Assembly: GCA_045646605.1 (NCBI GenBank)
Contig: JAZRLA010000005.1
Coordinates: forward strand, 11,519 to 75,518
Reading direction: 5' to 3'
Length of the DNA stretch: 64,000 nucleotides
Origin: Candidatus Enterousia sp.
GTDB lineage: Bacteria > Pseudomonadota > Alphaproteobacteria > Rs-D84
Of this stretch, positions 1-64,000 are shown in pieces; the first letter of the stretch is position 1, and each line of letters starts with the position of its first letter. The position numbers were made by a program, and so were the translations under genes. The notes under the pieces are model-generated. The model had not been told where the DNA came from. It saw only the letters and a list, made by a program, of their open reading frames with translations, and made no database searches.

Positions 1-2243
1 GCATATTTTGCAAATTCCTTGAACTTTTCCCACAAATCTTTGGCCGTGGCTTCATCCAATGTTCCTTCTTTCTTGCAACCTTCTTGGAATTTAACCTCTA
101 ATTTTGCAAGCAATTCCAATTTCTTTTTACCCATCGCCTTGCGCACGGTATCGGATTCACCACGCGTAAAGCCCGCCAGTGCGCGCGTCAACTGCATAAC
201 CTGTTCTTGATACACAATAATCCCATATGTTTCCTTTAATATTGGCTCCGCCTTGGGGTGCACATATTCAATTTCTTCTTCGCCATGCATACGCGCGATA
301 AACTGTGGGATAAAGGCGATTGGCCCCGGACGATTCAACGCATTCAACGCCGATATTTCCAAAAAACTTGTCGGATGCATTTTACGCAATGTTTGTTGCA
401 CAAACGGGGCATCGAATTGGAATATACCTTCGGTCATACCCGATTGCCAAAGTTCCAAAGTCTTTTTGTCATCTGTGGGAATTTCATCAAGCATCACATT
501 AATACGACGCGTTTTTTGAATAAGTTTTGTTGCGTATTTTAACACAACCAGGGTTTCCAAACCCAAAAAGTCAAACTTGATAAGTCCCGCCGATTCCAAA
601 TAATGCCCATCAAACTGACACGATGGCAACGGATTTGCCGGATCGCGATACACCGGGGCGATTTTTGTTGTCGGCCGGTCACCGATAACCACCCCACACG
701 CATGCTGGCCCAAATTTCGGAATGAACCCTCCAATTCTTCAGCCACAGAAACAACCTTATTCATGTCCGAATCTGTGCTTAATACATTTTGAATTTCTTG
801 CGACGTATCAACAGCTTCTTTTAATGTTTTCGCGTCCATAGGTATCATTTTTGAAAGCCGATCCGACTTTGAATACGGCATACCATAAACACGCCCAATA
901 TCACGAATTGCACCCCGCGCCTGCAAACTGCCAAATGTGATAATACGACACACAGAATCATGCCCATATTTATCACAGATATATGCCAAAACCTGTTCAA
1001 TGCCCGTCGGTTCAAAATCCACATCAAAATCCGGCATCGATATACGATCCGGATTCAAAAATCTTTCAAACAACAATCCATATTTTAACGGATTCACATG
1101 TGTAATCCCCATTGCCCACGCCACAATAGAGCCCGCACCCGAACCGCGCCCGGGCCCGGTCAAAATATCATGTTTGCGACACCAATCAATATAATCCGCA
1201 ACAATCAAAAAATATCCTGGAAACCCCATACCAATAATAACATCTAACTCGTACTTCGCCTGATCAAAATAAGGGGCTGTATCTGTTATTCCTTGTTGTT
1301 TCAATCGCTCTGTTAACCCATTCATTGTCATATCGCGTAGCATTTGACATTCTGATTCAAAATCATCACCAAAACGCGGCAAAAGCGGCTTTTCATGAAC
1401 ATTCACAAAGAACGCACACCGATTTGCAATTTTTACAGTATTCTCAATCGATTCTGGCAAATCGCTAAACAAATCACACATCTCTTCCGCGGTCTTAAAA
1501 TACTGCTCGGAAGATTTGCGTGGCCGTTCCGGATCAATAACCTTGGTCTGTCCCAACACGCACCCCAATGCATCCATCGCCTCGTAATCAGACGGATGCG
1601 CAAAACAAACATCATTTGTTGCAACAACCGGTATATTTAAATCTTTTGCAATCTCTAAAAACACCGGCTCGGTTTTAATTTCATTCTCCAACCCATGCCT
1701 TTGAATTTCCATATAAAACCGGTCGCCAAAGATTTCAACAAAACGCCCCGCATATTCCCGTGCAAGGCCACGCTGTTCATTCAATACCGCCATACCAATC
1801 GGCCCCAAATGTGCACCAGACAAACATATCACGCCACCCGCATGCGCCGCCAATTCGTCAATCGTTATATATGGCCCCAAATGATGATTTTCACCCCGCA
1901 TATACATTATACGGCTAAGTTCGCACAAGTTTAAGTACCCATCGTGATTCTGGGCCAACAAAACGATTTTGGAAAGTGACGATTCACGCAAAATTTTTGG
2001 ATCCGCCGTATGGTGATTCAGCGATATTTCAACACCGATTATCGGCTGAATTTTCGCAGACGGCATAACATCAGAAAACTCTGCACAACCAGACATCATG
2101 TTGGTATCAGTAATCGCGCACGCAAACATGCCGTTTTCCGCGCATAATTTTGGTACATCCTTGACCCGCAGGGTACTTGCCCCGATGGATAACCGCGTAT
2201 GTGTCCTAAGATGAATAAAGTTCCCTTGCATACCAAAGACCAT
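1..2243 (-). CDS. dnaE: DNA polymerase III alpha subunit, N-terminal ~747 codons (3' end lies beyond window start)
   Basis: Absent from the ORF track because there is no stop codon inside the window. Manual translation of the minus strand from the ATG at 2243-2241 gives an uninterrupted frame: MVFGMQGNFIHLRTHTRLS...GPGRGSGAGSIVAWAMGITHVNP...LFERFLNPDRISMPDFDVDF...GIIVYQEQVMQL. These are typical PHP and polymerase-core motifs of DnaE. Confidence 0.93.
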   Translation of the reverse strand, partial: MVFGMQGNFIHLRTHTRLSIGASTLRVKDVPKLCAENGMFACAITDTNMMSGCAEFSDVMPSAKIQPIIGVEISLNHHTADPKILRESSLSKIVLLAQNHDGYLNLCELSRIMYMRGENHHLGPYITIDELAAHAGGVICLSGAHLGPIGMAVLNEQRGLAREYAGRFVEIFGDRFYMEIQRHGLENEIKTEPVFLEIAKDLNIPVVATNDVCFAHPSDYEAMDALGCVLGQTKVIDPERPRKSSEQYFKTAEEMCDLFSDLPESIENTVKIANRCAFFVNVHEKPLLPRFGDDFESECQMLRDMTMNGLTERLKQQGITDTAPYFDQAKYELDVIIGMGFPGYFLIVADYIDWCRKHDILTGPGRGSGAGSIVAWAMGITHVNPLKYGLLFERFLNPDRISMPDFDVDFEPTGIEQVLAYICDKYGHDSVCRIITFGSLQARGAIRDIGRVYGMPYSKSDRLSKMIPMDAKTLKEAVDTSQEIQNVLSTDSDMNKVVSVAEELEGSFRNLGQHACGVVIGDRPTTKIAPVYRDPANPLPSCQFDGHYLESAGLIKFDFLGLETLVVLKYATKLIQKTRRINVMLDEIPTDDKKTLELWQSGMTEGIFQFDAPFVQQTLRKMHPTSFLEISALNALNRPGPIAFIPQFIARMHGEEEIEYVHPKAEPILKETYGIIVYQEQVMQLTRALAGFTRGESDTVRKAMGKKKLELLAKLEVKFQEGCKKEGTLDEATAKDLWEKFKEFAKY

Positions 2244-2283
2244 AGCAAAAAAATAATCGCCCCGTCTATAATATTTTTATAAA

Positions 2284-2310
2284 AAACAACCCCGAAAAAA
2301 TCGGGGATTG
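2284..2310 (-). terminator. Rho-independent terminator downstream of secA
   Basis: The CCCCGA/TCGGGG stem (2290-2306) is followed on the minus strand by a T-run, immediately after the secA stop codon at 2313-2315. Confidence 0.6.
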
Positions 2311-2312
2311 TT

Positions 2313-4922
2313 TTACTTCAACTTGCCGCAACAATGTTTGTATTTTAATCCAGAACCACACGGGCAGGGCGCATTTCGCCGCGCTTCACCCGCGGTGTTT
2401 AACGCCTGGTCATGCTCTGCGCGTTGTTTTTCGGTCGCATCCACATCCGCCCGCGTCAGTTCCATACGCGAAATATACGCAACAGACATAATTTTGAAAT
2501 TATTTATTGTGTTTTTAAATATCCCCAACGCTTCACGCTTGTATTCATAAAGCGGATTTTTTTGCGCATAACCGCGCAGTCCAATTCCGGTCTGCAAATA
2601 ATCCATCTGCTGTAAATGTTGTTTCCAAACCGAATCAAGCGCGCCCAGCATCATTTGACGCGTCGCCGTCTGCATCATGTCGGGGCCATATTTTTCGGCC
2701 TGTTGATTATACCGCTGCATTGCAAGTTGCAACAAGGTTTCATATGCCTTACGTTCATTGATATTTTCATCGGTTTTCCAACTTTCGATATCCGTAATAT
2801 CCAATGCAAACACACGCACCATTGCATCATGCAGTCCCCGTATATTCCAATCGGCCGGCAAAGTTTTTTCCGGAATATTATTTTCACAGATTATTTCGAC
2901 AACGTCACCTATCATTTCGTGTGCCAGTCCCGACAAATCTTTCGATGTCATCAAATCATCACGCTGTTTATAGACAACACCACGTTGCTCGTTCATAACA
3001 TCATCGTATTTCAGCAATTCTTTGCGCGCCTCAAAATACCGGGCCTCGACACGTTTTTGCGCCTTTTCCAACGCCTTGGTTATCCACGGATGCGTAATCG
3101 CCTCGCCCTCTTTAAGGCCAAGCGTGGTAAGCATACCACTTAAACGACTTGCGCCAAAAATCCGCATTAAATCATCATCCAATGCCAAGAAAAACTTTGA
3201 ATCACCGGGATCGCCCTGACGTCCACTGCGTCCACGCAATTGGTTATCAATACGACGTGATTCATGCCGTTCGGTACCAATAACATACAAACCGCCCGCA
3301 TCCAGAACAATTTTTTTGTTCTGTTCAATCGTATCGTAAATCTCTTTCTTTTTTTGCTCATAATCCGGCGCATCTTTATCCAAATCAGCAATCAAATCTT
3401 CGGCGTTTCCACCAAGTTTAATATCCGTTCCACGACCCGCCATATTTGTTGCAATCGTCACCGCACCCGGCGCACCGGCCTGGGCAACAATCTTTGCCTC
3501 TGATTCATGATGTTTTGCATTTAACACCGCCGGATTTATATTTAACTTCTTGCGCACAATTTCCGCCAACTCTTCGGATTTTTCAATTGAAACAGTCCCG
3601 ACCAAAACCGGCTGTTTTCGTTTAAGACAATCGTCTATCTGATTGATAATAGCGTTATATTTTTCCTGTTTGTTTCTATAAATTTCATCATGATGGTCCA
3701 CACGTGCAACCGGCCGGTTTGTTGGAATCGACACAACACGCAACTTATAAATTTCTTCAAATTCGGCGGCTTCGGTCATCGCGGTTCCGGTCATCCCGGC
3801 AAGCGTTTCATAAAGCCGGAACAGGTTTTGGTACGAAATACTGGACACCGTTTGATTTTCTGGTTGCACCGTAACATGCTCTTTGGCCTCTATCGCCTGA
3901 TGCAGACCGCGTCCAAACCGTCGTCCGGTCATAACACGTCCTGTAAATTCATCAACGATTAAAACCTCACCATTTCTAACCACATAATTCACATTTTTCT
4001 GAAACAAATGATGCGCAAGTAACGATTGTTGCACATGCATAACAACGGCGGCATTTTCCGGTGCATAAAGGTTGTCACCCACAAGAAGCCCCGCATCAGC
4101 CAATAAACGCGTCACCGAATCCACACCAACCTCGGTCAATGTCACATGCCGATCTTTTTCATCTTTTTTGTAATCATCCGGTGCAAGTTTCGCAACAACC
4201 GCATCAACCCGATTGTAAAGATCGCTAATATCTTCGGACGGACCAGAAATGATAAGTGGTGTGCGTGCTTCATCAATCAAAATACTATCAACTTCGTCAA
4301 CAATACCAAAAAACAACGGTCGCAAAACCTGTTGATTCTTGGAAAATTTCATATTATCACGCAGGTAATCAAACCCAAGTTCGGAATTTGTGACATACGT
4401 TATATCACACGCATACGCGGCACGCCGTTCATCGTCGGTCATATCATGTTGAATAATTCCAACAGACAATCCCAAAAATTCATACACACGCCCCATCCAT
4501 TTTGCATCACGCGACGCCAAATAATCGTTCACCGTAATAAGGTGTGCACCACGTCCATGCAGTGCTTTTAGATACAACGCCAATGTCGCAACCAGTGTTT
4601 TACCTTCACCAGTTTTCATTTCGGCAATTTGACCATTATTCAAAACCATACCACCAATTAATTGCACATCAAAATGGCGCAGACCAATGGACCGCTTGGC
4701 TGCTTCGCGCACCAATGCGAATGCATCAGGCAAAACATTTTTTTCTTTTTCGCCACTTTGTAACCGCGCACGCAACGCATCCGTTTGCGCCCGCAATTCG
4801 TCATCCGTCATACCACAGTATTTCGGTTCCAAATCGTTAATCAACGATACCGTTTTGCCATAAGATTTTACCAATCGGTCATTCGCCGACCCCAATATTT
4901 TTTGAATAATATTCATAGCCAT
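2313..4922 (-). CDS. secA: Preprotein translocase ATPase SecA
   Basis: 869-aa ORF. It has the N-terminal MAMNIIQKILGSANDRLVKSY, the DEAD-like motor motif MKTGEGKTLVATL and DEVDSILIDEARTPLIISG, and the C-terminal zinc motif CPCGSGLKYKHCCG. Confidence 0.97.
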   Translation of the reverse strand: MAMNIIQKILGSANDRLVKSYGKTVSLINDLEPKYCGMTDDELRAQTDALRARLQSGEKEKNVLPDAFALVREAAKRSIGLRHFDVQLIGGMVLNNGQIAEMKTGEGKTLVATLALYLKALHGRGAHLITVNDYLASRDAKWMGRVYEFLGLSVGIIQHDMTDDERRAAYACDITYVTNSELGFDYLRDNMKFSKNQQVLRPLFFGIVDEVDSILIDEARTPLIISGPSEDISDLYNRVDAVVAKLAPDDYKKDEKDRHVTLTEVGVDSVTRLLADAGLLVGDNLYAPENAAVVMHVQQSLLAHHLFQKNVNYVVRNGEVLIVDEFTGRVMTGRRFGRGLHQAIEAKEHVTVQPENQTVSSISYQNLFRLYETLAGMTGTAMTEAAEFEEIYKLRVVSIPTNRPVARVDHHDEIYRNKQEKYNAIINQIDDCLKRKQPVLVGTVSIEKSEELAEIVRKKLNINPAVLNAKHHESEAKIVAQAGAPGAVTIATNMAGRGTDIKLGGNAEDLIADLDKDAPDYEQKKKEIYDTIEQNKKIVLDAGGLYVIGTERHESRRIDNQLRGRSGRQGDPGDSKFFLALDDDLMRIFGASRLSGMLTTLGLKEGEAITHPWITKALEKAQKRVEARYFEARKELLKYDDVMNEQRGVVYKQRDDLMTSKDLSGLAHEMIGDVVEIICENNIPEKTLPADWNIRGLHDAMVRVFALDITDIESWKTDENINERKAYETLLQLAMQRYNQQAEKYGPDMMQTATRQMMLGALDSVWKQHLQQMDYLQTGIGLRGYAQKNPLYEYKREALGIFKNTINNFKIMSVAYISRMELTRADVDATEKQRAEHDQALNTAGEARRNAPCPCGSGLKYKHCCGKLK

Positions 4923-5049
4923 CTTTTTTCCTTGTCTTAATTTCTATCTGTATAGCAGATTTTACGCCTTGCGGTCAAGTTACTTTATGATATAATGCAA
5001 GAAAAGCAATAAACAAGAACAAAAATAAAAAAAAAGAGTAGGGGAAAAC

Positions 5050-5265
5050 ATGAAAAACACCACAAAACAACTTAGTCCGGACAATATAACCAGTGATATT
5101 TTCATCATTTCACCGGCACAGATCGAATATATTGCACAAATATTCACAAAAAACTTTGCTGATTCCATGAACATGCGCACTTTTTCGGGGCGCATAAATG
5201 AAATCGCGCGCGAATCGTTGCACACGGCACTTAAATCCGCCCGTACAATGGGAACCAAGTGTTAG
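5050..5265 (+). CDS. Hypothetical small protein (71 aa)
   Basis: ATG preceded by GGGGA 6 nt upstream. The sequence is non-repetitive and looks like a real protein. Its TAG stop is the first TAG of the adjacent repeat arm. No recognisable family. Confidence 0.35.
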   Translation: MKNTTKQLSPDNITSDIFIISPAQIEYIAQIFTKNFADSMNMRTFSGRINEIARESLHTALKSARTMGTKC

Positions 5266-5476
5266 TGGACAGTGCAAGTGGTTAGTCGTCTCTGGAATTA
5301 GTTTGTAATTAGGCAATTATTCCGGAAAGCAAAGTTCCCCTCCTGTGGAGGGGTGGCCGCAGGCAGGGGTGGTCTTTTATAAACTATTCGAAATAGCACA
5401 CCCCGCCCCGTTCCACGGGGCACCCCTCTCATAGAGGGGAACTTGGTCCGCGTCCACACTAACACTAACCACTAAG
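5259..5476. repeat. Composite intergenic repeat: stop-rich arms flanking an inverted pair of GC-rich double-hairpin units
   Basis: The left arm is GTGTTAGTGGAC...GTGGTTAGT (5259-5288) and the right arm is GTCCACACTAACACTAACCACTAAG (5452-5476). Unit GTTCCCCTCCTGTGGAGGGGTGGCCGCAGGCAGGGGTGGTCT lies at 5334-5375, with an inverted, diverged copy at 5399-5442. Confidence 0.75.
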
Positions 5477-5477
5477 A

Positions 5478-5497
5478 AACCGGGCTTTTGCCCGGTT
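5478..5497 (-). terminator. Rho-independent terminator downstream of the giant gene (possibly bidirectional)
   Basis: AACCGGGC-TTTT-GCCCGGTT hairpin about 30 nt past the stop codon at 5527-5529. On the minus strand it is followed by TTTCTT. Confidence 0.6.
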
Positions 5498-5526
5498 CAC
5501 GTTTGTGTTGTTGTGAAACTTTTTCC

Positions 5527-8500
5527 TTAATCGCGCTGTGCAAACCCGGCGGGCTGAACATCATCAGGCCTATCGGCATGATACACATTACCACCATACG
5601 ACATATTCAAACTGTTTGTGCCACCATTACCCGTCGCCAACGGCACATAACATTGCTTATTACCCAGCTTTATATTTATTGACGGCGTCGTAAGTTTATC
5701 CGTCAACACCGGAAATGCATTCAGCGCACCCACATGCAATTCATCAATCGCCGCATTTGAACACATGGTTGTGCATTGCCCGTTATACCAATGTTGCCCC
5801 GCACTCAACCCCGGCGTGCAAGAAACCTTGCCATTCCACTTATCCGTAAACGGACTTGTTGTGACACGGGTCGTTCCACACGGACACGATGTCGCCAAAC
5901 CGCTACTGTAAAACACACTTGACATCATAGATTCCGGATCCTCCACTGGCCGCGTTACTTGCCCAAACAGGTTCACCGGCACATACCCCGTAAGACCACT
6001 GCAACCATAAAACGTTGCATAAAACGAAAACGTCTGAATTGGGCCTTCAAGATCAAGCCCCCCAAACAGATTACCCGGGATGGTCCCCGTAAGGCCACTA
6101 CACCCCCTAAATGTCTGGCTAAACGTACCGGCCTTTACGGTTCCATCAAAATGTCCCAACAAATAACTTGGAATTTCACCGGTCAATCCACTGCAACCAT
6201 AAAATGTCCTGTTAAATATATTGTCTTTTGGATCGCCAATTAACCCATAATATGTCCCATTAACCGTCCGCCCAAACAATGTTGTGGGTATTGTCCCCGT
6301 AAGGCCGCTGCAACCATTGAACAAATCCCTATATACACCAGATCTAGGTTCGCCACTTATTCCATAGAAAGTATCAACCCCATTAACCTGAACCACCCGA
6401 TTAAACAAATTACCCGGAATTGATCCCGTAAGGCCACTGCAACCCCAAAATGTCCCATAAAACATATTAACCGCCGGCACACCATTCAACCCATGATAAA
6501 CCCCATTTACAACCCGCCCAAACAGGGTTTCCGGTATTGCCCCCGTAAGGCCGCTGCAACCACGGAATGTCTCTCTAAACATGCCGTATGCCGGTGCCCC
6601 ATCAATACCAACATATTCACCATTTACCACGCGCCCAAACAAATCGGCCGGTATTGACCCCGTAAGGCCACTGCAACCACTGAACGTTCCATAAAAGACG
6701 TTCGTATTCGAACTCAGGTCCCCGGAAATACCCGCAAACAGCCCCGCCGGTATTGACCCCGTAAGGCTGCTACAATTCTTAAACGTCCCCGAAAATCCGG
6801 AAACATTACTCGGAGTTCCCTTTAACCCATAATAAACACCGCCGACATAACGTCCAAACAGGGTTTCCGGAATCGATCCCGTAAGGCCACTGCAATCATA
6901 AAATGTATTATAGAAAATTTGTCTTCCTGGGGCACCGTCTATCCCATGATAAACACCGTTTACAACCCGCCCAAACAGGTTTGCCGGAATCGACCCCGTA
7001 AGGCCACTGCAACCATAAAACGTCGTTGAAAACGCAAAGTTCGACGCGCCACCATCAATCCCGTGATAAACACCATTTACACCCCGTCCAAACAGGTTTT
7101 CCGGAATCGACCCCGTAAGGCCACTACAACCAAAAAATGTACCCGCAAACATTTGAATTTGCACTGCACCATCAATACCACTATATTCCCCGTTTTCAAC
7201 GCGACCGAACAAATCCGCGGGTATTGCCCCGGTTAAATGCGTACAACCACGGAAGGTTTCCTGAAACATTGACACACCCGTTGTCCCATTAACACCACTA
7301 AACAAATTCGAAAGTGACGCCATCGTCTGGGTCATATTTTTGGCATTACGGAACGTTTGATAAAAACGCGGTGTCATGTTATTTGCCCGACTGTCATCCA
7401 TCGCACGGAAAATCTTTCCCAAAGACCCTGCGACATGGTCAATATAAACCTCGGTCCCGTCACCATTTTCAACAATATTATCATCTTCGTCCACCGTCGC
7501 ATTAAAGAAACTTATCGCGGCATTGATACTCGAATTGGAATATCCGGCGGCGGCACCGTTAATCTTTATATCAAAGGTTTGCGTGCCGGAACCACTAAAT
7601 GTATACGTATGCGTATATTCGGTCTTGGTCACATCGGGGGAATTTACAACCTGAACCGCCGACGCATCACCCCAATCAATTGTAAAGTTACCCTTGGCCG
7701 CCATACTGAACTTAAACGTTGTATTGGTCGGCACCTTTACCGTAACTGTGAATGCGGGACTTACCTCACAAAGGCCGGTTTGATCATTTTTCGTATATCC
7801 CATCGCACAATCCCACTTTGCATACAACGGTTTGTTTCCATAATCCGTTGTGGTAATTTCATGCGGCGATGCACAACCGGTCGTTAAATTTGAATTGCGA
7901 CACCAACCGACGAACACACTGCCTGTGCGTGCGGGCACACCATACACCATCGTACCAACACCGGCGGTATATGACGTGGGATACGGCGTTGACAACACAT
8001 CCAACCCGGCACTAAGCGCGGTACTTCCGGTGGCGGTAAAGAATGTTCCCGACACCGTATCATATAACCCCAGTTCATTATTACTATTGCTGCGTGCCGG
8101 AATACCATTAAACATGACCGCACCCGTCGCATCATCATAGATTAACACATGATAGACCTGACCCAAAAATCCACGGTTCGCATTTGTTCCCGCATTCAAC
8201 AGCCAAATGGTTCCGTTATTCAACACATTTGCACGGGTCACCGTTGTCGTTTCACCATTCGCGGCAAGTACCGCACGATTATGATATTCGGACGACGAAT
8301 TGGTATCAAATGACAACGTAAGGCGCGTCCGATTCGTCGCCGACGAATTGGTTAACTTGTAACCCGAACTAAGGCCCCATTTATTACTATACACACCCGC
8401 AAATGTCCCAATATATTCACCACTATAATACCCAGCAAGGAATTTTACAGTATTTGAACTTTCGCCCGTATATTGTGCATCGATAACAACACGTTTGCCA

Positions 8501-11500
8501 ATTCCGTAAATACCGGTATCAATCTTTTGATTACCATCGGACACAAGATATTCAACCTGGGTATATCCACTTGGCACCGCACTTGAATTTGCGGTTGCAC
8601 CATTCCACTCATACGATATGTCATACGCATTCGCGGTCCAGTGTGCATACAACGTCGCATTACTAAGGTATGTTGTATTTGGGGGCAGTGTCCATGTGCC
8701 ATTACTATATGTTCCAACCGGATTTCCACCCGTTGGCGCATCAAAATATCCCATAAACGTGTATCCCGCACGCGTCGGCAACCTGGTACCGGTAAATGCG
8801 GTAACCTCTACCGGTGAATTCGGATTCGGATCATCAATCGACACCGCATCCGGAGTCACAAACCACATGGTGCCGTACTTTTCATATACAACCGATTGCG
8901 AATGCGTCCAATTTGTCGCATCATTATGATTCTTATTCAATGTAATTGTGTACACCCTACCTTCGCATACCGGATTATACGCACTTTGACCCGATGTATA
9001 AACATAACCCGTATTACAAGATGTAGTATAAACCACATTTTCCCCGCTAACACTAAGATTACACGTGGCGTGCGTCGGATCACAATCATGTGCCCATCCG
9101 GCATAAAGCGTCTCGGCCACTGTCACATCCCATGCATTACCGGCGACGGTTGGTTGGCCTTGGTCATCAATAATCCGTTGTGAAAAGTTAGACCCAAGTG
9201 ATGACGACGTTACATCCGCCACCTGATTAGAATAAAACCCACGAAATGTCCAATCACTCCGACGCGGTATAATATTCAACCCAAATTCAGCCAAGGTGGT
9301 GCATTTACCATCATCATACCACGTCGCCGGTTCGCCACTCTTTTTGTAAAGCATGGCAACAGTTCCCGCAATACCACCATTCGGCCCCAATCTAATCGCA
9401 TTACACGTCGGGGTCCACGTTGCCGTTATTGTCACGGACGTTTCATTCGGCGTTTCATATACGCCAAGGTTATTGTAATTACACGTAATCGTACTTCCAT
9501 CATTAAACGTATGCCCCGCAACCGACCATTGATCAAACGTATAGCCTGTCGTGGTAATCGCCGCCGGCAATGTAAGTGTTCCACCATACGTGCATATCGC
9601 CGGCGACGATGGTGCGGTTCCATGCCCACCATTATTATACGTCACCGATATAGTATTTCCAACACACGAACCATTACTATCCAAATGATATCCAGACACG
9701 CACGACCATTTCGCATACAACGTTTTATCCCCATAATCCGTCGTGGTAATTTCATGCGGCAACACGCAATTGATACTAAGGCTTGAATCGGCGCACCATG
9801 CCTCAAACACACTGTTTGTGCGCGTCGGCACCCCATAAATCGTTGCACCCACGCCATATGTGTATTGGTTTGGATACGGCGTCGTGACCGGATTACCAGC
9901 GGTAAACGCACCACTGTCCGCATCATTAGTAAGGAATCTTCGCGACACCAGGTCATAAATTCCCGGCACATTCAAACTGTTCAGCGCCGGAACACCATTA
10001 AACAGCAATTTACCGGTATCTTTATCATATATTGCAACATGATAAATACGCCCAACAAACCCGTATGTGGTATTAACGACCGTGTATCCGCCATTAAACA
10101 GTACTATCGGCGCATCTTCCCGCGTATTCGAACGCGTATATTCCACCGATTCGCCATTTGCGGTAAGTATCGCATGTGTATAATTATTCGCATTCCGATC
10201 AAAGACAACCGAAACCGTCGTTCGATCACTTGCCGAAACAGATGTTATATAAGAGGAATTCAACGCCCATTTGCCCGAACGTACGGCCACAAATGTCCCT
10301 GTATAATTCATGTCATACCCCGCAAGAATCTTTAACGCGGTATCAGTCCCCGTATATTGTGCATCAACAACAACGCGTTTATTTAACCCCATAATACCGG
10401 TATTAATAAACGGTGTGCCATCCGACGCAATATATTCCAACTGCGTATAACCGTTTGGCAATGATGTTGAATTCGATGTTCCGCCGTTCCACTCATACGT
10501 TATATTATACGTAATCGGCGTCCACCGGGCATATACCGTCGTGTTTTCCGTAACTGTTGTTGCCGATGGCGCGGTCCATGTTACTTCATCAAATATTCCG
10601 TTGCCACCCACGTTTATAGTGAACGTTCCAAATTCATTTCCACCCGTCGCCGCGGCGGTATCATAATATCCGTCAAAGGAATATCCCGTCCGCGTTGGCA
10701 AACTATCCTCCGAAAGGGTAAATGACGGCCTAAACTGGCTATTTTGCAATTTCGACCAACCGGTACCATATTTTTCATAAATTGTCGGCGTTGGATCTAT
10801 ATATCCGGATGCATCACTATGATTTTTACTCAGGGTAACCGTATAAGTATTTCCGACACACGAATTTCCCGACGCGGTGTATCCCGGCTTGCATGTCCAT
10901 TTCGCGTAAAGGTAAACCAACCCCGTATCCGTTGTGGTGACTTCATGTGGCGCCATTGCGCACCCCGTGCTAAGTGCCGAATCACGACACCAACCAACAA
11001 ACACACTGCCTGCGCGCTTTGGCACACCATAAACATCCACACCCACACCAACATTATATGTTGTGGGATACGCTGTCGTGACCGCCGGCCCCGCATCAAA
11101 ATCTGTACCAGTTATACTCGTAAAGAAATTACCACTAACCAAATCATAAAAACCGGAAACATTCGAACTATTCTTTGCCGGAATCAGGTTCATTATATCC
11201 TTTTGATTTTCATCAATTATTCTGAATCCGTAAATATTACCAACAAACCTACTTGGACTAATACCATCATAATTACGCGCCGTTCCAAACAACAACGTAT
11301 CAGGTGTCGTAAAGTCCGCACTCTGCGCTGGATACGTCGTTGTTGTTCCGTCAACGGTCAACCCACTAACATTTTGTATTACCGTATGTACCCTATTTAA
11401 TGACAATGTTTTTGATATCGCCTTGCTACCAAACCGCCAATTACCCGACATATACCCGGTTATACTTGCCGTATCATTACTTGTCGCATTGCGAACACCA

Positions 11501-14500
11501 TAAAGGAACTTACTACCCACCGTAGGTGTAAACCTACTGCGAATTTCATATGACTTTTCAATAAGGATACCCGTATCAAAATATTGATTTCCATCCGCCG
11601 TAACATATTCCAATTGCGTATATCCGGCGGGCAGGTCGGTCGAACCCACGGTTCCACCGTTATAGGTATACACAATATTATTAGTTCCGTTTACACAAAC
11701 CGGATTATATGTTCCATCACCCGACACACAAACATAGCCCGTATCGCACGATGTCGTATATGTCGTATTTTGCCCGACATTAAGCGTACACGACCCATTT
11801 GCAATTGGGTCATTACAATCCTGTGCCCATCCGGCATAAAGTGTTTCGGCACCCGTCACATTCCATGCATTCCCTGTAACGGTCGGTTGCCCATCCTCTT
11901 TTATATGACGCGCGGCACCATCCGTCTGCGTTTCGGATATGGTATCGGCATCCGCCTGATTTAAATAAAACCCACGGAAAGTGTAACCACCCGATTTCGA
12001 CGGAACAATACTTGTTGTTTGATAGTTAAACGTATTGGTGCACGCGCTGTCCGTGTACCATACCGCCGGCGCACCACTCTTTTTATAAAGTATCGCAAAC
12101 GTTCCCGCGGAACCGGTATTTGGATTCAACGTAATCGCATTACATGTCGGCGTCCACGTTGCCGTTATTGTCACAGATGTTCCATTCGGCGTTTCATATA
12201 CACCAAGACTATCGTAATCACAATTAATCGATACATGGGGATTAAACGTATTTCCCGCAACCGACCATTTATTAAATGTATATCCCGTCGTGGTAAGTGC
12301 CGTTGGCAACATAAGTGTTCCACCATACATACACGACGTCGCCTGGGGCGTGGTTCCATGTCCGCCATTATTATACGTCACCGATATAGTATTTCCAACA
12401 CACGAATTGGTACTGGCATCCAAATGATATCCCGCCCGGCATGACCATTTCGCATACAGCGGTTTATCCCCAGTATCCGTCGTGGTAATTTCATACGGCG
12501 ATGCGCAGTTCGTCAGTGCCACATCACTGCACCATCCTTCAAAAGAACTGCCCACGCGGGTTGGCACACCATACACCGTCGTACCAACACCGTATGTATA
12601 TGACGATGGATATGGCGTCGCGACCGGATTACCATCGGTAAAATCACCCGTTCCCGCATTTTCAAAGAATGTTCGCGACACCAGGTCATACATACCAACG
12701 ACATTGGATGAATTCTTTGCCGGCACCAAGTATTGAACAAGTGTATCACCATCCCACAATTTCCAAGAATATACGGTAATTTCACCTTTCGCCAAACTTC
12801 CACCACTATACCGCGCAAACAACGTGATTGTTGCAGGTGTTTCAAACGTGGTTGGATTTGTATACGAACGATATTTTGTTCCATCTATGTACAAACCATC
12901 GGCGGATAATTGTACCACATGCTTTTCCAGATCAATGTTTGGAAGCGTCAAAATCGATGTCGGCGATACGGTATCAAACTGACCAAAAAGAGTTGAACTT
13001 TGTGAAATTTTTCCATCCGAACTCCCAACAATAAACGCCCTATTACTTGAATTGGTTCGTGCCCCAAATATAACACCGCCCGACGTTGAATATTCGTTAA
13101 ATTTAAATACAATCTCTGCCTTAGTATTCAAATTACCCTTGAAACCCGTATCAATATATTGTGTTCCGGTGCTTGTAATATATTCCAATTGCGTATATCC
13201 ACTTGGCACGGCACTTGAACTTGCGGTTCCACCATTCCAAGTATAATTGATATTATACGTATTCGGCGTCCATTGGGCGTACAATGTCGTATCACTGCTA
13301 ACCGCGTTCGCACCCGTTGGTGCGGTCCATGTACCGTTACTAAGTGTTCCAACCGGCCCCCCATTCGATGCCGCATCCGCATAGCCCGCAAACGTATATC
13401 CCGTCCGCGTCGGTAATTGATTCCCCGAAAGGGTAAAGTTCATATTGAACGAAGAACCACTTGACGATGTTGACCAACCCGTATCGTATTTTTCATATAT
13501 TGTGGTCACAGAACCCGCCGTTCCATCATTTGCATTCAATGTCACGGTATAAATATTCGGCGTCCACTGCGCATACCATGTTGTATCGGCGGCAACCGTG
13601 TCCGGCAGCGGTGCGGACCAAGTATCACTAACATACGATCCAACCGGACTTCCATTCGATTGTGCATCGGCATATCCATCAAACGTATATCCCGTCCGTG
13701 TCGGTAATTGATTCCCCGAAAGGTTAACCGAACCAAACGAACCATTTTGTGATGTCGACCAACCGGTCTCGTACTTTTCATAAATCGCCTCGATTCCACC
13801 CGAACCGCCGTCTGCACTTAATGTCACGATATAAACTATCGGTGTCCAGTTTGCATGTAATTCCGTATCTTCGGTAACACTCCAACTGGTGTTACCGGTC
13901 GATTCGACCAAAAAACCCTGATCAAGTTGATTTGTAAATATCTGACGATTACCTGTGGCATAATACCCACCGAATGAATAACCGGTTGTGGTCGGCATAC
14001 TAATGGCCGGTGTCGTAACCGCCGTTGTGGTACAATATTCATCACTATACCAAACCGCTGGTGTTTGGCTGCCCGCTTCAATTGGCTTACGAAACAATTT
14101 AGTATTGGTATTAGTCACCGATTTACCATCATTGTTAAATGTTACCAGATAGCACGCCGTCCTGCACCCCGTCGGTTTTATGAGCACTTTATTTACCAAA
14201 TCGATTGTATGATTCGAATCATAATAATACTGGCTAAGTACGGTTTCGATATTGAATCCCGACGTCGGCAGGTCTGTTGCCACAGGATCGTCATCATTAT
14301 TTTGATCAGAATCTACTACAAACAGGTTCCATCCTGTCGGCGCCTTATCATCACCACAAACATTACATTTGGCACCTTCGCCGCCACTAATGGCAAAAAG
14401 ACCGAATGGAAGCTCACCACCATCAAGTACATAAAGATTATTAAACTCATAACTCTCGCATCCAACCAAAGACACGTCACCAGCAGCTACAATATCCAAA

Positions 14501-15324
14501 GTATACGGCATTCTCCACTTTGCGGTTATTGGGGTTTGCACCATAACAGGGTCATATTCATATTGTGTTGTTCCCGAATCAACACTATTGTAAAGAACCA
14601 CACCACCATCATCAAACACAGCAGTTGAATAAACAGAATAACTAGCGGTACCATCGTTAACGGATCCACCGACAAGGCCCTTCGTTGGGGCCGAATACCC
14701 CGTAAATGTTCTATTTGCCCGCGATGGCACCTTTAAGTGCGGTGATGATGCGTTGACGTCATATTCAATTGAACACTGATCATCCTCATAAACCCCACGT
14801 TTACTATACAACCCACTTCCATCATACAACTGGGTATACACGGATTCTTGGGTGCCGGTAATATTGCCACCGGCATAATTAAACGTCGCCAGTGTACACG
14901 GACAATCCCACTTCGCCTTAAGAGTAAGTTTTTTGCCACTATAAGCAGTACATAAACTTTCCCACAGTGACGGGTCATCAACCGGGTACAAATTTTGATC
15001 AAAAACCATAGGGGACAAATTATTATCATAACCATACAAAAAATATCCCAAAAATGTACAGAGCGGCTGCTCTACCCAATTACAGGAGTCTTTTATATTT
15101 GGCAAATTGCCACCATCATACTCCGCCACCGGTACCAAGGACGAAGCAACACATTTTTCATCATAACTGGAAACTATTGCATTGGCCACATCGTTTGGAT
15201 CCAAACGAATCAGTACCGGGTTCACTGTACAATCGGTGACGGCAATGGCCGCGTTCGTAAACACGCCAAACGCGCATGCGATTGAAACAATAATCACATT
15301 AAAAAGCCGCAGAAAACGTGACAT
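5527..15324 (-). CDS. Giant secreted modular repeat protein (3265 aa)
   Basis: Uninterrupted 9.8-kb ORF with a Sec-type signal (MSRFLRLFNVIIVSIACAFGVFTNAAIA). It contains many units of the form ..LPTRTGYTF.GY....LYAQWTPN.Y.V.. that resemble Listeria-Bacteroides (Flg_new) repeats. Four inserts of about 200 aa begin ..GYTQ(L/V)EY...G.Q.(I/F)(D/N)TG. There are 12-13 tandem F.GCSGLTG.IP..LFG leucine-rich-type repeats (nt ~5955-7330) and a Cys-rich C-terminal region of about 140 aa. Confidence 0.9.
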   Translation of the reverse strand: MSRFLRLFNVIIVSIACAFGVFTNAAIAVTDCTVNPVLIRLDPNDVANAIVSSYDEKCVASSLVPVAEYDGGNLPNIKDSCNWVEQPLCTFLGYFLYGYDNNLSPMVFDQNLYPVDDPSLWESLCTAYSGKKLTLKAKWDCPCTLATFNYAGGNITGTQESVYTQLYDGSGLYSKRGVYEDDQCSIEYDVNASSPHLKVPSRANRTFTGYSAPTKGLVGGSVNDGTASYSVYSTAVFDDGGVVLYNSVDSGTTQYEYDPVMVQTPITAKWRMPYTLDIVAAGDVSLVGCESYEFNNLYVLDGGELPFGLFAISGGEGAKCNVCGDDKAPTGWNLFVVDSDQNNDDDPVATDLPTSGFNIETVLSQYYYDSNHTIDLVNKVLIKPTGCRTACYLVTFNNDGKSVTNTNTKLFRKPIEAGSQTPAVWYSDEYCTTTAVTTPAISMPTTTGYSFGGYYATGNRQIFTNQLDQGFLVESTGNTSWSVTEDTELHANWTPIVYIVTLSADGGSGGIEAIYEKYETGWSTSQNGSFGSVNLSGNQLPTRTGYTFDGYADAQSNGSPVGSYVSDTWSAPLPDTVAADTTWYAQWTPNIYTVTLNANDGTAGSVTTIYEKYDTGWSTSSSGSSFNMNFTLSGNQLPTRTGYTFAGYADAASNGGPVGTLSNGTWTAPTGANAVSSDTTLYAQWTPNTYNINYTWNGGTASSSAVPSGYTQLEYITSTGTQYIDTGFKGNLNTKAEIVFKFNEYSTSGGVIFGARTNSSNRAFIVGSSDGKISQSSTLFGQFDTVSPTSILTLPNIDLEKHVVQLSADGLYIDGTKYRSYTNPTTFETPATITLFARYSGGSLAKGEITVYSWKLWDGDTLVQYLVPAKNSSNVVGMYDLVSRTFFENAGTGDFTDGNPVATPYPSSYTYGVGTTVYGVPTRVGSSFEGWCSDVALTNCASPYEITTTDTGDKPLYAKWSCRAGYHLDASTNSCVGNTISVTYNNGGHGTTPQATSCMYGGTLMLPTALTTTGYTFNKWSVAGNTFNPHVSINCDYDSLGVYETPNGTSVTITATWTPTCNAITLNPNTGSAGTFAILYKKSGAPAVWYTDSACTNTFNYQTTSIVPSKSGGYTFRGFYLNQADADTISETQTDGAARHIKEDGQPTVTGNAWNVTGAETLYAGWAQDCNDPIANGSCTLNVGQNTTYTTSCDTGYVCVSGDGTYNPVCVNGTNNIVYTYNGGTVGSTDLPAGYTQLEYVTADGNQYFDTGILIEKSYEIRSRFTPTVGSKFLYGVRNATSNDTASITGYMSGNWRFGSKAISKTLSLNRVHTVIQNVSGLTVDGTTTTYPAQSADFTTPDTLLFGTARNYDGISPSRFVGNIYGFRIIDENQKDIMNLIPAKNSSNVSGFYDLVSGNFFTSITGTDFDAGPAVTTAYPTTYNVGVGVDVYGVPKRAGSVFVGWCRDSALSTGCAMAPHEVTTTDTGLVYLYAKWTCKPGYTASGNSCVGNTYTVTLSKNHSDASGYIDPTPTIYEKYGTGWSKLQNSQFRPSFTLSEDSLPTRTGYSFDGYYDTAAATGGNEFGTFTINVGGNGIFDEVTWTAPSATTVTENTTVYARWTPITYNITYEWNGGTSNSTSLPNGYTQLEYIASDGTPFINTGIMGLNKRVVVDAQYTGTDTALKILAGYDMNYTGTFVAVRSGKWALNSSYITSVSASDRTTVSVVFDRNANNYTHAILTANGESVEYTRSNTREDAPIVLFNGGYTVVNTTYGFVGRIYHVAIYDKDTGKLLFNGVPALNSLNVPGIYDLVSRRFLTNDADSGAFTAGNPVTTPYPNQYTYGVGATIYGVPTRTNSVFEAWCADSSLSINCVLPHEITTTDYGDKTLYAKWSCVSGYHLDSNGSCVGNTISVTYNNGGHGTAPSSPAICTYGGTLTLPAAITTTGYTFDQWSVAGHTFNDGSTITCNYNNLGVYETPNETSVTITATWTPTCNAIRLGPNGGIAGTVAMLYKKSGEPATWYDDGKCTTLAEFGLNIIPRRSDWTFRGFYSNQVADVTSSSLGSNFSQRIIDDQGQPTVAGNAWDVTVAETLYAGWAHDCDPTHATCNLSVSGENVVYTTSCNTGYVYTSGQSAYNPVCEGRVYTITLNKNHNDATNWTHSQSVVYEKYGTMWFVTPDAVSIDDPNPNSPVEVTAFTGTRLPTRAGYTFMGYFDAPTGGNPVGTYSNGTWTLPPNTTYLSNATLYAHWTANAYDISYEWNGATANSSAVPSGYTQVEYLVSDGNQKIDTGIYGIGKRVVIDAQYTGESSNTVKFLAGYYSGEYIGTFAGVYSNKWGLSSGYKLTNSSATNRTRLTLSFDTNSSSEYHNRAVLAANGETTTVTRANVLNNGTIWLLNAGTNANRGFLGQVYHVLIYDDATGAVMFNGIPARSNSNNELGLYDTVSGTFFTATGSTALSAGLDVLSTPYPTSYTAGVGTMVYGVPARTGSVFVGWCRNSNLTTGCASPHEITTTDYGNKPLYAKWDCAMGYTKNDQTGLCEVSPAFTVTVKVPTNTTFKFSMAAKGNFTIDWGDASAVQVVNSPDVTKTEYTHTYTFSGSGTQTFDIKINGAAAGYSNSSINAAISFFNATVDEDDNIVENGDGTEVYIDHVAGSLGKIFRAMDDSRANNMTPRFYQTFRNAKNMTQTMASLSNLFSGVNGTTGVSMFQETFRGCTHLTGAIPADLFGRVENGEYSGIDGAVQIQMFAGTFFGCSGLTGSIPENLFGRGVNGVYHGIDGGASNFAFSTTFYGCSGLTGSIPANLFGRVVNGVYHGIDGAPGRQIFYNTFYDCSGLTGSIPETLFGRYVGGVYYGLKGTPSNVSGFSGTFKNCSSLTGSIPAGLFAGISGDLSSNTNVFYGTFSGCSGLTGSIPADLFGRVVNGEYVGIDGAPAYGMFRETFRGCSGLTGAIPETLFGRVVNGVYHGLNGVPAVNMFYGTFWGCSGLTGSIPGNLFNRVVQVNGVDTFYGISGEPRSGVYRDLFNGCSGLTGTIPTTLFGRTVNGTYYGLIGDPKDNIFNRTFYGCSGLTGEIPSYLLGHFDGTVKAGTFSQTFRGCSGLTGTIPGNLFGGLDLEGPIQTFSFYATFYGCSGLTGYVPVNLFGQVTRPVEDPESMMSSVFYSSGLATSCPCGTTRVTTSPFTDKWNGKVSCTPGLSAGQHWYNGQCTTMCSNAAIDELHVGALNAFPVLTDKLTTPSINIKLGNKQCYVPLATGNGGTNSLNMSYGGNVYHADRPDDVQPAGFAQRD

Positions 15325-15424
15325 TCAATCCCTTTCCATCCATTCCTATGGGTCCAGTGTAGAAAATTAGATAATTTCGTGCAAGATAAAAAACATCTTT
15401 TTTGAAAATTTTTCACAAAAATAT

Positions 15425-15452
15425 TTGCAAATTTTTTTCTTTCGAATATTAT
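15425..15452 (+). promoter_or_regulatory. Sigma70-type promoter of rnpB
   Basis: TTGCAA (15425-15430), a 16-nt spacer, then TATTAT (15447-15452). The predicted start, 7-8 nt downstream, coincides with the 5' strand of the P1 stem. Confidence 0.5.
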
Positions 15453-15459
15453 ACTATCG

Positions 15460-15802
15460 CATAGTCGAATAAAAGCATAGCTGTCGCGGTTTCCGCGGCG
15501 GAGGAAAGTCCGGACTGCGCGGGACAACACACCGGCTAACGACCGGGCAGAGCAATCTGACGATTAGAGCAACAGTGACGAAGCAAACATTGGTTTGAGT
15601 GAAACGGGCAATCTCTGTGTGCAGCAACTTCAAATAGGTTTCCAATGATTTGTCCCGAATCGGAAACGGGTAGAAGGCTTGATGCTTTGTGGTAACACAT
15701 TGCACAGACTAATTATGCTTGCCACCCATTTGTTTGGTGTCGAACGCGCCGGAACGACACTGGGCCTGGGCGGAACAGAATCCGGCTTATCATTCGGCTA
15801 TG
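15460..15802 (+). ncRNA. rnpB: RNase P RNA (bacterial type A)
   Basis: Contains the universally conserved GGAGGAAAGTCCGGAC (about 15500-15515) and ACAGAATCCGGCTTATC (about 15775-15792). The P1 stem pairs CATAGTCGAAT (15460-15470) with ATTCGGCTATG (15792-15802). The ORFs predicted here on both strands are spurious. Confidence 0.9.
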
Positions 15803-15809
15803 ACGGCAT

Positions 15810-15832
15810 CCGCCCCAATCGGGGCGGTTTTT
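15810..15832 (+). terminator. Rho-independent terminator of rnpB
   Basis: CCGCCCC-AATC-GGGGCGG followed by TTTTT. Confidence 0.75.
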
Positions 15833-16014
15833 AGTTCCCCTTCACTGTGTGAAGGGGGGGACCGGCGAAAACCGGTATCCCGTACTTTCAACCGTAACGG
15901 CAAGATCCCGCGTTACCGCGGGATGACGGAAAGGAAACAACGGACACATCCGCGCCCGTACTAACACCACCAGTTCCCCTCCTGTGGAGGGGTGGCCGAA
16001 GGCCGGGGTGGTCT
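15833..16014. repeat. Composite of GC-rich hairpin modules
   Basis: In order: GTTCCCCTTCACTGTGTGAAGGGG hairpin, ACCGGCGAAAACCGGTATC, AGATCCCGCGTTACCGCGGGATGACGG, a CTAACACCACC arm, then GTTCCCCTCCTGTGGAGGGGTGGCCGAAGGCCGGGGTGGTCT (15973-16014), which abuts the tolA stop codon. The same modules recur at 5334, 24516, 27899, 39785 and 58333. Confidence 0.75.
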
Positions 16015-16773
16015 TTACATAACCATTCCTTGGGCGGGGTAAAAAGTAAGTTGAATTTCACGCCATGTTTTGTATTCACTGCGCGGCAACATATCCAAGG
16101 GTTGACACGCGTTTATTGCCGCACGGATTGTATCTAACACATATGCAAATGCCGGATCGCGCTCCGCCGCCGACGCACCTTCGAACCACACATTTGCAAC
16201 CGTCCCATTTGTCCGCATTGTCAAATGCGCCACCGCACGAATCCCCGAAATATCCGGCCGCGATGTGTCAATCACCCAACAGCGCGTCATTTTATACCGC
16301 AACGCATCAATAATTGATATTGCCAAACCCGTATGCAACGACGTCGTATTACGGTTCACACGAATAACCGTCTTTTTCACGGTCGCCGGTTTATCGTCGG
16401 GCTTTTCATCCTTTGGTTTGTTTTCTTTCTTTTCTTCGGGTTTTTCGTCGGGAATCACGGTCGGCGTTTCAATTTTTTGTTCGGTCTTTAACGCGGCATC
16501 TTGTTCCGGTGTTGGCTTTATTTCCGGCTCTTTTACTGGTTCTTTTTTTTCCTTTTTGTCCGGCACCGTTGTATTATACAGAACGGATTCATCGCCCGTA
16601 ACTTTCACCTGGCTAAGGTCGATCATCATAATTTGAACACGGTCGGGCGCAACAAATCTTTCGCGTTCACCAATCACAACGCCCGCAATAAAAACCAGCA
16701 CACACAACACCACCAAATGCCCCAGGACCGAAAGCCCCACGTTTTCAGAAGCAAAATGATTGAACCGTGCCAT
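16015..16773 (-). CDS. tolA: TolA-like protein (TM anchor, Lys/Glu/Pro-rich linker, TolA/TonB-type C-terminal domain)
   Basis: N-terminal TM segment (LGHLVVLCVLVFIAGVVI), a KKEKKEPVKEPEIKPTPEQ...EKPEEKKENKPKDEKPDDKP linker, and a position immediately downstream of tolQ-tolR. Confidence 0.65.
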   Translation of the reverse strand: MARFNHFASENVGLSVLGHLVVLCVLVFIAGVVIGERERFVAPDRVQIMMIDLSQVKVTGDESVLYNTTVPDKKEKKEPVKEPEIKPTPEQDAALKTEQKIETPTVIPDEKPEEKKENKPKDEKPDDKPATVKKTVIRVNRNTTSLHTGLAISIIDALRYKMTRCWVIDTSRPDISGIRAVAHLTMRTNGTVANVWFEGASAAERDPAFAYVLDTIRAAINACQPLDMLPRSEYKTWREIQLTFYPAQGMVM

Positions 16774-16776
16774 ATT

Positions 16777-17178
16777 TTAATTTTCCAATTTTGTCCTAAG
16801 GCCAATTTTTTGGAACCCGGCGGTCTTTAACTTTCCCATAACATTCATCACCGCACCATAATCCGCATGCCTATCGCCATTTATAACGATGGTCAGGTTT
16901 GGATTTTCGCCACGCATTGCAACCGCACGCGTCACAACTTCGTCCGCCGGCAATTCAACCGTTCCCAAATAATACCGACCAGATGAATCAACACTAACCT
17001 GCATCGCGTGGTCCGTCCCGGTCAAAACAGTTGTTCCGGCATTTGGCAAATCCAAATCGATTCCATTCGTCATCATCGGCGTCGTTACCATAAACACGGC
17101 AAGCAACACCGTCATAACGTCAATCATCGGCGTCAATGTTATTGTTGCGTCCGAAACCCACCGTCTTTTACGCACCAT
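16777..17178 (-). CDS. tolR: TolR/ExbD-family protein
   Basis: The start is taken at MVRKRRWVSDATITLTPMIDVMTVLLAVFMV (ATG at 17178, with a GGGGGGA RBS). It shows the ExbD/TolR pattern of one TM segment plus a periplasmic domain, and overlaps the tolQ stop by 11 nt. Confidence 0.8.
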   Translation of the reverse strand: MVRKRRWVSDATITLTPMIDVMTVLLAVFMVTTPMMTNGIDLDLPNAGTTVLTGTDHAMQVSVDSSGRYYLGTVELPADEVVTRAVAMRGENPNLTIVINGDRHADYGAVMNVMGKLKTAGFQKIGLRTKLEN

Positions 17179-17620
17179 GTTTATTTTCCCCCCATGAATC
17201 GTATAAATCATCGGCGCGTTTGGAAAAAATCTGGTGCGCGATTGCCGCCGGTATCGCCACAATCAACCCCAACGCCGTCGTTCCAAGTGCGATTGCAAGT
17301 CCCGGTGCAATAACACCAATACTTACCGATTGATTTGCACCAATCGACGAAAAAGAATCCATAACACCCCAAACCGTTCCAAAAAGCCCAATAAACGGCG
17401 AAACATATGCGACCATCGCCAAAAACCAAAGGTTTTTATCAAACGGACGAATCGCCGCGTCCGGATTCCCCGCGGGCCTATGCCGCCGCGCATGGCGGAA
17501 AAGCCGAATTTTTTCCACAATCACCGCCCAAGACATTATACTAAACACAACCAACACAATCGACGCAACCGCCGTCACAACATCGGTTGTAAATAACCGC
17601 CATAACGAAAACGAATTCAT
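17168..17620 (-). CDS. tolQ: TolQ/ExbB-family proton channel, unusually short (150 aa)
   Basis: Conserved TM2-TM3 signature: PFIGLFGTVWGVMDSF...GVIAPGLAIALGTTALGLIVAIPAAIAHQIF. The loop between TM1 and TM2 is only about 25 aa. Confidence 0.8.
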   Translation of the reverse strand: MNSFSLWRLFTTDVVTAVASIVLVVFSIMSWAVIVEKIRLFRHARRHRPAGNPDAAIRPFDKNLWFLAMVAYVSPFIGLFGTVWGVMDSFSSIGANQSVSIGVIAPGLAIALGTTALGLIVAIPAAIAHQIFSKRADDLYDSWGENKHGA

Positions 17621-17639
17621 ATCCTTCCCCTTGTTTCTG

Positions 17640-18020
17640 CTATTGTTTCAGTGCACCCACCAACGTATCCGGCATGCACGCCGGCCGACCATTTGCATCC
17701 AAATACGCCGCCGTCCCGGTAAGTATAGCACAAATTTCATCGTTTTTCACGAATTTTTGTTCAACCGCGACCGACGCCGCGCCAACCTTTAATACACGCG
17801 TTTCCACAACAAATTCGTCACACAAAAATAATGGCCGTAAATACCGAATCTGAAGATCACGAATAACCAAACCAACATCCGCCGGATTCGGCCGTGCATT
17901 TCGCCCCAGCCAATTCATACGCGCACGTTCCGCAATCTCAATATACCGCCCATGATACATTATGCCACCGGCATCAGTATCCGCATACGCCACCGAAAAT
18001 TTAAATTTATGCACGTCCAT
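17640..18020 (-). CDS. ybgC: YbgC-type acyl-CoA thioesterase (4HBT fold)
   Basis: FKFSVAYADTDAGGIMYHGRYIEIAERARMNWL motif, located upstream of tolQ. Confidence 0.8.
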   Translation of the reverse strand: MDVHKFKFSVAYADTDAGGIMYHGRYIEIAERARMNWLGRNARPNPADVGLVIRDLQIRYLRPLFLCDEFVVETRVLKVGAASVAVEQKFVKNDEICAILTGTAAYLDANGRPACMPDTLVGALKQ

Positions 18021-18022
18021 AA

Positions 18023-19027
18023 CTATTTCTCTAGCCCCATGTGTTTATATCCCGCATCCGTCACAATGCGCCCGCGCGGTGTTCGCTGAATCAGCCCCAG
18101 TTGCATCAGGTATGGTTCAATCACATCTTCGATAGTATCCGCCGGTTCCGAAAGTGCCGCCGCCAAATTATCAATTCCAACCGGCCCACCCGCATAATGC
18201 ATTATAATTGCATTTATATATTCACGGTCAACCTGATCCAAACCATCACTGTCTATATGTAATTGTTCCAATGTTGTCCGCACCACAGATTCCGTGATTA
18301 TCCGGTTCCCAGTTGCCGCGGCAAAATCACGTGCACGCTTTAACAAACGGTTTGCAATACGCGGTGTTCCACGTGAACTTTTCGCCAACAATAAGGCACC
18401 GGCTTCATCAATTTCGGTGCCAAGAATCCCCGCGCTGCGCCGAATAATTTTTGCCAAATCGGCGGGCGAATAAAAACTTAGCCGCAAATCAATTCCAAAC
18501 CGGTCGCGCAACGGATTCGACAATAGTCCCGTCCGTGTTGTCGCCCCAACCAAAGTGAACGGGGGCAGGTCGATACGCACACTTTTCGCCGACGGCCCTT
18601 CACCAAGCATAATATCCAATTTGAAATCTTCCATCGCGGAATACAAAACTTCCTCTATCGCCGTAGGCAAGCGATGAATTTCATCAATAAACAAAACATC
18701 CATCGGTTCCAGTGCGGTAAGTATCGCCGCCAAATCCCCTTGCTTGGTCAGCATTGGCGCCGATGTCGCACGGAAATTCGCGCCCAATTCATTTGCAACA
18801 ATGTGGGCAAGCGTTGTTTTCCCCAATCCCGGCGGCCCATACAACAACACATGGTCCATTGGTTCGCCGCGTGCCCGCGCGCCGGATATAAACACCGATA
18901 AATTTTGCTTTAACGATTCATGCCCAATAAAATCGGACAGTGTCTTTGGCCGAATTGACACAGCAATTTCATCCGGCACATTTGGGTTCATAAAACGGTC
19001 ATTTATCGCATTTTCCATCGCACCCAT
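18023..19027 (-). CDS. ruvB: Holliday junction branch migration helicase RuvB
   Basis: Motifs [13 protein letters not shown], the Walker A sequence [24 protein letters not shown], and [17 protein letters not shown]. Confidence 0.97.
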
Positions 19028-19030
19028 CCA

Positions 19031-19690
19031 TTACAACAATTTGGTATCCGCATTTTCGCGCCCAACATACGCCTTTAAATCATTATACATTTGCCGCAAA
19101 TCCGCGGGCGCGGCATAGGTTTGATTCGCATTTTTTATACGAATCGTTTCCAAATTTATTTGTGCCTGTTTTTTCAAAACCTGGGTCAAATGTTCGGAAA
19201 AATGTTTTGCTTCATCCGATTCTTCGGCACCCTGAAGCAACAAACCGCGATTCGGCCGCGGCGACAAAAAAGCAAAATCCGACATCGCCACATCGGGCGA
19301 CACCAAAACAAAGCCCGAAATTTCCGGCCGCCGCATCAGCATTTGCAAAACATACCACGCACCCAATTGATGCCCGGCAATCCATATTTTATCACTGTCT
19401 TCGTTATGATTTTGAATCCAATCAATCACCGTTGCAATATCCAACATGTTATCCGCCGTCGTCCCAAGGGCACCTTCGGAATCACCAACACCGCGATAGT
19501 TAAACCGCACAACCGAAAAACCGATATCCATAAACGCCCGAAACATCGCATAAGAAATCCGGTCATTCATATGACACTTTTGCCGCGGATTGCCCGACAA
19601 CACAACCGCCAGTGGCGCATCATCATCCGCCGCCTTGTGATAAACCGCATGCAATTTTCCCATTTCCCCAGATATTATAATATCAACCAT
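19031..19690 (-). CDS. Alpha/beta-fold hydrolase (COG2945-like)
   Basis: The start is taken at MVDIIISGEMGKLHAVY (ATG at 19690, with a GAAGGTGG RBS). Supporting motifs are VRFNYRGVGDSEG and IWIAGHQLGAW, the latter a nucleophile-elbow-like sequence. Confidence 0.7.
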   Translation of the reverse strand: MVDIIISGEMGKLHAVYHKAADDDAPLAVVLSGNPRQKCHMNDRISYAMFRAFMDIGFSVVRFNYRGVGDSEGALGTTADNMLDIATVIDWIQNHNEDSDKIWIAGHQLGAWYVLQMLMRRPEISGFVLVSPDVAMSDFAFLSPRPNRGLLLQGAEESDEAKHFSEHLTQVLKKQAQINLETIRIKNANQTYAAPADLRQMYNDLKAYVGRENADTKLL

Positions 19691-19814
19691 AATCCACCTT
19701 CTTTTATTTATTACGCCATATTTATAGAACAAACGACTATGAATTTTCAATAAAAATTTTTGCTTTGACACAAATATAAATAATGTTTTAGAATGTCACA
19801 AAAGGAAGGTTGAA

Positions 19815-20726
19815 ATGAATACATCAAAGTTTAATCTGGTGGCGGTTTTCGGTATGTTCGCGGCGTCTGCGGCGTTTGGCACAACCCAGTATATAGAGGA
19901 AAATTTTCAAACGGTTTACACTGAAACACCGGTTCAATCGTATTACGCATATCCCGACGACCCGAATTTTATTCCTGAATTTGAATTCATGGACCAAGAC
20001 TATGGTTTTGATTACGACCAAAATATTATTGATGCTCGCGAAATAGAATCTGCGGCAAACCCGGGGGTCATGTTTGCGACCCGACCAATGGTCATCTGTC
20101 GTAATTTTGGATGCACACGCCTTAACGACAAAATCACCCGTACATTTTTATTCAACAGTCTTGTAAACATGTTCATGATGAATGCACATTCACGGGTCTA
20201 TATATGTGAGGCCGATCCTTTTTCGCGTGATTGCTTGCAATCCGGTATATCATTTCCAATTAGATCTGGTATTGCGAACGCCCTTGCCAAAATTCCAAAG
20301 GCCACAATATCCCAGGTAAATGTTTCAACCGGTCTTTCACGCGGAACAATCAACATGACCTATGAATTATTGGTAAATGGGATAAGTCGCGTATGCGAAC
20401 CAACAATCATGGATCTTGTTATTCCAAACAATTCATCGGCAATACTTTCAAACCGCGAATTTACATGCAATATGACCAGTGACGGGTTCAGCAATGTATC
20501 ATTACTGGTGAATCTTGATTATATTGATTTAGATTATGGAATTCTTGGCGGATATTATTCTTTGGGCACCCAGGGTCGTGTCAGTGGCGGTGCAACGGGA
20601 TACGCATTATTCAAAACCGAATTTACAACGGGGGGTATGCAATTCCGGGCGGCATACGATGAAAATAATAACCTTATCCAAACAATTCAGCCGGGCGAAT
20701 ACGCGGTTGAACCACTGCACAAATAA
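19815..20726 (+). CDS. Hypothetical secreted protein (303 aa)
   Basis: Strong RBS (AAGGAAGG) and a signal peptide (MNTSKFNLVAVFGMFAASAAFG). No recognisable family. Confidence 0.7.
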   Translation: MNTSKFNLVAVFGMFAASAAFGTTQYIEENFQTVYTETPVQSYYAYPDDPNFIPEFEFMDQDYGFDYDQNIIDAREIESAANPGVMFATRPMVICRNFGCTRLNDKITRTFLFNSLVNMFMMNAHSRVYICEADPFSRDCLQSGISFPIRSGIANALAKIPKATISQVNVSTGLSRGTINMTYELLVNGISRVCEPTIMDLVIPNNSSAILSNREFTCNMTSDGFSNVSLLVNLDYIDLDYGILGGYYSLGTQGRVSGGATGYALFKTEFTTGGMQFRAAYDENNNLIQTIQPGEYAVEPLHK

Positions 20727-20791
20727 TTAAAATGCTTGAAAACCGCACAAATAGCCGCTATGATACAATGCAAGAATCATGGCGGTTTTTT

Positions 20792-21442
20792 ATGAACAAA
20801 ACACTATTGATTATTGATGACGATGATAACCTGCGCCTTACGTTGGCGCACGGATTACGCACCGCAAATTTTCATGTTTTAACCGCCCCCAACACAAAAA
20901 TGGCCGAACAAATCCTTGGGCGTATATCCGTTGATGCAATTGTCCTTGATCGAATGATGCCGGATGTGGATGGGTTAACATTTCTAAAAAAAATGCGCAC
21001 GACCGGCAACAATATACCCACAATCATGCTAACCGCGATGGGTGGCGCGGAAAACGCGATTGACGGCCTGCGGGGCGGGGCAAACGATTACTTGGACAAA
21101 CCGTTTCAGTTACAGGAATTAATTCTGCGTATCGAAAACATAACACGTTTTACGCCCGAACCGGAACCGGCACGGGTTAACGGCATATTATTCGCCGACA
21201 ATGAATTTTTTGTCACGGATAAATCCGGAACCTCGTGTATCTTGCACTTATCGGTGGAAGAAAAAAAATTACTACGGGGCTTAACAACCCCGATTGGCAA
21301 TATTGTGGCGGCGGCGCCAATGGTCGCAAAACGCTTGCGCGAAAAAATAAATAATGTATCATTAGACATGGACATTGTAACCATACGCGGTCGTGGTTAT
21401 AAATTGGTTTGTCCAACCCAAGACAAAAAAACAAAGGATTAA
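20792..21442 (+). CDS. OmpR-family response regulator
   Basis: The start is taken at MNKTLLIIDDDDNLRL. The receiver domain shows LDRMMPDVDG and DYLDKPF, and the winged-helix end shows TIRGRGYKLV. Confidence 0.85.
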   Translation: MNKTLLIIDDDDNLRLTLAHGLRTANFHVLTAPNTKMAEQILGRISVDAIVLDRMMPDVDGLTFLKKMRTTGNNIPTIMLTAMGGAENAIDGLRGGANDYLDKPFQLQELILRIENITRFTPEPEPARVNGILFADNEFFVTDKSGTSCILHLSVEEKKLLRGLTTPIGNIVAAAPMVAKRLREKINNVSLDMDIVTIRGRGYKLVCPTQDKKTKD

Positions 21443-21444
21443 AC

Positions 21445-22728
21445 ATGCGACTGATTCCACGTGGTTTTTTTTGGCGAACAATTCTTTTGATATTGGTTCC
21501 ATTGATATTGGCACTAACCATCGTTGCAAATGCGTTCTTTGGTAACCATTGGGCGCGTGTACACGCAACACTTGCCCGTACACTTTCGGTTGAAATTGCA
21601 ACAATTATGAATTTTATGGATTCTGGCGACACCAAAACGGCGGAAACATTGGCACACGACATCGGAATAAACGTAACCATTGCGCCCGAAATCAATCGTC
21701 ATACAAAAAACGACAATCACTCACGCGAAGCCGGATTACTGGCCCAAGAACTTTCCAACCGTATCAATCGTAAAAGCAAAATATATGTTGATCGTGGTCA
21801 CCGTCTTATTACGATTGACATTCCAACGGCAAACGGTGAGGTTGCGACCTTTGGCACAAGTCTTTATCGCATTTATTCAACCAGTGCCGAGGTTTTTATA
21901 ATTTGGCTGATTGGCGCGATTTTAATTGTATCTGCATTGGCCACACCGTTTATAATCTTGCATAATCGCAGCATTCGTCGCATTGCACGTGCGGCAAATC
22001 GTTTCGGGCGTGGTCTGGATGCGCCGGGCTTTCAACCAACCGGATCCAAAGAAATTCGTGAGGCCGCCACCGCCATGATAACAATGAAAGATCGACTTGA
22101 CCGGTACAACCGAACCCGCACAGATATGTTAAATGCCGTAAGTCACGATTTAAAATCGCCACTTGCGCGAATGCGACTTGCCATTGAAACAGACGCGGGC
22201 GACAAACCGGCATTACTTGCAGATATTGACCGCATGACATCAATGATAAATGGATATCTGTCGTTTGCGCGTGGCGAAATGCCGGAAATCGAACAATCAA
22301 CCGAACTTCCGCCGATGCTTTTGCGCATTGCGCGCGATGCCGCACCGGACAAAGAAATCATAACCGAATTCCCCGAAACCCCGGTTCAATTCTATGCGCG
22401 TCCAATGGCACTTGCACGGGCCTTTTCCAACATAATCGAAAACGCGGCCCGCTATGCGAAAACCAAAATCAAAATGACCGAAGTTGACGGCAAAAATGAA
22501 ACAACCGTTACAATCGAAGATGACGGTCCCGGCATACCGGATGAAAAAAAGGCCGATGCAATGCGCCCGTTTGTCCGCCTGGACGATGCACGCGGGGCGG
22601 CGACCGGTGGCACGGGACTGGGGCTGTCCATCGCGCAAACGGCAATTGAAAATCACGGCGGCCGCATATTCTTGGAAAATAGCGACCTTGGCGGCCTGCG
22701 CGTTCGGGTTACATTACCAATTCAATAA
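21445..22728 (+). CDS. Sensor histidine kinase (EnvZ-like: 2 TM, HAMP, HisKA, HATPase)
   Basis: ATG 2 nt after the regulator's stop codon, with an AAGGA RBS. Contains the H-box AVSHDLKSPLARM, an N-box (NIIENAARYA), and the G-boxes DDGPGIP and GTGLGLSIA. Confidence 0.85.
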   Translation: MRLIPRGFFWRTILLILVPLILALTIVANAFFGNHWARVHATLARTLSVEIATIMNFMDSGDTKTAETLAHDIGINVTIAPEINRHTKNDNHSREAGLLAQELSNRINRKSKIYVDRGHRLITIDIPTANGEVATFGTSLYRIYSTSAEVFIIWLIGAILIVSALATPFIILHNRSIRRIARAANRFGRGLDAPGFQPTGSKEIREAATAMITMKDRLDRYNRTRTDMLNAVSHDLKSPLARMRLAIETDAGDKPALLADIDRMTSMINGYLSFARGEMPEIEQSTELPPMLLRIARDAAPDKEIITEFPETPVQFYARPMALARAFSNIIENAARYAKTKIKMTEVDGKNETTVTIEDDGPGIPDEKKADAMRPFVRLDDARGAATGGTGLGLSIAQTAIENHGGRIFLENSDLGGLRVRVTLPIQ

Positions 22729-22740
22729 AAAGGGTAAAAG

Positions 22741-24450
22741 ATGAATCTATATAAATATGTGTCCGACAAATTAAACGAAAAATTGGGTTTTACAACCAAA
22801 CTGGAAATTCCACGCAATCGCGACTTTGGTGATTTTTCAACAAACGCCGCAATGGTTATGGCAAAAACCGCCGGTAAGAATCCACGTGAAATCGCAACCG
22901 AACTTTTACCAAAAATCAAAGAATTAGATTTTGTGTCCGACGCATCTATTGCGGGGCCGGGATTTATCAACCTGCGTATCCGCGATGATTTCCTTTGGAA
23001 CGCCGTCCAAACCGCGGCCGAAATCACACGTACCGCAAAGCCAATGACAATCGATATGGATTATGGCGCATACAATGTTGCAAAATCATTACACATTGGG
23101 CACCTGCGCACATCAATTGTCGGCGACACATTTAACCGCATTGCGCGGTCTTTGGGCCACAAAACATTTTCATGGAACCATATTGGTGATTGGGGCAAAC
23201 CGATGGGATTGGTTATCGCATGGATTGAACGCCTGCACCCGGAATTACCGTATTTTCGCGATGACTTTGACCCGCGCACACCCATCGATTATGAAATTGA
23301 TGAACAGGAGTTAAATACATATTACCCGACCGCATCCGCGTTTGCCAAAGAAAACCCAGAATTTCAATCACATGCCCAGGAAATCAAGGCAAAATTTCAA
23401 TCGGGTCATCCGGGCTATTTCGCATTATATGAAAAGTTCTTGGCAATTTCTTTACGCACAATGAACAAAACTGTTGGTCGGTTAAATATATTACCATTCG
23501 ATTACGATTTGGGCGAAAGGAACGCCGCAAAATACTTGGAACCTGTTGAAAAGATATTGCGCGATAAAAATATGATTTATGAAAACGACGGCGCCGAAAT
23601 AATTAATGTAAAACGCGATTCCGATAACAAACCGATGCCACCATATATGTGGCGCGATTCACGCGGCGCCGACACATACGATTCCACCGACCTGGCCGCC
23701 GTTTATTGCCGCAAGAAAACCGATAATCCTGATAAAATCATTTATTTCACAGATTTGCGCCAAAGCCTGCATTTTGAACAACTGTTCCGTGTGGCGGACA
23801 TGTCCGGAATATACCCATACGATAAATTTGAACATATCGGATACGGCACAATAAACGGTGCGGACGGCAAACCGTTCAAGACGCGGGATGGCAACGCCGC
23901 GGGATTGGATGATATTTTGGATATTGCAAATGATGCGGTTCGCGCGCGTATTGCGGAATTTGATAAAAAATTAGACGACGATACAATTCAAACCATTGCA
24001 TTGGCGGCGGTCAAATTCAACGATCTGTTGCACGATGTAAAGTCCGATTATGTCTTTGACCCAAAACAAATCACTTCGTTTGAGGGGCGCACCGGCCCAT
24101 ACATACTCTATACCGCGGTGCGATTGAATTCTGTCCTGCGCCGCGCCGGAAAATTTGACACACCGAAAACGGCGATAATGGGCGCGGACGAAAGGAATTT
24201 GGTTATGGAACTTTTGGACTTTGACCGCACGGTGCAATCGGCATTTGATTCGCGCGCAACGGATTTGGTCGCGAACTATGCATACGATGTGTGCCAATTG
24301 GTAAATACATTCTATCACAATTGCCCAATTTTACGCGACGATGTGGACGCGGAAACACGCAATATGCGCCTGGCCCTTGTTAAAATCGCGGTTGATGTTT
24401 TGGGGCGGGCACTGGACCTTATGGGCCTGAAAGTCCCAGCAGAAATGTAG
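22741..24450 (+). CDS. argS: Arginyl-tRNA synthetase
   Basis: Class I HIGH motif (SLHIGHLR), a DALR-type anticodon-binding C-terminus, and the characteristic C-terminal ...AEM. Confidence 0.96.
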   Translation: MNLYKYVSDKLNEKLGFTTKLEIPRNRDFGDFSTNAAMVMAKTAGKNPREIATELLPKIKELDFVSDASIAGPGFINLRIRDDFLWNAVQTAAEITRTAKPMTIDMDYGAYNVAKSLHIGHLRTSIVGDTFNRIARSLGHKTFSWNHIGDWGKPMGLVIAWIERLHPELPYFRDDFDPRTPIDYEIDEQELNTYYPTASAFAKENPEFQSHAQEIKAKFQSGHPGYFALYEKFLAISLRTMNKTVGRLNILPFDYDLGERNAAKYLEPVEKILRDKNMIYENDGAEIINVKRDSDNKPMPPYMWRDSRGADTYDSTDLAAVYCRKKTDNPDKIIYFTDLRQSLHFEQLFRVADMSGIYPYDKFEHIGYGTINGADGKPFKTRDGNAAGLDDILDIANDAVRARIAEFDKKLDDDTIQTIALAAVKFNDLLHDVKSDYVFDPKQITSFEGRTGPYILYTAVRLNSVLRRAGKFDTPKTAIMGADERNLVMELLDFDRTVQSAFDSRATDLVANYAYDVCQLVNTFYHNCPILRDDVDAETRNMRLALVKIAVDVLGRALDLMGLKVPAEM

Positions 24451-24646
24451 GGAAAGTGTTAGTCCGGCATGACCGCGACGCGGTCATGCCGCGACGGGTG
24501 GTTAGTAAAGAATCCGTCATACCGGCGAAAGCCGGTATCTCCCCGTCACAATTGAAACCACAAGATTCCGCGTTTCCGCGGAATGACGGCACATTTTTGT
24601 GGGGCCCGGTACCGCAGGGTGACGACACTAACCACTAACACTTTCC
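24451..24646. repeat. MITE-like composite repeat bounded by 13-nt inverted termini
   Basis: GGAAAGTGTTAGT (24451-24463) is the reverse complement of ACTAACACTTTCC (24634-24646). The interior contains the CATGACCGCG-ac-GCGGTCATG hairpin, GTCATACCGGCGAAAGCCGGTATC, and GATTCCGCGTTTCCGCGGAATGACGG. Confidence 0.8.
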
Positions 24647-24707
24647 AATTTCCCCTTGCCCGAAAATTCAAAATTTGATAGAATAGGGCAAAAGGGATTC
24701 CGGAGAG

Positions 24708-27068
24708 ATGAAAAAGTTTGTTTTTAGCTCGTTTTTATGTCTTATAACATTGCCTGTGTTTGGCAACGATATATTAAGCATAACTTGTGAAAACAAGGCA
24801 CAAGATGGATGCACGCTGTCTGAAAATTTAGCTCCTATTCATGATTGCAGCAAGATATCTGTCACCGAAACAGATTATGCATATATTGATTCAGAGACAC
24901 ACAATAAATGTGAAAAACAAATAGAAGCCGTGACCAGGGGAAATAAAAAATGCCCGGCCGTTCAAGTTGTAATGATAGATATTGGCACAGGAAACGTGAA
25001 GAAACTTTTATACTGCATTACCAATCAAAATGTTGTTGTTAAATACACGGACGACCCGACCGACACCTGGTCATACGCCCATAAACAATGTGTAGGCAGT
25101 TGGGGTATATGGGAAAATAACAGGTGTAAATGCGATCACTTGGAAGGTGCACAGACAGTCGAAAATGAATGTCAATGCACCAACAATTCAAACCAAAAAT
25201 ACTATAATAAGATGGTTAGTGGGTGCGCCACATTGGAAAATAACGTAAAACAGGCCGGCACAAACACCATATTAATCGGTTTTGATGGATTCGATTTAAA
25301 AGACGTGGATAAATTAAATAGTTGCCCCCCAAGTGGTGGCATATGGGGCGGAGCCCAAAACAATGTATGCACATGTAGTCCCGACCTAAATTTAAAACCT
25401 GACGACACCGGGTATTTTTGTAACTGCAAAGAAGGGTACGATTATCTTGATCCTATGGGTAAAACCAATGGATGTGTCCCAATTTCACAAATCGATGATA
25501 TTAATGAATCCACAACTAGCACATCTGACACTCCCACCGATTCTGAAAATGTTGCGCCAGCATCCACCGACATTCCAACGGAACAAACCCTGACCGCCGC
25601 CTGCACATATAGTGGCGGCGAATATCAAAATGGAGAATGCGTGTGCGATGCCGATAAACATTTGGAAGAATATAAACCTGAAAATGCCCCGGAATACAGT
25701 ATCTGCAGATGCATGTATGGCTACAAGCGCAAAGGTGGCACATTGGGAGAGGATGGCAAAACAATCACCGAATATCCCGATGGTGCCGAATGCGAATATG
25801 CCGGAACAGAAACGATTGAAAAAGTTTTTGATTCCGTCAAATGGCGCAAGGATACCGAAAATGCATATAAACACGAACGCGACAATACGCAAAGTTGGGC
25901 CAACAAAGGGATCACCGCCGGGTCCACCCTGTTGACGGGCGAAGGCGCAATGATGGCGGCCCAGGCCTGGGCAGAGCAAAACGCGGACAAGCGCGCCGAA
26001 GAACAAATGAACGCATATATCACAACAATGAAATGCGAATATGGTGGTGGCCAACAGGTTGACCTGGGCAAGGAAGAAACATTGCCGGGCGGGAACGAAT
26101 TGTCGAAAAACTATACCGAATACAAACAATTGGCGGACAAATTAAAGGCGATAAAAACCGCGCTGAACATGCGCCCCGGAATTGAAAGCGAAGTATTATA
26201 TGAAAAGGCCGAAACCGGACTTTATAACTATCAAACCGCGGAACGGCAAAGCGGCACGTATGCGTCAGTTGCACGTGCACTAATGGATACGACAGGAACG
26301 GACGCCGAACGTTGGAATGCGCAACGCGCCGAAACCGCACAAAACCTGAAAACCGGGGCATTACTTGCCGCCGGCGGTGTGGCCACGGGCGTTGTGGGAA
26401 ATTACCTGGTCAATCGAAATCATAAGAATGAGTATATGAATTTAGAAAAAGAATTTAACGAAATATCAAGATACCTTGAAACTGAATACCCGGAAATATT
26501 CATACCAAAGGAAGAACCAACGCAAAAAGAAAATATGGAAACAATTGCTATTCCACCAAAAACTACGGTTTCAATAGACCAAACAAACTCTGAAGAACTC
26601 CCTTCAATATCCGATGAGGCCTTTGAACCAGGAAGCATAGAACTAACCCAAAAAGGTCAAGAAGCCGTAACAAAAGCAGCAACCGCCATTGCGAATCTAT
26701 TCGACCAACATAATATTAAATCCATAACCGTAACCGCAACAGGTTACACAGACCCCCAAAACATAAGTCCCCAAACGGCGGACCGACTCACCAAAGAATA
26801 CAAAAATCTATTCGGAAATTTACCAAATAAATATAACGAAAAAATCGATGAAAATTCAGAATTATCAGAAGTACGCGCAAAGATGGTTTTAAAAAGCTTA
26901 ACAGAACAGTTGGAACAACAAAATATCACCGTAACAGAATCTACAGCAAAAGGCGGTGGTATTTCGGAAGATTGTGCACTAGGTAACAATATAAAGAAAA
27001 AAGATTATAAAAAATGCAGAAAGATTGAAGTGACTATTAATTACACCTATATAAAATCCGCCGAATAA
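24708..27068 (+). CDS. Secreted Cys-rich (EGF-like spacing) protein with a hydrophobic segment and a C-terminal OmpA-like domain
   Basis: Signal peptide MKKFVFSSFLCLITLPVFG. Repeated C.C motifs (NNRCKCDHLEG, ENECQCTNN, NNVCTCSPD, YFCNCKEGYDY, NGECVCDADKH, SICRCMYGYKRKG). Hydrophobic GALLAAGGVATGVVGNYLV. The C-terminus FEPGSIELTQKG...VTATGYTDPQ...LSEVRAKMV...CRKIEVTI resembles the OmpA_C pattern F..gS..L....GhTD...LS.RRA...RRVEI. Confidence 0.8.
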   Translation: MKKFVFSSFLCLITLPVFGNDILSITCENKAQDGCTLSENLAPIHDCSKISVTETDYAYIDSETHNKCEKQIEAVTRGNKKCPAVQVVMIDIGTGNVKKLLYCITNQNVVVKYTDDPTDTWSYAHKQCVGSWGIWENNRCKCDHLEGAQTVENECQCTNNSNQKYYNKMVSGCATLENNVKQAGTNTILIGFDGFDLKDVDKLNSCPPSGGIWGGAQNNVCTCSPDLNLKPDDTGYFCNCKEGYDYLDPMGKTNGCVPISQIDDINESTTSTSDTPTDSENVAPASTDIPTEQTLTAACTYSGGEYQNGECVCDADKHLEEYKPENAPEYSICRCMYGYKRKGGTLGEDGKTITEYPDGAECEYAGTETIEKVFDSVKWRKDTENAYKHERDNTQSWANKGITAGSTLLTGEGAMMAAQAWAEQNADKRAEEQMNAYITTMKCEYGGGQQVDLGKEETLPGGNELSKNYTEYKQLADKLKAIKTALNMRPGIESEVLYEKAETGLYNYQTAERQSGTYASVARALMDTTGTDAERWNAQRAETAQNLKTGALLAAGGVATGVVGNYLVNRNHKNEYMNLEKEFNEISRYLETEYPEIFIPKEEPTQKENMETIAIPPKTTVSIDQTNSEELPSISDEAFEPGSIELTQKGQEAVTKAATAIANLFDQHNIKSITVTATGYTDPQNISPQTADRLTKEYKNLFGNLPNKYNEKIDENSELSEVRAKMVLKSLTEQLEQQNITVTESTAKGGGISEDCALGNNIKKKDYKKCRKIEVTINYTYIKSAE

Positions 27069-27154
27069 AAAACATTTATGTTTTGTAAAAAGCTCAAATA
27101 ATCCGTTATACCCACGATAAAATTAAAATCGGCACACGGCCGATTTGAATTTTA

Positions 27155-27231
27155 TGGTCGGGGCGACAGGAATCGAACCTGCGACCCCTTGCACCCCATG
27201 CAAGTACTCTACCAGGCTGAGCTACGCCCCG
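27155..27231 (-). tRNA. tRNA-Pro (anticodon GGG), CCA encoded
   Basis: Manual cloverleaf: CGGGGCG-TA-GCTC-AGCCTGGTA-GAGT-A-CTTGC-ATGGGGT-GCAAG-GGGTC-GCAGG-TTCGATT-CCTGT-CGCCCCG-A-CCA. Confidence 0.92.
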
Positions 27232-27238
27232 ACGACAA

Positions 27239-27612
27239 ATAATATATTAAAGCAATACACTTTTAATTACAAATATTTTTTTTGAAAATCTCTGCCGGCG
27301 TGCGTTTTTAAATATTTTTCAAAGTTTTCCGCTTTTTTTTGCGTGTCAAATGCAAAATACGATACAATTCGCCACGGTTTATATTTATTCGTGTGTCGGC
27401 ATGTGCCATTGTTATGTTCACGAAATCGCAACTTTAGATTATTCGTGTAACCAACATAAAAATGTTCTGGCGAATTTACACTTTGTAAAATATAGACATA
27501 AAACATTACTTGTCCGTCTCCGCTAACGCTACGCCGAGACGCTCCGTTTCGTCCGCGCCCTTCGGCAAAAAACCTCGGTCGCGGCGGTTGCTATGGCAAC
27601 CGACGGAACGGG
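27239..27612 (-). mobile_element. Candidate GIY-YIG cassette (unique segment between two 65-nt direct repeats derived from tRNA-Pro)
   Basis: The direct repeats at 27174-27238 and 27613-27677 read identical by eye. The 374 nt between them carry the GIY-YIG ORF and a structured segment of about 106 nt. Confidence 0.45.
27267..27506 (-). CDS. Stand-alone GIY-YIG nuclease domain protein (79 aa, COG2827/UPF0213-like)
   Basis: MFYVYILQSVNSPEHFYVGYTNNLKLRFREHNNG...KPW...KKAENFEKYLK matches the GIY-(x10)-YIG...R..eH..g...E pattern. A GGAGA RBS lies 10 nt upstream. Confidence 0.85.
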   Translation of the reverse strand: MFYVYILQSVNSPEHFYVGYTNNLKLRFREHNNGTCRHTNKYKPWRIVSYFAFDTQKKAENFEKYLKTHAGRDFQKKYL

Positions 27613-27670
27613 CGAACCTGCGACCCCTTGCACCCCATGCAAGTACTCTACCAGGCTGAGCTACGCCCCG
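27613..27670 (-). pseudogene. Truncated copy of tRNA-Pro(GGG), tRNA positions 1-58
   Basis: Identical to nt 1-58 of the intact gene (5' acceptor strand through TTCG of the T-loop), after which the sequence diverges. It lacks the 3' T-stem and acceptor strand. Confidence 0.85.
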
Positions 27671-27682
27671 ACGACAACCGTC

Positions 27683-27711
27683 ATAATAATATAAACTTTC
27701 GCAATTTGCAA
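27683..27711 (-). promoter_or_regulatory. Sigma70-type promoter upstream of the truncated tRNA-Pro copy
   Basis: On the minus strand: TTGCAA (27711-27706), a 17-nt spacer, then TATTAT (27688-27683), about 12 nt upstream of the tRNA 5' end. These are the same hexamers as in the rnpB promoter. Confidence 0.5.
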
Positions 27712-27769
27712 ACAGATAAATCGAACCGTTATACACTAATTCGATGATGGAAAAAATTTCCAGAGAACC

Positions 27770-27927
27770 GTCACACCGCTGAAGAGCGGTGCCCAGGCCG
27801 AACGGAGTGAGGACTTGCCCCGCAGGGAGTCTGAAACACAAGTTCAGAATAACAATTTATTTGATGTCTGCGACGCAAGTTTTTGCATTCGCAAAAACTG
27901 GATCCCGCGCTTTTCCGCGGGATGACG
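27770..27927. repeat. ~155-nt composite hairpin repeat, copy 1 of 2
   Basis: Shares GTCACACCGCTGAAGAGCGGTGCCCAG, CTTGCCCCGCAGGGA, TGTCTGCGACGCA, TTCGCAAA and GAT(n)CCCG...CGGGATGACG blocks, in the same order, with 58210-58359. Confidence 0.8.
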
Positions 27928-27950
27928 ACATTGTGAAACATGCACGCATA

Positions 27951-27976
27951 AAAAAACCGCCGAAGCGGTTTTCTTT
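27951..27976 (-). terminator. Rho-independent terminator downstream of the His-rich protein gene
   Basis: AAACCGC-CGAA-GCGGTTT hairpin flanked by an A-run and a T-run, adjacent to the stop codon at 27977-27979. Confidence 0.65.
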
Positions 27977-28270
27977 TTATATTATTGCCGATAGTAATAT
28001 TGCCGTTGCAACAATCCAATCACCCGCACGAACACCATGGTGATGATGGTGGTGATGATGGTGCGATACATGAACCGGCGTCGGGGCAGGGTGCACATTA
28101 TGATGCGTCACATGATGGCCACCATGTCTTGGCGCACTGTGCGTATGTGTCACAAATTGCCGTTGCGCATGATGATTTCCACCGCCGCGATTCGGTGCCG
28201 CATTCGCCGACCCAATGCACAACGCCGCCGCAACCGCCACAGATGTAAGGAATAGATTTGTTTTTTTCAT
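27977..28270 (-). CDS. Secreted histidine-rich small protein (97 aa)
   Basis: The start is taken at MKKTNLFLTSVAVAAALCIGSANA (ATG at 28270, with an AAGGAGA RBS). About one third of the mature part is His, including a run of nine. The tail is hydrophobic (DWIVATAILLSAII). Confidence 0.7.
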   Translation of the reverse strand: MKKTNLFLTSVAVAAALCIGSANAAPNRGGGNHHAQRQFVTHTHSAPRHGGHHVTHHNVHPAPTPVHVSHHHHHHHHHGVRAGDWIVATAILLSAII

Positions 28271-28437
28271 GTTTATCTCCTTTGGTTCAAATTTATTATA
28301 TAATATAATGATTATAAAAATCAACAATTATTTTTATAAACCAAATTTCGTAAACTTTATTGAATTTTATGCTTGCACGAATCGGGAAAAAGTTTCTATA
28401 TTCACATATCAAATTTGCAAACAAGGGAGGAAACCTT

Positions 28438-28815
28438 ATGATTGTTGGTATCGGAATTGACTTGGTCGAATCGGGTCGTTTTCTTGATTGGTCCGCATTC
28501 AAAAAACAACGCATATTTACGAAAAAGGAACTTGAATACGCGGACGCAGACAACGCAAACGCTGAAAAACATCTTGCAAATTTTTGGGCCGCGCGTGAGG
28601 CTTGCTTAAAGGCACTTGGCACCGGTTTTGGCGACGATATCGCTTTTTCCGACATATCGGTTGTACATGATGACAACGGACATCCTGAAATCATGATCGC
28701 CGGTGGCGCACGCAACGCATTAAAGGAACTTGCCGGAATAACAGCGGCGGTTCATCTTTCTATCTCTGACCAGGATAATTTTTCCATCGCAATGGTTGTA
28801 ATAGAAAAACAGTAA
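28438..28815 (+). CDS. acpS: Holo-ACP synthase (4'-phosphopantetheinyl transferase)
   Basis: MIVGIGIDLVESGRF...FTKKELEYA...ANFWAAREACLKALGTG..., with an AAGGGAGG RBS. Confidence 0.9.
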   Translation: MIVGIGIDLVESGRFLDWSAFKKQRIFTKKELEYADADNANAEKHLANFWAAREACLKALGTGFGDDIAFSDISVVHDDNGHPEIMIAGGARNALKELAGITAAVHLSISDQDNFSIAMVVIEKQ

Positions 28816-28835
28816 GTTTTCACAAATGTCAAAGC

Positions 28836-28870
28836 AAAAAATATCACACATTTCTGTGTGATATCTTTTT
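28836..28870. terminator. Bidirectional rho-independent terminator
   Basis: Perfect 10-bp stem ATATCACACA/TGTGTGATAT with a TTTC loop, flanked by A5 and T5, between the convergent acpS and the 752-aa gene. Confidence 0.65.
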
Positions 28871-28886
28871 ACAAACCACAACTTTT

Positions 28887-31145
28887 TTAATCTGCAATAA
28901 ACGTTACGGTTTTTGTAACACTATACTGACCACCATCATGAACACTAAAATCACGCTGTGTTTCATCCACTGGTTCAGGTTCCGCAACATAATTATCATA
29001 ATCCGGTTCTATATATTGTGGCTGTGGCACATATTGAGGTTCCGGTATAACATAGTCATCCGTTACATATTCGACATTTGCCGGATTATTATATTCAACA
29101 ACCGTTTCAACATCTTCGCCCACATACGGCATCGGCACAGAAACTATTTCATCTTCTATTATAACATCAGGCGCGGTAACGGTCGTGACCTGAACCACCG
29201 GTTCGGCTACCTCTACAAACACTGGTTTATCATCACGCGAAACACCATACGGCACCTTGCGCGCCAAGACATCTTCTTCGGGTTCAACCACCGGCACATC
29301 CGGTTCACCACCCCGCAAGATATCATCATTTGGATAACGTACCTCTATCGGTTTATCCACCGGTGTCGGTTCAACCACCGGCACATCCGGTTCAACAAAT
29401 GGCGGTTCTATTTCAATCGGCGGGTTCACCGGCGTCGGTTCAACAACCGGTGGCGTCGGTTCAGGATCAAAAATCGGGACCGATCCACCATTTTTCTTTT
29501 GATATAACCAGAGCGTGAAAATCGATAATGCAATCAATAAAATCAGCAAAACATAATACGCAAAACCCGAACGTTTTTCACCAACCGGGCGTGGATTTTC
29601 GTCATGTTGAATTGGCGACATTGGTCTTGTCTCTTCCACCGGCGTCTTTGGAACAGCAACCGGCGAAAAAGGACGTTTTGGTGCCTCAACCCCGCGATTA
29701 TCATACTGTGCACTGCTTACTTGCCCCGTGGTATCAATATCAGCCGGCACAGATTCATCCACAGATTTTATTGTATTAATCACAGATTCACCTTTTTGTT
29801 CATCAAAATTCTTTTCGGTATATTCCGGTTCATCATGGCCATAATCGCCAAAATCTCTACGACCAAAATTATCTTCAAACTCACTTTTTGCTTCTTCATC
29901 ACCTTTCTGTGTATCCGCATCATCTTCCACATGTGCATCATCCAAAGGCTTTATTTCAAAACTTGATTCATCACGTGCCGGTTTTAACTCCTTAGATTCT
30001 TTTTCCGTATAATCATCCGCATCACTATCAATATCCGTATGCGGCAAGGCATCATCCACACCATATTCCGTATCATCACTTGATTCATCTTCACCCGGGA
30101 AACCAAATGCGGCATCATTTCTGTCGCCATCATCATGCACCACTTCGGGCTTTGGTTCTTCTTTGATTGCGGCATACGGTGACAACGGCCGTTCCGGTTC
30201 AGATTGCCGAACTTTCTTCGAACGCGCCGCCGGTTTAATATCACCAAAATCAACCGGTTTAAACGCTATATCATCATCCAAAATTTCTGGATCCTTATCC
30301 AAAAGTGGCTTTACTTCTTCTGAATCATTTGACATATCTAAATCCTCCAGTTTTTGGTCATCAATTTCCACATTTTCATCTGTCACAGGCATCTTTGCAA
30401 CATCATCCTTTTTTACCTTGGCATCAATAACACGATGTTTTTCGGCAACATCCACATCAACCGACGGCCGACGCAACGCCAACAACGCCATCGCCGAATT
30501 TGCTTCTTCGGTTGCAATTTCAACACGCCGCCGCGCATTATCAAGACGCCTTTCTGCACGCAACAATTTATCTTCGGTTGATTCAATCTGCGCTTCGACC
30601 CGCAAAATTCTTGACGCCGATTGCTTGGTCGGTTCACGTCCAACAAAAGATTTTTGACGGGCAAGTCTATCGCGCAAAACACGCATACGGTCATTTAAAC
30701 TCTTTATCGTATGTTCCGCTTTACCCATAGTAATCTTTGCCTGGGCAACTTCATCCTGGGCATTGGTCAACCTTACCGTTGCCGCACGTCGCACCGCCGC
30801 ATCACGAAAGTCAACCAAATCCGCAAGTGCCGCACCCAAATCACCATGCGCCTCATACGCACTTATTAAATCTTCGTAAACATCGATTCCGCCGTATTCT
30901 ATATCCAGTTTCTGATATTTATTATCACGCCGCGGACGCACAACCTCTAAATCAACATTATACACATTTTGCAACAAATCATCCCAGCGCCGCGTTCCAT
31001 CAGACCGCACAACCAACAAAACATTAGGCTTATATTCATCAATTGTTTCATCAACAACAAACGCCAATTTATTACCATCATCATACCACGCGCGCAAAAC
31101 ATTCCCCGCAATATCATATTCGGCAAGACGTAAATTTTGCAACAT
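28887..31145 (-). CDS. Hypothetical acidic bitopic membrane protein (752 aa)
   Basis: The start is taken at MLQNLRL (ATG at 31145, with AGGAGGG 8 nt upstream). It has an N-terminal coiled-coil-like region, a long Asp/Glu-rich region, one TM segment (FAYYVLLILLIALSIFTLWLY), and a Pro/Val/Glu-rich C-terminus (PVVEPTPV repeats). Confidence 0.75.
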   Translation of the reverse strand: MLQNLRLAEYDIAGNVLRAWYDDGNKLAFVVDETIDEYKPNVLLVVRSDGTRRWDDLLQNVYNVDLEVVRPRRDNKYQKLDIEYGGIDVYEDLISAYEAHGDLGAALADLVDFRDAAVRRAATVRLTNAQDEVAQAKITMGKAEHTIKSLNDRMRVLRDRLARQKSFVGREPTKQSASRILRVEAQIESTEDKLLRAERRLDNARRRVEIATEEANSAMALLALRRPSVDVDVAEKHRVIDAKVKKDDVAKMPVTDENVEIDDQKLEDLDMSNDSEEVKPLLDKDPEILDDDIAFKPVDFGDIKPAARSKKVRQSEPERPLSPYAAIKEEPKPEVVHDDGDRNDAAFGFPGEDESSDDTEYGVDDALPHTDIDSDADDYTEKESKELKPARDESSFEIKPLDDAHVEDDADTQKGDEEAKSEFEDNFGRRDFGDYGHDEPEYTEKNFDEQKGESVINTIKSVDESVPADIDTTGQVSSAQYDNRGVEAPKRPFSPVAVPKTPVEETRPMSPIQHDENPRPVGEKRSGFAYYVLLILLIALSIFTLWLYQKKNGGSVPIFDPEPTPPVVEPTPVNPPIEIEPPFVEPDVPVVEPTPVDKPIEVRYPNDDILRGGEPDVPVVEPEEDVLARKVPYGVSRDDKPVFVEVAEPVVQVTTVTAPDVIIEDEIVSVPMPYVGEDVETVVEYNNPANVEYVTDDYVIPEPQYVPQPQYIEPDYDNYVAEPEPVDETQRDFSVHDGGQYSVTKTVTFIAD

Positions 31146-31179
31146 TATTTTCCCTCCTGGCATCTTTACACCCCGTGGT

Positions 31180-31740
31180 TTACTTCTTTTTCAACGGCGC
31201 AAACTGATATGCCTGTTTACAATGTTCATAGCAATACGGTTTACCAACAAATACCGGATTGCCACAAAAATGAAAATTTTCCGAATCTGGGTCACCAATC
31301 GGCCAACGACACTGATTCGGTTTAAGGTTTGCCATTTCCAACGCATGTTGCACCATACGTTGATGCACCGAAAACCCCTTGCCGGCGATCGCATGCCCCA
31401 CGGCCCGTTTAGGCGCAGTTTTTACCGTCGTTTCTTCCTTTGTTACGGATTTTACCTTGGCACCCTTGGATACCGGTGACGACTTTTTAACCACCTTGGC
31501 AACCACCGGTTCCTTTTCCGACTTTTTTGACACAGGCTTTTTCACCGCGACCTTTTTCACGTTTTTTTTGGTCGCCACATCCGAATCGGTTGCACCGGCA
31601 TTCCAACCCATACGATGCAATTTACCCACAACCGCATTTTTCGAAATTCCCAATTTTTTACCAATTTCCGCAGTAGACAAACCCTTGCCCACCAAGGCTT
31701 TTAGCTTTTTTAAAACATTATTATCCCACGCCTTACTCAT
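31180..31740 (-). CDS. gcrA: GcrA-family cell-cycle regulator
   Basis: The N-terminus W.....LKALVGKGLSTAEIGKKLGISKNAVVGKLHRMGW and the C-terminus CRWPIGDPDSENFHFCGNPVFVGKPYCYEHCKQAY match the GcrA signature. The two are joined by a Lys-rich linker. Confidence 0.9.
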   Translation of the reverse strand: MSKAWDNNVLKKLKALVGKGLSTAEIGKKLGISKNAVVGKLHRMGWNAGATDSDVATKKNVKKVAVKKPVSKKSEKEPVVAKVVKKSSPVSKGAKVKSVTKEETTVKTAPKRAVGHAIAGKGFSVHQRMVQHALEMANLKPNQCRWPIGDPDSENFHFCGNPVFVGKPYCYEHCKQAYQFAPLKKK

Positions 31741-31817
31741 TTTATATTAACCCTGCGCTTAGATTTATGATAAGATTATACTAGCACATAACCGATTCGA
31801 AACGCAAGGGGGAAATA

Positions 31818-32297
31818 ATGTTTTTATACATATTTTGGTCTTTTTTTTCGGTTTTAATTCTTATGGCACTGGGACTTTCGTATAAAATCGCGAAAACTGA
31901 CATGCGCCGGCGAATTATTCCGGACGGATACTTGTTTCCGCTGTTAATAATTGGGGTCATCATCACAACATTTTTTCCATGGCCAACCAACATCGAATCG
32001 GGCGCAATCGGCATGGCATTCGGCTATATGCTTGCGGCCATCGTCGGACTGGTCTTTGATAAGATTTTAACCCGAAAAAATCCAAAGGCTGAAAGTCCAA
32101 TCGGCATGGGCGACATAAAACTAATAAGTGTCGGTGGTCTTTGGTGCGGACCGACCGGTTTGGCAATTGCGCTGGTGTTGGCGTGCATATTCGGTGCGAC
32201 ATGGGCATATCGAAAGAAACAGAAATTTATTCCTTTTGCGCCTTTTTTCATAATTGGTGGATTTTTATCTTTGATTATAATCGCGTTTTTGATATAA
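31818..32297 (+). CDS. A24-family prepilin peptidase homologue (CpaA/TadV-like, 159 aa)
   Basis: Polytopic protein with the two catalytic Asp contexts RRRIIPDGYLFPL and GMGDIKLISVGGLWCG. Confidence 0.8.
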   Translation: MFLYIFWSFFSVLILMALGLSYKIAKTDMRRRIIPDGYLFPLLIIGVIITTFFPWPTNIESGAIGMAFGYMLAAIVGLVFDKILTRKNPKAESPIGMGDIKLISVGGLWCGPTGLAIALVLACIFGATWAYRKKQKFIPFAPFFIIGGFLSLIIIAFLI

Positions 32298-32320
32298 TAG
32301 ACGCATAAACTGGATAGAGA

Positions 32321-33988
32321 ATGAAAAGAACCAATTGTTTGTTGACGTTATCGGTTGCGGTATTGTGCACCGCAGGGCGCGCGTATTCGGCCGGCGTGGC
32401 ACCGGCAATATTGTCAAACTATGGCGAAATTCAATCGGTAAAAAATTACTCGTCTAATCCATTTTGGAATAAAAACAGCCCATATAACCAAAACTTTCCA
32501 AAGCCAATCTATGCAACTGGTGCGGATTTGAATACCGGCGATTGCAATCGAATTGTGGAAAATTTGGTAACATCGTATTGCGCCGAACATAACTATTGTT
32601 ATGGTTTGCGAATCGCGGATGTTCGCCCAACGATAATGGTTCAATTGTCACAATTACCGGGACATAATTTTGCAACATCTTGCGGTGGATATATCGATTC
32701 CGCGTTCGACAAATTTCAAAAAGACTACGGCAATACGTCCACGGTGAATTTACCAAAACCGGCATCGCAACCAACAAATATTGAAATTGCAAATCCGTTT
32801 GCACCAAAACAAACGGCGGTGCAAAAGGCCATTGCCGACCGCACCGCGGAACTTGAAAAATTACAGTCAATAACAACGCCAACCGCCGGTGTGCATGCGG
32901 AATATTTTCCAAAAACAACCGCGGATTTATCATTCACCGACCGCATCGCAAATACCGCCGCGGGGTATGAGCCGTACAAAGATAAAGAATCATACAAAAA
33001 ACCAAATTTCCTTGGCGAAGATGAAGAATTCTTTAATCGTCTAAAAGCGCAAAACTTTGAAAAGTTCTGTGAACGCCGCCCGGACGATAAAGATTGCGAA
33101 GCAAAATATTGTAAAGAGCACCCAACGGATCCAAGGTGCAAGAAAAAAGATCCCAATAACCCGGACCCCGATCCGACCCCAGATCCGAACCAGGATCCTG
33201 TTGTCAACGTTACTTGCCAACCGTCAATGCCAGAAGACACGCCGGATTGTCTATCTAAATTAACAAATATCATATCTCTTAATGCAAAAGAAACTATAAA
33301 TGATATTGCGAAAGATTCCACACGTCTCACCACAATAGGAAATGCAATTCTTAAATCATGTATTACCCCAGGAATAACAAATCACACATTATCCGCGTTT
33401 AATGAATGGTTACATAAACACGATAGCATACCAATAACCATTGGAACACAAGTCTGCTTTTTTAATGCGGAAACAGTATTTAATTACGTAAATTTTCCGA
33501 CTTCGGTTTTGTTTTCAAAATCCCCTAATCTTAAACCAGGCGACAGCGTACAAACGTTCAACGGTGGCTATGTCACAACTGACAAATGTTCTGACCAGTC
33601 TATTGGTGGACATAGTGATCATAAAACAACAGTGCACTTAGCTGCAAATGCAGTAAACTTTCCGCACAATTGCGAAAACGGCATCACGTATTTTGTGGAT
33701 TATCCTGTTGGCAATGCAAACCGTGTATTTCCAGGACTTTTGTTAGAAAGTTGTGCTTCTTTCTTTGGTCAAGAACATCTAATCAGAATTCTGAATTATA
33801 AAACTGCACTAACTCTTGTGCGTACATTTGTAGACAATCTTAACGATACACAACATAACAAACACTGTGCCAACCAGGGATTAAATGTGTACCTTGTAAA
33901 ACAACCTGATGTTGAATATACCAGAGTAAGACACGGCAATAAAGTTAACACATTAACCATTGTCACAAATCCATACAATATTCCATAA
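32321..33988 (+). CDS. Hypothetical secreted protein (555 aa)
   Basis: Signal peptide MKRTNCLLTLSVAVLCTAGRAYSA and a central Pro/Asp-rich linker (DPNNPDPDPTPDPNQDP). No recognisable family. Confidence 0.75.
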   Translation: MKRTNCLLTLSVAVLCTAGRAYSAGVAPAILSNYGEIQSVKNYSSNPFWNKNSPYNQNFPKPIYATGADLNTGDCNRIVENLVTSYCAEHNYCYGLRIADVRPTIMVQLSQLPGHNFATSCGGYIDSAFDKFQKDYGNTSTVNLPKPASQPTNIEIANPFAPKQTAVQKAIADRTAELEKLQSITTPTAGVHAEYFPKTTADLSFTDRIANTAAGYEPYKDKESYKKPNFLGEDEEFFNRLKAQNFEKFCERRPDDKDCEAKYCKEHPTDPRCKKKDPNNPDPDPTPDPNQDPVVNVTCQPSMPEDTPDCLSKLTNIISLNAKETINDIAKDSTRLTTIGNAILKSCITPGITNHTLSAFNEWLHKHDSIPITIGTQVCFFNAETVFNYVNFPTSVLFSKSPNLKPGDSVQTFNGGYVTTDKCSDQSIGGHSDHKTTVHLAANAVNFPHNCENGITYFVDYPVGNANRVFPGLLLESCASFFGQEHLIRILNYKTALTLVRTFVDNLNDTQHNKHCANQGLNVYLVKQPDVEYTRVRHGNKVNTLTIVTNPYNIP

Positions 33989-33998
33989 TACATGCACA

Positions 33999-35969
33999 AT
34001 GATATTAAAAATTCTCTTCTTTCTCCTCCCCCTTTCTGCGTTTGCAGCGGGCGGGGGCATAGAGCAAACCGCCAATTTACTTTCCACAAATGCGCCGGCA
34101 AATACGACATGCGTGCGTAATGCCTTTGTGAACGCGCTTTATGAAAATGCAGATAAAATTGATGAAACCGCACCGGAATCCGCGGTAAAGCAATGGATTT
34201 ATGACACGATTCAATCCGCCGAAACATTGGGCGATGTTTTAACTTGCCCCGAAATTATGGATGCGGACGAAAACGAAACTATACGATTTTTACCAATACA
34301 ATACACATTTCCGAACGGCCGTGAAATTGTTGTAAATTATGAAACCCAGCCAAAGGTTTTAGAGCAACGTTTCATGCTGTCCACAAAAACAGAATTGCCG
34401 ACAAACGACCCAAATCCCGCCGTTTCTGAATTCGATGAAACCGCGACATGGACAAACACCGAACCCGCATGGTATGGAATTATGGTTGTACAATCAGGTG
34501 CACTGCACGATTTTGTTGGCCCCGACAAAAACAATACTGTTTCAATGGAATATATTAACAGTAATATCAACAATCTTTATCCACGCGACATGGATGGCAT
34601 GTGTTCCACGCGTTCGGGAATGACCGCAAAATTGCGGGATTCTATGGTGCATAAAGTTTTGCATGAACACACCGCAAAACATGACGACGACAAAAACAAT
34701 TACTATATCGCCGGCGACATAAACCTGCGTTGGATATCATTCGCAGAAATCGCACTTGATGTTGCCCTTACGGTGGCAAGTTTCGGCACATTCGCGGCGG
34801 CAACCGGTGGTATAAAAATGGCACGTGCAATGCGTATAATTGGCAAAATCAGCAAGAACATGAAAACACTTGCCAGGCTTGACAAAGTAAAAGATTATAT
34901 TTCCGCATCCGTAAAGGTCGCGCGAATGACCAAAGAAATCGACAACATGAATGATATGGCAAAAACAATCAAAACCATCGACAAACTTGAAAAAACACTG
35001 GCCAAAACCGCCAAAGGTTCCACAAAGTATGAAAAAATTGCAAAACAACTTGATGCCGCGCGCAAACTAAAGGCCGACAATATGTGGAAACTGGGCAAAG
35101 CAGGCGAGGGCGTGGATAAAGTCGAAGACCTTGAAAAATTTACAAAAACGATAGAGGAAAACCGCAAACTGATCGACGAAACCGAAAAAACAATGTCTAA
35201 AATGGCGCGGGCGGACAAAAATGTTGCGGAATACGCGAAACAATCCAAAGAACTTGAAAAAGTAATAAAATACGCACGGGAATTAAAGTCATACAAAAAG
35301 GCGCGCACCGGAAATATGGTAAGCCGCGGATGGCAAGCGGCAAAAAATACCGGCAAAAGCATCAAAGCCGCGAACACCGGCGGAAAAATGCTTGATAACG
35401 CCGCCAAGGTTGCAACTAAAGGCGCCAAAACCGCCGCAAAAGTTGAAAAAGGATTGGCCAAAGGCGGAACCGAAGCCGCCCGCCAGGGCATAAAATCGGG
35501 CAGGGCGCGCGATTGGCTGTTTCACTCAACGATGCGTAATTTCGGCCGCATCACGAAAATCGGCGAAGGACTTGCCGTGTTGCACTTTGTGCTTGGATTA
35601 CTTGGTGATTTCTATGATTGGACAAACCCATCGACCGATGAATTTACAAACGGACTAAACATGAAACCGCTGTTACTGCTGTCCGCGGACGATATCGAAG
35701 GCCAAGATAATATCGTAAACTATGGCATGTGGCTAATGTGGTCGGGCGATTCATCTGTTCCCGAAGACGATGACGCCGCATACCTCCAAGCAATGGATTT
35801 CGCACAAAAGTTTTATCAAGACTTGGTCGAAACCCAGGAAGCCGAAAACCGTCACGCATGCGATGTTGATATCTATGTTGTACGCCCAATCATCCGTAAC
35901 CCCGGCCGCGAAAGCCAATCACTTTATTGGTTATTCATGAATGATATTCCATGGTCTACCGCCCGATAA
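33999..35969 (+). CDS. Hypothetical membrane protein with a Lys-rich central region (656 aa)
   Basis: The start is taken at MILKILFFLLPLSAFAAGGG, 10 nt after the upstream stop codon. There are hydrophobic segments at WISFAEIALDVALTVASFGTFAAATGGI and GEGLAVLHFVLGLLGDFY, with a K/A/E-rich stretch of about 230 aa between them. Confidence 0.75.
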   Translation: MILKILFFLLPLSAFAAGGGIEQTANLLSTNAPANTTCVRNAFVNALYENADKIDETAPESAVKQWIYDTIQSAETLGDVLTCPEIMDADENETIRFLPIQYTFPNGREIVVNYETQPKVLEQRFMLSTKTELPTNDPNPAVSEFDETATWTNTEPAWYGIMVVQSGALHDFVGPDKNNTVSMEYINSNINNLYPRDMDGMCSTRSGMTAKLRDSMVHKVLHEHTAKHDDDKNNYYIAGDINLRWISFAEIALDVALTVASFGTFAAATGGIKMARAMRIIGKISKNMKTLARLDKVKDYISASVKVARMTKEIDNMNDMAKTIKTIDKLEKTLAKTAKGSTKYEKIAKQLDAARKLKADNMWKLGKAGEGVDKVEDLEKFTKTIEENRKLIDETEKTMSKMARADKNVAEYAKQSKELEKVIKYARELKSYKKARTGNMVSRGWQAAKNTGKSIKAANTGGKMLDNAAKVATKGAKTAAKVEKGLAKGGTEAARQGIKSGRARDWLFHSTMRNFGRITKIGEGLAVLHFVLGLLGDFYDWTNPSTDEFTNGLNMKPLLLLSADDIEGQDNIVNYGMWLMWSGDSSVPEDDDAAYLQAMDFAQKFYQDLVETQEAENRHACDVDIYVVRPIIRNPGRESQSLYWLFMNDIPWSTAR

Positions 35970-36042
35970 AAAACCTGTTGTTTTAATTACTAATTTCGTG
36001 TAAAATGAAAGTACAGAAGACAAAAAAGCAAAGGAGGAAAGT

Positions 36043-36360
36043 ATGAAAAAACTTTTCATCGGTTTGGTTGTTGTATTATCAACCGTGGTTTCCGCCCACG
36101 CGTACCAGGTTTTATCTTCACGCGAGCTTGGCAAGGGCGACGCAAAAAATCAAAATGTCGTTGTCAAATGCACAACCGAAATGGGTAAACTTTCGAACCA
36201 AACATGCTCGTTGCGCCGATATGTAAAATGCAATGGCACGGGAATTAAAAAGAAATGTGGCGGATGGCAAGGCTGGCGCGATTTACGCAACCCGGAAAAA
36301 CAATTTTCCGACTGGAAAACCGCCGCAAATGAATGCTGTCGAACAATGGGATTACGATAG
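36043..36360 (+). CDS. Small secreted Cys-rich protein (105 aa)
   Basis: AAAGGAGGAAAG RBS, signal peptide MKKLFIGLVVVLSTVVSAHA, and 6 Cys in the mature part. Confidence 0.65.
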   Translation: MKKLFIGLVVVLSTVVSAHAYQVLSSRELGKGDAKNQNVVVKCTTEMGKLSNQTCSLRRYVKCNGTGIKKKCGGWQGWRDLRNPEKQFSDWKTAANECCRTMGLR

Positions 36361-36367
36361 AAAACAA

Positions 36368-36391
36368 AACGCCGGTTCATCCGGCGTTTTT
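36368..36391. terminator. Bidirectional rho-independent terminator
   Basis: AACGCCGG-TTCAT-CCGGCGTT followed by a T-run, between convergent genes. It overlaps the recombinase stop codon. Confidence 0.7.
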
Positions 36392-36989
36392 AAATTGTAT
36401 TTTCATTGCGCAGGTAATTATAAAGTGTAACTTTGTTAACACGCATAATTCTTGCAATTTCATTTTTACTAATACCTTTATCAATCAACGTATTTATTCT
36501 TTTTTTATTTTTGCTAAGTTTCAATTGTTTTGATTGTGCGCCGATTGGTCGTCCAAGTTTTTTGCCATTTGCCTTTAATCGCGCCAAACTTTCACGCACG
36601 CGTTCTTTTAATAATGACCGCGACAATTCCGCCGACAAACCAAACGCAAACGCCAACACCTTAGATTGTATATCGGTACCCAAACGAAAATTTTCTTTTA
36701 ACGTCCATATCTGACAATCATGTTCAAGACACATCTGTAAAATCCCCATAACCTCTAACAACGACCGCCCAAGACGTGATATTTCCGTTGTAATTAAAAT
36801 ATCCCCAGATTGCAGTTTTTTTAATAATGCGCCCAACTTTCTGTCTTGTAATTTTTTTCCACTTGAAATTTTTTCTTCAACCCAAGAATCAATAACGATA
36901 TTATTTTGTTTTGCGAAATTTTCTATTACAAAATGTTGATTTTCTTCTGTTTGATGTGCGGTTGAAACACGACAGTATCCATAAATCAT
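36390..36989 (-). CDS. Small serine recombinase, resolvase/invertase (Hin/Gin-like) type (199 aa)
   Basis: The start is taken at MIYGYCRVSTAHQTEENQ, which carries the catalytic Ser motif. Also present are ...ILITTEISRLGRSLLEVM and the C-terminal HTH GISKNEIARIMRVNKVTLYNYL. Confidence 0.9.
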   Translation of the reverse strand: MIYGYCRVSTAHQTEENQHFVIENFAKQNNIVIDSWVEEKISSGKKLQDRKLGALLKKLQSGDILITTEISRLGRSLLEVMGILQMCLEHDCQIWTLKENFRLGTDIQSKVLAFAFGLSAELSRSLLKERVRESLARLKANGKKLGRPIGAQSKQLKLSKNKKRINTLIDKGISKNEIARIMRVNKVTLYNYLRNENTI

Positions 36990-37097
36990 GATAAATTCCC
37001 TTTTTGCATTTTTATTATAAAAAAAGGTGCCCGAAAAAAGCATCGGCACCCGTGTTCGAAATGGAATATAGTCGTTTTTTTTCGTGTTTCAAGTGGT

Positions 37098-37233
37098 ACA
37101 AAAAAAACCAAGGTTAAAAATCAACCACTTTTTTAAAAAAATAAAAGATTATTTTTTTTACTAAAAACAATAGATAACACGATTTCCATATACCCCCATA
37201 CCCAAGCGGTTAAAAAACCTTGGTTTTTATACC
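37098..37233. promoter_or_regulatory. Candidate invertible DNA switch bounded by hix-like inverted sites
   Basis: The two sites are ACAAAAAAAACC-AA-GGTTAAAAATCA (37098-37123) and GGTTAAAAAACC-TT-GGTTTTTATACC (37208-37233), in inverted orientation. They share the AAAACC-AA-GGTT core of hixL. See findings. Confidence 0.5.
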
Positions 37234-37297
37234 ATTGAATTGTGCCTTAAAAGGGGGAGGCCTTTTAAGGGTTTAACGTTAAACCAAGGAGAAAAAA

Positions 37298-39223
37298 ATG
37301 TTAAGACAATCAAAAACAACAATCAAAGAATTGTCTGCACAATACCGCAGTGTATTGAAACGAGCATTCTTGGCGGGTGTTATTGCACTTGTAACCGCTA
37401 ATGCTGCACACGCAACAATTACAGCCGAAGATATTGGCACCATTAACGATAGTATCAACATGGCCCAATCCGATGGAAATTATACAACCAGTATGGGTGA
37501 TTATAATGTAGCAACAACCGATTATAGCACCGAAACGGGATATGGTTTATACACATATGACCATGATAATAATCCAGAAACACCTGAAATTGCGTTAACT
37601 ACAAACAATGGTACTGAAACATTAGATGATACAGTATTCACATATACAGATAACACCGGTGCAACAACTAACTTAGATGTTAATTCGACTGGATTTACAA
37701 CAAGTGATTTTACTGGTACAGCTGGAACAATAAATGTTGCCGATGGTACAACCGATTTGACAACATTAGAAGCTAACACAACAACTGTTGGTTTAGGTAA
37801 TTATCAATATATGGCGAACTTTGATAACTCTGGCGATGCGTTAACAGCTTTGACAGCAGATGCACCAGAATTGAGTTCATTCCACAATGATATTACTTTG
37901 ACAACAGGTTCAATCACCGTTAATGGTAATGACGAAGCAAACAAGCCAAGTATTGACCAATATGGTTTTGCTATTACACTGCATGACGATAGCACAGGAA
38001 ACTTTGATTTGGTGTACAATGAACTCACACATTCGTATGATTATAATTATACCGGCGATGTAACCTTGGATGCATCAGACATTGCCAACGCAAGCGCACA
38101 AGTTGCATCACAATCAGCAAATTTGATCGCTGACACAACATTATTCAATGATGCCGTAACAACGAATACAAACAATTATAACGAGACGCTTGCCCATTAT
38201 AATACCGTTCACGGCGTTTACGAATCTGATGCAAATGCACAAAACACGCTAGACACCAATTACGTTAATTACGAAACAAGTTTTGCCGCGGCACAGGCAA
38301 ATCAATACGCCGCCGAACAAAACTTATCAAATGCACAAAACGCTTACGCGGATGATTTAGCGGTATATAATTCAACCGCAACGGCATACAATAATTACAC
38401 AAACTCTTTGGGTCAAAGTATCGACGCAAAAGATGAAGCAGTGTTGGCAAGTGCACAGGATTACGCAGATAGTTTGGCGGATAATTACGATGCGGCCGGT
38501 TCAGCAGACACCGCAGAACAAAATGCAAAAGATTACGCGGATAGTTTGGCGGATAATTACGATGCGGCCGGTTCAGCAGACACTGCAGAACAAAACGCAA
38601 AAGATTACGCAGATAATCAAATTGCATCTGAAGCATTAGCACGTGAATCGGCAGATACCGAACTGCAAACTTTGATTGCCACAGAAGCGAACACACGCGA
38701 AGAAAAAGACATCGCGTTGCAAAGCAATATTGATGCCGAAGCATCCGCACGCGCCGACGAAGACGCGGCTATCCGTTCTGAATTTGCAGATGCCGATGAT
38801 GCGGTTCGCGGTGAATTCGCGGCGGCCGATGCCGATTTGCAAAACGCAATCGATAACGAAGTTGCACGTGCAACCGCCCAAGAACAGGCAATTCGTAACG
38901 ACTTTGCGGCGGGCGACGCGGCAACATTGGCACGGGCAAACGCCTATACCGACCAAAGGGTAGATACGCTTGAAAAGAACGTGTCTGGCGGTGTTGCGGC
39001 GGCAACCGCATTGTCATCGGTTGCGGTGTCCAACGTAAAACGTGGCGAAGTTTCCGTCGGTGCCGGATACGGTTATTACAATGACCAATCCGCCGTTGCG
39101 TTTGGTGCCGCGATGGGGCTTACCGATCGTTGGTCTGTTAACGCGGGTGCCGGTTTGGCAACGGGTGACAAAACCCAGATGTCTTTCCGTGCCGGAACAA
39201 ATTACAAGTTTAAATTGTTCTAA
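37298..39223 (+). CDS. Trimeric autotransporter adhesin (YadA-type membrane anchor)
   Basis: The C-terminus GGVAAATALSSVA...GEVSVGAGYGYYNDQSAVAFGAAMGLTDRWSVNAGAGLATGDKTQMSFRAGTNYKF is a YadA anchor. The stalk is Ala/Asp-rich and coiled, and the N-terminal signal is long. AAGGAG RBS. Confidence 0.9.
   Translation: MLRQSKTTIKELSAQYRSVLKRAFLAGVIALVTANAAHATITAEDIGTINDSINMAQSDGNYTTSMGDYNVATTDYSTETGYGLYTYDHDNNPETPEIALTTNNGTETLDDTVFTYTDNTGATTNLDVNSTGFTTSDFTGTAGTINVADGTTDLTTLEANTTTVGLGNYQYMANFDNSGDALTALTADAPELSSFHNDITLTTGSITVNGNDEANKPSIDQYGFAITLHDDSTGNFDLVYNELTHSYDYNYTGDVTLDASDIANASAQVASQSANLIADTTLFNDAVTTNTNNYNETLAHYNTVHGVYESDANAQNTLDTNYVNYETSFAAAQANQYAAEQNLSNAQNAYADDLAVYNSTATAYNNYTNSLGQSIDAKDEAVLASAQDYADSLADNYDAAGSADTAEQNAKDYADSLADNYDAAGSADTAEQNAKDYADNQIASEALARESADTELQTLIATEANTREEKDIALQSNIDAEASARADEDAAIRSEFADADDAVRGEFAAADADLQNAIDNEVARATAQEQAIRNDFAAGDAATLARANAYTDQRVDTLEKNVSGGVAAATALSSVAVSNVKRGEVSVGAGYGYYNDQSAVAFGAAMGLTDRWSVNAGAGLATGDKTQMSFRAGTNYKFKLF
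38459..38602 (+). repeat. In-frame 72-nt tandem duplication within the adhesin stalk
   Basis: Copies at 38459-38530 and 38531-38602 differ at 3 positions. Each encodes DYADSLADNYDAAGSADTAEQNAK. A third unit starts at 38603 (DYADNQ) and then diverges. Confidence 0.95.
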
Positions 39224-39246
39224 TAAAAATCGATCAAAGCAAACCC

Positions 39247-39275
39247 AAAATCCCCGCAATACCGCGGGGATTTTT
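39247..39275 (+). terminator. Rho-independent terminator of the adhesin gene
   Basis: AAAATCCCCGC-loop-GCGGGGATTTT followed by a T-run. Confidence 0.7.
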
Positions 39276-39430
39276 ATATAATTTGTTATCTAAGATTTTT
39301 GCCCGTCTCCGTTTGCATTACAAACCCCGCCACGGCACTGTCCGCCTACGCTGGTGCTTAATTTTGGTTAATGAATTATGCGTCTTTGATGAATTATTTT
39401 CGATATACGTGCGCGCTACGGCGAGACACT

Positions 39431-39465
39431 CAAAAATTTTAAATGCGCACTTATTTGTGCGCATT
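39431..39465 (-). terminator. Rho-independent terminator after the tRNA-Val end of the tRNA cluster
   Basis: AATGCGCAC/GTGCGCATT stem, followed on the minus strand by TAAAATTTTT. Confidence 0.55.
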
Positions 39466-39474
39466 AACAATTTT

Positions 39475-39551
39475 TGGTGGATGAGACTGGACTCGAACCA
39501 GCGACCCCCACGATGTGAACGTGATGCTCTAACCAACTGAGCTACTCATCC
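39475..39551 (-). tRNA. tRNA-Val (anticodon CAC), CCA encoded
   Basis: GGATGAG-TA-GCTC-AGTTGGTTA-GAGC-A-TCACG-TTCACAT-CGTGG-GGGTC-GCTGG-TTCGAGT-CCAGT-CTCATCC-A-CCA. Confidence 0.9.
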
Positions 39552-39556
39552 AAACC

Positions 39557-39643
39557 TGGTGGGGATAGTGGGACTTGAACCCACACGGTCGCAATGACCA
39601 AAGGATTTTAAGTCCTCAGCGTCTACCATTCCGCCATATCCCC
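39557..39643 (-). tRNA. tRNA-Leu (anticodon TAA), long variable arm, CCA encoded
   Basis: GGGGATA acceptor stem, anticodon stem-loop GAGGA-CTTAAAA-TCCTT, variable arm GGTCATTGCGACC, and a 3' end TATCCCC-A-CCA. Confidence 0.9.
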
Positions 39644-39697
39644 GGACCCTTTATTTTAATCATGCGGCGTTTTGCGCCGCGCGATAATAAAAATTTG

Positions 39698-39773
39698 TGG
39701 TGGAGCTGATGGGACTCAAACCCACGACCTCTACGATGCGAACGTAGCGCTCTATCAACTGAGCTACAACCCC
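39698..39773 (-). tRNA. tRNA-Ala (anticodon CGC), CCA encoded
   Basis: GGGGTTG...CAGCTCC acceptor stem with the G3:U70 Ala identity pair, and anticodon stem-loop CTACG-TTCGCAT-CGTAG. The D-loop reads AGTTGATA and the T-loop reads TTTGAGT, so position 19 is A and position 56 is U. Confidence 0.88.
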
Positions 39774-39784
39774 AAAACTTTTTA

Positions 39785-39826
39785 GTTCCCCTCCTGTGGA
39801 GGGGTGGCCGAAGGCCAGGGTGGTCT
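39785..39826. repeat. GC-rich double-hairpin unit (copy between tRNA-Ala and tRNA-Leu)
   Basis: GTTCCCCTCCTGTGGAGGGGTGGCCGAAGGCCAGGGTGGTCT differs at one position from the copy at 15973-16014. Confidence 0.85.
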
Positions 39827-39907
39827 TCCTGCCCGTCTACGTGCGCGTTGCGCACTCCGCCGCGGCACTCAAATTTCTTAATTCGCAAAGCGAATAACGA
39901 AATTTGG

Positions 39908-39992
39908 TGGTGGGCATAAGAAGACTCGAACTTCCAAGGGTCGCCCCACTAGTACCTGAAACTAGCGCGTCTACCAGTTCCGCCATATGCCC
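39908..39992 (-). tRNA. tRNA-Leu (anticodon CAG), long variable arm, CCA encoded
   Basis: GGGCATA acceptor stem, anticodon stem-loop CTAGT-TTCAGGT-ACTAG, and a 3' end TATGCCC-A-CCA. Confidence 0.9.
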
Positions 39993-40053
39993 AATTGCGC
40001 CCACACTATACACCACTTTTGCACACTTTGCAACAAGAAAATGAAGAAAGAGC

Positions 40054-40126
40054 GTTGGTGTAAGTGGATAGTAGCTAGTAAAAAAAAAGAAATTGGGCGC
40101 ATCGCGCCTACACTAACACTTACCCT
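40054..40126. repeat. Short element with stop-rich inverted arms around a GC hairpin
   Basis: GGTGTAAGTGGATAGTAGCTAGT ... GGCGC-ATC-GCGCC ... CTACACTAACACTTACCC. The arms are related to those at 5259, 24451 and 42815. Confidence 0.6.
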
Positions 40127-40165
40127 TGACCCAATTTTAGATTTTTGATAAAATTATTCACAGAG

Positions 40166-42751
40166 ATGAGTAAAATTCTAATTTTATGCGCAATTGTTGG
40201 TTTATATGCCGGCACGCCCGCGTATTCTGCGGTGCGTGATGGTGTATCTAACACCCGGCCAACGGACACAAATGCGCGCACAACCGCAACGCCGCGCACG
40301 GTCGCACCGCAAAATTCCACCACCAATACCCGCGCCACACGCAATGTCGCCGCACGCGCCGGAACATTAAAAATCAATTCAACACCACGAAATGCCACAA
40401 ATGTCCGTAGCCGCGTCGCCGGTACCGGAAATTCCAATCTATCGCGGCGCATGGTGCAAATTGGTCGCGCCACCATCACCGGCACCCCCAGTAATGACAT
40501 CATGGAAACACGCACTGGGGCGGCATACGCCCAATGCAAAACCGCGTATTTTCAATGCATGGATCAATTTTGTCAGTTAAAAAATGACGATTACCGTCGC
40601 TGTTCTTGCAGTTCACGAATCCATGATTTAATGTCCGTTCGCCAAAACATAATCGATACCAATGGCAAACTTACCGAATTCACGGAAAACCTTGATGCGG
40701 TTGGCCTTACCGCGGCCCAGGCAACGGCGATGCACACCGCATCCGACGGCGAAAACGCACTTACAGCGGACACATCCGCATCCAAGGCATTGCTTACCGC
40801 GATAATGAATTCAATCCGTGGGGGCGACACAACCGTTGGCGGAAAAATGTCTGATTTAAACAGCATAAACCTTTCGTTCGACACAGTGAACATGTTCGGC
40901 CTTACCGACACGGCCCAGGTTATCGCGTCATATAATGGCACGGAACTTTACAACGCGGTGTACCCATCATGCCGCAGTGCGGTGGCCGCCGATTGCAACA
41001 ACGCATCGTTACAACGCGCGGTCACGGCATACCTTATGGCCATCGAACAAGATTGCAATACTGTGCAAACCGCACTTGAATCAAAACAAAAAGATTTGCG
41101 TGCCGCCGTCCGCGAAAGCAGTGCGATGTTGGACCTTGCACGCATTGAAAACCGCAGCAAACATAACGCCGACAACATGGCAACCTGTATCGGGAATGTA
41201 GAGGCCGCCGTCCTTAGCGAAGAAGTTTGCGGTGCGAATTATCATCGGTGTCTTGATAACGGTGAATTCATCGATGTCACAACCGGTGCGCCAATTACCG
41301 GCGTTGTGCGTTTCTATGAATTACAAGATATATTGAAATTTGACAACACCCAAGACGCCGCATTTCAAAAATTGGCGCAAAATCCGGACAACAGCAAATT
41401 TGTGAAAAACTTTGAAAATAAAACCAAAAAATTTGCCACGGATGCCCTTGATAAATGCACCGAAATTGCGGACACTGTTTGGGCGGAATATTTGGACAAA
41501 GCACTACTTGATATATACTATGCCCAAAAAGCCAAGGTTCAAACGATTAAAACCGGTTGTCTCGATTTGATTTCCAGGTGCTATGACGATCGCGAAACGG
41601 CAATAACCGCGGCAATGGCGGAACTTATTGACGGCAAAACTGAAATATCGCTTTTGCCAGATAAAATCGTTCTTACCAAACAAATGTGCAGTAATTATAT
41701 CGAATCTTGCAATAACATGTTCGACAACACAAATATAATTGCGGAATACGTTGATCACCAGGCGAACACCGACACAACCGCCGCGTGTCGCGCCGTCGTA
41801 CAACAATGCTTTGATAGTTTCGGTGGCGCAAATTACGAAAACTTTTATTACCCAAGCAGCGGATTATTCCAAACCGGCATGGTTGATGATTTAGTATCCA
41901 ATCATGGCACATCAGAAACGACAAAACGCATATCCGCCCTTGATTGGTTCACACTTTACGAATACGACGAAAATGGCGAACGAAAACCGGGATATGTTTC
42001 CAAGTGCGCCCAGCGCGTTTCCGAAATTCCAAGTTGCGCGGACAAGGTTGAATCAGTATTCGGTGGCCTGGACGCTGTAATCGCCAACCGCGGCCGGGAT
42101 AATTACGGCCAATACGAATATACAATACCAAGCAGTGCAAACAACGCGTATGCATATGGTTGGACAAAATCGGATGATATCGACCTTATTCCATGGTCAG
42201 ACCCCGATTACAAATTCAAGAATCGCCGCCTGCGTCCGACCGGTGTCGCGACCGAGGTTTATAACCAAATCATCGACAGCCTTACCACACAATGTATGAA
42301 TGTCGAAGGTAAATTTATCGAAGCACAATTTGTAGATCACAATCTATATGGTCCTATATGTATATTAGATTTTTATAGCTTAAATTCCTATGATAGCACT
42401 TATTACGGACTTCATTCAAGTGGCGTAGAAAACATGTGCCCCAAGAATTATATAAACAATATAGACCCTGACTCATGGGGAATATGTTCTTGTTGGGAAA
42501 ACGGCGGTCGCCGGAGTCGAAACGGCGAAAGTCAAAAATGCATGGCAATAATTCCAACTGATAATGGCGGTCAATACGAACCTAGCCCTTGCAGTCGTTC
42601 TGGAACCACCGCCTTCAATACCGATGACGAAACCCCAGGCTTCAACGATTGGTGCAATGCAACAATCAACACCACCACAAATCAAGTATGTCCTATGACA
42701 AATCAAAGTGACGGTTGTTCTGTTCCTGATTGGATACCAGATGGAATATAA
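40166..42751 (+). CDS. Hypothetical secreted Cys-rich protein (861 aa)
   Basis: The ATG at 40166 is preferred over the upstream TTG. It has the signal peptide MSKILILCAIVGLYAGTPAYSA, a Thr/Arg/Asn-rich low-complexity N-terminal region, and many paired Cys (QCKTAYFQCMDQFCQLKNDDYRRCSCS...). No recognisable family. Confidence 0.8.
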   Translation: MSKILILCAIVGLYAGTPAYSAVRDGVSNTRPTDTNARTTATPRTVAPQNSTTNTRATRNVAARAGTLKINSTPRNATNVRSRVAGTGNSNLSRRMVQIGRATITGTPSNDIMETRTGAAYAQCKTAYFQCMDQFCQLKNDDYRRCSCSSRIHDLMSVRQNIIDTNGKLTEFTENLDAVGLTAAQATAMHTASDGENALTADTSASKALLTAIMNSIRGGDTTVGGKMSDLNSINLSFDTVNMFGLTDTAQVIASYNGTELYNAVYPSCRSAVAADCNNASLQRAVTAYLMAIEQDCNTVQTALESKQKDLRAAVRESSAMLDLARIENRSKHNADNMATCIGNVEAAVLSEEVCGANYHRCLDNGEFIDVTTGAPITGVVRFYELQDILKFDNTQDAAFQKLAQNPDNSKFVKNFENKTKKFATDALDKCTEIADTVWAEYLDKALLDIYYAQKAKVQTIKTGCLDLISRCYDDRETAITAAMAELIDGKTEISLLPDKIVLTKQMCSNYIESCNNMFDNTNIIAEYVDHQANTDTTAACRAVVQQCFDSFGGANYENFYYPSSGLFQTGMVDDLVSNHGTSETTKRISALDWFTLYEYDENGERKPGYVSKCAQRVSEIPSCADKVESVFGGLDAVIANRGRDNYGQYEYTIPSSANNAYAYGWTKSDDIDLIPWSDPDYKFKNRRLRPTGVATEVYNQIIDSLTTQCMNVEGKFIEAQFVDHNLYGPICILDFYSLNSYDSTYYGLHSSGVENMCPKNYINNIDPDSWGICSCWENGGRRSRNGESQKCMAIIPTDNGGQYEPSPCSRSGTTAFNTDDETPGFNDWCNATINTTTNQVCPMTNQSDGCSVPDWIPDGI

Positions 42752-42753
42752 AA

Positions 42754-42772
42754 ATCGGCGCAACGCGCCGAT
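42754..42772. terminator. Terminator-like hairpin between convergent genes
   Basis: ATCGGCGC-AAC-GCGCCGAT preceded by AAAA, which gives a T-run on the minus strand for lpxB. Confidence 0.5.
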
Positions 42773-42829
42773 GTTCACTAACCCTTGTTCCACAAAGCCT
42801 TGGCGAAGTGGGAACACTACCCACTTACA

Positions 42830-43948
42830 CTAAGCATTAACACTTTCTGCTATTATTTGACTTGGCACGCCTTCGGCGCGCACCCACATATTATCCGCGG
42901 CGCGCAGTTCGGAAACAACCTTTTCGCGCACATCTGGTTTGGTCATATCATTGAACGCGCGTACAATATTTTCCGCCGTTGCCCGTTCCCCCAAAAATTC
43001 GGGATAAACCGCGCGATTTAACAAAATATTCACCAATGACACCCACCGCACACGTATCAGTAAATGCCCAATCCATGTCGTGACCCTGTTCATTTTATAC
43101 ACCACAATCGCCGGCACATGCAACATGGCAAGTTCCGCCGATACGGTTCCACTTGCCACCACCGCAACATACGTCCGCCGATACAGATCATACCGCGCCG
43201 CCGCCGGCACAATTTCGGGTTGCACCACCCAATCCGCCACGGCCGATTTTACATATTCCGCGGTTGTTTCAACGACCGGAATTGCAAATTTATATTCTTT
43301 TGCATTTGGAATTTTTTCAATAAATTCACGAAACACCGGCATCAGGCGTTTAACTTCACCGGTGCGACTTCCTGGAACCAGTGTTATAATTTTTTCATCC
43401 GTTTCGCGCGCGCCTTCCACACCGACTAACCCTTCGGCAATCGGATGCCCCACCGCAACCGTATCCAAACCATATTTGGTAAAATAGGGCACTTCGAAAT
43501 CAAAAAAAGCGTACAGTTTATCGAAAGTGCGCGCATACTTTTTCGCACGCCCCGGGCGCCAAGCCCAAACCTGGGGCGCAACAACATGATGAAACCGCAG
43601 GCCACGCGCAATCATTCTTTGCCCCGCCGCACTTTTGCGCAATTTTTTTATAACCGATCGCGCAAAGCCCGGCGAATCAATCGTCAAAACCGTATCCGGC
43701 GCATATTTAATAATCGCATCGACCGTTTGATTTATGCGTGCCGTCAGTGTCCGCACATGCGACAAAACCTCTATCACCCCCATGACCGCCAAATCAGATA
43801 TTGGAAATATGGACTTTAACCCCGCGGCGGTCATTTCCGCACCACCAATGCCGGCAAATTCCGCGCCACGCATTTGTCGCATTATTCGCGCGCCGAGTGT
43901 ATCACCCGAAACCTCACCCGCAATGATAAAGATTTTTTTATTCGGCAT
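42830..43948 (-). CDS. lpxB: Lipid-A-disaccharide synthase
   Basis: The start is taken at MPNKKIFIIAGEVSGDTLGARIM, the typical LpxB N-terminus. Length and overall pattern are consistent, and it overlaps the lpxA stop by 11 nt. Confidence 0.9.
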   Translation of the reverse strand: MPNKKIFIIAGEVSGDTLGARIMRQMRGAEFAGIGGAEMTAAGLKSIFPISDLAVMGVIEVLSHVRTLTARINQTVDAIIKYAPDTVLTIDSPGFARSVIKKLRKSAAGQRMIARGLRFHHVVAPQVWAWRPGRAKKYARTFDKLYAFFDFEVPYFTKYGLDTVAVGHPIAEGLVGVEGARETDEKIITLVPGSRTGEVKRLMPVFREFIEKIPNAKEYKFAIPVVETTAEYVKSAVADWVVQPEIVPAAARYDLYRRTYVAVVASGTVSAELAMLHVPAIVVYKMNRVTTWIGHLLIRVRWVSLVNILLNRAVYPEFLGERATAENIVRAFNDMTKPDVREKVVSELRAADNMWVRAEGVPSQIIAESVNA

Positions 43949-44738
43949 TTCCGGTCGTTCCAATTCCGCGCTTTGAACGATTCTCTATAAAATCAATCGC
44001 ATCCATCGCATATTTATTATTCTTAACCTCTTTACGCACACGGGCAAGCCGTTCCGCCACCGTACCATCCGTTTCACGAAACACCGCCGAATACACAGAA
44101 TGAATTGCGTGCATATCTTCATTCGTGAACCCATGCCGCATCAGTCCCACACGATTTATCGTCCGATATGTCGCACGCGGGCCGTCATATATCGCATAGG
44201 GCAAAATATCATTCGGTACACCCGACATTCCACCGATAAAGGCATTGCGCCCAATGCGCGCAAATTGCAAAACCATCACGCCACCAGACAAAATCGCATA
44301 ATCTTCAATTTCAACATGACCGGCAACCTGGACCAGGTTAGACATAACCACACTGTTTCCCACCTTGCAATCATGTCCCACGTGTGCATTTACCATAATT
44401 TGACAATCATCACCAATAACCGTGCCATCCGATGCCGGTGTTCCCGAATGAATTGTAACATATTCACGAATCTTGCACCGCTTTCCAATACGCAGTCCCG
44501 TCATTGCGGATTCATCCTGCCATTTTAAATCCTGGCTCATAACTCCCAGAACCGCAAAAGGATAAATTATAGAATCATCGCCAATACTTGTTTTTCCCCC
44601 AAGAACAACATGCGACACCAATTCAACCCGATCGCCCAACACGACATCGGCACCAACAACGCAAAACGGCCCAATCTTACAATCTGCGCCAATCTTGGCC
44701 CCCGGCTGTATAACCGCACTTGGATGTATTTCTGTCAT
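43938..44738 (-). CDS. lpxA: Acyl-ACP--UDP-N-acetylglucosamine O-acyltransferase
   Basis: The start is taken at MTEIHPSAVIQPGAKIGADCKIGPFCVVG. It has hexapeptide repeats throughout and a helical C-terminal domain. Confidence 0.9.
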   Translation of the reverse strand: MTEIHPSAVIQPGAKIGADCKIGPFCVVGADVVLGDRVELVSHVVLGGKTSIGDDSIIYPFAVLGVMSQDLKWQDESAMTGLRIGKRCKIREYVTIHSGTPASDGTVIGDDCQIMVNAHVGHDCKVGNSVVMSNLVQVAGHVEIEDYAILSGGVMVLQFARIGRNAFIGGMSGVPNDILPYAIYDGPRATYRTINRVGLMRHGFTNEDMHAIHSVYSAVFRETDGTVAERLARVRKEVKNNKYAMDAIDFIENRSKRGIGTTGNAE

Positions 44739-44809
44739 ACTTTCACCCCATATGTTATACAGATAATAGCGTACAAACACAAATTTTGTTATTCAGTAAA
44801 TATAACGAA

Positions 44810-45829
44810 TTATAACAAAAACCGCGCATCCGACCGCGCATCGGACGAATTTAAAACAGAAATCCAAAACGTCCCCAGCGCAGTTATCGTTGGAACCTCT
44901 ATTAAAATTCCAAACATTATAACCGCAAGTGCCAACATCTTATGCCGCACACCATCCACAACCGTATTCCGATGCCAAACCGACATAGCAAACAACACAA
45001 ATGCCATAAAGGTCGTCGCAATGAAAATCGGCACTGCTTCGGTAAGTATAAACAACACCATACAAAGCGCCGTTCCAAACCGAACAAGCCATTTAAGTTT
45101 AACAAATGCACTTTTGTGAATGCGACCGCACGCCGGAACGATATCCGTCGCCACCGCCGCCGCAATCAATATTCCCGCCATCATAATCCCAATTAGATGT
45201 ATAGGGGTCAAATTTCCAAGTTGCCCAAACCTAAAGAATTCCGGTTGCATCAACAGTGCAATTATCGCCACAAGCATCAGTATCGACATACACGGTACCC
45301 CGCGCAAACGCCACGTCCGCCACCGCCCAAGCAAAAGCCCCGCGCACACGGCACCAATTTGTAAAATCGGTCCCCACCAATGCAACGTATCACTAAACCC
45401 AACCGGCACCATCAAAATAGCAAACAATAAAACATTCACCCACCAACGGCGACGCATACTTGCGCGCGCATTTCCATACCATATTGGCAATGGCACGGCG
45501 CGCGTCTTTGTTCCGATAAAAAGACAAGACACAAATAAAATACCCGCCGTCACCCATGGCAACAACGACACACCATCACGCAGGACATCGTAATTTCCGC
45601 CCATAAATACGACCCACATCATGGTCATAATAATTCCCCAAAACGCGACACGTTCCGGATTCATAAATTCCGCAAGTCCAAGTTTTTTAGCATAGAAACG
45701 CCCAAACACATATATTGCAACAAACAACGGCAAACATAAAATCGCATTCCAAAAAAAAGCCGGCGCAACAATAGCGGCATTATTAAAAGCATTTATAGCA
45801 CTGTTCACAACCATATTATCTTGAAACAT
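44810..45829 (-). CDS. Hypothetical polytopic membrane protein (~339 aa, about 10 TM)
   Basis: The ATG at 45829 has an AAAGG RBS; an alternative ATG lies at 45865. The protein is hydrophobic throughout and sits directly upstream of lpxA on the same strand. No recognisable family. Confidence 0.7.
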   Translation of the reverse strand: MFQDNMVVNSAINAFNNAAIVAPAFFWNAILCLPLFVAIYVFGRFYAKKLGLAEFMNPERVAFWGIIMTMMWVVFMGGNYDVLRDGVSLLPWVTAGILFVSCLFIGTKTRAVPLPIWYGNARASMRRRWWVNVLLFAILMVPVGFSDTLHWWGPILQIGAVCAGLLLGRWRTWRLRGVPCMSILMLVAIIALLMQPEFFRFGQLGNLTPIHLIGIMMAGILIAAAVATDIVPACGRIHKSAFVKLKWLVRFGTALCMVLFILTEAVPIFIATTFMAFVLFAMSVWHRNTVVDGVRHKMLALAVIMFGILIEVPTITALGTFWISVLNSSDARSDARFLL

Positions 45830-45867
45830 AAACTTGCCTTTTGATTTGAAATGATTATTATACATAT

Positions 45868-46548
45868 ATGACTAAAAAACAAGGCTTTTTTACCATAATG
45901 GGTGGCCGGGTTAAAATGGAATGTGGCCCGTATAACCCAACATCCGATGCGGTGTGGCTTGCCGCGTTTGTGGATGGACGCCCCAAAACAGTTTTGGATG
46001 TTGGCACGGGCACGGGCGCGGTCGCACTTTGCCTTATGGCGCGCATTGATGGAATAAAAATGACCGCAATTGATGTGTCCGATGAAATGTTGACAGCGGC
46101 ACGGAAAAATTTCGAACTGAACAACAAAACCGCCGATTTTATAAATGCCGACATATTGTCTTGGCGAACTAACAAGACCTTTGATTTGGTTATAACCAAC
46201 CCGCCTTACTTTCGCGGTATGCCCGCGGCGCACAATGCGCACCATAACGCCGATTTAACCCTTTGGACACGCCGGTGCATCGCACGCACGCGACCGAACG
46301 GCACATTTGCAACAATTGTCGATGCCGCGGCATGCGCGCCCATTATTGCGGAAATGTCTGCACATTGCGGGGATATTAAAATATTACCACTGTTCAGCAA
46401 TAAAAACACCGCCGAACGGGTTTTGCTGTCCGCACGTGTTGGTCGCGCACCGCATACAACGATATTTTCGGGATTGTCCATGAATTGCGATGCCGTTTTG
46501 CGCAATGGGTGCGCCGTCAAAGATACGATATCCGGGGGTCAAATGTGA
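45868..46548 (+). CDS. SAM-dependent N6-adenine-type methyltransferase (TrmN6/YfiC-like)
   Basis: Motif I is VLDVGTGTGAVAL and motif IV is DLVITNPPYF. The N-terminal TSDAVWLAAF resembles the YfiC family. Confidence 0.75.
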   Translation: MTKKQGFFTIMGGRVKMECGPYNPTSDAVWLAAFVDGRPKTVLDVGTGTGAVALCLMARIDGIKMTAIDVSDEMLTAARKNFELNNKTADFINADILSWRTNKTFDLVITNPPYFRGMPAAHNAHHNADLTLWTRRCIARTRPNGTFATIVDAAACAPIIAEMSAHCGDIKILPLFSNKNTAERVLLSARVGRAPHTTIFSGLSMNCDAVLRNGCAVKDTISGGQM

Positions 46549-46590
46549 TTCCTTGACTATTACAGATTATTACAGTATGCTACTAGGGTT

Positions 46591-47868
46591 ATGATAAATT
46601 TTATAACACGATATTTTACATCCCTTTGGGCGTTCATAACCGCACCTTTCCGGGCAATATGGCGCATCATCACGCGGATTTTTCCACCGCGCGAATTTAC
46701 CGTTATGGACACGCCCCGCGGGAATGTTTACACTTTTCAGCAGAGCAGTTTTTGGCGTTTTACGAAATTCTGTGGCAAAATAGGGCTTTTTGTGTGGGCA
46801 ACGTGGTCAACCTATGTGTTTCTTTACCATCGCCCAATGTTGCAAACCCGCACGATTCAGTTGGAAAATATGAAGCAGAAATATGCGCATCATATGATTG
46901 ACCTTGGGAAATACCTCGAAAAGTATAACGAACTAACAAAAAACGTCAATGTTATCGATGATAAATTATTAAAAGACACAAAACTAACCACCGAAGAAAA
47001 AGAAGCACTTATCAATGAACGCCTTAAAACTTGGGGTGAATTGGACTTTTTGAAAACGCGCGTGACCGAAATGTTCACCGATGAAGATTACGCACCGGAA
47101 TACACAAAGGTTTCCGATTTGGCTGTTGAATATGAATTAACACTGGCGGAAAACATTGAAATTAAAAAGCGCGACATTGAATTACTTGAAACCGTGGCCA
47201 AGGTTATTGATGCCGACAATAAAATTGTTGATGCGGTTTCCAAACTTGCGGGCGACAAAGTCGCGGAATTGCGCGACGAATTGCATCATATAAACGGAAC
47301 ACTTGCGACACTTGGGTTATCCGAGGCGACACTTGTTAAAAATGCGAATCGGTTTTCGAACCAATTTGTTGGTGCGGTGTTTGATCCACTTGAAATAGAC
47401 AAAGAATTAGATGAAAAATATCAAAAATTGGCAGACGATATAACACTTTGGAATGGACTTAGCAAATTAAAGAAAACCCTGCCACTTGGTGCACCGATTA
47501 AGGATGTTCGCATAACATCAAAATATGGCCGGCGCAAGGATCCATTTACCGGCGATCAAAAACAACACAAAGGTATAGATTTCGCCGGGAAAATAGGCAC
47601 CGAATTAATGGCGGTGGCACCGGGACGTGTTATATCGGCGGGCGAACGCATGGGATACGGTACAACCGTTGAAATTGACCACGGACTTGGGTTCACAACA
47701 TTATACGCCCACCTATCGAAAATAACGGTATCACGTGGCGATTGGGTGCGGCCCGGAACAATTGTTGGACTTGGTGGCTCTTCGGGGCGGTCAACGGGTC
47801 CACACTTGCACTATGAAATACGGTACAAGGGAAATCCATTTGACCCCGAAAAATTCGTAAAGGAATAA
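46591..47868 (+). CDS. M23-family metallopeptidase with N-terminal TM segments and a coiled coil
   Basis: HKGIDFAG...GTTVEIDHGLGFTTLYAHLS...GSSGRSTGPHLHYEIRYKGNPFDP, which carries the HxxxD and HxH motifs. Confidence 0.87.
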   Translation: MINFITRYFTSLWAFITAPFRAIWRIITRIFPPREFTVMDTPRGNVYTFQQSSFWRFTKFCGKIGLFVWATWSTYVFLYHRPMLQTRTIQLENMKQKYAHHMIDLGKYLEKYNELTKNVNVIDDKLLKDTKLTTEEKEALINERLKTWGELDFLKTRVTEMFTDEDYAPEYTKVSDLAVEYELTLAENIEIKKRDIELLETVAKVIDADNKIVDAVSKLAGDKVAELRDELHHINGTLATLGLSEATLVKNANRFSNQFVGAVFDPLEIDKELDEKYQKLADDITLWNGLSKLKKTLPLGAPIKDVRITSKYGRRKDPFTGDQKQHKGIDFAGKIGTELMAVAPGRVISAGERMGYGTTVEIDHGLGFTTLYAHLSKITVSRGDWVRPGTIVGLGGSSGRSTGPHLHYEIRYKGNPFDPEKFVKE

Positions 47869-47870
47869 AA

Positions 47871-48215
47871 ATGTTGGCATTTACAAACGCAGATGAAAAA
47901 ACTTCACCGACAATAATTGGCGCGGGGTGCAAGCTGACCGGCGACATCAAAACCGACCACAGTGTCCAAATTCACGGCCACATTGTTGGCGACGTCACGG
48001 CGGACACAATCGTTATCGGTCGCGGCGGCATCGTAGAAGGAAAAATCCAGGCGACAAACCTGTTCTTGCACGGAACATTAAACGGCCCGGCAACGGTTGA
48101 TATCGCCAATGTGTTCAGCCATGCGCAAATGATTGGCACATTGTCATATCGAACATTGAACATCACCGCCAATACGGGACTTGAATGCAAATTGGCAAAG
48201 CGCAAGGATAAATAA
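47871..48215 (+). CDS. Bactofilin (DUF583 polymer-forming cytoskeletal protein)
   Basis: A beta-helical repeat pattern (TIIGAGCKLTGDIKTDHSVQIHGHIVGDVTADTIVIGRGGIVEGKIQATNLFLHGTLNG). The gene starts 2 nt after the M23 gene's stop codon. Confidence 0.85.
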   Translation: MLAFTNADEKTSPTIIGAGCKLTGDIKTDHSVQIHGHIVGDVTADTIVIGRGGIVEGKIQATNLFLHGTLNGPATVDIANVFSHAQMIGTLSYRTLNITANTGLECKLAKRKDK

Positions 48216-48216
48216 C

Positions 48217-48663
48217 ATGAACAAAAGTATAAAAAAGGTGTTTATTGCCGCCGACCATCGCGGGGTAGGGCTGAAACTCTATCTTATCGAAATGCTAAGT
48301 GCATTGGGCTACAACATGGTAAATCTTGGCACGGACGATTTGAATACACCGGTGGATTTTCCGGACGTGGCAAAAACACTTGCCGATGCGATGCTTGATG
48401 CGCCGGACACGCGCGGAATTTTGGTGTGTGGCACCGGTGCGGGTGTTCAAATTGCGGCAAACCGTTACCGTCATATCCGTGCATCGCGTTGCGATAGACC
48501 GGACCAAGCCCGCGACGACAGATTTCACGACGATATAAATGTTTTGGCACTTGGCGCGGACGATATTGATATTGAAATGGCCTTCCTTTGCGCCCAGGCA
48601 TTTTTGGAAAGCCCTTTCGACGATTGCGAAAAACGCCGGCGGCGGCTGAAAAAAATATCGTAG
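48217..48663 (+). CDS. rpiB: Ribose-5-phosphate isomerase B (RpiB/LacAB family)
   Basis: The start is taken at MNKSIKKVFIAADHRG. Supporting motifs are GILVCGTGAGVQIAANR and HDDINVLALG. Confidence 0.88.
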   Translation: MNKSIKKVFIAADHRGVGLKLYLIEMLSALGYNMVNLGTDDLNTPVDFPDVAKTLADAMLDAPDTRGILVCGTGAGVQIAANRYRHIRASRCDRPDQARDDRFHDDINVLALGADDIDIEMAFLCAQAFLESPFDDCEKRRRRLKKIS

Positions 48664-48670
48664 TATAAGT

Positions 48671-48698
48671 AAAAAACCGCCCATTTGGGCGGTGTTTC
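48671..48698. terminator. Bidirectional rho-independent terminator
   Basis: AAAAAACCGCCC-ATTT-GGGCGGTGTTT. This is the stereotyped ACCGCCC...GGGCGGT hairpin. Confidence 0.7.
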
Positions 48699-48709
48699 TA
48701 TTCAGTATT

Positions 48710-50044
48710 TTATTGCCCCCGCGACCCAAAACGACGCGTCGTAAGAACACAGGCAACACTATCCGCTTTCCACCTAGGATCATCTGTTTTTTCCCGCCAA
48801 CGTCTTTTCATCTCAAGTTGTTGCCGCAACGAATCTATTTGACGTTGTTCTGCTGCGGTATATTGCGGTTTCCACACTTTCTTTTTTGCCACCTTGACAA
48901 CTTCGCTAAAGTCAATACGAACCCCCAAGTTAGCACCAGCCCTAAATGAAAATTCTGAATCTCCAACCTTTGGCATAGGCATTTGATAGCCATACTCATT
49001 CTCCCAGGGACTCCAAGCATTTGTACGTGTTTCAAAACTTACATTATCTTTAAATATCGGGGTTTTTTCAATCACACCATTTGGACGCTCCTTTACTACC
49101 TGCCACTTACCGGCACCATGCGACAAAAGTTTATACTTTGCACCAGGTTCGCCAAAGAAATCTATATCTAAATTTTGATCATATACACTAACAGAACGCA
49201 CTGTAATTAACGCTTCCTGCGTCCCAATATAATTTACATTTTCATAGCCAGGATACGCTCCACCTTCATCATAATCGACTCCAAGCTGATTATCATACCC
49301 CAAATAATAATCCGCAAAACGTGCCTCTACTTTCTTACGATTTGCAACCAATCCCTTTTCTGTATTTGCAATAATCGATGCAGCTTTTTGACTTATCTCT
49401 TTTTTACGCATATCGCCATAATCAGATCTACCAATAATTGTATCAACATGGTTCTGCCACTCATCTGTCGCACCAAAAGCCCACATGTCATCAGCAATGC
49501 TATCCATACCAACGAACAATTCGCTAAAGAAATCATAATATCCATATTCATTAGGATCCTTTGTAAAGAAATTATCATAGCGCAAATCATATAACGAGAA
49601 CATGTCCCTTATATTTTGCTCTCCTTGTTCAATAATCGGCCAACCGGTTTTAATAAGTTCGTCTTCAATAGTTCTCCCCAAGGCATGGGCCCATTCTATA
49701 TCACGAATATCTTTTTCATCATAATACGAATCACGCAAACTGCGTAAACTATCCTCATACGGTTTCGCACCACTCGACATCATAACAGAATCACGAACAT
49801 TTTTATAATAGTCGTCACGCTGTTGCTCTTTGGCACGTCTAGTTGAATCGGCAACACGCCGCTCTTCACGCCGAATAGAATCGGCTATTCTCCACTCTCT
49901 TTCTTCCTCTTCTTCGAGCCTCGCCTCTCTACGTTCTTGGATTCTATCAACAACATTACTGATACCACGCCCAGCAATATACATCATTACTACTATTGCC
50001 GTTCCTAATAATCCTCTTTTTATTTTTCTTGCTTCATCAGACAT
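48710..50044 (-). CDS. Hypothetical membrane-anchored protein (444 aa)
   Basis: The start is taken at MSDEARKIKRG (ATG at 50044, with an AAGGAGAGA RBS). It has one N-terminal TM segment (LLGTAIVVMMYIAG) followed by an Arg/Glu-rich helix. No recognisable family. Confidence 0.7.
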   Translation of the reverse strand: MSDEARKIKRGLLGTAIVVMMYIAGRGISNVVDRIQERREARLEEEEEREWRIADSIRREERRVADSTRRAKEQQRDDYYKNVRDSVMMSSGAKPYEDSLRSLRDSYYDEKDIRDIEWAHALGRTIEDELIKTGWPIIEQGEQNIRDMFSLYDLRYDNFFTKDPNEYGYYDFFSELFVGMDSIADDMWAFGATDEWQNHVDTIIGRSDYGDMRKKEISQKAASIIANTEKGLVANRKKVEARFADYYLGYDNQLGVDYDEGGAYPGYENVNYIGTQEALITVRSVSVYDQNLDIDFFGEPGAKYKLLSHGAGKWQVVKERPNGVIEKTPIFKDNVSFETRTNAWSPWENEYGYQMPMPKVGDSEFSFRAGANLGVRIDFSEVVKVAKKKVWKPQYTAAEQRQIDSLRQQLEMKRRWREKTDDPRWKADSVACVLTTRRFGSRGQ

Positions 50045-50174
50045 ATTTTCTCTCCTTGTTTTTTTTCGTTTTACATTGTACCACAAAAAGAGCCCGTATT
50101 CAAACAAAAACTTGTACGATTCACCGCACCGTTTTTCACTTAATCCTTGCCCTATAAATCACGATGTACGTAGT

Positions 50175-50201
50175 AAAAAATAACCGCCCGTTTGGGCGGT
50201 T
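50175..50201 (-). terminator. Rho-independent terminator serving leuS
   Basis: AACCGCCC-GTTT-GGGCGGTT, followed on the minus strand by TTATTTTTT. It is separated from the leuS stop by the repeat at 50202-50276. Confidence 0.65.
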
Positions 50202-50276
50202 TTACTAACCACTAGCCACTAACACCAAGCCGGGGCAAAGCCTCGGCGCAGTCGCGCCGTAGCCTTGGCGAAGGCG
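50202..50276. repeat. Stop-rich arm plus three short GC hairpins
   Basis: TTACTAACCACTAGCCACTAACACC, then GCCGGGGC-AAA-GCCTCGGC, GGCGC-AGTC-GCGCC and GCCTT-GGCG-AAGGC. Confidence 0.7.
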
Positions 50277-50281
50277 GATAA

Positions 50282-52684
50282 TCACTTTCGCACCACAAAA
50301 TTCACCAATTTCCGTGGCACGACGATGGTTTTGATTATTTCCGCGCCATTCAGTTTTACGGCAACTGTATCACGTGCGATTTGTGTCAAATCCGCATCGG
50401 TTGCGTTCAGATCGGCAACAAATTCACCAACACGCTTGCCATTTATTGTTATTGCCATCGTCACGGTTGTCTGAACCAGTTTTGACGCGTCAAATGTCGG
50501 CCACGGTTCAAAGACCAGCATGTCGCCGTGTCCCAATTTTTCCCACATTTCTTCGGTTAAATGCGGTGCAAACGGGTTTAACACCTGAATCAAAACCTCA
50601 TACGCCCGCCGTGGCATTTTCCCGCCCGGGAATTCATTGATAAATTCCATCATGGCAGATATTGAAGTATTGAACTTCATACTTTTCAATCTTTCGGTTA
50701 TGTCCGCAACCAAACGATTTACCAAGACATCTTGATCATCCGTCAATTCATCATCGGTCAAATTATCAGACAGATTCTCAACACGTTTCAAGAAACGCTG
50801 AACACCAGCCAGCGCACCCTCTGTCCAGACAGTGTTGTTTTCCCAAGGCCCCAATGACAGGACAGAAACACGCGCGGCATCCGCACCAACTTTTTCCACT
50901 AAATCCAAGGTCATAAAGCCATTTCCCCTAGATTTTGACATTTTGTATCCATCACTACCTAACAACGTTCCAAGTGCAGTACGCTTTTTATACGGTTCTA
51001 CACCTGGCACATAACCCAAATCCGCCAGAACTTTATACCAAAACCGCGAATAGAGCAGGTGCCGCGTTGTATGTTCCATACCACCATTATAGTGGTCAAC
51101 CGGCATCCAATCGTCTATCTGACTACGGCGACAAAACTCTTTATCATTCTTGGCATCAAGATAGCGCAGAAAATACCACGAAGACCCCGCCCACTGTGGC
51201 ATAGTATCCGTTTCGCGCCGCGCCGGCGCACCGCAATTGGGACAGGTTGTATTCACCCAATCCGTCGCACGCGCCAACGGACTTTCGCCGTCTTCGGTTG
51301 GTCTATAATCGGTCATATGAGGTTGCATAATCGGCAGTTCACTTTCTGGCACCGGCACCCAACCACATTTTTCACAGTACACTAATGGTATCGGTTCGCC
51401 CCAATACATTTGCCGCGAAAATCCCCAATCTTTCAGTTTATATTTCTTGGTCCCGCGCGCAAAGCCGTGTTCAGTGCCATACTTTATCGCGGCGGCGATG
51501 GCCGTTTCTTTATCCATTCCATCAAGGAATTGCGAATTGATGTGCGTTCCGTCACCTTCCCATACTTTGTCGGGTTCACCGCCGGCCAAAACCGGAATAA
51601 TTTCCAGACCAAATTTCTTAGCAAAGTCCCAGTCGCGCGAATCATGCGCCGGCACCGCCATAATCGCGCCAAAACCATAGTCCGCCAAGACATAATCCGA
51701 TATAAAGATTGGAATTTCGCGACCATTAAACGGATTTGTCGCCATCACACCCTCCAATTTCACACCAGTTTTATCCTTGGTAACATCGGTGCGTTCAATT
51801 TCGGACTTTGCTTTGGCCGCGGCAATATAATCGCGCACCGCGTCAACATTTTTAATACGTCCTTCATCAATCCACTTTTTCACCAATTTATGTTCCGGCG
51901 CAATTACACAGAATGTCACACCAAATATAGTGTCAACACGCGTAGTGTAAACCGTCATAATATCGTCACCGACACGAAAATCCACATCCGCGCCATACGA
52001 ACGGCCAATCCAGTTTATCTGCATAGTTTTGACTTTTTCGGGATAATCCACCAAGTTCAGGTCATCAACCAAACGATCAGCGTATTTGGTAATAGCCAAA
52101 TTCCATTGCAGTTTCATTTTCTTTTCAACCGGCCCATGGCAACGATCACAACAACCATCTTCTAACTCTTCATTGGTCAGTGTAGTCCGACAATTCGGAC
52201 ACCAATTCATTGGCAATTCAGATTTATACGCCAAACCCGCCTTGAAAAACTGAATAAACATCCACTGGGTCCACTTGATATAATCCGGATCAGAAGTCGC
52301 GACACGCGATTCAGGATCCACAGACCACCCCGCCTTATCAATTGTTTCAGAATAAGATTTTTTCAATTCTTCTGATACATCCGCAGGATGTCTACCAATC
52401 TTGGTGGCATATTTTTCTGCGGCAATTCCCAAAGAATCAAAACCCATTGGATAAAAAACATCATATCCCAAATGGCGACGAAACCGCGCCATAACATCCA
52501 TACCACTGTAATTTAACAAATGACCCGCATGCAATCCAGCACCAGACAAGAAAGGAAATTCAACCAAGTTATAAAAACGCGGCTTTGACCCGTCGTTTTT
52601 CGGAACGAATGCACGTTCGTCCGCCCAGCGCTTTTGCCATTTGGCTTCACGCTCTACTATTTTTTTTATATCGTCATTTGCCAT
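50282..52684 (-). CDS. leuS: Leucyl-tRNA synthetase
   Basis: The start is taken at MANDDIKKIVEREAKWQKRW. It has a HIGH-region variant (GLHAGHLLNY) and a KMSKS motif (YKMSKSRGN). Confidence 0.96.
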   Translation of the reverse strand: MANDDIKKIVEREAKWQKRWADERAFVPKNDGSKPRFYNLVEFPFLSGAGLHAGHLLNYSGMDVMARFRRHLGYDVFYPMGFDSLGIAAEKYATKIGRHPADVSEELKKSYSETIDKAGWSVDPESRVATSDPDYIKWTQWMFIQFFKAGLAYKSELPMNWCPNCRTTLTNEELEDGCCDRCHGPVEKKMKLQWNLAITKYADRLVDDLNLVDYPEKVKTMQINWIGRSYGADVDFRVGDDIMTVYTTRVDTIFGVTFCVIAPEHKLVKKWIDEGRIKNVDAVRDYIAAAKAKSEIERTDVTKDKTGVKLEGVMATNPFNGREIPIFISDYVLADYGFGAIMAVPAHDSRDWDFAKKFGLEIIPVLAGGEPDKVWEGDGTHINSQFLDGMDKETAIAAAIKYGTEHGFARGTKKYKLKDWGFSRQMYWGEPIPLVYCEKCGWVPVPESELPIMQPHMTDYRPTEDGESPLARATDWVNTTCPNCGAPARRETDTMPQWAGSSWYFLRYLDAKNDKEFCRRSQIDDWMPVDHYNGGMEHTTRHLLYSRFWYKVLADLGYVPGVEPYKKRTALGTLLGSDGYKMSKSRGNGFMTLDLVEKVGADAARVSVLSLGPWENNTVWTEGALAGVQRFLKRVENLSDNLTDDELTDDQDVLVNRLVADITERLKSMKFNTSISAMMEFINEFPGGKMPRRAYEVLIQVLNPFAPHLTEEMWEKLGHGDMLVFEPWPTFDASKLVQTTVTMAITINGKRVGEFVADLNATDADLTQIARDTVAVKLNGAEIIKTIVVPRKLVNFVVRK

Positions 52685-52787
52685 TTTTGTACTCCATATT
52701 TGGGTCTGCCTGCGCAGGGTAGCAAACCCCCGCCCAATTTTCAAGTTTTTTATATTTTGTGGTATAATAATACCATAATGATTTTTC

Positions 52788-52816
52788 TTGACTTTTCTGC
52801 ACGACTGCGACATAAT
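52788..52816 (+). promoter_or_regulatory. Sigma70-type promoter of rplM-rpsI
   Basis: TTGACT (52788-52793), a 17-nt spacer, then CATAAT (52811-52816). Confidence 0.5.
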
Positions 52817-52854
52817 TCGTCACGAACTTTTAACAAAACAAAGGTAAAACAAAA

Positions 52855-53328
52855 ATGGTGGCGACAAAATCGTTAAAAAAGTGCGAATTGGATGCCAAAT
52901 GGTATCTGATCGACGCGACTGATTGCACGCTGGGCCGTTTGGCGGCATATACCGCGAACATCTTGCGGGGCAAAAACAAACCGACATGGACACCGAACAT
53001 GGATTGCGGTGATCATGTTATCATTATCAACGCTGATAAAGTGGCGCTTTCGGGAACCAAGGCGGACAAAACAAAATTCTATTGGCACACGACATACCCC
53101 GGCGGGATCAAAGAACGCACATTGGGCCAGATGCGTGCGGAAAAACCGACATTGCTTGTCAAAAATGCTGTTAAACGCATGATGGGGCGCCGTACCGCGG
53201 TTGCGTTGGCGGATAAACGCCTAACCAAACTGCATGTGTATGCGGGCGCCGAACATAAACATGCCGCACAAAATCCGGTTGTGATTGACTTTGCGGGATT
53301 GAATCGTAAAAACAAAAGGGGCGAATAA
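52855..53328 (+). CDS. rplM: 50S ribosomal protein L13
   Basis: [49 protein letters not shown]. Confidence 0.95.
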
Positions 53329-53870
53329 TGGCAACAGAGACAAAAAAGACAACCGCCAAGGCGACAACTGTAAAGAAAGCGGCCCCGGCAAAGAAAACGG
53401 CAACACCAAAGGCCACAACCAAGGCAACGGTTAAAACCGCTGCGGCAAAAAAATCGGCTGTGGCCGTTGCAACACCAAAATTGAACAACGCAATCTATGC
53501 CACGGGCAAGCGCAAAGATTCTGTTGCGCGCGTATATATGGTTCCGGGCAAGGGTAACATTGTTATCAACGAACGCCCGATGGCACAATATTTTCGCCGT
53601 CCGGTGCTGCAAATGATTTTGAACCAACCGTTTGCGGTCACCAAACGCGAAGGCGCCTACGATGTGTTTGTAATGGTTATGGGTGGTGGACTATCCGGCC
53701 AGGCGGGCGCGGTGAAACACGGAATTTCCAAGGCACTGGAAAAATCTGAACCGGATTTACGTGCACCGTTAAAGGCCGCCGGGTTCCTGACCCGCGATAG
53801 CCGCGTTGTTGAACGTAAACACTATGGTTATCACAAGGCCCGTCGTTCAACACAGTTCAGCAAACGTTAG
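53328..53870 (+). CDS. rpsI: 30S ribosomal protein S9 with a Lys/Ala/Thr-rich N-terminal extension of about 50 aa
   Basis: The conserved core is [15 protein letters not shown]...[19 protein letters not shown]...[25 protein letters not shown]. Its start overlaps the rplM stop (TAATG). Confidence 0.95.
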
Positions 53871-53896
53871 TATTAGCGTTAGTGTATTAACAGTTA

Positions 53897-53922
53897 CAAA
53901 AACCGCCATTTGGCGGTTTTTG
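53897..53922 (+). terminator. Rho-independent terminator of rplM-rpsI
   Basis: AAAACCGCC-ATTT-GGCGGTTTTT. Confidence 0.75.
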
Positions 53923-53933
53923 TATAATATTAC

Positions 53934-53962
53934 TTGACAATATAATATTTTGGTGTTAATAT
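53934..53962 (+). promoter_or_regulatory. Sigma70-type promoter
   Basis: Consensus TTGACA (53934-53939), a 17-nt spacer, then TAATAT (53957-53962), about 27 nt upstream of the ATG at 53989. Confidence 0.6.
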
Positions 53963-53988
53963 ATACACATAAATTTAAGGAGTACAAC

Positions 53989-54471
53989 ATGAAAAACAAC
54001 AAATTTAAAAACGTTCTTAAAGTTGGCACATTGTTTGCAATTGGCCTTTTATCACGCACAAATGCAAAGGCCCAAAGCACACCAACATACTACGAAACAC
54101 GTGAACCATGCAAATTTATTAATAATAAATCGCAATTGGTTATCAATCATCGCGACACTTTGCAGGTATACGGTATAAACACAATATATGAACGGGGGCA
54201 AAAAAAAGTTGTTTGCGATTTGGGCCCAGATAAAGCCAAATTAATTTTTGATCCACTCTATTATGCAAATAACCCTTGGTTGCCACCGATTTACAAAGGC
54301 GACACCGTGGCATACAAAATGATACAAAGGGACATCGACCTGGCAGATTTGTTTTACTATTATGAAAACCAAGGCGATGAAAAACAACGTGATTCAGTGG
54401 AAAAAATTATGTTAGAAAACCGTCGGGCACTTGAAGAACGCGCGGTAAACAATTTTAAGAAGCAATACTAA
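53989..54471 (+). CDS. Hypothetical secreted protein (160 aa)
   Basis: AAGGAG RBS and signal peptide MKNNKFKNVLKVGTLFAIGLLSRTNAKA. No recognisable family. Confidence 0.65.
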   Translation: MKNNKFKNVLKVGTLFAIGLLSRTNAKAQSTPTYYETREPCKFINNKSQLVINHRDTLQVYGINTIYERGQKKVVCDLGPDKAKLIFDPLYYANNPWLPPIYKGDTVAYKMIQRDIDLADLFYYYENQGDEKQRDSVEKIMLENRRALEERAVNNFKKQY

Positions 54472-54580
54472 AACATATAATTTTTTGACATACGCCGTAA
54501 ACTGGCATCTGGGGAACATGCGTTCCCCAGGGTTCTTCATCAAACACATGGGAAAAAATTCGTCACCGACCTAAAAAAAG

Positions 54581-54609
54581 TTGAATTTGCGAAAAAAAGC
54601 GTGTATACT
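54581..54609 (+). promoter_or_regulatory. Sigma70-type promoter of tig
   Basis: TTGAAT (54581-54586), a 17-nt spacer, then TATACT (54604-54609). Confidence 0.5.
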
Positions 54610-54641
54610 TGCGCGGAACGTTTCACCCAAAGGAAAATATT

Positions 54642-55952
54642 ATGATCAAAAAAGATAAAATCAAAGATTTACATTATTCTGTGACCGGTTTGCTTACCGC
54701 CGATGAAATACAGGCCGCGGCCGACAAAATTCTTGAAAAATACGGTGCGGATGCAAAAATGCCGGGATTTCGCAAGGGGCACGTGCCATTGACAGTATTG
54801 CGCCAGAAATATAACGCCACCGCAATGGGCGACGCGATTGATAAATTAATGAACGCGGATTTGGAAAAATACGCCACTGACAAGAAAATTCGTCTTGCCG
54901 GCGCGCCGCGCGCGGACGTGTCCAAATGGGAAATTGGCAAAGACGCAGAATATACATTGGAATTCGATATTTTGCCAACACTGCCCGCGATAGATTTGGA
55001 AAAAATCACCGTAACAAAAAAGGTAACCAAATTGCCAGAAAGCGAGGTTGAAACCGCAATTGAAAACCTGCGCCGGGCGCGCAGTGTCGCGGAAAAGCAA
55101 CCCGAAAATTACAAGGCACAAAACGGCGACACCGCGATTATTGACTTTACGGGCTATATGGATGACAAACCATTTGACGGCGGCGCGGCGAAAATGCACC
55201 ACTTGGTATTGGGTTCGGGCGCATTTATTCCGGGATTCGAAGATCAAATTATCGGCCACAAATCGGGCGACGAATTCGATGTCAATGTCAAATTCCCAAA
55301 AGATTACCATGCGGACAACTTGGCGGGCAAGGCCGCCCGATTCGCAATAAAGTTGCATGAGGTTCGAAAACACATCCTGCCGGAACTGAACGATGATTTT
55401 GCGCGTGAAATCGGCCAAGAATCGGTTGAAAAGTTGCGCGAACACATCCGCAATATCTTGAACGAACAATATGAAAACGCCGCGCAATCCGAAATGCGTA
55501 ATGAATTGTTGGACACACTTGTCGATCGGGTAAAACTTGATTTACCGGAAACATTGGTGGCCCAGGAATTACAAATGGCGAAAAACGAACACGAACACCA
55601 CCACGCACATTGTGACGGACATTGCGACGGCGATTGCAAGTTTGACGAGAAAAAAGAACGCAAGGATGCCGAACGCCGCGTCAAATTGGGTCTGATACTG
55701 GCAGAGTGGGGCACACAAAATAAAGTAGAGGTTTCGCGCGACGATTTGCAACAGGCCATTTGGGCGGAGGCATCACGTTACCCGGATCCAAAACAAGTAT
55801 TTGAATTTTATAACAAAAATCCAAACGCACTTACCATGTTGCGCGGAATGATTTTTGAAAGGAAAGCCCTCGACGAAATGCTGACGCATGTAAAGCAAAA
55901 AGAAAAATCGGTCAAACCTGAAGAATTGTTTAAACAGGCATCGGCAAAATAA
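54642..55952 (+). CDS. tig: Trigger factor with a His/Cys-rich insertion
   Basis: The start is taken at MIKKDKIKDLHYSVTG. The ribosome-binding signature is GFRKGHVP and the FKBP-type PPIase region is GDTAIIDFTGYMDDKPFDGG. The C-terminal arm carries EHEHHHAHCDGHCDGDC. Confidence 0.93.
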   Translation: MIKKDKIKDLHYSVTGLLTADEIQAAADKILEKYGADAKMPGFRKGHVPLTVLRQKYNATAMGDAIDKLMNADLEKYATDKKIRLAGAPRADVSKWEIGKDAEYTLEFDILPTLPAIDLEKITVTKKVTKLPESEVETAIENLRRARSVAEKQPENYKAQNGDTAIIDFTGYMDDKPFDGGAAKMHHLVLGSGAFIPGFEDQIIGHKSGDEFDVNVKFPKDYHADNLAGKAARFAIKLHEVRKHILPELNDDFAREIGQESVEKLREHIRNILNEQYENAAQSEMRNELLDTLVDRVKLDLPETLVAQELQMAKNEHEHHHAHCDGHCDGDCKFDEKKERKDAERRVKLGLILAEWGTQNKVEVSRDDLQQAIWAEASRYPDPKQVFEFYNKNPNALTMLRGMIFERKALDEMLTHVKQKEKSVKPEELFKQASAK

Positions 55953-55959
55953 TCAACAC

Positions 55960-55983
55960 ACCGCCCAAATGGGCGGTTTTTTT
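55960..55983. terminator. Bidirectional rho-independent terminator
   Basis: ACCGCCC-AAAT-GGGCGGT followed by T7. It overlaps the stop codon of the convergent Cys-rich gene. Confidence 0.75.
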
Positions 55984-56920
55984 ACGGTTGACACTGTTCT
56001 GTTCCCAACACAAACCTTCCGGTACCATCTTGGTATTCCGCTGTTGTGTTCGGCACGCATTGCGCGAAATTGGTCGCGCCCGTTTGACCATTCGTGGTAA
56101 GCCCATTTCCGCACGAAATGGCACAATCAGTTATATTATTGGTACTTAAATTCGATGGTATACTGTACCCACCTGAATAATAATTCGCTGCCACATCATC
56201 ACAGGCACACACAGAATATTTTTCATTTTGCATACCCGGATTATGACAGACAAGCCCTTCGCCATTAAGATGAATATCGCTTGGACACGCTCCGGCAACA
56301 CAATTTGTACAATAATAGTAGTCCATATTCTCACGATTATCAAAATATACAATGAAATCGTTCTGACTAGATACAATCTGTTGTTGCCCCACGGGGCGTA
56401 AACTATACTTTGCCTGACACTTTAACGACTGAACCTGACTTTCTCCATCGCACCGGCATTCCGAAACATTCCATTTTATCCCGTTCCATTGCGCTTCCCC
56501 CACTTGTGTTTGACAATTTATCGGGTTTGTAACCGTATTAAAACCGTTGCCACTCACCTGAATGCCCCAACCAAATTCAGTACAAGATTTCGTATTTCCA
56601 ACACAGACAAGGTCTTCAAGATGATAATGCTCACTACCCACCGTCTGTCCATCATGATAAAGTTTACAAGATTCCCCCGAACAATCTATCGACCTATAGC
56701 AATCACTTATGGTATTATTACCCGCATCAGATTCTGGATAATCCACGGGACACGCAACACAATGGTAACCCGAAACAGGAACCACCCCCCCCATTTGACA
56801 ATCATGTAAATTATATTGACCTGCGGAACAACTCTGTGGTGTGGCGGTACACGCCGCCCATGCGCCGGGGGCGACACAAACCGCGAGCAGGGCAATAAAA
56901 AACCGGCTATAAAATCCCAA
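55982..56920 (-). CDS. Secreted Cys-rich protein (312 aa)
   Basis: TTG start, with no ATG alternative. Signal peptide FFIALLAVCVAPGAWA. By manual count the mature part has about 24 Cys, in patterns such as GYHCVACPVDYPES...ISDCY and YYCTNCVAGACPSD. Confidence 0.75.
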   Translation of the reverse strand: MGFYSRFFIALLAVCVAPGAWAACTATPQSCSAGQYNLHDCQMGGVVPVSGYHCVACPVDYPESDAGNNTISDCYRSIDCSGESCKLYHDGQTVGSEHYHLEDLVCVGNTKSCTEFGWGIQVSGNGFNTVTNPINCQTQVGEAQWNGIKWNVSECRCDGESQVQSLKCQAKYSLRPVGQQQIVSSQNDFIVYFDNRENMDYYYCTNCVAGACPSDIHLNGEGLVCHNPGMQNEKYSVCACDDVAANYYSGGYSIPSNLSTNNITDCAISCGNGLTTNGQTGATNFAQCVPNTTAEYQDGTGRFVLGTEQCQP

Positions 56921-57199
56921 TTTGATTCAATCCTTTCTGCATTAAATTATACCACCGCCACCACCCCCGCGCAAGCGCAAAACAAATCTCAATCGGTTTT
57001 CATCGGGCCACTTTCACCAATACAAAAAAATTTTTTTCATACCGATTTATAATAAATACAAACAGTTACCGATGAAAAATTACCCCGGCACAAAAAAATG
57101 ACAATTTTTTCCGTTTTCTCCCTTGCATCCGCAAAATGATTTTTAGTAGACTGAACCCAAGAAGGAGAAGTTTTTCCAGAAAAACAGCGGGAATAGGGG

Positions 57200-58015
57200 A
57201 TGTTTCATAGGAACAAATTGATATTATTGTTCATGGTATCGTTGCCTGCGACGGTGCCTTTTGCGGCATATTCGGACCCGCCCCAGTCCATAAGTGACAT
57301 GAGGATCATCGCATCCAAGGCCTATGTCGATACGAAACAGGATATGATTTCCGCCACAACCAACACATACACATACGACGAAACGAATCGACCGACGGCG
57401 GACGGGTCCGTGGTTACAACCACAACAACCGCCGGCACCACCGGTCAACGTGGTATTGCGACGGCACCCGTATCCGATGGCAACGGCGGATACAGCAACG
57501 GCAATTGGTTGCCGACCGTTGGTGCGATGATGAACGCGATTAACGCTCACACCCCAACCGGAACACAAAACACAATTGCAAACTATGGCGCAAATGGCGC
57601 ATTGGGTTCGGGTATCGCGACATACGATGGTTCGGGAACATACGCCCCGGCAACCGATGCGGGCAAAATCGCCACCGCCGCCGCGGTTGAAACAAAACAA
57701 AATAAAATTGCGGCCGGAACATCGGGCAATGTTGTAACCTATACCGGCACGGCGGGCAGTGTAGGTTCGGTCGCGGTGGCCAGTGCACCATCATACACCG
57801 GGAACACCCTGAATAACGGCGGTTCATTGGCCAACATCACCGCCGTCGAAACAAAGGTTTCCAAAACGCAATCTACTGGATATCAGGTTTTGACCACGGG
57901 CACGTCTGGAACGGTAACACCGGATTATTTGGCGGTTCCCGTGACTACATCTGGCTCTGGCCGCCCAACCAACAACAACACACCAACATCTGCGGCGGCC
58001 ATCTGGATAGAATAG
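57200..58015 (+). CDS. Secreted Thr/Gly/Ala-rich protein (271 aa)
   Basis: Signal peptide MFHRNKLILLFMVSLPATVPFAAYS. ASKAYVDTKQD and a repeated AVETK motif give it a fibre-like composition. No recognisable family. Confidence 0.7.
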   Translation: MFHRNKLILLFMVSLPATVPFAAYSDPPQSISDMRIIASKAYVDTKQDMISATTNTYTYDETNRPTADGSVVTTTTTAGTTGQRGIATAPVSDGNGGYSNGNWLPTVGAMMNAINAHTPTGTQNTIANYGANGALGSGIATYDGSGTYAPATDAGKIATAAAVETKQNKIAAGTSGNVVTYTGTAGSVGSVAVASAPSYTGNTLNNGGSLANITAVETKVSKTQSTGYQVLTTGTSGTVTPDYLAVPVTTSGSGRPTNNNTPTSAAAIWIE

Positions 58016-58209
58016 GGCGTTTTTAACCAAATTTTAAAGCACACACAACAAAAAAACACTCCGAAAGCCGCAGAAAACCGGCTTTTTTCGTGTTTTGCGC
58101 CCAAAAATAGGGCAAAATAGGGCCATTTTCACGCTTTTTCAGAATAATATTGCCGTCATACCCCACGATGTTACCAAATTCGATGACAGAAAACTTATTC
58201 CAGAAAGAC

Positions 58210-58359
58210 GTCACACCGCTGAAGAGCGGTGCCCAGACCGAGCGTAAGCAAGGGCTTGCCCCGCAGGGAATTTTTCATTTAAAAATTTGGGTGTCTGCGA
58301 CGCAGTCGCGGCATTTGCTTCGCAAAGCCGGATAGATCCCGGCCTTCGCCGGGATGACG
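58210..58359. repeat. ~155-nt composite hairpin repeat, copy 2 of 2
   Basis: Same ordered blocks as 27770-27927. The first 27 nt (GTCACACCGCTGAAGAGCGGTGCCCAG) are identical. Confidence 0.8.
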
Positions 58360-58416
58360 CGACCTCTGGAAATCATCGCATTATTACGGTAATCTTGTCA
58401 TCGAATTTAGTAACAG

Positions 58417-58606
58417 TATAGTTTTGTATGCGCCAGCATATAAAACAATTTCACGACATATAAACATATTCATAGCAGCATACAAAACATTTCCACCCAT
58501 ATTATGTATAGGTTTATGTGCGCCAGCATATAAAACACGAGAAAGGAATTTATTATTGTGGGGCACCCATATTATGTATAGGTTTATGTGCGCCAGCATA
58601 TAAAAC
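58417..58606. repeat. Direct repeats (two perfect 43-nt copies plus one partial copy) with an imperfect-dyad core
   Basis: CACCCATATTATGTATAGGTTTATGTGCGCCAGCATATAAAAC occurs at 58494-58536 and at 58564-58606, and a partial copy lies at 58417-58446. The core is TTATGTGC-GCCA-GCATATAA. Confidence 0.85.
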
Positions 58607-58676
58607 TATACATAATATATATTATGCGCCTTTTATATATTCATTTACACATCCGCTTTTTATAACAAAAATAACC

Positions 58677-59741
58677 CTATTCCATTGCGGCCAAACGTTC
58701 CAACTGGTCCGCGGCAATCAGCGCATCAATCATTTCATCAAGCCCTTCGCCACCCGCCAAAATATCGTCCAATTTATAAAGAGTCAGTTTAATACGATGA
58801 TCCGTCACGCGCTGTTCCGGAAAATTATAGGTGCGTATTTTCTCGCTGCGATCGCCGGAACCAACCATACTGCGCCGCGAAGATGTGCGCGCCGCGTCCT
58901 GCTCTGCCCGCTGTTTTTCGTACAATTTGGACCGCAAAACCGCCATAGCCGTGGCCTTGTTTTGAATTTGGCTGCGTTCATTTTGGCACGTCACAACAAT
59001 TCCCGTTGGAAAATGCGTGATGCGCACCGCACTGTCGGTCTTGTTCACGTGCTGGCCGCCCGCCCCCGACGCACGAAAAACATCAATACGAATATCTTTT
59101 TCTTCGATTGCGACGTCTATATCCGCCGCTTCGGGCATAACGGCAACCGAAACCGCACTGGTATGAATACGACCGCCCGCCTCTGTTTCCGGAACGCGTT
59201 GCACCCGATGGATGCCAGATTCAAATTTCATGCGCGCATAAACGCCATCGCCATCGATTTTGAATATAATTTCCTTGTACCCGTGCAACGACGTCGCATT
59301 TTCTTCGATAATTTCAATCTTCCACCCATGCCGCAGTGCATAGGATTTATACTGATTAAACAAATCCCCGGCAAAAAGCGCAGATTCTTCGCCCCCCACC
59401 CCCGCGCGAATTTCCATAATCGCACTATTGTCGTCCGCATCGTCCCGTGGGAGCAAGGCAATCTGTAGCCGTTTTTCTATATCAGGCAAGGCATGTTTAA
59501 GATTTTCCAACTGTTCAACCGCAATGTCGCGCAATTCCGGGTCATGCTGCATTTCGGTCGCATCGGCAATACCCTGCTTTGTTTGAAAATATTCATCCAC
59601 CAGCGGCAAAATTTCCGCCACATGCGAATACTCTTTGGACAATTTCGTCAATTCCGCACCCGAAACATCACCCGAATTCATTTGCGCCTGAATATCGGCG
59701 GCGCGTTTTTTTATGTCCAATAATTTCTGGTCAATTATCAT
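58677..59741 (-). CDS. prfA: Peptide chain release factor 1
   Basis: GGQ motif ([19 protein letters not shown]) and a PxT-type tripeptide ([17 protein letters not shown]). Confidence 0.96.
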
Positions 59742-61048
59742 TTTTTTGCGCCCCCGGTCACCAATTTAATCGCGTCCGCGACCGACAAAGTTTGTTGTTC
59801 GCCCGTTGCCATGTCTTTTACCGACACTTGCTTATTTTTAACTTCATCTTCGCCAATTATCATACTGTATTTAGCCATAATTTTATCAGCGTATTCAATT
59901 TGATTTTTGAATTTTTTATCCGTATCTAAATACGCAACAGACGGTATTTTTGCCGCCCGCAAAGCACTTTCGACCGTCAGTGCATATTGCAAGTTATCAT
60001 CGCCCATAACAAGGATAGCGACATCAATCGGCCGCTGCCACCGCGACAAGTCAATAGCACCAGATTCCATCAAAGCAACAAAGATTCGCGAAAACCCGAT
60101 TGCCGCGCCAACCCCTATTATTTTGGTCTTGCTAAACTTTTCAACCAAGTCCGCATAACGACCACCGCCGGCCGCAGTTTGTAACTCTGGATGATCTGTC
60201 AATTTAAACTCGAAAACAAGCCCCGTATAATATGCCAAACCACGCGCAATGGACAAATCGATTTCAGCATTTTTTACACCGAATTGTTTCAATTTTTCCA
60301 TAAATCCGGTGAGTTCTGAAATCGCAGTATCTAACTTATCAGATTTGTTTAAAAACTTTTCATAACCACTAATAAACACTGATTTTATTTCGTTTTCAAC
60401 TTTTTTATTTTTAAGCGTATCACTAAGCCCCAAAGCAAATTCTTCTTCACCCATTTTATCGCGTTTGTCAACAAGCACAAATACCTCTTTCCTTTGCTTA
60501 GAATCAAGTTTCAAATAATCAAACAGCGCATCCCAAAATGGTCGCGATCCAATCCTAACATAATTATCGCCAATAAATTCCGACACAGAATTCAGTGTTT
60601 GTTGAATTACCGATATAATTTCCGCATCATAATTTATGGACAAAGTATTAATACCCATAATATCCATGTCCATTTGATAAAATTCACGATAACGCCCACG
60701 CTGACGCCGTTCACCACGATAGCGTTTTGAAAACTGGCTTGCCCTAAATGGAAAAACCAAATCATTCAGATGACCCGCAACAAAACGCGAAAGCCCGACC
60801 GTTCCGTCATACCGCAGGCCCATTTTCGTGTCACCATACTGAAACAAAAACATTTGCGTTTCAATCTCATCCCAATTGTCTTTGTCAGACAAAACTTCGG
60901 CTCGCTCTATGGCTGGCAAATCCAACAAAGAAAATCCCGCAATGCGTAAAACTTCCTGCATCCGGCGGGCACATTCGTCAAAGCATCGTTGCTGGGCCGG
61001 TAATAATTCTATGAATCCTGATAAAGGTTTTGTTGGTTTCAAATCCAT
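59738..61048 (-). CDS. hisS: Histidyl-tRNA synthetase (class II)
   Basis: Motif 2 is [19 protein letters not shown] and motif 3 is GGGRYADL. It has a C-terminal anticodon-binding fold and overlaps the prfA start by 4 nt. Confidence 0.9.
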
Positions 61049-61307
61049 TTTATTTCCCCTATTCTATTTTATTACATGGTTGATTGGGCATTCGCCCGCC
61101 GATTTATTTGAAAATATAGCTAATACCGCACACCCAAACGGGCGTGATGGATCGCGAAAAAGAAACCTTTTTGAATCATCATGCAACGATTATACACAAA
61201 CCCTATGGATTTTTCAATATATTTTTCTTGCTTTCTTACACAATTATTGATACTTTAACCGCACAGATCGGGAGAGGATGTTTATAGAGTCACAAAAAGG
61301 AACTAAA

Positions 61308-62099
61308 ATGGCAAATTCATTCGAAATCCCGACAATCTATGTTCATAGATTAAATAATAAACCATGTGGTAGTTTTGGTGACTATCCACTTTTAGATACA
61401 AACGACATGAATAAACCATATCCATTAGGCGGTATCCATGGCCACCATACCATCAAAGATCTTGTTTTTGGACCCTATATTGATTTTTCTGCAATATTCG
61501 GTAAAACCGAAGCCGATGACTTACCCACCCGGTCTATTGACGACATTCTTTTGGTACAAGATGCGAACGAAATTATAATTTATGATCGGCACTACCATCT
61601 CGGTTCAGAACACAAGACACTTAATGAAATCAACTGGCTTGATATAACAGATTACAGAAGAAATCTAATAATTTTTAAACCTGTATTAAAATTGCCCGCC
61701 AAATTTAAAGAGTTTAAAGGTTTATCCTGGTCGCCCACAACAAAAAATTCGGTACCCATTACACCCACCCAAACCCAATTCGAAATAGATGTTATAAATC
61801 TGATTGAAGATAACGGTTTTGGCCACATGCCGGTTAGCAGATTTTTAGTCCCAACATCACCAGAATACAAGCAATTTGATTCTAGTTTTTTATTTAAAAG
61901 ACGCGATAGTGGTTATTCCTGGGCATTATTGGATAGTATCAACAACACATTTAAGCAAATCCATTACCAGGTCGGCACTTATACACACGAATCCAAAACA
62001 CTTAACAAATCAGAACTTGCGCGATATATCGAATACGCAAAAAACCAGCGCGAAGAATTTTTTAAACGCCACTACAGCCATTGCCACAGCAAAAGATAA
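61308..62099 (+). CDS. Hypothetical cytoplasmic protein (263 aa)
   Basis: The start is taken at MANSFEIPTIYVH (AAAGGA RBS). The gene is AT-rich by eye and belongs to no recognisable family. Confidence 0.6.
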   Translation: MANSFEIPTIYVHRLNNKPCGSFGDYPLLDTNDMNKPYPLGGIHGHHTIKDLVFGPYIDFSAIFGKTEADDLPTRSIDDILLVQDANEIIIYDRHYHLGSEHKTLNEINWLDITDYRRNLIIFKPVLKLPAKFKEFKGLSWSPTTKNSVPITPTQTQFEIDVINLIEDNGFGHMPVSRFLVPTSPEYKQFDSSFLFKRRDSGYSWALLDSINNTFKQIHYQVGTYTHESKTLNKSELARYIEYAKNQREEFFKRHYSHCHSKR

Positions 62100-62104
62100 C
62101 CGTC

Positions 62105-62129
62105 ACCGCCCACTTTGGGCGGTATTTTT
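62105..62129. terminator. Bidirectional rho-independent terminator
   Basis: ACCGCCC-ACTTT-GGGCGGT followed by ATTTTT. Confidence 0.7.
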
Positions 62130-62745
62130 AACTCCTTTTCCGCCCCAGCCTGATTTGATGGTGCAAATTCAGTAGTTTAAGGAACATATAAACATCTATG
62201 GCCGCGTAAAGCAGCAAGAATATCGCCAAACACACAACCAAAAAACCGCCCGTAATCGTCGGGAATATCAGCATCAACGCCGACAACACAACCATCACCG
62301 CCGCCACAATCAAATCAACACGATAGTATCCAAACCCTATGCGCAACATATTTATCGCAAAAAACAACATCCGCAACGCATTCAGCAAGAACAGCACCGC
62401 AAACACATATATCAGCCCCACCGCCGCATCATGCGGATAGACACAAAACACCACACCCAAAATCAATGTCACCAGCCCAAAAAACACATCATAAGTTCCA
62501 ATACTGAACCCCAAATTCGAAACAAAAACCATACTAACGCGATACAGCCCGAACACAACCAACGCCGCACCGATTATAAATGTCAGAACCGACAGGAATT
62601 CAACCGGTCGCGCCAACATTAAGATGCCGGCGACTGTGAACAAAATCGCCTCGCCCACCAACAGGGGTGCGGTATTACGATAAATTCGTTTAATAACTTC
62701 GCCAATCTTTTCACGCCGGGTTCCCGGAATAAAGCCAATTTGCAT
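62128..62745 (-). CDS. Polytopic membrane protein (205 aa; tentatively DUF308/HdeD-like)
   Basis: GAGGTG RBS and six hydrophobic segments with repeated G....L..G spacing. The family assignment is tentative. Confidence 0.65.
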   Translation of the reverse strand: MQIGFIPGTRREKIGEVIKRIYRNTAPLLVGEAILFTVAGILMLARPVEFLSVLTFIIGAALVVFGLYRVSMVFVSNLGFSIGTYDVFFGLVTLILGVVFCVYPHDAAVGLIYVFAVLFLLNALRMLFFAINMLRIGFGYYRVDLIVAAVMVVLSALMLIFPTITGGFLVVCLAIFLLLYAAIDVYMFLKLLNLHHQIRLGRKRS

Positions 62746-62800
62746 ATTTCACCTCGCCTTTCGTGGCGTATTCTATCATATTTCCACACCCCAATGCAAC

Positions 62801-63541
62801 ATGAATAAATACACAAAAACTTTGTTGCAAGGTGACACGCGCCATATTATATTAAAAGACATGAAATACACAGATGCACATTGTCATATCTTTACCGCGC
62901 CGGTGGATAGCGCCATTGCCATGCAAATCTGTAACGCCGCAACCGTGACTGATTGGGAAAAACTGACCAGAATTGTGGACGACCGCACACATGTCTGCAT
63001 CGGAATTCACCCGTGGCATATTGATTCCGCAACGCCTGATTGGGCGGATTGCATGCGCGAAATCCTGTTGTCAAATCCACAAATTATGGTTGGCGAAATT
63101 GGAATTGATAAATATCACCCGAATATGGAACGCCAGATTGAATTTTTTACACGGCAAATTGAAATCGCAATTGAGTTTAACCGCCCGTCGCATCTGCACT
63201 GCGTTGGTGCATGGGACAAAGTGTTACACATATTAAAAACGCACCGTCCGCACATTCCGATTGTCGCGCACGCATTCGGTGGAAACGCAGAGATCATGAC
63301 CGAACTTTCCAAACACAACTCTTATTTTTCGTATGGCGTGCGGGACGGTCACATAAATGACACAGCAAAAATTGTGCCATTGGACAAAATCTTGGTCGAA
63401 AGCGATTGTGATACACCGGCCACGCAGACCGAAATTCTGGCAACCGCCACACGCGAAATTGCGAAACTGCGCGGATGCGATGTGCGCGAATTAAACGAAC
63501 AAATCAACAAAAATTTCACGGGGGTTATAAACTATGCCTGA
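62801..63541 (+). CDS. tatD: TatD-family metal-dependent hydrolase
   Basis: The metal-ligand contexts DAHCHI, VGEIGID, HLHCV, AHAFGG and ESDCD occur in the canonical order. Confidence 0.88.
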   Translation: MNKYTKTLLQGDTRHIILKDMKYTDAHCHIFTAPVDSAIAMQICNAATVTDWEKLTRIVDDRTHVCIGIHPWHIDSATPDWADCMREILLSNPQIMVGEIGIDKYHPNMERQIEFFTRQIEIAIEFNRPSHLHCVGAWDKVLHILKTHRPHIPIVAHAFGGNAEIMTELSKHNSYFSYGVRDGHINDTAKIVPLDKILVESDCDTPATQTEILATATREIAKLRGCDVRELNEQINKNFTGVINYA

Positions 63542-64000
63542 TCGATTACACCGATGCCGTCTGTTATTCGGCGAAGAAAATTTGGCGAAACTGCAACACA
63601 CGACCGTCATGGTAGTCGGGTGCGGCGCGGTCGGTTCTTTTGCCATCGAAGCATTGGCCCGTTCGGGTATCGGGCACATAATTTTGGTCGATTTCGACGA
63701 AATCGAAGAATCAAATATCAACCGACAACTGTTTGCAACGCAAAACACACTAGGACAAAAGAAAACTGCGGCGGCCCGCGAACGAATTGCCGCGATTTCG
63801 CCGGACATAAAAGTGACAGAATTGGACATTTTTTTCGATGCCGGCACCCTGCCCCCCATGCGTCCCGACTTTGTAATCGACGCCATCGACACAATCGCGT
63901 CCAAAATTGCACTTTATGAATGGTGCACAAAAAATAATGTGCCATTTGTATCATCAATGGGCGCGGCACGCAAAACCGACCCGGCCCAGGTTAAGATTGC
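63534..64000 (+). CDS. tcdA: tRNA threonylcarbamoyladenosine dehydratase (ThiF/MoeB-fold, TcdA/CsdL-like), N-terminal 155 codons (runs off window end)
   Basis: Absent from the ORF track because there is no stop codon in the window. Manual translation gives MPDRLHRCRLLFGEENLAKLQHTTVMVVGCGAVGSFAIEALARSGIGHIILVDFDEIEESNINRQ... It overlaps the tatD stop by 8 nt. Confidence 0.8.
   Translation, partial: MPDRLHRCRLLFGEENLAKLQHTTVMVVGCGAVGSFAIEALARSGIGHIILVDFDEIEESNINRQLFATQNTLGQKKTAAARERIAAISPDIKVTELDIFFDAGTLPPMRPDFVIDAIDTIASKIALYEWCTKNNVPFVSSMGAARKTDPAQVKI

Follow-up and report, generated by a model that had tools for sequence, protein, structure and literature searches.

The Ssn nucleases, such as SsnA of N. 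meningitidis (cd10448; PMC11893778), consist of a bare GIY-YIG domain of about 80-95 aa without a DNA-binding domain, and the same architecture was found for the protein encoded by a small cassette at a tRNA-Pro gene of Candidatus Enterousia sp. The stretch of 64,000 nucleotides analysed here (contig JAZRLA010000005.1) is referred to as the window, and coordinates are those of the window unless another locus is named. When compared by published positions, the essential residues Y6, Y17 and E64 of SsnA match Y5, Y17 and E63 of the cassette protein. The arrangement NTS-ssnA-NTS resembles an insertion sequence according to the authors of the Ssn study (Chenal et al. 2025, PMC11893778), and similar, NTS-like hairpin repeats flank the nuclease gene in the window and in two homologue loci (L001 and L002). 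Both families are present in alphaproteobacterial symbionts and in Sphingomonas. In the Ssn description (PMC11893778), tRNA is mentioned 0 times; the T-loop breakpoints, the duplications of tRNA arms and the conserved leader reported below belong to the cassette family and lie outside that description.

The best sequence and fold matches of the cassette protein are UPF0213/YhbQ (COG2827) and SLX1, and the catalytic residues Tyr, Tyr, Arg and Glu are common to all of them. SLX1 differs in its RING domain and its need for SLX4, and UPF0213 genes differ in that they are not known as tRNA-joined or mobile (PMC1564403). T4 SegB and I-TevI also have a GIY-YIG catalytic domain and spread selfishly via host repair, with SegB acting in a tRNA region (PMC2330249). 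In contrast to the bare 79-aa cassette protein, Seg proteins and I-TevI are built of two domains, one of which is a C-terminal DNA-binding module. The cassette elements differ further in being chromosomal, in duplicating part of their target and in leaving the tRNA intact. Since the T-loop is still intact where the locus is occupied, the presumed target is not destroyed, which is unlike classical homing.

Tyrosine-integrase islands are similar in their insertion into the T-loop or anticodon loop and in their use of tmRNA genes (preprint 10.1101/2022.07.05.498093). In these islands, too, a carried copy restores the tRNA and the displaced fragment forms a direct repeat. They duplicate the 3' part of the tRNA, whereas in the form found in the window it is the 5' part that is duplicated. 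Gut phages have HDV-like 'theta' ribozymes next to tRNAs (PMC10879173), which resemble the cassette family in that a structured RNA starts exactly at the tRNA 3' end, but they have G1 at the cleavage site. The leader of the cassette family starts with U or C and matched no ribozyme model, so an HDV-like or theta ribozyme was dropped as a reading of the leader. In the literature, of which our coverage was incomplete, no paper linking GIY-YIG genes to insertion into bacterial tRNA genes was found, and the family is apparently undescribed.

The tRNA-Pro locus and its structured leader

All parts of the cassette lie on the minus strand. The native promoter-like site of tRNA-Pro, TTGCAA-N17-TATTAT (27683-27711), had been reported in a first-pass annotation made from the sequence and was recovered by a promoter scan (9/12). 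An identical promoter sequence stands ahead of the single tRNA-Pro in the empty site of a relative (L081). In the window, the site now fronts a tRNA 5' fragment, the leader and the ORF. The same annotation had described a 65-nt direct repeat, an intact tRNA-Pro(GGG) and a tRNA fragment ending after TTCG, all of which were found in place. The two repeat copies (27174-27238 and 27613-27677) are 100% identical over 65 nt (BLAST E 9e-29). Copy 1 (27613-27677) comprises 7 nt of tRNA leader and bases 1-58 of tRNA-Pro and represents a 3'-truncated pseudo-tRNA; copy 2 runs into the intact tRNA-Pro(GGG) (27155-27231), both together covering 27155-27238. The intact gene was called by ARAGORN and scored 59.7 bits in Rfam. 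For the upstream copy, ARAGORN made no tRNA call, and its Rfam score (27603-27670; 25.7 bits) does not reach the gathering cut-off of 29. The last base of the fragment (27613) is the G of the T-loop GGTTCG, i.e., base 58 of the 77-nt tRNA, which corresponds to canonical position 57.

The element carries a spacer (27239-27266) with a promoter-like site, TTAAAA-N16-TATTAT, ahead of the intact tRNA. Its score in the promoter scan (9/12) equals that of the upstream promoter, and its -35 box overlaps the stop codon of the ORF. The counterpart in L001 reads TTGAAA-N16-TATTAT at the same place, and the spacers of other elements of this form (B-type, see below) are related in sequence to that of the window. 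It had been supposed that the intact tRNA lost its promoter and may depend on read-through. Since the spacer holds a promoter-like site of its own, the first assumption finds no support and, judged from the sequence, the tRNA need not rely on read-through. The sole terminator-like site downstream of the 27711 promoter is an intrinsic terminator after the tRNA (27126-27146); none was detected by the scan from the promoter up to this point. In the empty site of L081, the tRNA is trailed by the same terminator.

The conserved structured leader of the B-type (27507-27612; 106 nt) was delineated from the sequence and with RNAalifold. It starts with CCCGT (27612-27608), which is followed by S1a TCCGTC (27607-27602), the hairpin GGTTGC-CATA-GCAACC (27601-27586), S2a CCGAGG (27578-27573), a central motif ACGGAGCG (27547-27540), S2b TCTCGG (27539-27534) and S1b GACGGA (27518-27513), the latter directly ahead of the ATG. 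The hairpins described in the first reading are present. The minimum free energy of the leader is -47.9 kcal/mol (z = -2.1 compared to shuffles). For seven B-type leaders, RNAalifold predicted 19 pairs, five of which have compensatory changes, and covariation of the homologous helices S1 and S2 was also found among 23 leaders of the more common A-type. Covariation was scored column-wise; the pairing of S1/S2 is 0.926/0.878 as observed vs. 0.872/0.668 with partners shuffled, and 0 of 2000 shuffles reached the observed values. This scoring replaced an alignment-free comparison of 5'/3' duplex energies, in which own and cross-paired leaders were poorly separated (-16.4 vs. -14.1 kcal/mol); CTTCGC/GCGAAG is common to all leaders. 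When 27155-27711 was searched against Rfam with E-values up to 1, only the tRNA and its fragment were matched, and no Rfam family matched the leader in 11 homologue loci. The leader is a candidate for a new structured RNA which starts exactly at a tRNA 3' end.

The 79-aa GIY-YIG protein

The ORF at 27267-27506, present in one copy in the window, encodes a single-domain GIY-YIG nuclease of 79 aa (Pfam PF01541, E 2.2e-15), as had been proposed. Across 33 homologues, no variation was seen at the residues Y5, Y17, G19, R27, H31 and E63, and the dN/dS of the ORF (0.03-0.18) indicates purifying selection. An AlphaFold2 model (pLDDT 95) has strands at residues 2-9, 16-21 and 45-53. In its catalytic residues (Tyr, Tyr, Arg and Glu) and in its modelled fold, the protein has the characteristics of the GIY-YIG superfamily. 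Sequence matches in the PDB were 1zg2 BH0048 (E 9e-6) and SLX1 (E about 5e-4), and the top matches of Foldseek were At-HIGLE, SLX1 and 1zg2 (UPF0213) with a probability of 1.0 and a query-normalised TM-score of 0.54-0.75. Structures of Seg or I-TevI were neither among the PDB sequence matches nor among the fold matches, and the catalytic domain fills the whole 79-aa ORF instead of being one of two domains as in Seg and I-TevI. The protein had been likened to free-standing homing endonucleases such as SegB in the first-pass annotation; with a bare 79-aa domain and UPF0213 and SLX1 as the nearest solved relatives, the comparison was not upheld, and the protein is SLX1/UPF0213-like. It may be a member of the Ssn family, whose site-specific nucleases cut ssDNA only, a few nucleotides 5' of a bound hairpin; this placement was made by architecture and published description. 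Because a 79-aa domain lacking a DNA-binding module is concerned, its site specificity would be unexplained unless the protein reads a hairpin as Ssn does.

The protein libraries of NCBIfam and PADLOC gave no match, and in PHROGs only a generic endonuclease family was matched. Plasmids had no match at 1e-8, and viral contigs contained distant relatives only (≤ 51% identity). According to a profile search, the family comprises at least 7936 clusters, and Neisseria was absent from the best 120 of these profile matches.

Partner tRNAs, breakpoints and age of the elements

The locus had been interpreted as a selfish cassette which entered the T-loop together with the tRNA 5' part, left the tRNA intact and placed its ORF behind the tRNA promoter, and the comparative data support this interpretation. 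Other copies of the ORF are nearly always joined to tRNA genes and partial tRNA duplications. A same-strand tRNA or tmRNA directly abuts the ORF in 66 of the 80 homologue loci, which cover 26 isoacceptors and several phyla. As a negative control, 33 distant viral GIY-YIG relatives were used, none of which has a tRNA within 1.5 kb. The carriers are gut Alphaproteobacteria, Sphingomonas, Gammaproteobacteria, Cloacimonadota, Marinimicrobia, Patescibacteria and others; more than one copy is present in several genomes, and tandem as well as decayed copies occur. One carrier is the culturable Sphingomonas sp. MS122 (NZ_CP186695.1; locus L055), with the order tRNA-Tyr, ORF, tRNA-Gly.

The usual order is tRNA-leader-ORF (A-type), of which the window has the rarer mirror form (B-type). 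A-type elements have the tRNA 3' arm (58-76) on their left, the intact tRNA being upstream and the displaced 3' piece downstream. B-type elements have the promoter-like spacer and the tRNA 5' arm on their right, and the rebuilt intact tRNA follows. Duplication of the 5' part, as initially described, is true for the window, but it is a minority form; most members are located 3' to an intact tRNA, of which they duplicate the 3' part.

The join is located after TTCG in the 7-nt T-loop (canonical positions 57/58), and the partial duplications break at TTCG/A. Downstream 3' fragments begin exactly 19 nt before the tRNA end, again after TTCG, in seven loci with four tRNA types. The 5' fragments of the B-type stop at GTTCG in the T-loops of Pro(GGG) and Val(TAC), and that of Pro(CGG) breaks in a TTCG anticodon loop. 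One and the same join, GTTCG to CCCGT with leader and ORF behind it, was found in different genomes at three distinct tRNA genes. A strict requirement for TTCG in the target T-loop was dropped, because several A-type partner tRNAs carry TTCA or TCCG. A pure target-site-duplication model fails for L194 and L200, in which the repeat unit is composed of the ORF end (last 17 nt), the spacer and tRNA 1-57; the arm is here brought along by the element. The right ends of the A-type elements are variable, which fits homology-driven copying and not a defined transposon end.

ORF-less remnants are common. In the window, two A-type remnants lie on the minus strand, one downstream of tRNA-Leu(CAG) (39833-39864; BLAST match to positions 80-111 of the L034 leader, 87.5%) and one, corresponding to the 3' end of the leader (GGAGACGGGCAAAAAT), downstream of tRNA-Val(CAC) (39295-39313; BLAST match to positions 99-117 of the L039 leader, 94.7%).

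A comparison of empty and occupied sites had been suggested in the first-pass annotation, and empty sites do exist among close relatives. The 375 nt at 27238-27612 (minus strand), which amount to leader, ORF, spacer and one repeat copy's worth, are absent from L081. The window matches L081 with 98.5% at 27102-27237 (L081 2682-2817) and with 93.6% at 27613-27721 (L081 2754-2862), and the two matching blocks overlap in L081 across its single tRNA. Positions 2896-3270 of L001 are likewise missing from L081; the flanks of these two loci, one occupied and one empty, are 97% identical over 2.2 kb. Among 46 AcpS-anchored relatives with tRNA-Pro(GGG), a GIY-YIG gene is present in one (L132), where it is of the A-type and downstream of the tRNA.

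Between the window and L001, dS is 0.20 for the cassette ORF, 0.89 for acpS, 0.65 for a His-rich gene and 1.49 and 1.81 for two large genes. The cassette value, an estimate from 79 codons only, is therefore 3-9 times below those of the flanking genes. Leader, ORF and spacer are 96-97% identical vs. about 84% for the neighbouring gene. In the group of elements at tRNA-Thr, tRNA and element are 91-99% identical, and the flanks are unalignable or inverted. Occupied and empty alleles and an element younger than its flanks, both of which characterize the homing-endonuclease class, were thus found. The presence/absence pattern itself could reflect loss by repeat recombination and not gain.

Just upstream of the promoter, an insert of about 215 nt (27722-27936, no strand assigned) is present where L081 has 31 nt. 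It contains two SRM/NTS-like hairpin motifs, one on the plus strand (27769-27796) and one on the minus strand (27898-27927). The SRM regular expression (PMC11893778) matched seven times in the window vs. 0.07 times in shuffles, and two of the seven matches are no more than about 420 nt away from the ORF. SRM-like hairpins, which flank the cassette in L001 and L002 as well, were not found in the examined stretches of L081-L088, relatives without the cassette. A canonical SRM is present at only 6 of the 80 homologue loci, in contrast to 71% of the ssnA homologues (PMC11893778). The leader and the T-arm were also considered as canonical SRM and rejected, as neither matched the motif. The link of the 215-nt insert to the cassette is circumstantial.

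Origin of the element and its implications

We consider it probable that the locus holds one of a large family of selfish mini-elements, approximately 0.35-0.45 kb in size, which encode nothing but a nuclease and reside in tRNA and tmRNA genes. Each element would consist of a structured leader of about 100 nt, the gene for the 79-aa nuclease and, as an arm, a copied part of the target tRNA. The element in the window would carry the tRNA front part and the tRNA would, therefore, survive, while in the B-type the displaced native promoter and 5' piece would drive leader and ORF. By analogy to the Ssn nucleases, the protein may nick or cut the T-arm hairpin, probably as ssDNA in the heavily transcribed tRNA gene. 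Host recombination would copy the element in by homing or Campbell-type integration, with flanking tRNA sequence as homology arms, and recombination between the direct repeats would remove it precisely. For the leader, pairing is proposed both with the final bases derived from the tRNA and with the stretch immediately ahead of the start codon; pairing at these two places would link the mRNA of the nuclease, in its translation or processing, to the tRNA transcript.

A more detailed version of this proposal is tentative, and we regard it as possible but doubtful. The elements would then form a new nuclease-only integrative class, in which an Ssn-like cut at TTCG/A is made in the transcription-exposed T-arm hairpin or, sometimes, in an anticodon loop which resembles it. 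With its 3' or 5' arm, a unit of about 0.4 kb would be copied or recombined in and the tRNA rebuilt. The leader would pair with CCA in the common form or with the CG of the T-loop in the window, acting either as an RNA switch which links translation of the nuclease to the processing of the tRNA or, similar to IS200/IS605, as a single-strand guide to the target.

Several other explanations were weighed. The gene could be part of a domesticated, host-useful nuclease operon, in which the tRNA linkage provides co-expression and the duplications are by-products. Possible host roles are ssDNA processing at highly transcribed genes or modulation of recombination or transformation as by Neisseria SsnA, for which a role at the level of the host is described (PMC11893778). 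In prokaryotes, genes of the SLX1 type occur next to, or as fusions with, COG4123 (there a predicted O-methyltransferase) and methyltransferases of the TrmH type (PMC1564403), and a host function would agree with the strong purifying selection on the ORF, the size of the family and the conserved, regulatory-looking structure of the leader. However, the partner tRNA varies by genome over 26 isoacceptors and tmRNA, the tRNA fragments have a fixed breakpoint, and presence/absence differs between genomes with 97% identical flanks. In addition, multiple copies, tandem arrays and many decayed copies exist, and the dS of the cassette is far under that of its flanks, so that we judge domestication to be unlikely.

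The nuclease might also be cargo of a mini-island which is not autonomous and relies on a tyrosine integrase acting in trans, with the joins and the arm as att features. Integrases reportedly prefer the T-loop and the anticodon loop as crossover sublocations, and the breakpoints observed here are in the 7-nt T-loop and the anticodon loop, tmRNA genes being used as well; also, element-carried sequence restores the tRNA. The unit between the repeats measures only 375-439 nt and holds the 79-aa ORF but neither an integrase nor another recombinase gene, leader and nuclease are the one constant content across phyla, and the mirror form with a 5' arm would be atypical, all of which makes a mini-island quite improbable. 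The null hypothesis of the first-pass annotation, in which the tRNA region was simply duplicated locally in tandem and a housekeeping gene of the COG2827 type became trapped, would account for an exact direct repeat and for the resemblance of the protein to UPF0213. It can hardly be reconciled with the recurrence of the join GTTCG/CCCGT plus leader and ORF at three tRNA genes in different genomes, with the existing empty sites and with a tRNA-gene link which holds family-wide, and is considered extremely unlikely.

If the family of selfish mini-elements is confirmed, tRNA and tmRNA genes of many phyla would host a very small and very abundant parasite, whose members carry, to date, no annotation other than 'GIY-YIG nuclease family protein'. 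The recently described single-domain GIY-YIG ssDNA nucleases would gain a selfish role in nature together with a defined target, and a 79-residue mini nuclease specific for hairpin loops would be of practical interest. The elements would represent a second, integrase-free way to occupy a tRNA gene and restore it at the same time, one version of which is the mirror form with the 5' part, and would account for many of the stray tRNA fragments and tRNA-proximal rearrangements in metagenome-assembled genomes.

Organization of the tRNA-Pro(GGG) locus

On the minus strand, a promoter-like site (TTGCAA-N17-TATTAT, 27711-27683; promoter scan) precedes 7 nt of upstream leader plus bases 1-58 of tRNA-Pro(GGG), ending at the G of the T-loop GGTTCG (27677-27613). 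These are followed by a GC-rich segment of 106 nt, termed the leader (27612-27507), a 79-codon ORF with a GIY-YIG domain (27506-27267; Pfam E 2.2e-15), a spacer of 28 nt between the ORF and the second 65-nt segment, the complete tRNA-Pro(GGG) (27231-27155) and the terminator closing the unit (27146-27126). Both copies of the 65-nt segment are identical. The intact tRNA copy scored 59.7 bits in Rfam and the truncated copy 25.7 bits (cut-off 29); the cassette ORF is the sole GIY-YIG gene in the window. The layout described in the first-pass annotation was confirmed in full.

A terminator scan gave no terminator-like sites between the promoter at 27711 and the terminator behind the tRNA, which makes a single precursor of fragment, leader, ORF and tRNA plausible. 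The spacer contains a promoter-like site (TTAAAA-N16-TATTAT, 27266-27239) with a score equal to that of the upstream promoter, and the spacer of the related locus L001 has TTGAAA at the position of TTAAAA. The intact tRNA therefore need not rely on read-through, as had been suggested before.

The region 27977-28327 of the minus strand encodes a small protein that looks secreted, with the N-terminus MKKTNLFLTSVAVAAALCIGSANA, a run of nine His and many further His residues. A weak Rfam His_leader match (27947-28055) can probably be put down to the run of His codons and the terminator alone.

Empty and occupied sites in relatives

The nearest relatives of the window are metagenome-assembled genomes of gut and rumen Alphaproteobacteria, labelled Candidatus Enterousia or Rickettsiales. 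For the empty-site comparison, 80 related metagenome loci (L081-L160) were fetched with the neighbouring acpS as anchor. Forty-six contain tRNA-Pro(GGG), and one of the 46 has a GIY-YIG gene, downstream of the tRNA (L132). In L081, the same promoter, a single tRNA-Pro and the same terminator are uninterrupted. The window segments 27102-27237 and 27613-27721 both map to L081 and overlap across its single tRNA; hence, the window corresponds to a 375-nt insertion plus one extra 65-nt copy. L001 and L002 are syntenic with the window and occupied, and the flanks of occupied L001 and empty L081 are 97% identical across 2.2 kb. Presence versus absence of the cassette is a clean polymorphism, which answers the empty-site question raised by the first-pass annotation.

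Between the window and L001, dS was 0.20 for the cassette ORF (79 codons only), 0.65 for the His-rich gene, 0.89 for acpS, 1.49 for a 758-aa gene and 1.81 for a 786-aa gene. Leader, ORF and spacer are 96-97% identical compared to ~84% for the neighbouring gene, and the DNA immediately past the tRNA cannot be aligned. Low dS and high identity relative to the flanks indicate, on an estimate from 79 codons, that the common ancestor of the cassette is more recent than that of the carrier genomes. The dN/dS of the ORF was 0.03-0.18 against eight relatives, i.e., the ORF is under purifying selection.

Among the close relatives L081-L160, the tRNA-Pro gene, with or without element, can point in either direction with respect to the same flanking genes (minus strand in L081, plus strand in L083, AcpS of both being 98% identical to that of the window). 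Similarly, a tRNA-Thr plus element block of ~550 nt is flipped between L009 and L010 (L009 was compared with L010 and L019).

Association with tRNA genes and the recurring breakpoint

One genome per GTDB species was scanned for the family; 212 relatives were found and 80 loci retained. In 59 of them, a same-strand tRNA or tmRNA ends no more than 260 nt before the start codon (usual gap 80-190 nt); in 12, one begins at most 120 nt downstream. In total, 66 of the 80 loci are accompanied in one of these ways. The partners comprise 26 isoacceptors and tmRNA; among the hosts are Alphaproteobacteria (with a complete Sphingomonas genome), Gammaproteobacteria, Cloacimonadota, Marinimicrobia, Kiritimatiellia, Clostridia and several Patescibacteria, and several genomes have two or three copies each. 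For 33 viral GIY-YIG sequences, distantly related and taken as a control, no tRNA was found within 1.5 kb. A profile search gave a family size of at least 7936 protein clusters at E ≤ 1e-6.

An 80-aa member lies between tRNA-Tyr(GTA) and tRNA-Gly(TCC), with gaps of 54 and 57 nt, in the complete genome of the cultured Sphingomonas sp. MS122 (L055, NZ_CP186695.1, 888713-894949), which would be a handy experimental system. Members located directly behind tmRNA genes, with the leader beginning at the tmRNA 3' end, occur in L047, L056 and L069; L047 is a tandem array of three leader copies and two ORFs.

In the commoner arrangement (A-type), an intact tRNA is directly followed by leader and ORF and then by a variable tail. 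At many of these loci, the tail is followed by a repeat of the tRNA 3' part and by the original terminator. In seven loci with four tRNA types (three His, one Glu, two Phe, one Gly), the repeat begins right after the T-loop TTCG, exactly 19 nt ahead of the tRNA 3' end. In the B-type arrangement, the 5' part of the tRNA is duplicated, ends at the same TTCG and is followed by CCCGT and the leader. B-type elements were found at Pro(GGG) (window, L001, L002, L007, L194, L200), Val(TAC) (L004) and Pro(CGG) (L005, L006, L008). The Pro(CGG) fragment has just 36 nt and breaks in the anticodon loop TTCGGGA, likewise a 7-nt loop beginning with TTCG. With both breaks in such loops, the join appears to be set by the hairpin loop TTCG|NNN. 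Partial tRNA duplications thus accompany other copies of the ORF, a point that the first-pass annotation had wanted checked. The T-arm and acceptor end are common to tRNAs and tmRNA, and a target within this part of the gene fits these shared features.

Decayed copies lacking an ORF were found as a truncated leader behind tRNA-Pro in L083 and as extra 3' fragments in L081, L085, L086, L088 and L148. The window holds two A-type leader remnants without ORF on the minus strand, downstream of tRNA-Leu(CAG) (39833-39864) and tRNA-Val(CAC) (39295-39313). Both of these tRNAs have TTCG T-loops; there are no remnants behind the two neighbouring tRNAs of the window, whose loops read TTCA and TTTG. A segment resembling the 5' part of a leader (ATCCGCCTTCGCCAAGGCTACGGCGCGA, 50252-50279, minus strand; borderline match, E 0.001) immediately follows a protein gene's stop codon and precedes a terminator, with no tRNA nearby.

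Leader, nuclease and proposed mode of movement

The leader matched no Rfam family. Two nested helices covary in 23 A-type alphaproteobacterial leaders. In S1, the 10 nt after the tRNA CCA pair with the 10 nt immediately preceding the start-codon region, with TA/CG among the pair types at variable positions 8, 9 and 12. In S2, the 10 nt before the TT junction pair with the 10 nt after the conserved ACGGAWG motif, with two or three pair types at five positions. The fraction paired was 0.926 for S1 and 0.878 for S2, compared to 0.872 and 0.668 with shuffled partners; none of 2000 shuffles reached the observed values. Patescibacteria and other phyla have the same long-range helix with different sequence (e.g., CCACTTCGC/GCGAAGTGG and CATTCTTCGCT/AGCGAAGAATG), which takes in the tRNA's own CA or CCA; the matching B-type helix takes in the CG of the T-loop TTCG. 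S2 of L006 has a double compensatory change (GCCGAG/CTCGGC to GCCGCG/CGCGGC). The 5' strand of the leader can pair with either of two partners, the central ACGGA motif or the copy adjoining the ATG, and so looks switch-like. We infer that the leader has a part in coupling the nuclease mRNA, in its translation or processing, to the tRNA transcript. It may also act as single-stranded DNA.

Ten residues are invariant in 33 homologues (Y5, Y17, G19, T21, R27, H31, P44, E63, L66, K67), and the AlphaFold2 model of the 79-aa protein is confident (pLDDT 95). Among solved structures, UPF0213 BH0048 (E 9e-6) and SLX1 were the best matches. No Seg or I-TevI proteins were among the structure-library matches; unlike these, the 79-aa protein leaves no room for a DNA-binding domain. 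By architecture, the closest described family is Ssn, single-domain GIY-YIG proteins of ~94 aa in which Y6, Y17 and E64 are essential. Binding is to a hairpin repeat (NTS/SRM), exclusively in single-stranded DNA, and cleavage is a few bases 5' of it; ssn genes are typically NTS/SRM-flanked (PMC11893778). That paper nowhere mentions tRNA.

The SRM pattern from PMC11893778 matched NTS/SRM-like hairpin repeats (CGTCAYCCCGCG...GCGGGATC) seven times in the 64 kb (27722-27936, 58177-58360, 15901-15928, 24515-24588), compared to 0.07 times in shuffles. Two matches lie inside an insert of 215 nt that immediately precedes the cassette promoter and is absent from L081. SRM-like hairpins occur on both sides of the tRNA block in L001 and L002, and none in the fetched stretches of the cassette-free L081-L088. 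Canonical SRM were found in only 6 of 80 homologue loci; membership in Ssn, judged by architecture, is plausible. Two SRM elements are composite, with a plus- and a minus-strand copy ~100 nt apart (BIME- or Correia-like), one of them being the insert ahead of the cassette promoter that L081 lacks. In L001, copies of an SRM-containing repeat of ~80 nt, which include an exact direct repeat of 28 nt, lie on either side of the entire promoter-fragment-cassette-tRNA block (2670-2750, 3355-3440); L081 lacks the repeat (flanks 97% identical).

The repeated unit is longer in L194 and L200, where it runs from the final 17 nt of the ORF through the spacer to tRNA base 57. These loci have different genomic contexts, their proteins share 80% and 73% identity with that of the window, and no element-like sequence was found further upstream of the repeat. 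Spacers are interrelated across B-type elements and native promoters differ. On the simplest reading of these sequences, the inserted unit would be leader-ORF-spacer-tRNA(1-57), placed at position 57/58; by symmetry, the A-type unit would be tRNA(58-76)-leader-ORF-tail. A circle integrating by Campbell-type recombination would give the expected B-type structure, break-induced copying would have the same outcome, and in either route the tRNA would serve as homology on both sides. Tandem arrays (L042, L047, L053, L058) fit a complete T-loop persisting after insertion.

The main idea of the first-pass annotation, a selfish cassette in a tRNA gene, holds, with the way in which the cassette moves being inferred. 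An operon useful to the host, mobilisation in trans by an integrase and plain duplication each fit less well with the presence/absence polymorphism, the divergence data and the breakpoint that recurs. The locus is a mirror-image (5'-arm) variant of a widespread family of mini-elements, apparently so far undescribed, which invade the genes of tRNAs and tmRNA and have a bare GIY-YIG nuclease and a conserved leader as their core.

Follow-up and report, generated by a model that had tools for sequence, protein, structure and literature searches.

In the 64,000-nucleotide stretch of DNA that we analysed (hereafter the window), a spacer of 308 bp between a serine recombinase gene and an adhesin gene harbors a segment of about 110 bp that is likely to act as a promoter-inversion phase-variation switch, with the promoter split across a recombination site. 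In the proposed mechanism, an Mpi-like recombinase would bind two inverted hix-like sites of 26 bp, and strand exchange at their central dinucleotides (37110-37111 and 37220-37221) would flip the 110-bp segment. The segment would bring only the upstream half of a promoter, namely a UP-like A/T tract and a TTGATT hexamer directly beside one of its ends. With this -35 end turned toward the adhesin, the recombination site would become the 17-nt spacer of a TTGATT-N17-TACCAT promoter (ON), and the adhesin mRNA would start just upstream of its 5' hairpin. In the opposite orientation, which is that of the window, the -35 hexamer would face a flank without a -10 box, leaving the adhesin OFF. As the recombination site lies inside the promoter, the OFF state would have no promoter rather than a misdirected one. 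The recombinase would be transcribed from its own fixed promoter and attenuated by a terminator in the leader. With somewhat less confidence, we favor a broader reading as well: a natural half-promoter inverton, in which inversion docks a UP and -35 cassette to a fixed -10 box or undocks it again, the cassette occurring in up to nine dispersed copies under a single Mpi-like master invertase. The searchable literature yielded no prior description of invertons in Enterousia or Rs-D84, or of split-promoter invertons, which is no proof of novelty.

All coordinates and sequences given in an earlier note on this DNA were verified in the 64-kb window. The presumed invertase, an Mpi-like small serine recombinase, is encoded on the minus strand (36390-36989) and comprises 199 residues, starting with MIYGYCRVSTAHQ. 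The target gene, on the plus strand (37298-39223), encodes a trimeric autotransporter adhesin of 641 residues, with a C-terminal YadA-like membrane anchor at residues 582 to 638 (YadA_anchor, PF03895, 41.6 bits). Its N-terminus, MLRQSKTTIKELSAQYRSVLKRAFLAG, is common to the target genes of many relatives. An exact-protein look-up returned no identical protein on record for the adhesin, and for the recombinase a single one, on a 1.3-kb contig that ends 71 bp upstream of the gene. No Rfam family accounts for the spacer; below threshold, the only matches fell on the 3' terminator of the recombinase gene or were to an sRNA (19.7 bits). The host is placed among Candidatus Enterousia and relatives (order Rs-D84), which are gut Alphaproteobacteria with genomes below 1 Mb.

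The recombination site on the recombinase side (site 1, 37098-37123) reads ACAAAAAAAACC-AA-GGTTAAAAATCA, with AA at 37110-37111 as its putative crossover dinucleotide. Site 2, on the adhesin side (37208-37233), reads GGTTAAAAAACC-TT-GGTTTTTATACC, with TT at 37220-37221, and would double as the promoter spacer. The arms at 37103-37115 and 37216-37228 are 13 nt long and 100% complementary. The motif AAAACCWWGGTT occurs three times in the 64-kb window, each time within sites 1 and 2, against an expectation of 0.06 (50-fold), and this count was reached in 0 of 100 shuffles. The 16-mer AAAAACCAAGGTTTTT is present exactly on the minus strand at 37213-37228. The earlier note had described the sites as hix-like, recalling a hixL sequence that agrees with Table 3 of PMC3241671; a core of 14-16 bp does resemble hix, but the likeness is limited to that core. 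Recombinase homologues with as little as about 80% identity have paired AACC-WW-GGTT sites upstream, many relatives' sites use a palindromic TA core, and no AACCWWGGTT pair was found within 450 bp upstream of human-gut homologues with 53-56% identity. Genome-wide, the pattern gave 69 matches, 13 of which were attributed to chance (unrelated taxa, location within coding sequence, no partner site). A third, half-site-like sequence, AAACCAAGG, had been pointed out at the adhesin RBS (37281-37289). It is present, but close relatives with the same switch carry AAACAAAAAGG instead, and we rejected it as a switch component for this lack of conservation.

Between the two sites lies the invertible segment (37112-37219, 110 bp between site centres), which is inverted in some relatives. 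In three loci with a 98%-identical recombinase (L012, L013 and L015), it is reversed relative to the window. The loci L139 and L120 share 99.9% and 99.0% identity in their two 800-bp flanks, and their segment is 98.2% identical and flipped; L106 and L032, as well as L025 and L140, likewise have opposite segment orientations. These opposite orientations were seen between assemblies, and in the group closest to the window all assemblies are in one state. Two attributes of a promoter inverton, the bounding inverted repeats and the occurrence of the two orientations, were thus observed. Of 79 copies, 66 have a centre-to-centre site spacing of 106-111 bp. A search of relatives for the same arrangement, as the earlier note had suggested, showed that the order of recombinase, paired sites and surface-protein gene is kept down to about 80% recombinase identity. 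Near-identical genomes that carry both orientations bear out the proposal of an invertible element of about 110 bp between recombinase and adhesin, and the comparison of relatives supports gating of the adhesin by this element, for which we infer the promoter logic. Judged from these comparisons, the 110-bp segment is a real flip-flop switch in nature. A 110-bp flip needs a very tight DNA loop, and we know of no demonstration of such a flip for this enzyme family.

The segment carries the putative -35 hexamer TTGATT on the minus strand (37119-37124), where it points at the recombinase in the window. Upstream of it, on the same strand (37125-37171), are phased A/T-rich tracts (AAAAAAGTGG) and a conserved block, ATTGTTTTTA, which corresponds to plus-strand TAAAAACAAT at 37162-37171. 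The A/T-rich tract may act as a UP element or as a DNA bend. Among 31 diverged copies, conservation within the segment is strongest in the block TGGTTGAYTTTWAACC, and the -35 box is conserved as TTGAYW, with TTGACA or TTGACT in many relatives. The arm that bears the -35 is a poor recombinase half-site, with TTTT versus AAAA in the other three arms, and its conservation therefore needs another explanation. Outside the segment, the candidate fixed -10 hexamer TACCAT (37230-37235, plus strand) lies exactly 17 nt from the -35 after a flip. With flank classes set independently, by the downstream ORF, a TAnnnT hexamer at a spacer of 16-18 is present in 42 of the 45 distinct flanks that precede target genes, 30 times with a spacer of exactly 17. 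It also occurs in 5 of the 33 flanks that lack a called ORF, but in 0 of 29 recombinase flanks. The promoter variants include some near consensus, such as TTGACA-17-TACCAT, TTGATT-17-TATACT, TTGACT-17-TAAAAT, and TATAAT at spacer 18. The hexamers of the window are modest, TTGATT and TACCAT together having 8 of 12 consensus matches, and in L012, a locus in the ON state, the split promoter (8/12) escaped a generic promoter scan with a threshold of 9/12. The earlier note could see no sigma-70 promoter within the segment. Neither promoter scans nor the 31-copy alignment indeed revealed a complete one inside it, but the promoter would not be missing: none would be visible because it is split across site 2, with the -35 inside and the -10 outside. 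Under this split-promoter model, the orientation of the window would be the OFF state of the adhesin.

TACCAT also belongs to a recombinase-binding arm (ATGGTA...), and its conservation may in part be due to that role. A classical inverton, with a complete promoter inside the segment that reads out via site 2 and an outside TAnnnT that is a recombinase-binding arm only, would account for this, and it could draw on the conserved mid-segment block ATTGTTTTTA, which offers a possible -35 (TTGTTT). The outer arm ATGGTAnAAAAACC is moreover found in three of the four half-sites, and TACCA could serve recombinase binding. We nevertheless consider this explanation unlikely, as the 31-sequence alignment holds no conserved TAnnnT 16-18 nt downstream of TTGTTT. 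The parking-side outer arms hold ACCA, yet none of the 29 has an in-register TAnnnT. The target-side arms vary (TATACT, TAATAT, TAAAAT, TATAAT, TACAAT) and yet retain T1, A2 and T6 amid these changes, and the distance of exactly 17 nt between the -35-like hexamer and the outside TAnnnT hexamer also speaks for a promoter split across the site.

The recombinase has the catalytic domain of small serine recombinases (PF00239, 108.9 bits, residues 2 to 144), and its YCRVST, a Y-x-R-V-S-T motif that includes the nucleophilic serine, and its SRLGRS, with an RxxR motif, align with YVRVST and DRLGRS of Gin. Its C-terminal region aligns with the Gin DNA-binding domain up to residue 191 and scores 22.9 bits against HTH_7, just below the model cutoff of 23.8. 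The match to NF009949, 'master DNA invertase Mpi family', is full length (267.6 bits, model positions 1-197 of 203) and misses the cutoff of 272 bits by 4.4 bits. Two relatives, L055 and L061, exceed this cutoff with 301.7 and 317 bits, and the L055 protein shares 55% identity with the window recombinase in an ungapped alignment. Gin structures match the recombinase at E 3.6e-10 (4m6f) and 2.3e-9, and the Tn3 resolvase at 1.7e-8; by these matches it is no closer to invertases than to resolvases. The Hin/Gin-type assignment of the earlier note does not hold, since the protein shares 55% identity with proteins above the Mpi cutoff and Gin reaches only E 3.6e-10. On these similarities, the enzyme is best called Mpi-like, as a sister or divergent branch of the Mpi family.

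Related genomes contain 3 to 9 switches each, with nine in JAZLAT01, six in JAGHVG01 and five in JAFZXK01; within the 64-kb window, no second switch was found. Among the matched stretches, at most one switch per genome adjoins a recombinase. On the target-side (type-A) flanks, genes for signal-peptide proteins begin 32-110 nt on, and the targets include YadA-anchor adhesins, a Flg_new repeat protein and others. In one relative, a switch is located in front of a restriction-modification operon. With several switches far from the one recombinase gene seen in each genome, the enzyme probably serves them in trans, as a master invertase. The earlier note had found it unusual that the recombinase lies outside the segment, which is normal for a trans-acting master invertase with up to nine switches in related genomes. 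The link between this enzyme and the sites is predicted from sequence, and in some genomes an adhesin switch has no recombinase beside it, as with L142 in JAFZXK01. One could thus suppose that the segment is inverted by a recombinase encoded elsewhere, with the product of the neighbouring gene acting as a resolvase or regulator that only binds the sites. We regard this as quite improbable: in more than 40 diverged loci this recombinase directly adjoins one switch, and the sites show the layout of serine invertases, a dyad with a central dinucleotide. Furthermore, the recombinase family has been tied experimentally to multi-promoter inversion in Bacteroides fragilis, where seven capsule promoters have Mpi as their primary recombinase (PMC10403206).

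The recombinase gene itself is preceded by a fixed sigma-70-like promoter (37065-37092, minus strand, TTGAAA-16-TATATT) with 10 of 12 consensus matches, which the generic promoter scan detected. In relatives it is kept as TTGAMA-16-TATATA directly outside the recombinase-side arm. The recombinase leader contains an intrinsic-terminator-like hairpin (37026-37051) and a U-run (37019-37025), spanning 37019-37051 on the minus strand. The earlier note had counted this hairpin among possible parts of the switch; it folds (37015-37060, -13.2 kcal/mol, z = -2.7) and is terminator-like, with its place in the recombinase leader, downstream of the fixed promoter. At the corresponding place, each of 19 diverged recombinase leaders has a GC hairpin with a folding energy of -7.4 to -21.4 kcal/mol and a T-run after it; in 18 of them the promoter motif lies upstream. 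When the 19 leaders were folded one by one, the stems diverged in sequence with the structure kept, and the stem of L002 relies on G-U pairs that are possible only in minus-strand RNA. RNAalifold found nothing in 16 recombinase leaders because the hairpins are too unlike in sequence and length to be aligned. The leader terminator probably holds invertase levels, and hence switching rates, low.

In the window state, about 30 bp separate the movable -35/UP end from the fixed recombinase promoter downstream of it. Inversion might then chiefly tune the recombinase and not the adhesin, the A/T-rich -35 end altering the strength of the recombinase promoter and giving orientation-dependent switching rates. 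This is very improbable as the main function, since most switches in related genomes have the same architecture without a neighbouring recombinase, with the target gene on the -10 side. A -10 box is in register in 0/29 cases on the recombinase side, and a terminator follows the recombinase promoter. Such tuning could be a secondary effect. Least credible of all is a fortuitous A-tract/CCAAGG match in AT-rich intergenic DNA, or a static operator or res-like site with no inversion in the lineage, as the site motif is 50-fold over chance and confined to this spot in the window, the paired sites are kept in dozens of relatives, and opposite orientations occur with otherwise near-identical flanks, even if all assemblies of the window's closest relatives share one orientation.

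On the other side of the switch, the adhesin 5' leader (37245-37284, plus strand) comprises a hairpin at 37245-37270 followed by the palindrome GTTTAACGTTAAAC at 37271-37284. The hairpin, which the earlier note had reported, does fold (37240-37275, -13.9 kcal/mol, z = -2.4). In relatives it is kept despite changes on both sides of the stem: CUUAAAAGG/CCUUUUAAG, CUAAAAAGG/CCUUUUUAG, GUAAUC/GAUUAC and GUGAUU/AAUCAC.

The switch proposed here, with its promoter split across the recombination site, is reminiscent of several known systems. Mpi (Ssr2) of B. fragilis belongs to the same small serine recombinase sequence family as the window enzyme. In both cases the recombinase is located outside the segments, and many short promoter switches precede surface-structure genes, with one recombinase seen per genome among the window's relatives. 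However, the present host (Ca. Enterousia / Rs-D84) belongs to the Alphaproteobacteria and not to the Bacteroidales, its genome is below 1 Mb, and the switches here precede genes for adhesins and secreted proteins instead of polysaccharide operons. Their sites are hix-like (AAACC-WW-GGTTT) and the segment, of 106-111 bp, would hold only the -35/UP half, whereas the Mpi repeats are ARACGTWCGT-like and the invertible promoters of Bacteroides lie wholly inside segments of about 170-220 bp. Master serine invertases that flip promoters have been described mainly in Bacteroides; the same enzyme family as Mpi would now be found in a gut lineage of Alphaproteobacteria that is uncultured and has a strongly reduced genome. 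The fimS element of Escherichia coli with FimB and FimE is likewise an invertible promoter element that precedes an adhesin gene and has its recombinase gene adjacent but outside; fimS-type switches use tyrosine recombinases and a 314-bp element with a complete promoter inside. Mycoplasma penetrans mpl (P35 family) has many promoter invertons of about 135 bp, one per surface-lipoprotein gene, in a small genome, and differs in its tyrosine recombinases, the promoter inside the element and unrelated sites. The likeness to Hin/hix, Gin/gix and Cin/cix comprises 26-bp dyad sites, a central 2-bp crossover and an output of phase variation, together with a core, AAACC-AA-GGTTT, that is identical in hixL (PMC3241671, Table 3) and, as with hixR, a single imperfect half-site in each pair of sites. 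Unlike in the Din family, the segment is about 110 bp and not 1-4 kb, the recombinase gene is outside it, no Fis enhancer is evident, and the recombinase is only distantly related, its Gin match being about equal to its Tn3 resolvase match. The outer TTC/GAA triplets of the Din consensus are lacking, the window having ACA/TCA and GGT/ACC, and the promoter of Hin is entirely inside its segment, whereas here it would be split.

If true, the half-promoter inverton reading would give obligate gut Alphaproteobacteria (Ca. Enterousia) with genomes below 1 Mb a combinatorially variable surface. About one switch per 100 kb would represent a large investment in surface variation, and this density hints at close contact with host or other cells. 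The movable part of about 110 bp, near the DNA bending limit, would be a natural test case for serine recombinases that pair very close sites, and the split-promoter cassette might offer a compact template for synthetic switches.

A conserved 105-residue neighbour (36043-36360) was considered as an accessory DNA-bending factor and rejected; it bears a signal peptide, is rich in Cys and is missing beside more distant recombinases. The adhesin gene calls are broken in L004, L006, L007 and L011, for which a shufflon or frameshift switch was likewise rejected; the break in L004 is a scaffold gap, marked by consecutive N within the repetitive part that encodes the stalk. For annotation, the proposed switch would explain why the segment alone shows no promoter in either state, and why contigs frequently break at this spot in these genomes.

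On the sequences compared, the locus is a real, conserved phase-variation switch, as the earlier note had proposed, and it is unusual in its host lineage, its size and its split-promoter logic. No description of this switch was found in the searchable literature. All features reported in that note were found at their positions. The recombinase ORF (36390-36989, minus strand) encodes 199 residues that comprise a resolvase catalytic domain and match HTH_7 only marginally, and is divergent from an adhesin ORF (37298-39223, plus strand) of 641 residues with a YadA-like anchor. Both 26-bp sites, site 1 on the recombinase side (37098-37123) and site 2 on the adhesin side (37208-37233), have exactly the sequence described for them. 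The motif common to both, AAAACCWWGGTT, occurs three times in the 64 kb, always at these sites, with 0.06 occurrences expected. The stretch AAACCAAGG at 37281-37289, which had been considered a possible part of the switch, is simply the Shine-Dalgarno region, and reads AAACAAAAAGG in close relatives with the same switch.

That the segment between the sites is an invertible element is borne out by comparing loci among relatives. Proteins 95-99% identical to the recombinase are encoded on many metagenomic contigs with unchanged neighbours; metagenomes with the closest strains include JGI 3300028887, 3300028832 and 3300037512, and ERZ27234816, ERZ1667817 and ERZ1667847. The spacer is collinear with that of the window in eleven loci carrying the P0007 variant of the recombinase and in the related stretch L016. 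In the related stretches L012, L013 and L015, which carry the 98% identical variant P0006, the sequence between the sites is reverse-complemented and both flanks are unchanged. The cleanest pair, L139 and L120, has flanks that are 99.9% and 99.0% identical (800 bp per side) and a segment that is 98.2% identical and flipped; the same pattern is seen for L106 versus L032 and for L025 versus L140. Several contigs (L013-L015, L103, L108 and L129) end in or at the sites, as expected from the behaviour of assemblers at invertible or repeated DNA. Recombinase homologues as distant as about 80% identity have paired sites upstream of them. In 66 of 79 copies the distance between site centres is 106-111 bp, with a second spacing class of 130-134 bp that comes mostly from horse-gut genomes. 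The two length classes are about two helical turns apart, each lying near a half-integral turn number, and phased A- and T-tracts occur within the segment (37112-37219) and its homologues. The length clustering and the phased tracts suggest that helical phase or curvature limits how the sites can be brought together.

The label of Hin/Gin-type invertase initially given to the recombinase was too narrow, the best NCBIfam model being that of the Mpi family of master DNA invertases. The protein matches this model over its full length with 267.6 bits, just under the cutoff of 272, which homologues from human-gut metagenomes exceed (301.7 and 317 bits); one of these, encoded in the matched stretch L055, aligns gap-free with the window protein at 55% identity. 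Solved Gin structures are matched with an E-value of only 3.6e-10, and Tn3 resolvase about equally. The hixL sequence quoted in the earlier note agrees with the published one (PMC3241671 Table 3). The window sites share the core AAACC-AA-GGTTT with the hix sites of the Din family but lack the consensus outer TTC/GAA, and in many relatives both sites have a palindromic TA core in place of AA/TT. In kind, the switch is a promoter inverton, and the Mpi-like serine invertase is the enzyme that we infer to invert it.

No promoter had been recognized inside the segment, and no complete one is visible there; an alignment of 31 diverged segment copies indicates that only the -35 half lies inside. The best-conserved block, at one segment end, is AAAAAA-GT-GG-TTGAYT-TTWAACC. 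Its putative -35 hexamer, TTGATT in the window (37119-37124, minus strand) and TTGACT or TTGACA elsewhere, is preceded by the A-tract, placed as a proximal UP element would be, and followed after 7 nt by the crossover dinucleotide. The outer flanks were classed independently, by the gene encoded beyond them. Of 45 distinct flanks leading to genes other than the recombinase, 42 had TAnnnT at a distance of 16-18 nt to the -35 box (TACCAT, TATACT, TACACT preceded by TG, TACTAT, TAATAT, TAAAAT and TATAAT, for example), 30 of them at exactly 17 nt, versus 0 of 29 flanks leading to the recombinase. This distribution points to a split promoter, with the UP element and -35 box inside the segment, the recombination site as spacer and the -10 box outside. 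The -35 arm is the sole half-site of four that departs from the A-tract pattern, which argues that it is conserved for RNA polymerase and not for the recombinase. In the window, the two hexamers agree with the consensus at only 8 of 12 positions, and TACCAT (37230-37235, plus strand) overlaps a recombinase-binding arm.

Flipping the window segment would give TTGATT-TTTAACCTTGGTTTTTA-TACCAT. In the window orientation, CGGTTA occupies the -35 position, and the adhesin is therefore predicted to be OFF. Its transcript would start about 7 nt past TACCAT (near 37242), just before the leader hairpin at 37245-37270 (-13.9 kcal/mol), which is maintained in relatives by compensatory changes; the predicted start and conserved hairpin fit a 5'-terminal stem-loop.

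On the other side, the leader of the recombinase can be read as a fixed promoter with a terminator downstream. The promoter, TTGAAA-16-TATATT (37092-37065, minus strand), is immediately outside site 1, where relatives have TTGACA-16-TATATA, and downstream lies a hairpin (37051-37026, minus strand) followed by a U-run. All 19 diverged recombinase leaders examined contain a GC-rich hairpin (-7.4 to -21.4 kcal/mol) with a T-run in this position, the stem sequences being unrelated, and 18 of them also contain the promoter motif. Such a terminator would hold invertase expression low, and would also halt transcription leaving the switch when the -35 end faces the recombinase.

The host is placed in the Alphaproteobacteria by GcrA and LpxB, both encoded in the window, and by the names of homologues. 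With the -35 arm plus core as query, a genome-wide scan retrieved 69 stretches, 13 of which were chance matches in unrelated taxa. The other 56 come from Candidatus Enterousia, from MAGs labelled only Alphaproteobacteria or proteobacterium, or from one MAG labelled "bacterium"; where the record title names a source, it is ruminant or horse gut. Enterousia belongs to the order Rs-D84, whose genomes are below 1 Mb (PMC12306168). The window harbors only this one switch, and its relatives carry nine (JAZLAT01), six (JAGHVG01), at least five (CAMVAR01) or five (JAFZXK01), with at most one per genome seen beside a recombinase gene. This arrangement is the one expected of a master invertase and its switch regulon, as for Mpi of Bacteroides fragilis (PMC10403206). 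The signal-peptide proteins encoded on the -10 side are YadA-anchor adhesins with N-termini of two kinds, a Listeria-Bacteroides repeat protein, and Cys-rich proteins that match no Pfam family.

Cassettes of one genome, such as those of JAZLAT01 (L099, L104, L105, L119, L150, L154, L155, L163 and L164), share about 90% identity, and among L096-L164 the flank on the parking side, that of the recombinase, is in some cases repeated along with the cassette. By this likeness and these repeated flanks, the cassette behaves like a dispersed repeat. Some JAFZXK01 switches have TA cores and others AA/TT, a mixture that could limit recombination between different switches.

In one related stretch, L036, a switch of the same design precedes genes for a D12-class N6-adenine DNA methyltransferase and an EcoRI-like nuclease (L036:985-2814, minus strand), a candidate phase-variable type II restriction-modification system. 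Its promoter, TTGATT-17-TACAGT, is in the ON state. The 76%-identical recombinase is located at L036:3001 with the switch about 20-190 bp upstream, and its ribosome-binding site directly abuts the site, without a separate promoter or terminator.

The adhesin stalk contains a tandem duplication (residues ~395-440, AEQNAKDYADSLADNYDAAGSADT twice) and ARE/ADxDAAIRSEFA-type repeats. N-gaps occupy this spot in scaffolds of relatives (e.g. L004:2359-2525), and adhesin length ranges from 551 to 798 residues among strains with near-identical recombinases. Convergent with the recombinase is a conserved 105-residue gene (36043-36360, plus strand), found only in close relatives and in L098, whose product, small and Cys-rich, carries a signal peptide (MKKLFIGLVVVLSTVVSAHA...) and matches no Pfam family. 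A GC hairpin between the two genes (AAAACGCCGGTTCATCCGGCGTTTT, 36352-36413) probably terminates transcription in both directions; on each strand it yields weak sroD matches below threshold. Large ORFs of 555, 669 and 868 residues without Pfam matches flank the locus (32321-35969 and 40145-42751). Synteny of the latter two is kept in relatives at 75-87% identity, and the 868-residue protein is weakly similar to products of genes near other switches (L124, L126). Finally, G+C content is 37% at 36001-38000 versus about 45% elsewhere in the window. This drop and the 55% identity to human-gut Mpi-family proteins are consistent with the recombinase having been acquired horizontally long ago, or with nothing more than AT-rich regulatory DNA.
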